Source: an uncultured virus (IMG/VR IMGVR_UViG_3300031994_000078)
Lineage: Duplodnaviria > Heunggongvirae > Uroviricota > Caudoviricetes
Strand: one strand, 5' to 3'
Length of the DNA: 20,000 bases
IMG/VR virus record: IMGVR_UViG_3300031994_000078
Coordinates: 53,055-73,054 of that record
Shown here: positions 1 to 20,000 of the stretch, in pieces
How the letters are laid out: each line of letters starts with the position of its first letter
Numbering within the stretch: position 1 is the first letter of the stretch
The notes under the pieces: model-generated
Told to the model about the DNA's origin: nothing
Database searches by the model: none
The model's input: only the letters and a program-made list of their open reading frames with translations
Program-made: the position numbers and the translations under genes

Positions 1-1662
1 TTTTTCTCTAGGGATATTTTGAAGGTTAGGATTTGTTGATGACAATCTTCCAGAGTCTGTACCATGCAAAAGATAATTTGTATGAACTTTATTGTTATCA
101 TCTAATAATGCTTTCATACCTGTTATAAAAGTTGATGTTTCTGTTCTTATTTTTTTATAATCCAATATATCTTGTAATACAGAATGTTTTTTTGCATACT
201 TAGATATAGTAGCTTTATCTGTAGCAGGGTTTCCAGATTCTGTTATTCTTAACACCTTACATCCTAATTTTGTAAACATTAAATCTGCTAACTGTTGTGT
301 AGAATTTACATTAAATTCTAAATCACCTACTTTACCTCTTATAACAGCTAACTTATCTTCTAATGCTTTTTTATTATTTCTTTCTATTTCTGCTAAATGA
401 TTTATATCAACTTGCACACCATCATATTCAACATCTATTAATACTTTCTGTAATGGCATTGTTAATTTATTAAATACATCTAACAAGCCTTCTCTTTCAA
501 GTTGAATATCAAACTTACTGTATAGTCTATATGTTGCTAATGTATCTAAGCAACAATATGTGCCAAGAACTTCTATCGGAGCTTTATACATATCATCTTT
601 AGTTATTTTATTTTCTCTTAACCAATTATATAATACAGACTCATAACCACCCATATCTGTAAATAAAACTGATAAAAGTTTTAATGTTCGCATACCATTT
701 AAATTCTCATTAAGTAAATGAGAAGCTAACATAACATCAAAACTTGCATTATTTATACGTCTAACATTTAAATAATGTCTTATAAATTTAAAATCAAATT
801 GACCATTATATGCAATTTTAAGTGTCTCATTTGAGACAAACTTTTTTAAATCTTCCTTAATTAAATTTTCAGTTTGCTCATCCCAAAAAGAAACTATTTT
901 ATTATCTTCATATTTATGAATTGGAATATAATAAGAGTTCTCTTTATCAAGAGCAAAACCTATACCTATAATCTTATCTTTTAAAAAGTTTAACCCACTT
1001 GTTTCAATATCTATAACTGTTTTAGCTGATACTAAAAGCTTTGATAAAGCTTCAGTCAATAAACGCTTATCAGTAACAATAGTACAATTTGTTTGTTGCA
1101 TTGGTGGTTTTATACCATCAATAAAATTTTTAATAAACTCAAATGATTTATCTCCATAGCAACGGTATTGTGTTTTCAAATATAATTTATATATATCTAA
1201 CATACAAAACGTGTCAATATTATATAAAGGACTCTTTATAATAGCTCCATATACATCAAATAACTTTGCTTTAATATCTCCAAGAAAATATTTTGTAGGT
1301 CTATCACCTACACAAACAACCAACTTTGGCTTAACTTCTTCTAAAACTTTATTTAGATGATGTCTACAATTTTCATAATATTTCTTCTTTACAGGATTGT
1401 TTGTCAATTTAAAAGCTTGATCTTTTTTTGGCGTACCAGAAAAACAATGTGTCATATATGTTATAGCAATATCATCAAAAGATATTTTATACTTATTTAA
1501 ATATTGTTTAAATAACTCCATTACAGGTCCAGCTGTAATACGATTCTCTAAGTCAGCTTGGTAGGTAGGAGTTTCAAATAAAAATAATACTTTAGCATTA
1601 CTTCCGATATAGCTACCTACATTATTTTTACAATCAAAATTACAAATGTTACATTGTTTCAT
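1..1662 (-). CDS. polA: Family A DNA polymerase with N-terminal uracil-DNA-glycosylase-like domain and 3'-5' exonuclease (partial, C-terminus outside window)
   Basis: Not in the ORF track because it is open at the window edge; translated by hand from the ATG at 1662, which overlaps the TAA of the upstream ORF. N-terminus MKQCNICNFDC...AKVLFLFETP...TYMTHC...NCRHHL...KPKLVVCVG is UDG family-4-like. Exonuclease motifs: ExoI VIDIETSG, ExoII AYNGQFD, ExoIII YCCLD. PolA motifs: FNVNSTQQL and HTNYLLHGTDSGRLSSTNPNLQNIP. Confidence 0.93.
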   Translation of the reverse strand, partial: MKQCNICNFDCKNNVGSYIGSNAKVLFLFETPTYQADLENRITAGPVMELFKQYLNKYKISFDDIAITYMTHCFSGTPKKDQAFKLTNNPVKKKYYENCRHHLNKVLEEVKPKLVVCVGDRPTKYFLGDIKAKLFDVYGAIIKSPLYNIDTFCMLDIYKLYLKTQYRCYGDKSFEFIKNFIDGIKPPMQQTNCTIVTDKRLLTEALSKLLVSAKTVIDIETSGLNFLKDKIIGIGFALDKENSYYIPIHKYEDNKIVSFWDEQTENLIKEDLKKFVSNETLKIAYNGQFDFKFIRHYLNVRRINNASFDVMLASHLLNENLNGMRTLKLLSVLFTDMGGYESVLYNWLRENKITKDDMYKAPIEVLGTYCCLDTLATYRLYSKFDIQLEREGLLDVFNKLTMPLQKVLIDVEYDGVQVDINHLAEIERNNKKALEDKLAVIRGKVGDLEFNVNSTQQLADLMFTKLGCKVLRITESGNPATDKATISKYAKKHSVLQDILDYKKIRTETSTFITGMKALLDDNNKVHTNYLLHGTDSGRLSSTNPNLQNIPREK

Positions 1663-2036
1663 TATTTCTTATTTCTCCTTTTCTTTGTTACTTTAAATGC
1701 TTCTTTTATTACTTTAGGTTGTCTTTTTCTATGTTCTTTACTTATTCCTCTATTTAAAAACGACTCTGATGGTACATCTGTAAATACATCTGTCTTCACT
1801 ACTTTCTTTTCTTGCGCTACACCTAAAATCTTCTTACGTAAATATGTTTGAATTTTGGAGCAAGCTTCTTTTTTAACAAAGGTGAAATAATACTCCTTTC
1901 CTAATAGTTTACGATTTTTGTAATAAGTTGTCAACTCCTGAAAACGCTTATCTTCGTCTAAGGTTTTCATATCATAATCTTCATTTACATAAACTACATA
2001 ACCACGATTTAATTTCCTTACATCAATAATACGCAT
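1662..2036 (-). CDS. Hypothetical basic protein (124 aa)
   Basis: ORF translationally coupled on both sides (TAATG overlaps), upstream GGAGG RBS, Lys-rich C-terminus; no recognisable motif. Confidence 0.7.
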   Translation of the reverse strand: MRIIDVRKLNRGYVVYVNEDYDMKTLDEDKRFQELTTYYKNRKLLGKEYYFTFVKKEACSKIQTYLRKKILGVAQEKKVVKTDVFTDVPSESFLNRGISKEHRKRQPKVIKEAFKVTKKRRNKK

Positions 2037-2782
2037 TATATACCTCCAACTTTAGATTCATTACCTTGTTTATAAATTGTTATTAAATTTGGCGCTTTCT
2101 CTTTTATACTATTATTATGTGTAATTAATATTATTTGTCTATTATTCTTTTCACTAAATTGTCTTAAAAACTCACCAAACGCACTTTGATACTCTGCAGA
2201 TATATTTGCTCCAACCTCATCTAATATAACTGGTCCTTGTATCTTTGGCTTACAAAACTCTAAAAATATTAAACGTAAACAAACAGATAAAACGTTTTTA
2301 ACTCCACCAGCTTCAGATTGTAATATATCAGACTCACCAGCATCTGATACTGTATAAAAATATGTATCTACACCCTTCTTTGTTTCTTCCATATGAATCT
2401 TAAACTTTATATTTGTATCTTGTAATATATCTTGCAAAGCAACTGTACACAAATTTTCTATTTTAGATAGCTGTGTTTGTGATATTTTAGATAAAGCTTT
2501 TATCAAAATTTTTTCATTATCTAAATCATATTTAACAGATACTAACTCTTTCTGTTTTGCTTCTAGTTCTTGCAATTGTGTATTATATATATTAAACTCT
2601 CCTTCACGTTTAGCTATATCTAAAAGAATATCTTCTATATATTTTTTTAATTTATAAACTTTATCTAAAACCTTTTTATCTACACAAAAAGGTTCTTTAG
2701 GTGTTACATAAGGTTGCTTAACTTCAAAATATTCTTCAAGAGCCTTTTTTGTTCTAGGCATTTTTGGCACTTTATTTGGCAC
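2036..2782 (-). CDS. Rad50/SbcC-like ABC ATPase, C-terminal half
   Basis: GTG start with GAGGTG RBS; coiled coil followed by signature-like SEAGG, Walker B VILDE and H-loop IILITH; no Walker A. Confidence 0.85.
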   Translation of the reverse strand: MPNKVPKMPRTKKALEEYFEVKQPYVTPKEPFCVDKKVLDKVYKLKKYIEDILLDIAKREGEFNIYNTQLQELEAKQKELVSVKYDLDNEKILIKALSKISQTQLSKIENLCTVALQDILQDTNIKFKIHMEETKKGVDTYFYTVSDAGESDILQSEAGGVKNVLSVCLRLIFLEFCKPKIQGPVILDEVGANISAEYQSAFGEFLRQFSEKNNRQIILITHNNSIKEKAPNLITIYKQGNESKVGGI

Positions 2783-2825
2783 TTTACACCTCTACATAAT
2801 ATATAAAATATACTATTTTAAATAA

Positions 2826-2854
2826 ATTATATATAAATAATCTCATTTTGTCAA
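2826..2854 (-). promoter_or_regulatory. Perfect sigma70-type promoter reading into the SbcC C-half / polA genes
   Basis: Minus strand TTGACA (2854-2849), 17-nt spacer, TATAAT (2831-2826). Confidence 0.85.
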
Positions 2855-2860
2855 TAATAA

Positions 2861-2881
2861 CCTTGACAAAAGTATCATAAT
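2861..2881 (+). promoter_or_regulatory. CCTTGACA-N4-TATCATAAT motif upstream of tnpB (putative phage promoter)
   Basis: Same motif and spacing as 16269-16289 upstream of the structural genes. Its TTGACA forms a 9-bp inverted repeat with the divergent -35 (TTTTGTCAA 2846-2854 / TTGACAAAA 2863-2871). Confidence 0.55.
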
Positions 2882-2933
2882 TCACATTACAATGTAATAG
2901 AATTTTATGCTAAATTTTTAATTTGTATAAAAA

Positions 2934-4091
2934 ATGATACAACATTATACTTATAATTATCGTTTATATCCAACTAAAAAACAAAGTATTTTATTAGATA
3001 AACACTTTGGATGCACTCGCTTTATCTTTAACTATTATTTAAATAAAGAACAAAATTATTATTTAAATAATAAAGAAAATATTGAAGCTAAAAGGGTTAA
3101 AGGATTTCTTAATTATTACGATAATGCTAAAGATTTAACTAACCTTAAACAAACAACACTTTGGTTAAAAGAAGTTAATTCTCAAACTTTACAATCCACT
3201 TTAAAGAACTTAGAAAGTGCATATAGAGGTTTCTTCCAGAAACGTTCTAAGTTTCCAAGATTTAAGTCTAAAAAGTCTAGACAATCCTTTTGTGTACCAC
3301 AGCACTTATCTATCAAAAATAATAGATTGTATATTCCAAAGTTTAAAGAAGGTATAAAGATAAACCTTCACAGAGACTTAGTTGGAGATTTTGTAACAGC
3401 TTCAATAGTTAAAACAAAAACCAATAAATACTTTGTTAATATAACTGTTGAACTTGATATTAAAGAACTTCCTAAATTAAATACTGATTTAGGTATTGAT
3501 TTAGGTATTAAAAATTTTGTTATAACTTCAAATGGCGAGGTATTTGATAACAAACATTTCTTAAAGAAAGTGGAATCTAAATTAAAATTCTTACAAAGAC
3601 AAGCTAGTAAGAAAGTTAAAGGTTCTAATAACAGAAAGAAAGTCAACTTAAAAGTAGCAGAGTTATTTGAATATATAATAAATTGTAAGAAAGACTATCT
3701 TCATAAAGTAAGCACTCAATTAATTCGTGAAAACCAAACGATTTATATTGAAGACTTAAATATAAAAGGTATGCTTTCTAATCATCATTTAGCTAAAAGT
3801 ATTCAAGAATTATCTTGGTACGAGTTTATAAGAATGCTTGAATATAAAGCTAAATGGTATGGTCGATCTATAATTAAGATTGATCGATTCTATCCATCTT
3901 CAAAGACCTGTAATAACTGTGGCTACATTAAACAAGATTTAACATTGAAAGATCGAAATTGGATATGTCCTAAATGTCACACAGAAGTTGATCGAGATTA
4001 TAATGCAGCACTTAATATTCTTAAACAAGGCAGGAACTGTCTTGTAAAGCCTATGGAGCTGTCTAGTAATAACATAGAAGCTGTGAAATAG
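2934..4091 (+). CDS. tnpB: RNA-guided endonuclease TnpB
   Basis: N-terminal YNYRLYPTKKQ...FGCTRFIFNY; RuvC-I GIDLGIK, RuvC-II IEDLNIKGM, Zn finger CNNC...CPKC, RuvC-III DRDYNAALNI. D-E-D triad intact. Confidence 0.96.
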   Translation: MIQHYTYNYRLYPTKKQSILLDKHFGCTRFIFNYYLNKEQNYYLNNKENIEAKRVKGFLNYYDNAKDLTNLKQTTLWLKEVNSQTLQSTLKNLESAYRGFFQKRSKFPRFKSKKSRQSFCVPQHLSIKNNRLYIPKFKEGIKINLHRDLVGDFVTASIVKTKTNKYFVNITVELDIKELPKLNTDLGIDLGIKNFVITSNGEVFDNKHFLKKVESKLKFLQRQASKKVKGSNNRKKVNLKVAELFEYIINCKKDYLHKVSTQLIRENQTIYIEDLNIKGMLSNHHLAKSIQELSWYEFIRMLEYKAKWYGRSIIKIDRFYPSSKTCNNCGYIKQDLTLKDRNWICPKCHTEVDRDYNAALNILKQGRNCLVKPMELSSNNIEAVK

Positions 4092-4133
4092 GAAACTCTT
4101 TTAGAGTAATTCATTTTGCATTTGTTTGTGCCT
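3960..4133 (+). ncRNA. Putative omegaRNA (reRNA) overlapping the tnpB 3' end, with flank-derived guide
   Basis: IS605-type 3' pattern GGCAGGAAC...GCCTATGGAG...TGAAATAGGAA-hairpin-TTCA. CCTAT 4050-4054 pairs with ATAGG 4088-4092; ACTCT 4095-4099 pairs with AGAGT 4103-4107. Guide would begin at about 4114. The 5' boundary is a guess. Confidence 0.6.
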
Positions 4134-4539
4134 CGTTTATAATATCTTCTAACCATTTACGTCTAGCATCGTCATGCATATCTTTTGTTTCTTCTAATAA
4201 CATTTCCTCAAACCTTGCTAAATTAGATAAAGCTGTTCGCATTGCAGTATCTAAACGTTTTTTATATTCAACTATATTTTCTGGTGTAGCTTCTATATTT
4301 AAAGTCTTTTCACACTCATGTATTTCAGATTCAAGTTGCTGTAATTGAGCTTTCGTTGCATAACTTTCAGAAGTTAACTTAGTTATACGCTCAACAATTT
4401 GTTCATGTGTCATATTCTTTATTTCATCTAATCTGGCATCAACTTGTTTATCTATTTGTAATTGTTTCTGTTTTTCTTCAAACTTATCTACAGTTGCTCC
4501 AAATTCACGACCTTCTCTAGTAGATGCACTATGTGCCAT
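4111..4539 (-). CDS. Hypothetical coiled-coil protein (142 aa), possibly an SbcCD-complex subunit
   Basis: GGGAG RBS, helical heptad-rich sequence; lies between sbcD and the SbcC C-half. Confidence 0.7.
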   Translation of the reverse strand: MAHSASTREGREFGATVDKFEEKQKQLQIDKQVDARLDEIKNMTHEQIVERITKLTSESYATKAQLQQLESEIHECEKTLNIEATPENIVEYKKRLDTAMRTALSNLARFEEMLLEETKDMHDDARRKWLEDIINEAQTNAK

Positions 4540-4552
4540 AACTTATCTCCCT

Positions 4553-5473
4553 CTATTTAGTTAATTTCTTTGTTACATTCTCTAAACGTAATTTAACCAT
4601 TTCAGCATACTTTGGGTCTACATTTAATTGTTTTATTATATGATCTAATATTCCATATATATCATTAAAAACTAAATCTGTATCTTTTAAAACGTCATTA
4701 AACGAAATATTTAATTCTTTAGTTTCTGCAACAGTATTTTTATTAATAAATATATTTTCTAATATAGGAATAAAAATATCTCTATAATCTAATTTTGTTC
4801 CGACTTTATTAAATACAGCTACATGTGGTTTAATATCTTTTTCTACAATAGATGTTCTTATTAAAGGTCCTGTATTTACAAATAAATTATTATTTTCCAT
4901 AATATAAAACGGTTTATGTATATGTCCACACAAAAATATTTTACCATTAAATAATTGCGCTAAATCTTTTATGAGTATATGTTCATAAGGTAAACTTATA
5001 TCTGAAACTGAATTATGAGTTACTATTATATCGCAATCTTTAAATATTAAATAATCATCTACTTTATTAGATAACTGACAAGGCATAACTCCTATAAGTA
5101 AATCTGAAGGAAATTTATAAATTGCTTTATCATATAAAACATTTATACAACCAGAAGCTTCTAACGTTCCAATAAATGATTGTTTATAAGAATCTAAATT
5201 ATATCCATAAATATCATGTGAACCCGGAACATAAAAGAAAGGTGATTTTAGTTTCTTTAGTATAGATATTACACTATTAAGTATTGATGGATCTGATGAC
5301 CTCGGTGAATCAAATAAATCTCCACCCATAATTATAAAGTCAGGTAACTCTTGATTACATATATCAACTAAAGAACTCAACTTGTTCAGTTGAGTTTTTA
5401 TAATATCATCAACTCTACAACTAGGTTGATGAAAACATATATGCCAATCCGTTGTAAATATAAATTTACTCAT
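4553..5473 (-). CDS. sbcD: Mre11/SbcD-like metallophosphoesterase nuclease
   Basis: Motifs TTDWH, GGDLFD, PGSHD (GNHD variant), VTH, CGHIH; overlaps the end of the SbcC N-half gene. Confidence 0.88.
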   Translation of the reverse strand: MSKFIFTTDWHICFHQPSCRVDDIIKTQLNKLSSLVDICNQELPDFIIMGGDLFDSPRSSDPSILNSVISILKKLKSPFFYVPGSHDIYGYNLDSYKQSFIGTLEASGCINVLYDKAIYKFPSDLLIGVMPCQLSNKVDDYLIFKDCDIIVTHNSVSDISLPYEHILIKDLAQLFNGKIFLCGHIHKPFYIMENNNLFVNTGPLIRTSIVEKDIKPHVAVFNKVGTKLDYRDIFIPILENIFINKNTVAETKELNISFNDVLKDTDLVFNDIYGILDHIIKQLNVDPKYAEMVKLRLENVTKKLTK

Positions 5474-6533
5474 TCTTACTCCATAAAGGTCGTTTACATG
5501 TTGGACATACTTTAGTTACTTGTTTGCCTAACTCAATAAAATCTTCTTGTTCTTTAAGTTCGAATTCTTTATTTTTAAAATCTTGTTTCAAAATTTCTAA
5601 TCTATTTATTATATCATAATTTTCATAACATTTCAATAAAATATTATATGTATTTAATACATTATCTTGACAACTAATTAATCTTTTTAAATGTTCTCGT
5701 TTTGCATATAATAATAAAATATTATTTATACGATTATAGTCTACAACTATCCCTTTTAAAGCAATTGTTTTTTTAATTAGTTTCTCACGCTTTTCATAAA
5801 ATAATTTTAATTTTAAATATGAAGCCATCTTAGTAGCTAAATTAAATAAGTTCACATATTTAAGATTTATTGTTTCAAGAACTTTTAATAAATCATTTAA
5901 GTTATTTTGCAATTGTAATATAAAATTTTTATGTGATTCTAAATTATCATATTTCTTTAAAACTTCTTTTAATTCTACAATTGATTTTTCTATATTATCT
6001 AATGACTGTTTATTATCTTGAATTTCTTTTGTTAATTCACGGTTTACTGCATCTACTATATGTAATTGTGTTAACCTATTTATAAATTTTGTTTTCATCG
6101 GAGCAGACTTAGTTAATAAAAAATGTGGATCATCTTGCATATGTATATTTATATTTTCTGAATAATCAGAGTCTATTACTAAAGGGAATACTCCTAATAT
6201 TTGTTTGACCTCTACAGGAGCCTGAATACCAAAATTATTGAATTCTTTGGATGTTCCATCAGGTTTTATAATAGTTATTTTATTTAATCCATTTCCTTTT
6301 TCTCTTATAACTTTAATTCCATTATCTAAAGTTATTGATACTTTAACAGACTTTTCACCAGTTCTAATAAATGAATCTGACCATACATCATTAAACATAA
6401 AATTTAATGCACGTAAAACAGAACTTTTACCAGATCTTGTTCTACCTGCAATACATACAAATCCACCATCTAAATTTATGATGGTGGATTTATGTGATTG
6501 AAAATTCTCTAATTCTATCTTAGTTAGATACAT
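5466..6533 (-). CDS. Rad50/SbcC-like ABC ATPase, N-terminal half ending at the zinc hook
   Basis: IELENFQSH, Walker A GRTRSGKSS, Q-loop HMQD, long coiled coil, terminal CPTCKRPL; no signature or Walker B. Confidence 0.88.
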   Translation of the reverse strand: MYLTKIELENFQSHKSTIINLDGGFVCIAGRTRSGKSSVLRALNFMFNDVWSDSFIRTGEKSVKVSITLDNGIKVIREKGNGLNKITIIKPDGTSKEFNNFGIQAPVEVKQILGVFPLVIDSDYSENINIHMQDDPHFLLTKSAPMKTKFINRLTQLHIVDAVNRELTKEIQDNKQSLDNIEKSIVELKEVLKKYDNLESHKNFILQLQNNLNDLLKVLETINLKYVNLFNLATKMASYLKLKLFYEKREKLIKKTIALKGIVVDYNRINNILLLYAKREHLKRLISCQDNVLNTYNILLKCYENYDIINRLEILKQDFKNKEFELKEQEDFIELGKQVTKVCPTCKRPLWSKNE

Positions 6534-7542
6534 TTAAAGCACCTAACAATTCTTTTTGTAAATTTTCATCTTCTTTAATTGCTTTGGTAATCTCTAATTT
6601 ACCTTTATACTTTTGCCCATTATACTCATAAATAACATTATTTGGATGTTGTATAATATTTGCTTTAAGACATTCAGTTAAAAGTTCACTAGCAGTATCT
6701 ACACCAACAGATAAATTTTCTGGACCTATATCAAAATAAACATCAAACTCACATGACATTTTAGGTCTATACAACTTATTCTTTTCTGTAGTAACTTTAA
6801 CTCTTTGTCCTGCTAAACCTTCATCTTTATTTTTTGGATCTTTATAATAAGTAAATTCTGCACCTGTACGTTTATAAACATAAACTTTTATTGCATCATA
6901 AAATGTTAATGCTTTACCACCAGTAGACTGATTTGGGTTACCAAACATAACACCTGGATTAGACCTTACTTGATTAATCCATATTAATGCTGTTTTATTT
7001 TTAGCTCCTAAAGCTGCATTTACTTTTCTTAAACCTAAAGAAAGCATCCTTGCTTGCTCAGCAATTGCACTACCTTCTTCAAGTCCTTTATCTATCTGAG
7101 ATTGTGGTGTTAATGCAGATATAGAATCTACTACAACTAAGTCTACTTCTGCTTCTATAAACTTAATCACATCTTCTAAGAAAGACTCTCCAGATCTTGG
7201 AGAACCATCGACAGTTCCACTTACTAAAAGTTGATTTGGATCAATTCCTAAATTTAAAGCCCAATCCCTTGTAAATGAATTCTCTGCGTCTATTAAAGCT
7301 GCTACACCACCATTCTTCTGAACTTCTTTAATTGCAAGATAAGCCATTAAAGATTTTCCAGAAGATGGATCTCCATATAGTTCTGTCATTCTTCCCATAG
7401 GATAACCACCACCAAGTATACGGTCAAGACCAATTGACCCAGAAGGTAACCTAGGAACTTCTGGTTGATTATCTCCAACAATTAGTGTATTCATACCTTG
7501 CTTTTTTAAACTATCTAAAATACTTTTCAAGTCTTTAGCCAT
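6520..7542 (-). CDS. recA: RecA/UvsX recombinase
   Basis: SGSIGLDRILGGGYPMGRMTELYGDPSSGKS, IDAEN, VVVDSISAL, AEQARMLS, INQVR, TGGKALTFY. Start placed at MAKDL (GAGGT RBS). Confidence 0.96.
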   Translation of the reverse strand: MAKDLKSILDSLKKQGMNTLIVGDNQPEVPRLPSGSIGLDRILGGGYPMGRMTELYGDPSSGKSLMAYLAIKEVQKNGGVAALIDAENSFTRDWALNLGIDPNQLLVSGTVDGSPRSGESFLEDVIKFIEAEVDLVVVDSISALTPQSQIDKGLEEGSAIAEQARMLSLGLRKVNAALGAKNKTALIWINQVRSNPGVMFGNPNQSTGGKALTFYDAIKVYVYKRTGAEFTYYKDPKNKDEGLAGQRVKVTTEKNKLYRPKMSCEFDVYFDIGPENLSVGVDTASELLTECLKANIIQHPNNVIYEYNGQKYKGKLEITKAIKEDENLQKELLGALNVSN

Positions 7543-7558
7543 TTTTAACCTCATAAAA

Positions 7559-7591
7559 TTCCCTTACCATATAATATAGTAAGGGAAGTAT
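7559..7591 (-). terminator. Hairpin between the SSB-like gene and recA (weak terminator or processing site)
   Basis: TTCCCTTAC 7559-7567 / GTAAGGGAA 7579-7587, followed on the minus strand by TTTT just before the recA RBS. Confidence 0.5.
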
Positions 7592-7602
7592 TTACTTTAT
7601 AA

Positions 7603-8295
7603 TTATAGCTTACTACCAAAATCTACTTTTTTAACCGGAGGCATAGTTCCAAAATTTTGATTTGTTGGATTAGTTACTCTCTGTCCCATATTAGGAGCAG
7701 GATTTATACTAGGTCCAGCATATGGTTGTTGTTGGAACTGTTGATACATACCATTTGGTTGATTATTAATTGGTTTAATTGATTGATAATTAACTTTCAA
7801 TGGTGGTTGCTGTTGCTGAAACTGTTGCGATTGCTGTTGAGGTTCTGGCATAATCATATGTTCTTGTGGAAACATTAACGGTTCTGCACCTCGTGCATTA
7901 GGTGAATAAGGTAAATATTTATCAACCTTCAAATATATATTACCTTTCTGACTTCTTTTTTTAGAAACCATCAAAAGAATTTTTGTTCCACCTTTTATCA
8001 TATCAGTATTAAATGTTGCTAAATCAAAATTATTTGTAGTATCAATACCTAACGATACAAGTAAACCATCTAATTTATTACCAGGTGCCCATGATGTAGA
8101 AGTAAATAAACTTACAAAAATCTTAATTTTATTTACTTCATCTAATGTGAACAACCATTTAATCTGTGGTCCATACTGTCCTTGTTCTTCACTACATTTT
8201 ACAAATGATGCAGGATAAATTCCATCCTCTACATAATTTAAATCTGGTCTTGGTTCGTTACTGTAATCTTTTGCTTCTTGCCTTGTTAAAATCAT
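7603..8295 (-). CDS. Putative single-stranded DNA-binding protein (DUF669-like) with Q/P/N-rich tail
   Basis: VEDGIYPASFVKCSEEQGQYGPQIKWLF resembles DUF669-type phage proteins; beta-rich N-domain plus low-complexity tail; immediately upstream of recA. Confidence 0.55.
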   Translation of the reverse strand: MILTRQEAKDYSNEPRPDLNYVEDGIYPASFVKCSEEQGQYGPQIKWLFTLDEVNKIKIFVSLFTSTSWAPGNKLDGLLVSLGIDTTNNFDLATFNTDMIKGGTKILLMVSKKRSQKGNIYLKVDKYLPYSPNARGAEPLMFPQEHMIMPEPQQQSQQFQQQQPPLKVNYQSIKPINNQPNGMYQQFQQQPYAGPSINPAPNMGQRVTNPTNQNFGTMPPVKKVDFGSKL

Positions 8296-8329
8296 TTTTT
8301 ACTCTCCTATGTTCAATTTATTATATATT

Positions 8330-8350
8330 ATCTGTGAGGTCCTCACAGAT
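8330..8350. repeat. Perfect 10-bp inverted repeat ATCTGTGAGG-T-CCTCACAGAT
   Basis: Read directly; intergenic, followed by a T-run on the plus strand. Confidence 0.8.
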
Positions 8351-8355
8351 TTTTT

Positions 8356-8883
8356 CTAATTTATAGTCATGCGTTCACGCACATCTGGATGTACTACCAT
8401 AGACATCTTTATTAAATCAATCTGCTTTTCAAGTAAATCTTGTTTATTTTCTAAATCTTTTGCAATAGTAGAAATAACTTGATTAAAAACATTTGCTTGA
8501 GATAAGTTATCTTCTGCTTTTTGTAAATCTGCATATTGATTTTGCAACTTAACAGCAGCAGCTGCTTCCCTTTTTTCTTTAGATGTTTGTGCTAAAACAT
8601 CTGGATCAGAACTCATTGCAATCGCAAACTCTGTTCCATAACTAGATTTAGCATTATTTGCTAATCTTTGTGCATTAGATTTATTTTTTAATGCATGCAA
8701 TAGTATATCTGTCATCCTTTCTTTAGCAGCTTGTATTTTAGATAACTGTTTATTTATTCCAGGAAATCCTAACTCTGCTATAGGATCTTCTACTAACTGA
8801 ACTGTATCACGTAAACTCTTTGCTTCATTAATATAATTTTCACAATCTTGATATGATAATAATTCTATATTTTCTAATTGCAT
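8356..8883 (-). CDS. Helical/coiled-coil protein, possibly a UvsY-like recombination mediator
   Basis: All-helical composition and position upstream of the ssb-like gene and recA; function inferred from context only. Confidence 0.4.
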   Translation of the reverse strand: MQLENIELLSYQDCENYINEAKSLRDTVQLVEDPIAELGFPGINKQLSKIQAAKERMTDILLHALKNKSNAQRLANNAKSSYGTEFAIAMSSDPDVLAQTSKEKREAAAAVKLQNQYADLQKAEDNLSQANVFNQVISTIAKDLENKQDLLEKQIDLIKMSMVVHPDVRERMTIN

Positions 8884-9083
8884 TATCTTTTACCTCCGAA
8901 TATATTAGCTATATCAGTATTTACCATACTTACACACTTCTGAAATAACTCTGCTGATTTCTGATTTAATTCTTCATCATTTGCAACTTCAAACGTTTCT
9001 GTAAGTGAAACAGAAAACTTATAAGAATTATAATCTTGTGAGATTGTTTGGGAATAACCTTTTGTTACTGTTACTTGTTTCAT
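8883..9083 (-). CDS. Hypothetical protein (66 aa)
   Basis: AGGAG RBS; coupled to the next gene by TAATG. Confidence 0.7.
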   Translation of the reverse strand: MKQVTVTKGYSQTISQDYNSYKFSVSLTETFEVANDEELNQKSAELFQKCVSMVNTDIANIFGGKR

Positions 9084-9099
9084 TTGTTTCTCCTGTTAC

Positions 9100-9615
9100 T
9101 TATTTAATATTCTCATTATATAATATCTTTTTTAAATTGTCAAGTATTTGATTATATTTATCAAAATTAATTTCTACTTTATTTATAATAATATCTTCTA
9201 AATATAAATCAAACAATTGCATACAATACATACAGGAGTTCATTTTACTTGGATAAGCTTTAATATAATTATAAAACAATTCTGAACTATCTTTTAATAA
9301 ACTTTGAAAAAAATCAATAGGTTTTTTATATTGTGTAGTTAATTTATATTTTAAAAATGTAGTTCCTAATTCTTGTTTTATTTCATAAATAGGCTTCTTT
9401 TCCATAAACGAAATTAATGTTAAAGCATCTCCAGACTTTTTACAAGTAAAACAATAAAATGAATTTGTCTTAGGATATATTGTAAGATTAGGTGTATTTT
9501 TATCATTGTGAAATGGACATAAACAAACATATCTATCACCAGACTCTTTTAAATCAAAGTTATAGTGTTTAAAAATTGAAACTATATCTAATTGTGGTAA
9601 ACTAGAAAGTTGCAC
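9100..9615 (-). CDS. Primase CHC2 zinc-finger domain protein without TOPRIM domain
   Basis: CPFHNDKNTPNLTIYPKTNSFYCFTCKKSGDALTLI is the DnaG Zn-binding domain; GTG start with GGAGGAG RBS inside dnaB; only 171 aa. Confidence 0.88.
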   Translation of the reverse strand: MQLSSLPQLDIVSIFKHYNFDLKESGDRYVCLCPFHNDKNTPNLTIYPKTNSFYCFTCKKSGDALTLISFMEKKPIYEIKQELGTTFLKYKLTTQYKKPIDFFQSLLKDSSELFYNYIKAYPSKMNSCMYCMQLFDLYLEDIIINKVEINFDKYNQILDNLKKILYNENIK

Positions 9616-10927
9616 TTACTGGCTCCTCCATCCGCATGTTTGAAAACATCGCAGTTATATCAAATTGACATTTCTGTCCATCTCTAACTTTTGGTGTACT
9701 TGCAGTCATCTCTACAATAGAAAGTCCTTGCATAGCTGAAACCGGGTCTTTAAGTTTTAAAGCAAGAACTGTATCTGCATGATGAATAACCATAAATGAA
9801 TTTGCTATATCTGTCATATTATAAACTGGGTTTTTAGAATTCTTTACTGCTTCAGATTTAACCTGCATAGCTGTAAGTACTGGGATTTTAAATGTTCTTG
9901 CTAAATGTCTAACATCTAAAGCTATGTTACCGAGCTCTTCCCATTTCTGTCCTGTAGATTTTTTAGGACGCATAATACCTAAGTAATCTATAATAATTAA
10001 ATCTATCTTATGCTTTACTGAAATTTCTTCATACTTAGCTGCAATTGAGTCTGCATTACATGTTGGATTATCTACAATATAAAATATATTTTCTTTCTGT
10101 TTAAAAGCCTGCATTGTATCTAAAAATCTTGTATTCTCTTCTGCAGTTAATATACCATCTCTGAATCTATCAATATTTATATTTGCAGCAAGAGATATAA
10201 ATCTACGAATGATTTGATCTTTAGGTAACTCTATTGAAAAATATAAAATATTTTTTCCTTGTGCATATAAATGTCTAGCTACATTAATTAAAAAAACTGA
10301 CTTACCTTCATTAGAACCTGCAATAACAATATCTAACTCTCCAGCTTTTAATCCGCCAGTTGCTTTATCAAATGTAGGAAAACCTGTTTGTAATCCTACA
10401 GACATTTCACCTTGTTGTACCTTTTTATATTTATCGTAAAACTCATCTAAACTTAAAGCTAAATCACCTTCCACAACTTCTGAAGTTTCTAATGAACTAA
10501 CTTTATTTAAACCTTTTTGTATTTTTAATATTGTATTATCTAAATCTGAAGAATCTAAAGAACTTGTAACATCAAGTAAAGAATTTCTTATAATAAATAA
10601 ACTGTATTCTTTTCTTATAGTATCTAATAGGAAAGTAAAATTCGTTGTTAATACATAATCATTAGCTTGTTTTAAATATTGAAGTATAGGAATAGCCTGT
10701 TCTGGTTTAGAACAAATACTTGTTATAAATGTTTCTGCTTGTGCTAAAGTTAATAACTCATTATATGTTCTATAAAAACTTATAATACAATAACAAGCTG
10801 ACCTTGATGCAGAAAATCCAGAAACAGAAAAATCTATACAATTAAAATCAAATGGTTTACTTAATATATATAAAAGGTCTTCTTTATTTTTTAATATATG
10901 ACTTGTAAATTCTAAATTTAAATCCAT
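9602..10927 (-). CDS. dnaB: Replicative DnaB-like (SF4) helicase
   Basis: GLQTGFPTFDKATGGLKAGEL, Walker A AGSNEGKS, FSIEL, Walker B IIIDYL, AMQ, ADTVL. Confidence 0.93.
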   Translation of the reverse strand: MDLNLEFTSHILKNKEDLLYILSKPFDFNCIDFSVSGFSASRSACYCIISFYRTYNELLTLAQAETFITSICSKPEQAIPILQYLKQANDYVLTTNFTFLLDTIRKEYSLFIIRNSLLDVTSSLDSSDLDNTILKIQKGLNKVSSLETSEVVEGDLALSLDEFYDKYKKVQQGEMSVGLQTGFPTFDKATGGLKAGELDIVIAGSNEGKSVFLINVARHLYAQGKNILYFSIELPKDQIIRRFISLAANINIDRFRDGILTAEENTRFLDTMQAFKQKENIFYIVDNPTCNADSIAAKYEEISVKHKIDLIIIDYLGIMRPKKSTGQKWEELGNIALDVRHLARTFKIPVLTAMQVKSEAVKNSKNPVYNMTDIANSFMVIHHADTVLALKLKDPVSAMQGLSIVEMTASTPKVRDGQKCQFDITAMFSNMRMEEPVSATF

Positions 10928-10928
10928 A

Positions 10929-11225
10929 TTACAAAATTACTCCTTCATCTAAATTCGTAAATTCATACATATGCCCTACTTGTATTTTATACTTTCTTTT
11001 AATATATGCTTTATCATCATTTAATTGTGGCGACTCAGTAACATATATTGGATACTTTAAACTAATTGCAATTGCTAAATGTAATAATGTAACTGGTGAT
11101 ACATCTTTATATCTATCAACCAATGCTTTTTTTATTTTAAGTGTTTTATTTGTTAAATCATCAACATCCTTTTTATATAAAGGTTTTTTTGTTTTCGGAT
11201 GTTTACCTAATATTTTTTTGGGCAT
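10929..11225 (-). CDS. Hypothetical protein (98 aa)
   Basis: AGGAGGAG RBS; lies between the loader and helicase genes. Confidence 0.7.
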   Translation of the reverse strand: MPKKILGKHPKTKKPLYKKDVDDLTNKTLKIKKALVDRYKDVSPVTLLHLAIAISLKYPIYVTESPQLNDDKAYIKRKYKIQVGHMYEFTNLDEGVIL

Positions 11226-11892
11226 TGACTCCTCCTAATGATTTACGGTAGTCTACACATTCGAAAGGTAACTTAATATATGCATCATATAAAATTGATT
11301 TTATACGTAAGTTTTCAATATCTCTAGCTAATATATTACTTGTTATAATTGTAGGTTTATTTCTATCATATCTATAACGAAGCATTTCATCTACTTGAGA
11401 ATCTATAAATCCTTTTGTATCTGAAAACTCGCGACCATAATCATCTATCAATGTAAAGTCAGACTCATTTACATTATAAATATAATCATTATCTTTATCG
11501 AATAATGCTCTCTTATATTGTTCTACTGTACAGAAAAAAGTAGAGTAACCTTTAAGAATAGCTTGTTCTAAAACATAACAAGCAACATAACTTTTACCTG
11601 TTCCTGTTGTACCATAAAGATATAAACCTGTACCTGCTTTTCTGTGGTCGTTTAACAATTTTATATATGTTGTAATTTTATCTAAACTCGTTTTTAATTC
11701 TGGAACTTGAACTTCATTTATATCTGCATATCTATACTTTGCTGGAATTGCAGACATAATCATGTTATGTAAAAATTTATATTTCTTAACGCACTCGCAA
11801 TTATAATCAGAACCTCCGCACTTAGGACAATTTGTAACTCCATCTTGTAATACTTTTAATTCTTGTATATCTGCAGGAGTATATATTTCCAT
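11203..11892 (-). CDS. DnaC/IstB-like AAA+ helicase loader with N-terminal Zn motif
   Basis: CPKC...CEC, Walker A LYGTTGTGKS, Walker B LIDDYG, PTIITSN, DYR near the C-terminus. Confidence 0.88.
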   Translation of the reverse strand: MEIYTPADIQELKVLQDGVTNCPKCGGSDYNCECVKKYKFLHNMIMSAIPAKYRYADINEVQVPELKTSLDKITTYIKLLNDHRKAGTGLYLYGTTGTGKSYVACYVLEQAILKGYSTFFCTVEQYKRALFDKDNDYIYNVNESDFTLIDDYGREFSDTKGFIDSQVDEMLRYRYDRNKPTIITSNILARDIENLRIKSILYDAYIKLPFECVDYRKSLGGVNAQKNIR

Positions 11893-11901
11893 TTATTTAC
11901 C

Positions 11902-12225
11902 TCACTTATTTAGCTTATCTAGAAAGCATGCTTTTAATAATATAAGATAATTAATACTGTCACCAATCTTCTCATTTAACAAATCTTTAGTAGGTAATTG
12001 TCCAGTCTTTTCAAAACGTTTAACAATATCATAAACACTTACAATATGTTTATTCATCATACCAGCTAAAGCATATACATTAGTACAATCTAGTAGCTTA
12101 GCTGCTTCATTAAAATTATGTAGTTTATCTACATCAGTTGAGTATTCTTTTGATTTACTCATTAAAATTGTATTTATACTATTTATACAATCTTCTACAA
12201 CTTTATTAAAATCATGTGCATTCAT
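11902..12225 (-). CDS. DUF1599 / nucleotide-modification-associated domain 1-like all-alpha protein
   Basis: Pattern KSKEYS...LHNF...MMNKH...EKIGDSINYLILL; start placed at MNAHDF behind an AAGGAG RBS. Confidence 0.65.
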   Translation of the reverse strand: MNAHDFNKVVEDCINSINTILMSKSKEYSTDVDKLHNFNEAAKLLDCTNVYALAGMMNKHIVSVYDIVKRFEKTGQLPTKDLLNEKIGDSINYLILLKACFLDKLNK

Positions 12226-12227
12226 TT

Positions 12228-13457
12228 TTAAATCTCCTTTAACCAATCTTCTGCGTCTTCAACTGTCCAAAATATCTTATAATTAAGTTTATTCTTCTTA
12301 AAACATTCAAGCTTTCTCACATCTAAATCTGTCCATACATATATTGCATTTTTATAAAACTTTGTATTTTTACTTTCATATAAATTTAATATTTTCTTAT
12401 GCTCTATACTATCTTTATTAAAACTTCCTAAACATCTGTCATGATACCAGCCATGAGTCCAATGTCCATTGTATTCTATATACAGGTCTAAGCTCTTAAT
12501 GTAAAAGTCACAAGCAAAAGGATATAAATCACTTTTATATTGTCTAATAATATCACTTTTGTTAAACTTTGTCAAGAGTAGACTGTATATTTTCTCTTCA
12601 GATTTAGATTTATTATATGAATTATTTTTACGCAATGTTGCATTACGTTTAGATACAATATTAAATTTATTTAATTGATATTGTTTTTTCCACACATCTG
12701 TTTTTGCATAATTATCGACACCATATTTTTTAATACAAGTATCTTTTAATTTAACAACACAAGCTTTTAATTTCATAGGATTATCAACATTAAATCTTTC
12801 AATATTAGTACGTTTTACCTTATCTTTGCACTCTTTAGTTTTACTATAATTATCAACACCATATTTTTGTTTATATGTATTTTTACTATGTTCTAAAATA
12901 ATAGGTTTTTTTAATTTATAATCTTCAGATTGTGAATAATATTCAACACCATATTTTTGTTTACAAGCTTTCTTCATCTTATCTTGTATAATATTTATTT
13001 TTTGTTTATAGTCATTTGACTTACTATAATTATCTACACCATATTTTTTCAGTAATGTAGCCTTTACTTTTAATCTAATATCTTTCTGTTTATCTTGTAT
13101 AGTCTTTTTGTATATATCAGTTTTACTAAAAGTAGCAACACCATATTTCTTTAAGCAAGTTTGTTTACACCTTTCTTTTGTTGTAGGTAAACTTTGGTTA
13201 TATATACCTGCACACTTTAAACTACAAAAAGTACTATAGTAATTCTTTTTATAGTTATAATTAATCACTTTTTTACAATTTTTACAAATGAAAATTTTAT
13301 CTAGTGCTATATTATTATTTAAACGATAGCATAATTCTACAAAACTTAAATTATATTTATGTAAAACATCTTTAATTTCTTGATTTAAAAATTTAGATTC
13401 TAATAATTTATATCTACAATTTTTATGAGATTTAATATATTCTAATAAATGTTGCAT
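12228..13457 (-). CDS. Free-standing putative homing endonuclease: Zn ribbon, six KxTxxxKYGV repeats, C-terminal PD-(D/E)XK/Vsr-like nuclease domain
   Basis: CKNC...FCSLKC; repeated KKYGV/QKYGV units; SKSEEKIY...FACDFYI...YIEYNGHWTHG. Confidence 0.75.
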   Translation of the reverse strand: MQHLLEYIKSHKNCRYKLLESKFLNQEIKDVLHKYNLSFVELCYRLNNNIALDKIFICKNCKKVINYNYKKNYYSTFCSLKCAGIYNQSLPTTKERCKQTCLKKYGVATFSKTDIYKKTIQDKQKDIRLKVKATLLKKYGVDNYSKSNDYKQKINIIQDKMKKACKQKYGVEYYSQSEDYKLKKPIILEHSKNTYKQKYGVDNYSKTKECKDKVKRTNIERFNVDNPMKLKACVVKLKDTCIKKYGVDNYAKTDVWKKQYQLNKFNIVSKRNATLRKNNSYNKSKSEEKIYSLLLTKFNKSDIIRQYKSDLYPFACDFYIKSLDLYIEYNGHWTHGWYHDRCLGSFNKDSIEHKKILNLYESKNTKFYKNAIYVWTDLDVRKLECFKKNKLNYKIFWTVEDAEDWLKEI

Positions 13458-13464
13458 TAATAAC

Positions 13465-13722
13465 CTATTTCTTTTTAAATTTTATACTTCTACCTTCAAA
13501 TAATTTTGATAAAGTTTTTAAATCAAAAACATCTAAAGTGCTTAGTATTTTATAATATTTATTATTTAAAATCAAGTCATAATCTTTTTTATCTACCGGA
13601 GTAATAATATTTACTTCCAATGTTCTTAAATTTAAAACAATATTATCTGTATATTTTGTTATTGCAAAATCTTGATCTGTCGCTGTACATTTAACTGACC
13701 AAATACTTTTTGTTTTTCTCAT
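13465..13722 (-). CDS. Hypothetical protein (85 aa)
   Basis: ORF packed into the operon; AAGGA RBS. Confidence 0.65.
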   Translation of the reverse strand: MRKTKSIWSVKCTATDQDFAITKYTDNIVLNLRTLEVNIITPVDKKDYDLILNNKYYKILSTLDVFDLKTLSKLFEGRSIKFKKK

Positions 13723-14343
13723 TTACTTATCCTTATTTTCTAATTGTATTCTTCTATAATACTCTGCTATACAAACACTATCACCATCTCCAGACTCTTT
13801 AAGTATAACTGATGGATATAATTCTTTTGCTAATTTATCTGCTGCTTTTTTAAGAAGTTTATTTCTTTCACCTTTCTCTAAACTCTTTACATATTCTTTA
13901 TTATTTTTTCCAGTTGCTTCTGGTATCATTGCATTTTGCCATTGCTTAGAATCAATCATTACATATTTAATACCTAAAGAATTTAATACGTACAAAACAG
14001 ATAACCAGGCTCCAAATGCAGAAAGTGAACTTTGCATTGCCCAGCCTGCATGATAATTAACTGCAGGACGTTCTAAATAGCAAATTGTATCACTTACATT
14101 TGGTATTAAATTTTTAAGAATTTTTTTAAGTTCATCAATATTTATAAATGTAAACTGTGCTTGATATGGTTTTGTTACATAACCATTTTTTGTTTTATAT
14201 TTTCTTTTTGTTGGTTTACTCCAGCTTACTTGTTGATATGTAGGTACATTTTCAAATGCAAGTAATTTACCATTAACGTCAACAAGTGTAAAATGTGCAG
14301 TAGTTCCATTATCAAAACCAAGAATATATTTATAACTCATCAA
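13723..14343 (-). CDS. RuvC-like Holliday junction resolvase
   Basis: RNase H-fold acidic pattern ILGFDNG (D), CYLERP (E), SKQWQ, GDGDSVCIA (D,D). Confidence 0.75.
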   Translation of the reverse strand: MMSYKYILGFDNGTTAHFTLVDVNGKLLAFENVPTYQQVSWSKPTKRKYKTKNGYVTKPYQAQFTFINIDELKKILKNLIPNVSDTICYLERPAVNYHAGWAMQSSLSAFGAWLSVLYVLNSLGIKYVMIDSKQWQNAMIPEATGKNNKEYVKSLEKGERNKLLKKAADKLAKELYPSVILKESGDGDSVCIAEYYRRIQLENKDK

Positions 14344-14623
14344 ATTCCTCCTCTAGATAATAATCTCTATAAAAATTATTAAGATACTCATTAAGTAATT
14401 TAAACACATCTATAATATCTAACGTATATGCCATATAATCACAAGTATTATTTTCAATCACTGTGACAATAACTTCGTAGAAACCTTTTTTACCTTTAAT
14501 TTTCATTGGACGAATATTTATAAGTTCATTACAAAGTGTATAAATCTGTATACTGTATTCATCTACAGAATAAGAAAGAACCATGTGTAAATTATTCTCA
14601 ACAAACTTAACTATCTCATCCAT
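14330..14623 (-). CDS. Hypothetical acidic protein (97 aa)
   Basis: ORF packed between neighbours and overlapping the resolvase start. Confidence 0.6.
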   Translation of the reverse strand: MDEIVKFVENNLHMVLSYSVDEYSIQIYTLCNELINIRPMKIKGKKGFYEVIVTVIENNTCDYMAYTLDIIDVFKLLNEYLNNFYRDYYLEEEFDEL

Positions 14624-14633
14624 AATAAAGTAA

Positions 14634-15413
14634 TCAAACCTCTATAATTAAATTTGGATTAAAATTCAAATTACATTCTCCATAAACAGAACTTCTGTAT
14701 CCATAAGGATTACATACAACTCTTGTATTACCAATCATAAAATCACTACTTGCATGTGTATGACCTGATATAACTAATGATAAATTCTTTTTCTTTTCAA
14801 TAAACTTTGTTAAATCTGATGTAAAAGAAGCATTTAAACTATTTGTAAAATACTTCGGATCAATTTGTAAAGGACTTACACAATGGTGTGTAATCAACAC
14901 ACACTTTTTATTTTTAAATTTTCTAAGTGTTTGTTTAATAAAGCTATATGACTCTTTAAACATATTTAAATAATGGTGTGGTTTAAGGCTTACAATTTTA
15001 TCGCCTTCAAGTATCTTACCCCATCTAAAATCATTTAAACCTTTTTCTGCAATTCGCATATTACTATTAACTGTACCATTATATTTATAGTCTGTATATA
15101 GACAACAGCCTATAAATACAATATCATTTATAATTTTATATTGATTATTTAAGTATGAAATATCTGACTCTAAAGGAAAAGCATTACTATATATTTGTTG
15201 CAACTGTTGAATTGGTAAACCTAAATGATTATAAACTAAATGATTGCCGTGAACAAACAAACCATACTTAATATTATTCTTAATCCATTGAACTCCATTA
15301 ACAGGGTCGCCACTAATATCCCCAGCTATTATTGTAAACGTATCATCATTATAATTCAAAGGATATCTATCATTTATATCTTCATGAATATCTGATATCA
15401 CACGTATTTTCAC
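14634..15413 (-). CDS. Calcineurin-like metallophosphoesterase
   Basis: ISDIH, IAGDI, HGNH, ITHH, SGHTH, CNPYGY; GTG start with AGGAG RBS. Confidence 0.9.
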   Translation of the reverse strand: MKIRVISDIHEDINDRYPLNYNDDTFTIIAGDISGDPVNGVQWIKNNIKYGLFVHGNHLVYNHLGLPIQQLQQIYSNAFPLESDISYLNNQYKIINDIVFIGCCLYTDYKYNGTVNSNMRIAEKGLNDFRWGKILEGDKIVSLKPHHYLNMFKESYSFIKQTLRKFKNKKCVLITHHCVSPLQIDPKYFTNSLNASFTSDLTKFIEKKKNLSLVISGHTHASSDFMIGNTRVVCNPYGYRSSVYGECNLNFNPNLIIEV

Positions 15414-15430
15414 AGAGTTCTCCTAACAGA

Positions 15431-15464
15431 TAAGGCTATAGATTTAATTTATTCTATAGCCTTA
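15431..15464. repeat. 12-bp inverted repeat (intergenic hairpin)
   Basis: TAAGGCTATAGA 15431-15442 / TCTATAGCCTTA 15453-15464, just 5' of the phosphoesterase RBS on the minus strand. Confidence 0.75.
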
Positions 15465-15483
15465 AATTTATTGAATTTTCAAG

Positions 15484-15768
15484 TTATTTTTTAGATTTCT
15501 TTTTAGAAGACTTTTTAGATTTCTTAACGTTTTCTAATTTAATACATGCATCTAATTTACATTGCAAATCATTTTTTATTCCAGTTAATTTATAAATTTC
15601 TTCTTTTAAGTTTTCATTTTCATTTTTTAATTTTTCATTATCTTCTATAATAAGTTCGTTAAGACAAGTCAATGTTTTAGAGATTTTTTCTAAAGCAATA
15701 TTACTTTGAATTGTGTTGTTAAGGATAGTTTCTAATGCTCTAATTTTCTTTTTACCAAATAAATCCAT
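15484..15768 (-). CDS. Hypothetical coiled-coil protein with basic tail; first gene of the replication operon
   Basis: Start placed at MDLFG behind an AAGGAG RBS; heptad pattern; ends KKSKKSSKKKSKK. Confidence 0.7.
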   Translation of the reverse strand: MDLFGKKKIRALETILNNTIQSNIALEKISKTLTCLNELIIEDNEKLKNENENLKEEIYKLTGIKNDLQCKLDACIKLENVKKSKKSSKKKSKK

Positions 15769-15800
15769 TTCAATTCTCCTTTCCATATAAATTTCTTAAG

Positions 15801-15829
15801 ATTATACTAAATTTTATTTTAAATGTCAA
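15801..15829 (-). promoter_or_regulatory. Perfect sigma70-type promoter for the replication operon
   Basis: TTGACA (15829-15824), 17-nt spacer, TATAAT (15806-15801). Confidence 0.88.
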
Positions 15830-15838
15830 GACTTTAAG

Positions 15839-16208
15839 ATAGGACTTAAATTTGTTAATTTGGGATTTTTTAAATAAACTTAATTTCAAATATTTTTTAT
15901 TTCCCACAGCTTTCTTTTTTCTTGAAAAAGAAAAAAGAAATTAAAGTGAAGTTATACTTAAACTTTAATTTACTAATGTCCTAAGTTAACGTGGTTAGCT
16001 TCTTCTGTTTCTAGGTATATTAAGCTAATGAATAACCATCAGTATTAGGGCTTCCCTCAATTATACAAAGGAAGTTGCATACTATATACTTACTAGTATA
16101 TACATTTGTACGTTGTATACTTCCTATTTCCCAACGCTGTAGTAGTGAGCAGGAGCTTTATCATTCCTGATATTATAGTCGTAGACACTACTAGCAGATT
16201 TATCCTAC
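15839..16208 (-). ncRNA. Candidate structured non-coding RNA (~370 nt), family not recognised
   Basis: Own perfect promoter, no ORF in the track, multiple stems, and a 5'/3' closing stem with G-U pairs on the minus strand. Confidence 0.6.
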
Positions 16209-16215
16209 GGTACGT

Positions 16216-16244
16216 ATTATAATATAAAAGTAAATAAATGTCAA
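16216..16244 (-). promoter_or_regulatory. Perfect sigma70-type promoter driving the ORF-free structured region
   Basis: TTGACA (16244-16239), 17-nt spacer, TATAAT (16221-16216). Confidence 0.88.
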
Positions 16245-16268
16245 GTAGTTTTTTATAAATTTATTTAC

Positions 16269-16289
16269 CCTTGACATTTATATCATAAT
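16269..16289 (+). promoter_or_regulatory. CCTTGACA-N4-TATCATAAT motif upstream of the structural operon (putative phage/late promoter)
   Basis: Matches 2861-2881 at 17 of 21 positions; no consensus -10 at 17-nt spacing. Confidence 0.55.
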
Positions 16290-16336
16290 CCTTTTATTTT
16301 TAATAGTATTTATATTATTTAAAAGAGGTGTTTTTT

Positions 16337-16639
16337 ATGGCAAATATTGCATATGTACCAGTAACAAAAGACTGGACACTAGTAACAGACTTAATAGGCA
16401 ATGGGTTTTCTTTTGATTCAAGTACTTTATACGTTATTGAGGCAAGAGGTTTAGGTGATGTATTACTTTTAGATTCAGATACAGAACCTGCCACAGATAG
16501 TTACAGTGGCATAAAGTTAGATGGTGCTGGTTATAAAATTGCAAAATATACTCCGACAGATAGCACAAATTTATATATTAGATTGAACCGTAATTCATTA
16601 GAATCAGGAATTAATATTAGTACAGAAGAAGGAGAATAA
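16337..16639 (+). CDS. Small beta-rich hypothetical protein, probably virion-associated
   Basis: ATG at 16337 behind a GAGGTG RBS; first gene of the plus-strand unit. Confidence 0.65.
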   Translation: MANIAYVPVTKDWTLVTDLIGNGFSFDSSTLYVIEARGLGDVLLLDSDTEPATDSYSGIKLDGAGYKIAKYTPTDSTNLYIRLNRNSLESGINISTEEGE

Positions 16640-16640
16640 T

Positions 16641-18977
16641 ATGAGTATAAAAATAGTATCACCTAATATAGTTTATTTGGGTTCTGCAAAAGCTCCTAGT
16701 GGTTCTGGTGGTAGTGGTAAAGTAGAAACATTAAACTATTTTCAAGAAACAGAACCTACAAACCCACAAGATGGGCAAACATGGTTTAATACAGCAGATA
16801 GTAAAATATACACTTATAAAGATGGACAATGGGATGAAGGTAAAACACCTACCATTGGAACATTTTATTTATATGATAATAAATATTATACTTATAATGG
16901 AACGACACTTGTAGAAAGTGATTTAAACATATACCAATTAAAAAGTAATATAAGCCAAGATTATACTGAAACAAGCCAAGAAAAATATCCATCAAGTAAA
17001 GCATTAAGTGATGCACAAAAAACCAATGTAAAATCCGTTAATTTTAAAACACCTGACAATGATGGTAATGTATTAATAACGCAAGTAGCTACGGCAGAAA
17101 ATTTAGTTTCACCGGACAATATTAATGATACTGCATATATATTATTTAGAACAGCAGGTGGAACAAAAAGTATAAGTGATGGACCTGCAACATTAATGAA
17201 GATAGCAGGTAATGTAATAAACCCAAGAAGAAGTTTAAATAACATAGATACTACACATAACGAAACTACAAGAATAAATGCAAGTATAGATGCAACAATA
17301 TTTGGTACAGCAGTAAATAATGTAAGTGGTGATTATACATTTACATTTGATGGAACAGATTGGAGTTATGATAGTAATGTAGTTAATTTAGAAGATTATG
17401 GTATTACATTAAGTGCTACTGCATTAAATGGAGATAGTTTTGTAGTAAGTTACACTTATGATAATACAGGCGAAGAAGTTTCAGAATCTGCAACAGCCAC
17501 ATACAATGCAGTAGATAGATTAACAATAGCAGTAAATGAAACAATATTTGCACAAAAAGTAAATAATGAAATAGGTACATATTCATTTTTATATCAAGGT
17601 GCTGTATGGATGAATAATGAAGCTATAGTAAATATAAGTGAATATGGTATAACTATTACAGGAACACCACAAACAGGTGATACAATTACAATAACATATA
17701 ATGGTGATATGCAAGTTGCAACACCTACAAGTTTTCAAGCAAGTGGCTTTAACCAATTTAATCCTGCCAATGTATTAAGTGGATATACAATAAATGAAAA
17801 TGGTGAAATTGTAGCAAGTGCAGGTAGTTATGTTGCATATATACATGCAGTTGGTGGACTTGAAAACAATTACGGTAACAGGCATGGTGATTATACAATA
17901 TACGATAACAACACAACAGGAACATTGGTAAGGGTTGGGTATAGTGCAACAATACCTACAACATCAAGCACTATTACATTAAGTGGCAATGATGGAATAG
18001 AAGTAGTAAATGATACATCAATATTACCTGCTAATAAATTGCAATGGATAACATTCCCAAAAGATGGATATATATGTGTAGCATTAACAGACATAACAAA
18101 GTTATGTGTACATCCTACTTGGAGTAATTATAAAGACCAAGATTATACAGAATATGTTGCACCAAGTGTAATCAATATACCTACAACAGGTTATGATATT
18201 TCAGATCCTACACAAACACAAGTATCATTAAATTGTGCAAACTATTTTGGTAAAGTAGGTAATGTATTTGATGAAATATTCTTAGAAGATAATAGATATG
18301 TAAACAGAATAGGAAGATATGCATATAGTCAAGCGAACTTAGATACAGTTATAGAATTAGGTGTAGATTATATTTATGATAGTAATTACATTTATTATGT
18401 ATTACCTACACCGATAACTTATGTTGTAGATATACCAAACAATGGAAAATATACAGTAAACGATTTCGGCACAGAAGAGTTTGTAGGTACAACAGTGGCA
18501 GTACTTGCAAATACATTGTATGGTAATAACTTAGTAGATAAATTAAGAACAGACGTATTAACAAAATCTGCACAAAGTTTAAGCCAAGAACAGAAAGAGC
18601 AAGTATGGCAAAATTTAGGTTTACAACCGATATACAACCATGTAAATACATTAGAAGCAAATGGTACAGTAACGATAAATTTAGTTCCTACAAAACAAGT
18701 ATACGAACTTACACCAACATCAAATACTACATTAGTATTTAATACAGACAATTTAGTTGAGTTTAATGCACAAGACAGTGATGTAGAAATAGAATTTACA
18801 TTATATATAAAAATGGTAGATGCACAACAAGCATGGGAAATAACATTTCCTGACACTGTAGTATGGGGTAACACTTCACCAACAATGACAGCAATGGCAA
18901 ATTATAAATTTAGTTTCTGTAAACCTAAAGGTAGTAATGTATGGATAGGTAATCAAATGTACAGTTGGGTTGAATAA
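16641..18977 (+). CDS. Putative tail fibre / structural protein (778 aa) with internal duplication
   Basis: T/N/G-rich beta composition; tail-fibre-like segments (EPTNPQDGQTWFNT, YPSSKAL, VKSVN...PDNDGNV, QSLSQEQKEQVWQNLG, ITFPDTVVW); two repeats 82 aa apart. Confidence 0.7.
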   Translation: MSIKIVSPNIVYLGSAKAPSGSGGSGKVETLNYFQETEPTNPQDGQTWFNTADSKIYTYKDGQWDEGKTPTIGTFYLYDNKYYTYNGTTLVESDLNIYQLKSNISQDYTETSQEKYPSSKALSDAQKTNVKSVNFKTPDNDGNVLITQVATAENLVSPDNINDTAYILFRTAGGTKSISDGPATLMKIAGNVINPRRSLNNIDTTHNETTRINASIDATIFGTAVNNVSGDYTFTFDGTDWSYDSNVVNLEDYGITLSATALNGDSFVVSYTYDNTGEEVSESATATYNAVDRLTIAVNETIFAQKVNNEIGTYSFLYQGAVWMNNEAIVNISEYGITITGTPQTGDTITITYNGDMQVATPTSFQASGFNQFNPANVLSGYTINENGEIVASAGSYVAYIHAVGGLENNYGNRHGDYTIYDNNTTGTLVRVGYSATIPTTSSTITLSGNDGIEVVNDTSILPANKLQWITFPKDGYICVALTDITKLCVHPTWSNYKDQDYTEYVAPSVINIPTTGYDISDPTQTQVSLNCANYFGKVGNVFDEIFLEDNRYVNRIGRYAYSQANLDTVIELGVDYIYDSNYIYYVLPTPITYVVDIPNNGKYTVNDFGTEEFVGTTVAVLANTLYGNNLVDKLRTDVLTKSAQSLSQEQKEQVWQNLGLQPIYNHVNTLEANGTVTINLVPTKQVYELTPTSNTTLVFNTDNLVEFNAQDSDVEIEFTLYIKMVDAQQAWEITFPDTVVWGNTSPTMTAMANYKFSFCKPKGSNVWIGNQMYSWVE

Positions 18978-18997
18978 TTGATAGGAGTTTATATAAA

Positions 18998-20000
18998 ATG
19001 CTTACAGAACAAAATGGCATACAAGTAGATAAATTTTATCCGCCTACGGATTGGCAATATAGTTTTCCTGAAGGGTATACAAGGTTGGAGTACTTGGAAG
19101 GTACTGGGACACAATGGCTTAACACAGGAATAACAGCAAGTCAAGATTTACGAGTAAGAACAAAGATTTATAGTAAATCTAAAAATAATCAATCTGTTTT
19201 TTGTACAAGAAGTTCACAAGGAAGTAATAATTTTGCATTGTTATTAGTTAATGGCTATTTTAGACCTTGTTATAATACTACTTATTCTAATAGTGATCTG
19301 AAATATAATATTAATACTTTATATGATGTAGATTTTAATAAAAATAATTTTTATGTTGACGGTGAATTAGTTAAAACTTTTACTTATAATACTTTTTCAA
19401 ATGATGTTTCTATGAGAATTGCTAATAGTATTAATGCTGGTGAAATTTATTATATTGGTAGAATATATCCATATTTGATATATAATAATGATGTGTTAGT
19501 TGCTAATTTAATTCCTGTTAAAAGAAATTCAGATGGTGAACTAGGAATGTTAGATTTAATACAAGATGTATTTAGAACAAATCGCGGAACAGGAACATTT
19601 ATAGCAGGACCTGAGCTTTACTTAAATAATTCACAAATAGACATAAGGCAAAAGAATAACATAAACTTTGTAGAAAAATATAAGTTCAATGAAAACAATG
19701 AATTGATATGGGCTAATCCACAATTAAATTTAAGTGGACCTGTAAATTATAGTGTGGTAGGCAGTCCTACGATAACGGATAATGTAGTTAGTGAATTTAG
19801 CGACAGTAATTATATAGAATTACAACAACCATTTATTTTAAATGTCAATACTATTTCAGAAATTATAATAAAAATTAATTTTGATAATGAAAGTTCAGGC
19901 CAAGTTTTTTTAGGACATCCTAACACTTATGGAATACAAATGATTAGAAGTTCCGGTGATAGTAAAATTCATTTATATTTAGGAAATAATAATAGTTGGA
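18998..20000 (+). CDS. Putative receptor-binding/tail protein with ConA/LamG-like lectin modules (partial)
   Basis: Translated by hand from the ATG at 18998 (AGGAG RBS) and open to the window end: PEGYTRLEYLEGTGTQWLNTG...LVANLIPVKRNSDGELGMLDL...NRGTGTFIAGP, then a second module starting YSVVGSPTITDNVVSEFS. Confidence 0.7.
   Translation, partial: MLTEQNGIQVDKFYPPTDWQYSFPEGYTRLEYLEGTGTQWLNTGITASQDLRVRTKIYSKSKNNQSVFCTRSSQGSNNFALLLVNGYFRPCYNTTYSNSDLKYNINTLYDVDFNKNNFYVDGELVKTFTYNTFSNDVSMRIANSINAGEIYYIGRIYPYLIYNNDVLVANLIPVKRNSDGELGMLDLIQDVFRTNRGTGTFIAGPELYLNNSQIDIRQKNNINFVEKYKFNENNELIWANPQLNLSGPVNYSVVGSPTITDNVVSEFSDSNYIELQQPFILNVNTISEIIIKINFDNESSGQVFLGHPNTYGIQMIRSSGDSKIHLYLGNNNSW

Follow-up and report, generated by a model that had tools for sequence, protein, structure and literature searches.

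Introduction

Conserved RNAs that reach several hundred nucleotides and fold in complex ways are, to our knowledge, rare in phages, and large phages are known for protein-based host takeover. The RNAs pRNA, ROOL and GOLLD each opened a new line of work. The pRNA of phi29 is transcribed from a host-type promoter of its own close to the early replication operon, itself equipped with tandem promoters, and acts in trans as a protein-binding scaffold. Transcription can also activate replication origins, as at the T7 primary origin, at T4 ori(uvsY) and ori(34) and with ColE1 RNA II, which is a structured primer RNA. GOLLD and ROOL are reported to be among three large ornate RNAs solved in 3D by cryo-EM (10.1101/2024.12.08.627333).

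Here we analysed a 20,000-nt stretch of DNA (the window, always meant at its full length) from the uncultured virus IMGVR_UViG_3300031994_000078. The phage is large and originates from animal-gut metagenomes. Our best reading, to which we assign a probability of roughly 0.4, is that an interval at the head of the replication operon is the gene for a new structured non-coding RNA of ~321 nt, encoded on the minus strand from 16208 to ~15888 and proposed to be an early, trans-acting molecule, a scaffold or decoy offering two sites to a partner with which it co-evolves. The locus is laid out as follows.

16269..16289, plus strand: divergent promoter-like motif CCTTGACA-N5-ATCATAAT, conserved in relatives
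16216..16244, minus strand: promoter P1, TTGACA 16244-16239, 17 nt, TATAAT 16221-16216
15888..16208, minus strand: conserved structured non-coding element, predicted RNA of ~321 nt, no conserved ORF, no Rfam match
16117..16138, minus strand: copy 1 of the direct repeat, AGCGUUGGGAAAUAGGAAGUAU, immediately following the 3' strand of helix H2
15890..15911, minus strand: copy 2 of the direct repeat, AGCUGUGGGAAAUAAAAAAUAU, immediately following the 3' strand of helix H10, at the 3' edge of conservation
15830..15887, minus strand: unconserved A+T-rich spacer, 16-19% GC, length varying among relatives
15801..15829, minus strand: promoter P2 of the replication operon, TTGACA 15829-15824, 17 nt, TATAAT 15806-15801

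The predicted molecule resembles the phi29 pRNA in being a phage RNA that has a separate host-type promoter close to a replication operon. It differs in size, fold and phage type and has no Rfam match; moreover, pRNA uses complementary loops for ring formation, whereas the motifs found here are direct repeats and not complementary. With ROOL and GOLLD the element shares its phage-borne nature, a length of hundreds of nucleotides, many helices, strong conservation of sequence and structure, the lack of an ORF and a function that is not apparent from the sequence. However, it matches none of their Rfam models, is smaller (~320 nt), does not lie beside tRNA genes and forms a linear row of hairpins with a 5' pseudoknot instead of a large multi-branch fold. 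The HK022 put RNA and the Bacillus EAR are likewise promoter-proximal structured RNAs without an ORF at the start of a long operon, but our element is several-fold larger, is bypassed by a conserved second promoter, has no terminator immediately downstream that would need suppression and again lacks an Rfam match. Tandem promoters that lead into an A+T-rich stretch beside replication genes recall the T7 primary origin. The locus differs from transcription-primed origins in that its skew signal is confounded by gene orientation, and from ColE1 in that no conserved RNA I-like antisense promoter is found at the element, just a 9/12 plus-strand match.

Results and Discussion

A sequence-only reading of this DNA had described two perfect TTGACA-N17-TATAAT promoters on the minus strand that bracket the interval, and both are indeed present. 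The 73-kb record contains five such perfect sites, all on the minus strand, compared with ~0.1 expected for both strands; among 300 Markov simulations, 30 gave at least one site, with a maximum of two. A promoter at the P1 position is present in 7/7 homologous sequences: as the perfect TTGACA-N17-TATAAT in the window, L006, L053 and L054, as TTGACA-N17-TATACT in L056 and L193, and as TTGACT-N18-TATAAT with a TG extension in L055. P2 is kept in all six relatives in which it was read whole and sits 10-60 nt downstream of the element in the relatives read. Because P2 is conserved just downstream of the element, expression of the operon does not depend on P1 or the RNA, in agreement with the earlier proposal that the operon has its own promoter. 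This operon encodes DnaB, a DnaC-like loader, primase, RecA and a family-A polymerase; its first ORF begins at 15786, downstream of P2. The element lies directly upstream of the same operon and in the same orientation in 7/7 sequences, while the first downstream gene is not constant, a 100-aa ORF for a basic protein at 15786-15484 being absent in L055. The divergent motif at 16269..16289 stands back-to-back with P1 and is part of the neighbourhood, not of the RNA. The interval had also been noted as more GC-rich than its flanks, which holds, with a GC content by position of 0.31-0.38 at 16000-16200 versus 0.16-0.21 at 15800-15900 and 16200-16350. A+T-richness is common to all intergenic DNA of the region.

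Conservation sets in exactly 5 nt past the -10 box, which is the predicted +1 (G16208 or C16209), and the last conserved part is repeat copy 2. We set the 3' limit at the point where conservation ends, ~15888, so that the element measures ~321 nt and not the ~370 nt assumed before. From the end of repeat copy 2 onward, even the near-identical pair L056/L193 diverges fully. The element occurs at the same place in four related lineages (seven sequences, five of them distinct). Its identity to L006/L053 is 92-93%, versus 79-84% for the neighbouring genes, which makes it the best-conserved stretch of the region, and L055 retains the architecture although blastn no longer detects the element there.

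Wider searches added few sequences. With the 701-nt query, blastn in distant mode gave no match in the phage GenBank collection. An IMG/VR scan with an 18-mer matched the window's own phage and the L006 contig only, and one with a pattern of the 5' domain gave four stretches, two of them unrelated; in the genome collection the latter pattern gave nine stretches, one true homologue (L193) and eight unrelated. A further IMG/VR pattern, CTAAT-N3-4-ATGGTTATTYATTA, was discarded, as 38 of its 39 stretches were unrelated and coding-like and the remaining one was the phage itself. nhmmer --max over 131 loci yielded L055 as the sole new homologue. The covariance model R1, run over 100 loci that included distant relatives of the neighbouring phosphoesterase gene, found just the seven known sequences, followed by matches with E values of 2.2 and 4.4; among 151 genomes from the family to which the L193-bearing MAG belongs it matched one, L193 itself. 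On Logan/ENA contigs, at least 15 relatives of the neighbouring phosphoesterase (P0002-P0016) share 67-77% identity with it. The distribution of the family is narrow: five distinct sequences in four lineages. Our full-text literature search found no description of this RNA. A catalogue of 10,006 viral candidate RNAs exists (PMC10690425), and its searchable supplements, three files of it not being searchable, contain neither contig number. The filters stated there dropped pairs of >200 bits and required at least three unique regions, and to judge from them they probably excluded this RNA family.

The predicted fold comprises about ten helices, a 5' pseudoknot domain followed by a linear row of hairpins.

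16180..16209, minus strand: pseudoknot helix H1, CGUAGG 16209-16204 with UCUACG 16185-16180, crossing H2
16137..16197, minus strand: H2, CUG-C-UAGUAGUG 16197-16186 with CACUACUA-CAG 16147-16137, enclosing H3
16169-16165 and 16154-16150, minus strand: H3, CAGGA with UCCUG, inside H2
16137-16132 and 16115-16110, minus strand: weak hairpin, GCGUUG with CAACGU, partly overlapping repeat copy 1
16083..16102, minus strand: hairpin H5, UAUAUACU with AGUAUAUA
16041..16083, minus strand: H6, AGUAU 16083-16079 with AUACU 16045-16041, enclosing H7
16074-16066 and 16059-16051, minus strand: H7, CUUCCUUUG with UGAGGGAAG, loop UAUAAU
15993..16037, minus strand: H8, UUAGCUU 16028-16022 with AAGCUAA 16001-15995
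15938..15971, minus strand: hairpin H9, AAAUUAAAGU with ACUUUAAUUU
15911..15940, minus strand: H10, perfect 13-bp A-U-rich hairpin without U tail

The core has 29 pairs with 141/141 cells paired and nine compensatory pairs, a level that 0/500 shuffles reach and for which slid controls give 0-2. The 5' domain including the pseudoknot has 22 pairs, 94.5% paired, with 12 compensatory, again matched by 0/500 shuffles. Together, 21 compensatory pairs stand against 0-3 in slid controls, counted on two alignments that were both fitted to the structure by covariance models and are hence biased toward pairing, and in a family so narrow (five distinct sequences) that many of the changes are confined to one or two branches. 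Judged by these counts, the element is a structured RNA whose helices are kept by compensatory substitutions beyond the controls.

The individual helices vary in how they are kept. H1 (six pairs, 100% of the cells paired) shows one compensatory G-C to A-U change and one G-U to G-C change. A competing pseudoknot, in which the 5' end UAGG-A-UAAAU pairs with AUAUACCUA in the H8 loop (16019-16011), is almost invariant and 97.8% paired (44/45 cells), but 195/500 shuffles equal that. Both-sided changes occur in 7/11 pairs of H2 and in 4/5 pairs of H3 (CAGGA/UCCUG, AAGGA/UCCUU, CAUAG/CUAUG). The weak hairpin has six pairs, one of them compensatory and two broken in L056; H5 also has six, all paired, with one compensatory and three one-sided G-U changes. 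In H7 5/9 pairs and in H6 1/5 are changed on both sides, all cells being paired, and the joints GCAA and CCCUA are conserved. H8 carries two compensatory pairs out of seven (G-C, A-U and U-A variants), and the base pairs vary from G-C to G-U; it is extended by GG 16037-16036 with CC 15994-15993 across a conserved 7-nt bulge, UUAUUCA, and its loop contains the conserved UAUACCUA. H9, read by eye, appears as AAUUAGAGUG/CACUUUAAUU in L006, as AAUAAA/UUUAUU in L055 and as AAUAGAGUG/CACUUUAUU in L056, where one whole pair is deleted. In place of H10, L056 and L193 have CUUUCGC/GCGAAAG and L055 has UUUUCU/AGAAAA.

Six of the eight helices in the sequence-only reading are kept in the relatives with compensatory changes (16193-86/16147-40, 16169-65/16154-50, 16102-95/16090-83, 16028-22/16001-15995, 15971-62/15947-38 and the 13-bp hairpin 15911-15940). 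The two others had to be given up. The helix thought to close the whole interval, 16208-16198/15851-15839, has its 3' arm GUCCUAU in the unconserved spacer and in 2/7 sequences only (the window and L053), and in place of the stem 16125-19/16075-69, ACUUCCUUUG pairs with UGAGGGAAG (16059-16051), supported by five covarying pairs. The 5' pseudoknot and the concertedly evolving pair of direct repeats were absent from that reading.

The two repeat copies lie 227 nt apart. Their similarity is significant in each lineage (of 300 shuffles, 1, 6, 0 and 3 score at least as high as the real pair), and copies are more alike within than between lineages. By this comparison the copies are lineage-specific and evolve in concert. 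The extended motif occurs at just these two sites in the 300-kb genome, which rules out a genome-wide promoter motif. We found neither a third stretch with complementarity to the repeats nor a target in other parts of the phage beyond chance 10-mers. The idea of a CsrA sponge with GGA motifs was dropped because the repeat of L056/L193 (CAUCAGAAAAUAA) contains no GGA.

Folding energy alone cannot choose the strand. The 370-nt interval scores z -3.03 on the minus strand (0/100 shuffles as good) and z -4.72 on the plus strand, and the 321-nt element z -2.66 (2/100 shuffles) and z -3.42, respectively, the plus strand having the lower z-score each time. The G-U pairs point to the minus strand as the RNA strand: they make up 26/141 core cells, and the opposite strand would have A-C mismatches there. 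The interval is also ORF-free as claimed, with no ORF of at least 40 aa within 15908-16314 and short ORFs that are not conserved in frame. Among four homologues no conserved ORF was found, the longest sense ORFs of 31, 43, 46 and 39 aa differing in frame and sequence, and an indel between the window and L006 shifts the reading frame inside the element. A mini-ORF, AUG-GUU-AUU-CAU-UAG, was rejected, its start codon being lost in the L006 group.

An sRNA gene is expected to have its own promoter, which is present, and an intrinsic terminator (GC-rich hairpin plus U tract) at its 3' end, of which none was found between 16208 and 15786. H10 is A-U-rich, is followed by GCUGUGGG and received no terminator call. 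A terminator-like hairpin lies within the operon at 7587-7559. Regarding expression, an RNA library carrying the label bovine gut metagenome contains a 184-nt contig that falls wholly inside the element (16014-16197) with one difference; this contig gives neither strand nor ends and may be DNA carry-over, and we take it as a weak hint. Each of three RNA runs contains a small share of the query's words. In run X1 the flanking genes have no cover, which proves nothing, the signal in run X2 is probably DNA of a relative, and the pieces from run X3 were rejected as short, loose-ended and unrelated.

The earlier reading could assign the RNA to no known family, and this stands. None of the 4227 models of Rfam 15, which include riboswitches, 6S, SRP, RNase P, tmRNA, pRNA, ROOL, GOLLD, EAR, T-box, introns and ribozymes, matched the window at gathering score. 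Allowing E values up to 10 over 701 nt gave five noise matches, the best with E 1.3 and 17.5 bits versus a gathering score of 80, and ARAGORN found no tRNA or tmRNA gene in the window. The short segments GAGGGAAGCCC and ACAGAAGAAGCUAA resemble the CR-I and CR-V consensus of RNase P. They are arms and loop of the local covarying helices H7 and H8, there is no long-range P4, and the RNase P models gave no match at E up to 10, so that we rejected this assignment.

What could such an RNA do? The proposal of a phage-encoded structured ncRNA or long leader agrees with a start conserved in 7/7 sequences, the compensatory changes and the missing conserved ORF. In the scaffold or decoy reading that we prefer, host sigma-70/sigma-A RNA polymerase would initiate at P1 upon entry of the DNA into the cell. 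The RNA would fold from its first nucleotides, the 5' pseudoknot domain H1/H2/H3 being followed by H5, H6/H7, H8, H9 and H10, and would present the lineage-specific motif twice in single-stranded form, behind H2 and again behind H10. It may then act in trans by binding a partner, as two separate copies or as a dimer; this partner would co-evolve with the motif and most probably be a phage protein. P2 would drive the replication genes independently. A Pfam search for the partner, covering 248 of the 373 predicted ORFs of the 300-kb contig, gave no RNA-binding family adjoining the element.

The missing terminator after the element speaks against a separate RNA, as P1 transcripts may run on into the operon. 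It is possible, though in our view unlikely, that the RNA is a cis-acting long leader of the replication operon that affects this transcript only. It would stabilise the message against 5' exonuclease through its 5'-terminal pseudoknot or render the polymerase termination-resistant in the manner of put RNA or EAR; P2 would yield unmodified transcripts. As no terminator precedes P2 or the first gene, read-through would be expected by default; the structure starts at the very 5' end, the arrangement with the operon is constant, and the hairpin at 7587-7559 would provide a terminator-like site inside the operon. However, a perfect P2 conserved 10-60 nt downstream means that most operon transcripts would bypass the leader. 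In addition, ten helices in ~320 nt whose nucleotides are almost completely conserved go far beyond what known stabilisers and put-type elements require, and neither the spacer to P2, unconserved and variable in length, nor the first downstream gene is constant.

More doubtful is a transcription-activated replication origin into which P1 (and P2) would fire. Replication would be primed, or the replisome loaded, at the A+T-rich spacer, either by the transcript or by the displaced sense strand of the DNA, whose identical sequence would form the same hairpins. The twin repeats would be iteron-like protein sites. The element does head an operon of replication genes, two strong promoters in tandem are present, and it lies exactly at the cumulative GC-skew minimum of the 300-kb contig (~145 kb). 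This minimum, however, coincides with a switch in gene orientation that is sufficient alone to produce it. The A+T-rich stretch (16% GC) that follows the element is matched by all other intergenic DNA of the region. The concerted evolution of the repeats recalls that of iterons and their initiator, but there are just two of them with 227 nt between, no tandem iteron array, and no initiator protein or gene was recognised. Conservation from +1 and G-U-tolerant covariation fit RNA or a sense single strand, not duplex DNA.

We consider it improbable that a single sequence-specific enzyme uses the repeats, each of which follows a long helix on the 3' side, as signals for cleavage or 3'-end formation, giving isoforms of ~90 nt and ~320 nt or releasing a ~227-nt core, possibly circularised by phage RNA ligases. 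The lineage-specific motif does recur in an equivalent structural context, its copy 2 falls on the 3' edge of conservation, and genes for RtcB and two RNA ligases are present on the 300-kb contig. Yet the 184-nt RNA-library contig crosses copy 1 uninterrupted, no nuclease candidate lies nearby, and the ligase genes are ~60-100 kb distant, in a portion of the contig whose GC content differs and which may represent a separate module. The full version, in which a phage-specific enzyme cuts twice and the ~227-nt core (H5-H10) is sealed by RtcB or the RNA ligases into a circular or end-protected form, is very improbable; if true, such a processed or circular structured RNA made by a phage would be of a kind not described for bacteriophages.

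That the interval has no function of its own, being a decayed gene or neutral spacer between promoters with stems formed by chance, would suit the few lineages and a plus strand whose folding equals or surpasses that of the minus strand, but is hardly credible given the best-conserved stretch of the region, an architecture kept in L055 despite sequence turnover and the absence of any ORF remnant, and the covariation data, with compensatory pairs well outside the slid controls, already argue against it.

Conclusion

In summary, we describe a conserved element upstream of a phage replication operon and favour, tentatively, its reading as an early scaffold or decoy RNA that would act in trans. 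It is unusually well defined from sequence alone, its start being predicted exactly, its 3' limit clear and its fold made up of about ten helices with covariation support and a 5' pseudoknot, and is therefore directly testable. The narrow distribution and the still hypothetical function limit the immediate impact. With two motifs that appear to co-evolve with a putative partner and its place at the first promoter of the replication module, the element could reveal an early RNA-based device for host takeover or defence evasion, or how such phages start replication.

Results and Discussion

The window is the final 20 kb of a 73,054-base IMG/VR record (28% GC, completeness estimate 38%), and its DNA is also contained in G001, a viral contig of 300,445 bases rated 98% complete, in which the 73-kb record occupies 76514-149567. 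On the minus strand, within a divergent intergenic region, we found an element that we take, with a probability of roughly 0.85-0.9, to be a real, selected and structured element at the RNA level. The minus-strand operon downstream of it encodes a small basic 100-aa protein, a metallophosphoesterase, a RuvC-like resolvase, a DnaC-like loader, DnaB helicase and a primase zinc-finger protein, with RecA, SbcCD-like proteins and a family-A DNA polymerase farther along the strand. On the plus strand upstream lie large proteins without a family match and, farther on, baseplate and sheath-initiator proteins.

Features of the window and of related DNA
15787-16334: divergent intergenic region, 550 nt
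16269-16289, plus: CTTGACA-N7-CATAAT class site
16244-16216, minus: P1, promoter upstream of the element
16208 to ~15888, minus: the element
16138-16117: direct repeat, 22 nt, copy 1
15911-15890: direct repeat, 22 nt, copy 2
15829-15801, minus: P2, promoter before the replication operon
12228-13457, minus: DUF7487 protein (several paralogues in G001)
7559-7587, minus: terminator-like hairpin, 13 pairs then TTTT, between two ORFs inside the operon
2934-4091, plus: TnpB gene (OrfB_IS605 and TNB domains)
2861-2882, plus: CTTGACA-N7-CATAAT class site (five more in the 73-kb record)
G001 126096-126785, minus: DnaG_N/Toprim protein, 229 aa
G001 164317-165456, 190750-191937 and 251626-252780: TnpB genes (OrfB_IS605 and TNB domains)
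L055 (most diverged relative) 2868-3000: 13-bp perfect inverted repeat GGCTGATATAGTC...GGCTATATCAGCC, after P2 and before the phosphoesterase gene

Several observations concern the surrounding genome. The primase is seemingly split, its CHC2 zinc-finger protein (171 aa, window 9100-9615, minus) lying about 13 kb from the DnaG_N/Toprim protein. The hairpin at 7559-7587 is the first terminator-like site downstream of P2. DUF7487 is matched by 10 of 248 G001 ORFs scanned; for relatives of the copy in the window, the PHROGs annotation is homing endonuclease. Inteins occur in several large G001 genes (RtcB, RNR large subunit, a 1027-aa protein). G001 also has four IS605-type TnpB genes with OrfB_IS605 and Cas12f1-like TNB domains, one of which lies within the replication operon but on the other strand. 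G001 carries two replication modules, one at about 120-145 kb (family-A polymerase, DnaB, split primase, RecA, SbcCD) and one at about 200-245 kb (DnaE-type Pol III alpha, DnaB, DnaG, RecA, SbcCD, RNR, RtcB, RNA ligases), and its GC drops from about 28% to about 22% across ~157 to 280 kb; the genome could be mosaic or the assembly chimeric.

Both promoters are exactly as the sequence-only reading had described them. The 73-kb record holds five perfect TTGACA-N17-TATAAT sites, every one on the minus strand, where about 0.1 would be expected on both strands together; at least one site arose in 30 of 300 first-order Markov simulations, with a maximum of two. From the perfect promoters at window 9143 and 2854 an ORF starts some 25-40 nt downstream, and P1 alone among them leads into an extended non-coding interval. 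A second promoter-like motif class, CCTTGACA-N5-(T)ATCATAAT, has TTGACA and CATAAT just 7 nt apart and may be a phage-specific promoter type. CTTGACA-N7-CATAAT occurs in seven exact copies in the 73 kb, plus two with CATATT, mostly with an ATG downstream within 75 nt; one copy stands back-to-back with P1 and another ahead of a TnpB gene.

With the neighbouring phosphoesterase as a handle, and with DNA patterns, we collected seven sequences of the element (five distinct, four lineages), all in the same orientation upstream of the phosphoesterase operon and all with the element promoter at the same distance upstream.

Lineages carrying the element
Window (= G001 DNA): reference lineage
L006, L053, L054: 92-93% identity to the window
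L056, L193: about 80% identity
L055: detected only by nhmmer (E 3e-5) and covariance models (E 2.6e-6, 6e-9)

Always, five variable nucleotides separate the -10 box from a conserved CCRUAGGAUA, so that conservation sets in at the predicted transcription start, 16208/16209. It stops shortly past copy 2 of the direct repeat: L056 and L193 are near-identical through the RNA, unalignable beyond that copy and re-converge only at P2. From these limits the conserved part measures about 321 nt, shorter than the ~370 nt first proposed. The 58-nt spacer before P2 is A+T-rich, unconserved and of differing length among relatives. Nothing else in the region is as well conserved as the element (92-93% identity vs 79-84% for adjacent genes); in L055 the RNA sequence has turned over with its architecture kept, although the adjacent gene remains 74% identical. 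L055 also lacks the 100-aa first gene. L193 is a 3.8-kb contig (G003 contig 43) with the RNA and the operon start, binned in a ~1.2 Mb MAG titled 'Bacilli bacterium', a weak host hint or a binning artefact; the core covariance model matched 0 of 150 other genomes of that MAG's family.

The absence of ORFs and the GC-rich core noted from the sequence were borne out: no ORF of at least 40 aa lies in 15908-16314, no conservation of shorter ORFs in the interval was found among relatives, and G+C is 0.31-0.38 against 0.16-0.21 in flanking intergenic DNA. As had been supposed, no known family fits, since Rfam gave zero matches at gathering scores and noise only at E up to 10; ARAGORN found no tRNA or tmRNA. 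RNase P, considered for a CR-I/CR-V resemblance, was tested and discarded. Minus-strand folding energy beats shuffles (z -3.03 over 370 nt and -2.66 over 321 nt), but that of the plus strand is lower still (-4.72, -3.42), and folding energy does not decide between the strands.

A first RNAalifold draft from five sequences gave 90 pairs, 10 with compensatory change. The four closer lineages next served to make two covariance models, with which we aligned all seven sequences and counted pairs; the helices are numbered H1-H10 from the 5' end. The core (H5-H8, 29 pairs) shows standard pairing in 141 of 141 cells and both-sided changes at 9 pairs, equalled by 0 of 500 column shuffles, while slid controls gave 0-2 such pairs and 34-45% pairing; these counts, like those below, cover five distinct sequences only, in alignments fitted to the structure and with many changes on a common branch. 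H7 (CUUCCUUUG / UGAGGGAAG) has five covarying pairs by itself. In the 5' domain (22 pairs), 94.5% of cells are paired, with both-sided changes at 12 pairs; the unpaired cells are confined to H2 of L056 and L193, which on our reading would be complete once a shifted bulge is allowed for. H1 joins the initial CGUAGG to UCUACG; no cell is unpaired, and one pair has switched from G-C to A-U. Because UCUACG sits immediately 3' of the first H2 strand, H1 and H2 form an H-type pseudoknot. The H8 loop offers the 5' end another possible partner, the conserved UAUACCUA; 44 of 45 cells are paired, but with hardly any variation (195 of 500 shuffles equal it). We read H9 and H10 as retained in L056, L193 and L055, where their sequences have changed, H9 of L056 having lost one entire base pair. 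Six of the eight stems in the sequence-only reading are supported; the closing helix falls, its 3' arm being found in just 2 of 7 sequences, and stem 16125-16119/16075-16069 is contradicted by H7. Together with the orientation of P1 and conservation from +1, the minus strand is indicated by G-U pairs in 26 of 141 core cells, since the opposite strand would have A-C mismatches there.

Small parts of the region occur in three public runs. A 184-nt contig from an RNA library labelled bovine gut metagenome lies wholly inside the element (16014-16197, one difference from the window); it shows that an RNA library contains nearly the same sequence, unbroken across repeat copy 1, and speaks to presence and continuity, not to strand, ends or transcription.

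Copy 1 of the direct repeat directly follows the 3' strand of H2 and copy 2 that of H10, at the element end. Every lineage has the repeat, but its sequence is lineage-specific: the window and the L006 group carry AGC..KGGGAAAU, L056 and L193 carry CAUCAGAAAAUAA, and L055 carries CUGGCAURRGGAUG. Match scores are 8-14.5 within a lineage vs 4-7.5 across lineage groups, and the observed scores were attained in 1, 6, 0 and 3 of 300 shuffle trials. We found neither the extended motif elsewhere in the 300-kb contig nor a segment or target complementary to the repeats. Such concerted change at two non-complementary sites would be expected if both bound a single partner that co-evolves with them; gene conversion, or a processing signal common to both copies, would account for it too.

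Tentatively, and at somewhat less than even odds, we infer that the element acts as a free, early, trans-acting RNA. We favour this because a perfect P2 is conserved just downstream, so that the operon has no need of P1 and most of its transcripts would lack the element; because almost all nucleotides, loops included, are kept across lineages despite drift in their genes; and because the twin motif suggests a bound partner. That the element is instead a cis-acting leader, in line with our search for an intrinsic terminator between the element and the operon, which found none, seems unlikely to us. Less probable again is a transcription-activated replication origin: the element heads a replication module, an A+T-rich stretch lies downstream, the sense DNA strand would fold likewise and the cumulative GC-skew minimum of the 300-kb contig falls at ~145 kb, at the element, but the divergent gene orientation explains the skew switch equally well. 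Twin-site processing, possibly with circularisation, is the boldest of the readings and very improbable; RtcB and two RNA ligases are encoded in the 300-kb contig.

Conclusion

In its presumed working the element would come closest to the orphan large phage RNAs ROOL and GOLLD, or to pRNA as a protein-binding scaffold; none has demonstrable homology with it. Full-text literature searches gave no published description, and neither contig is listed in the searchable supplements of PMC10690425, which catalogues 10,006 viral RNA candidates from IMG/VR. We rate the element as a new family of an already known kind of RNA. Its interest lies in its size, its definition and its position, and is limited by its narrow distribution.
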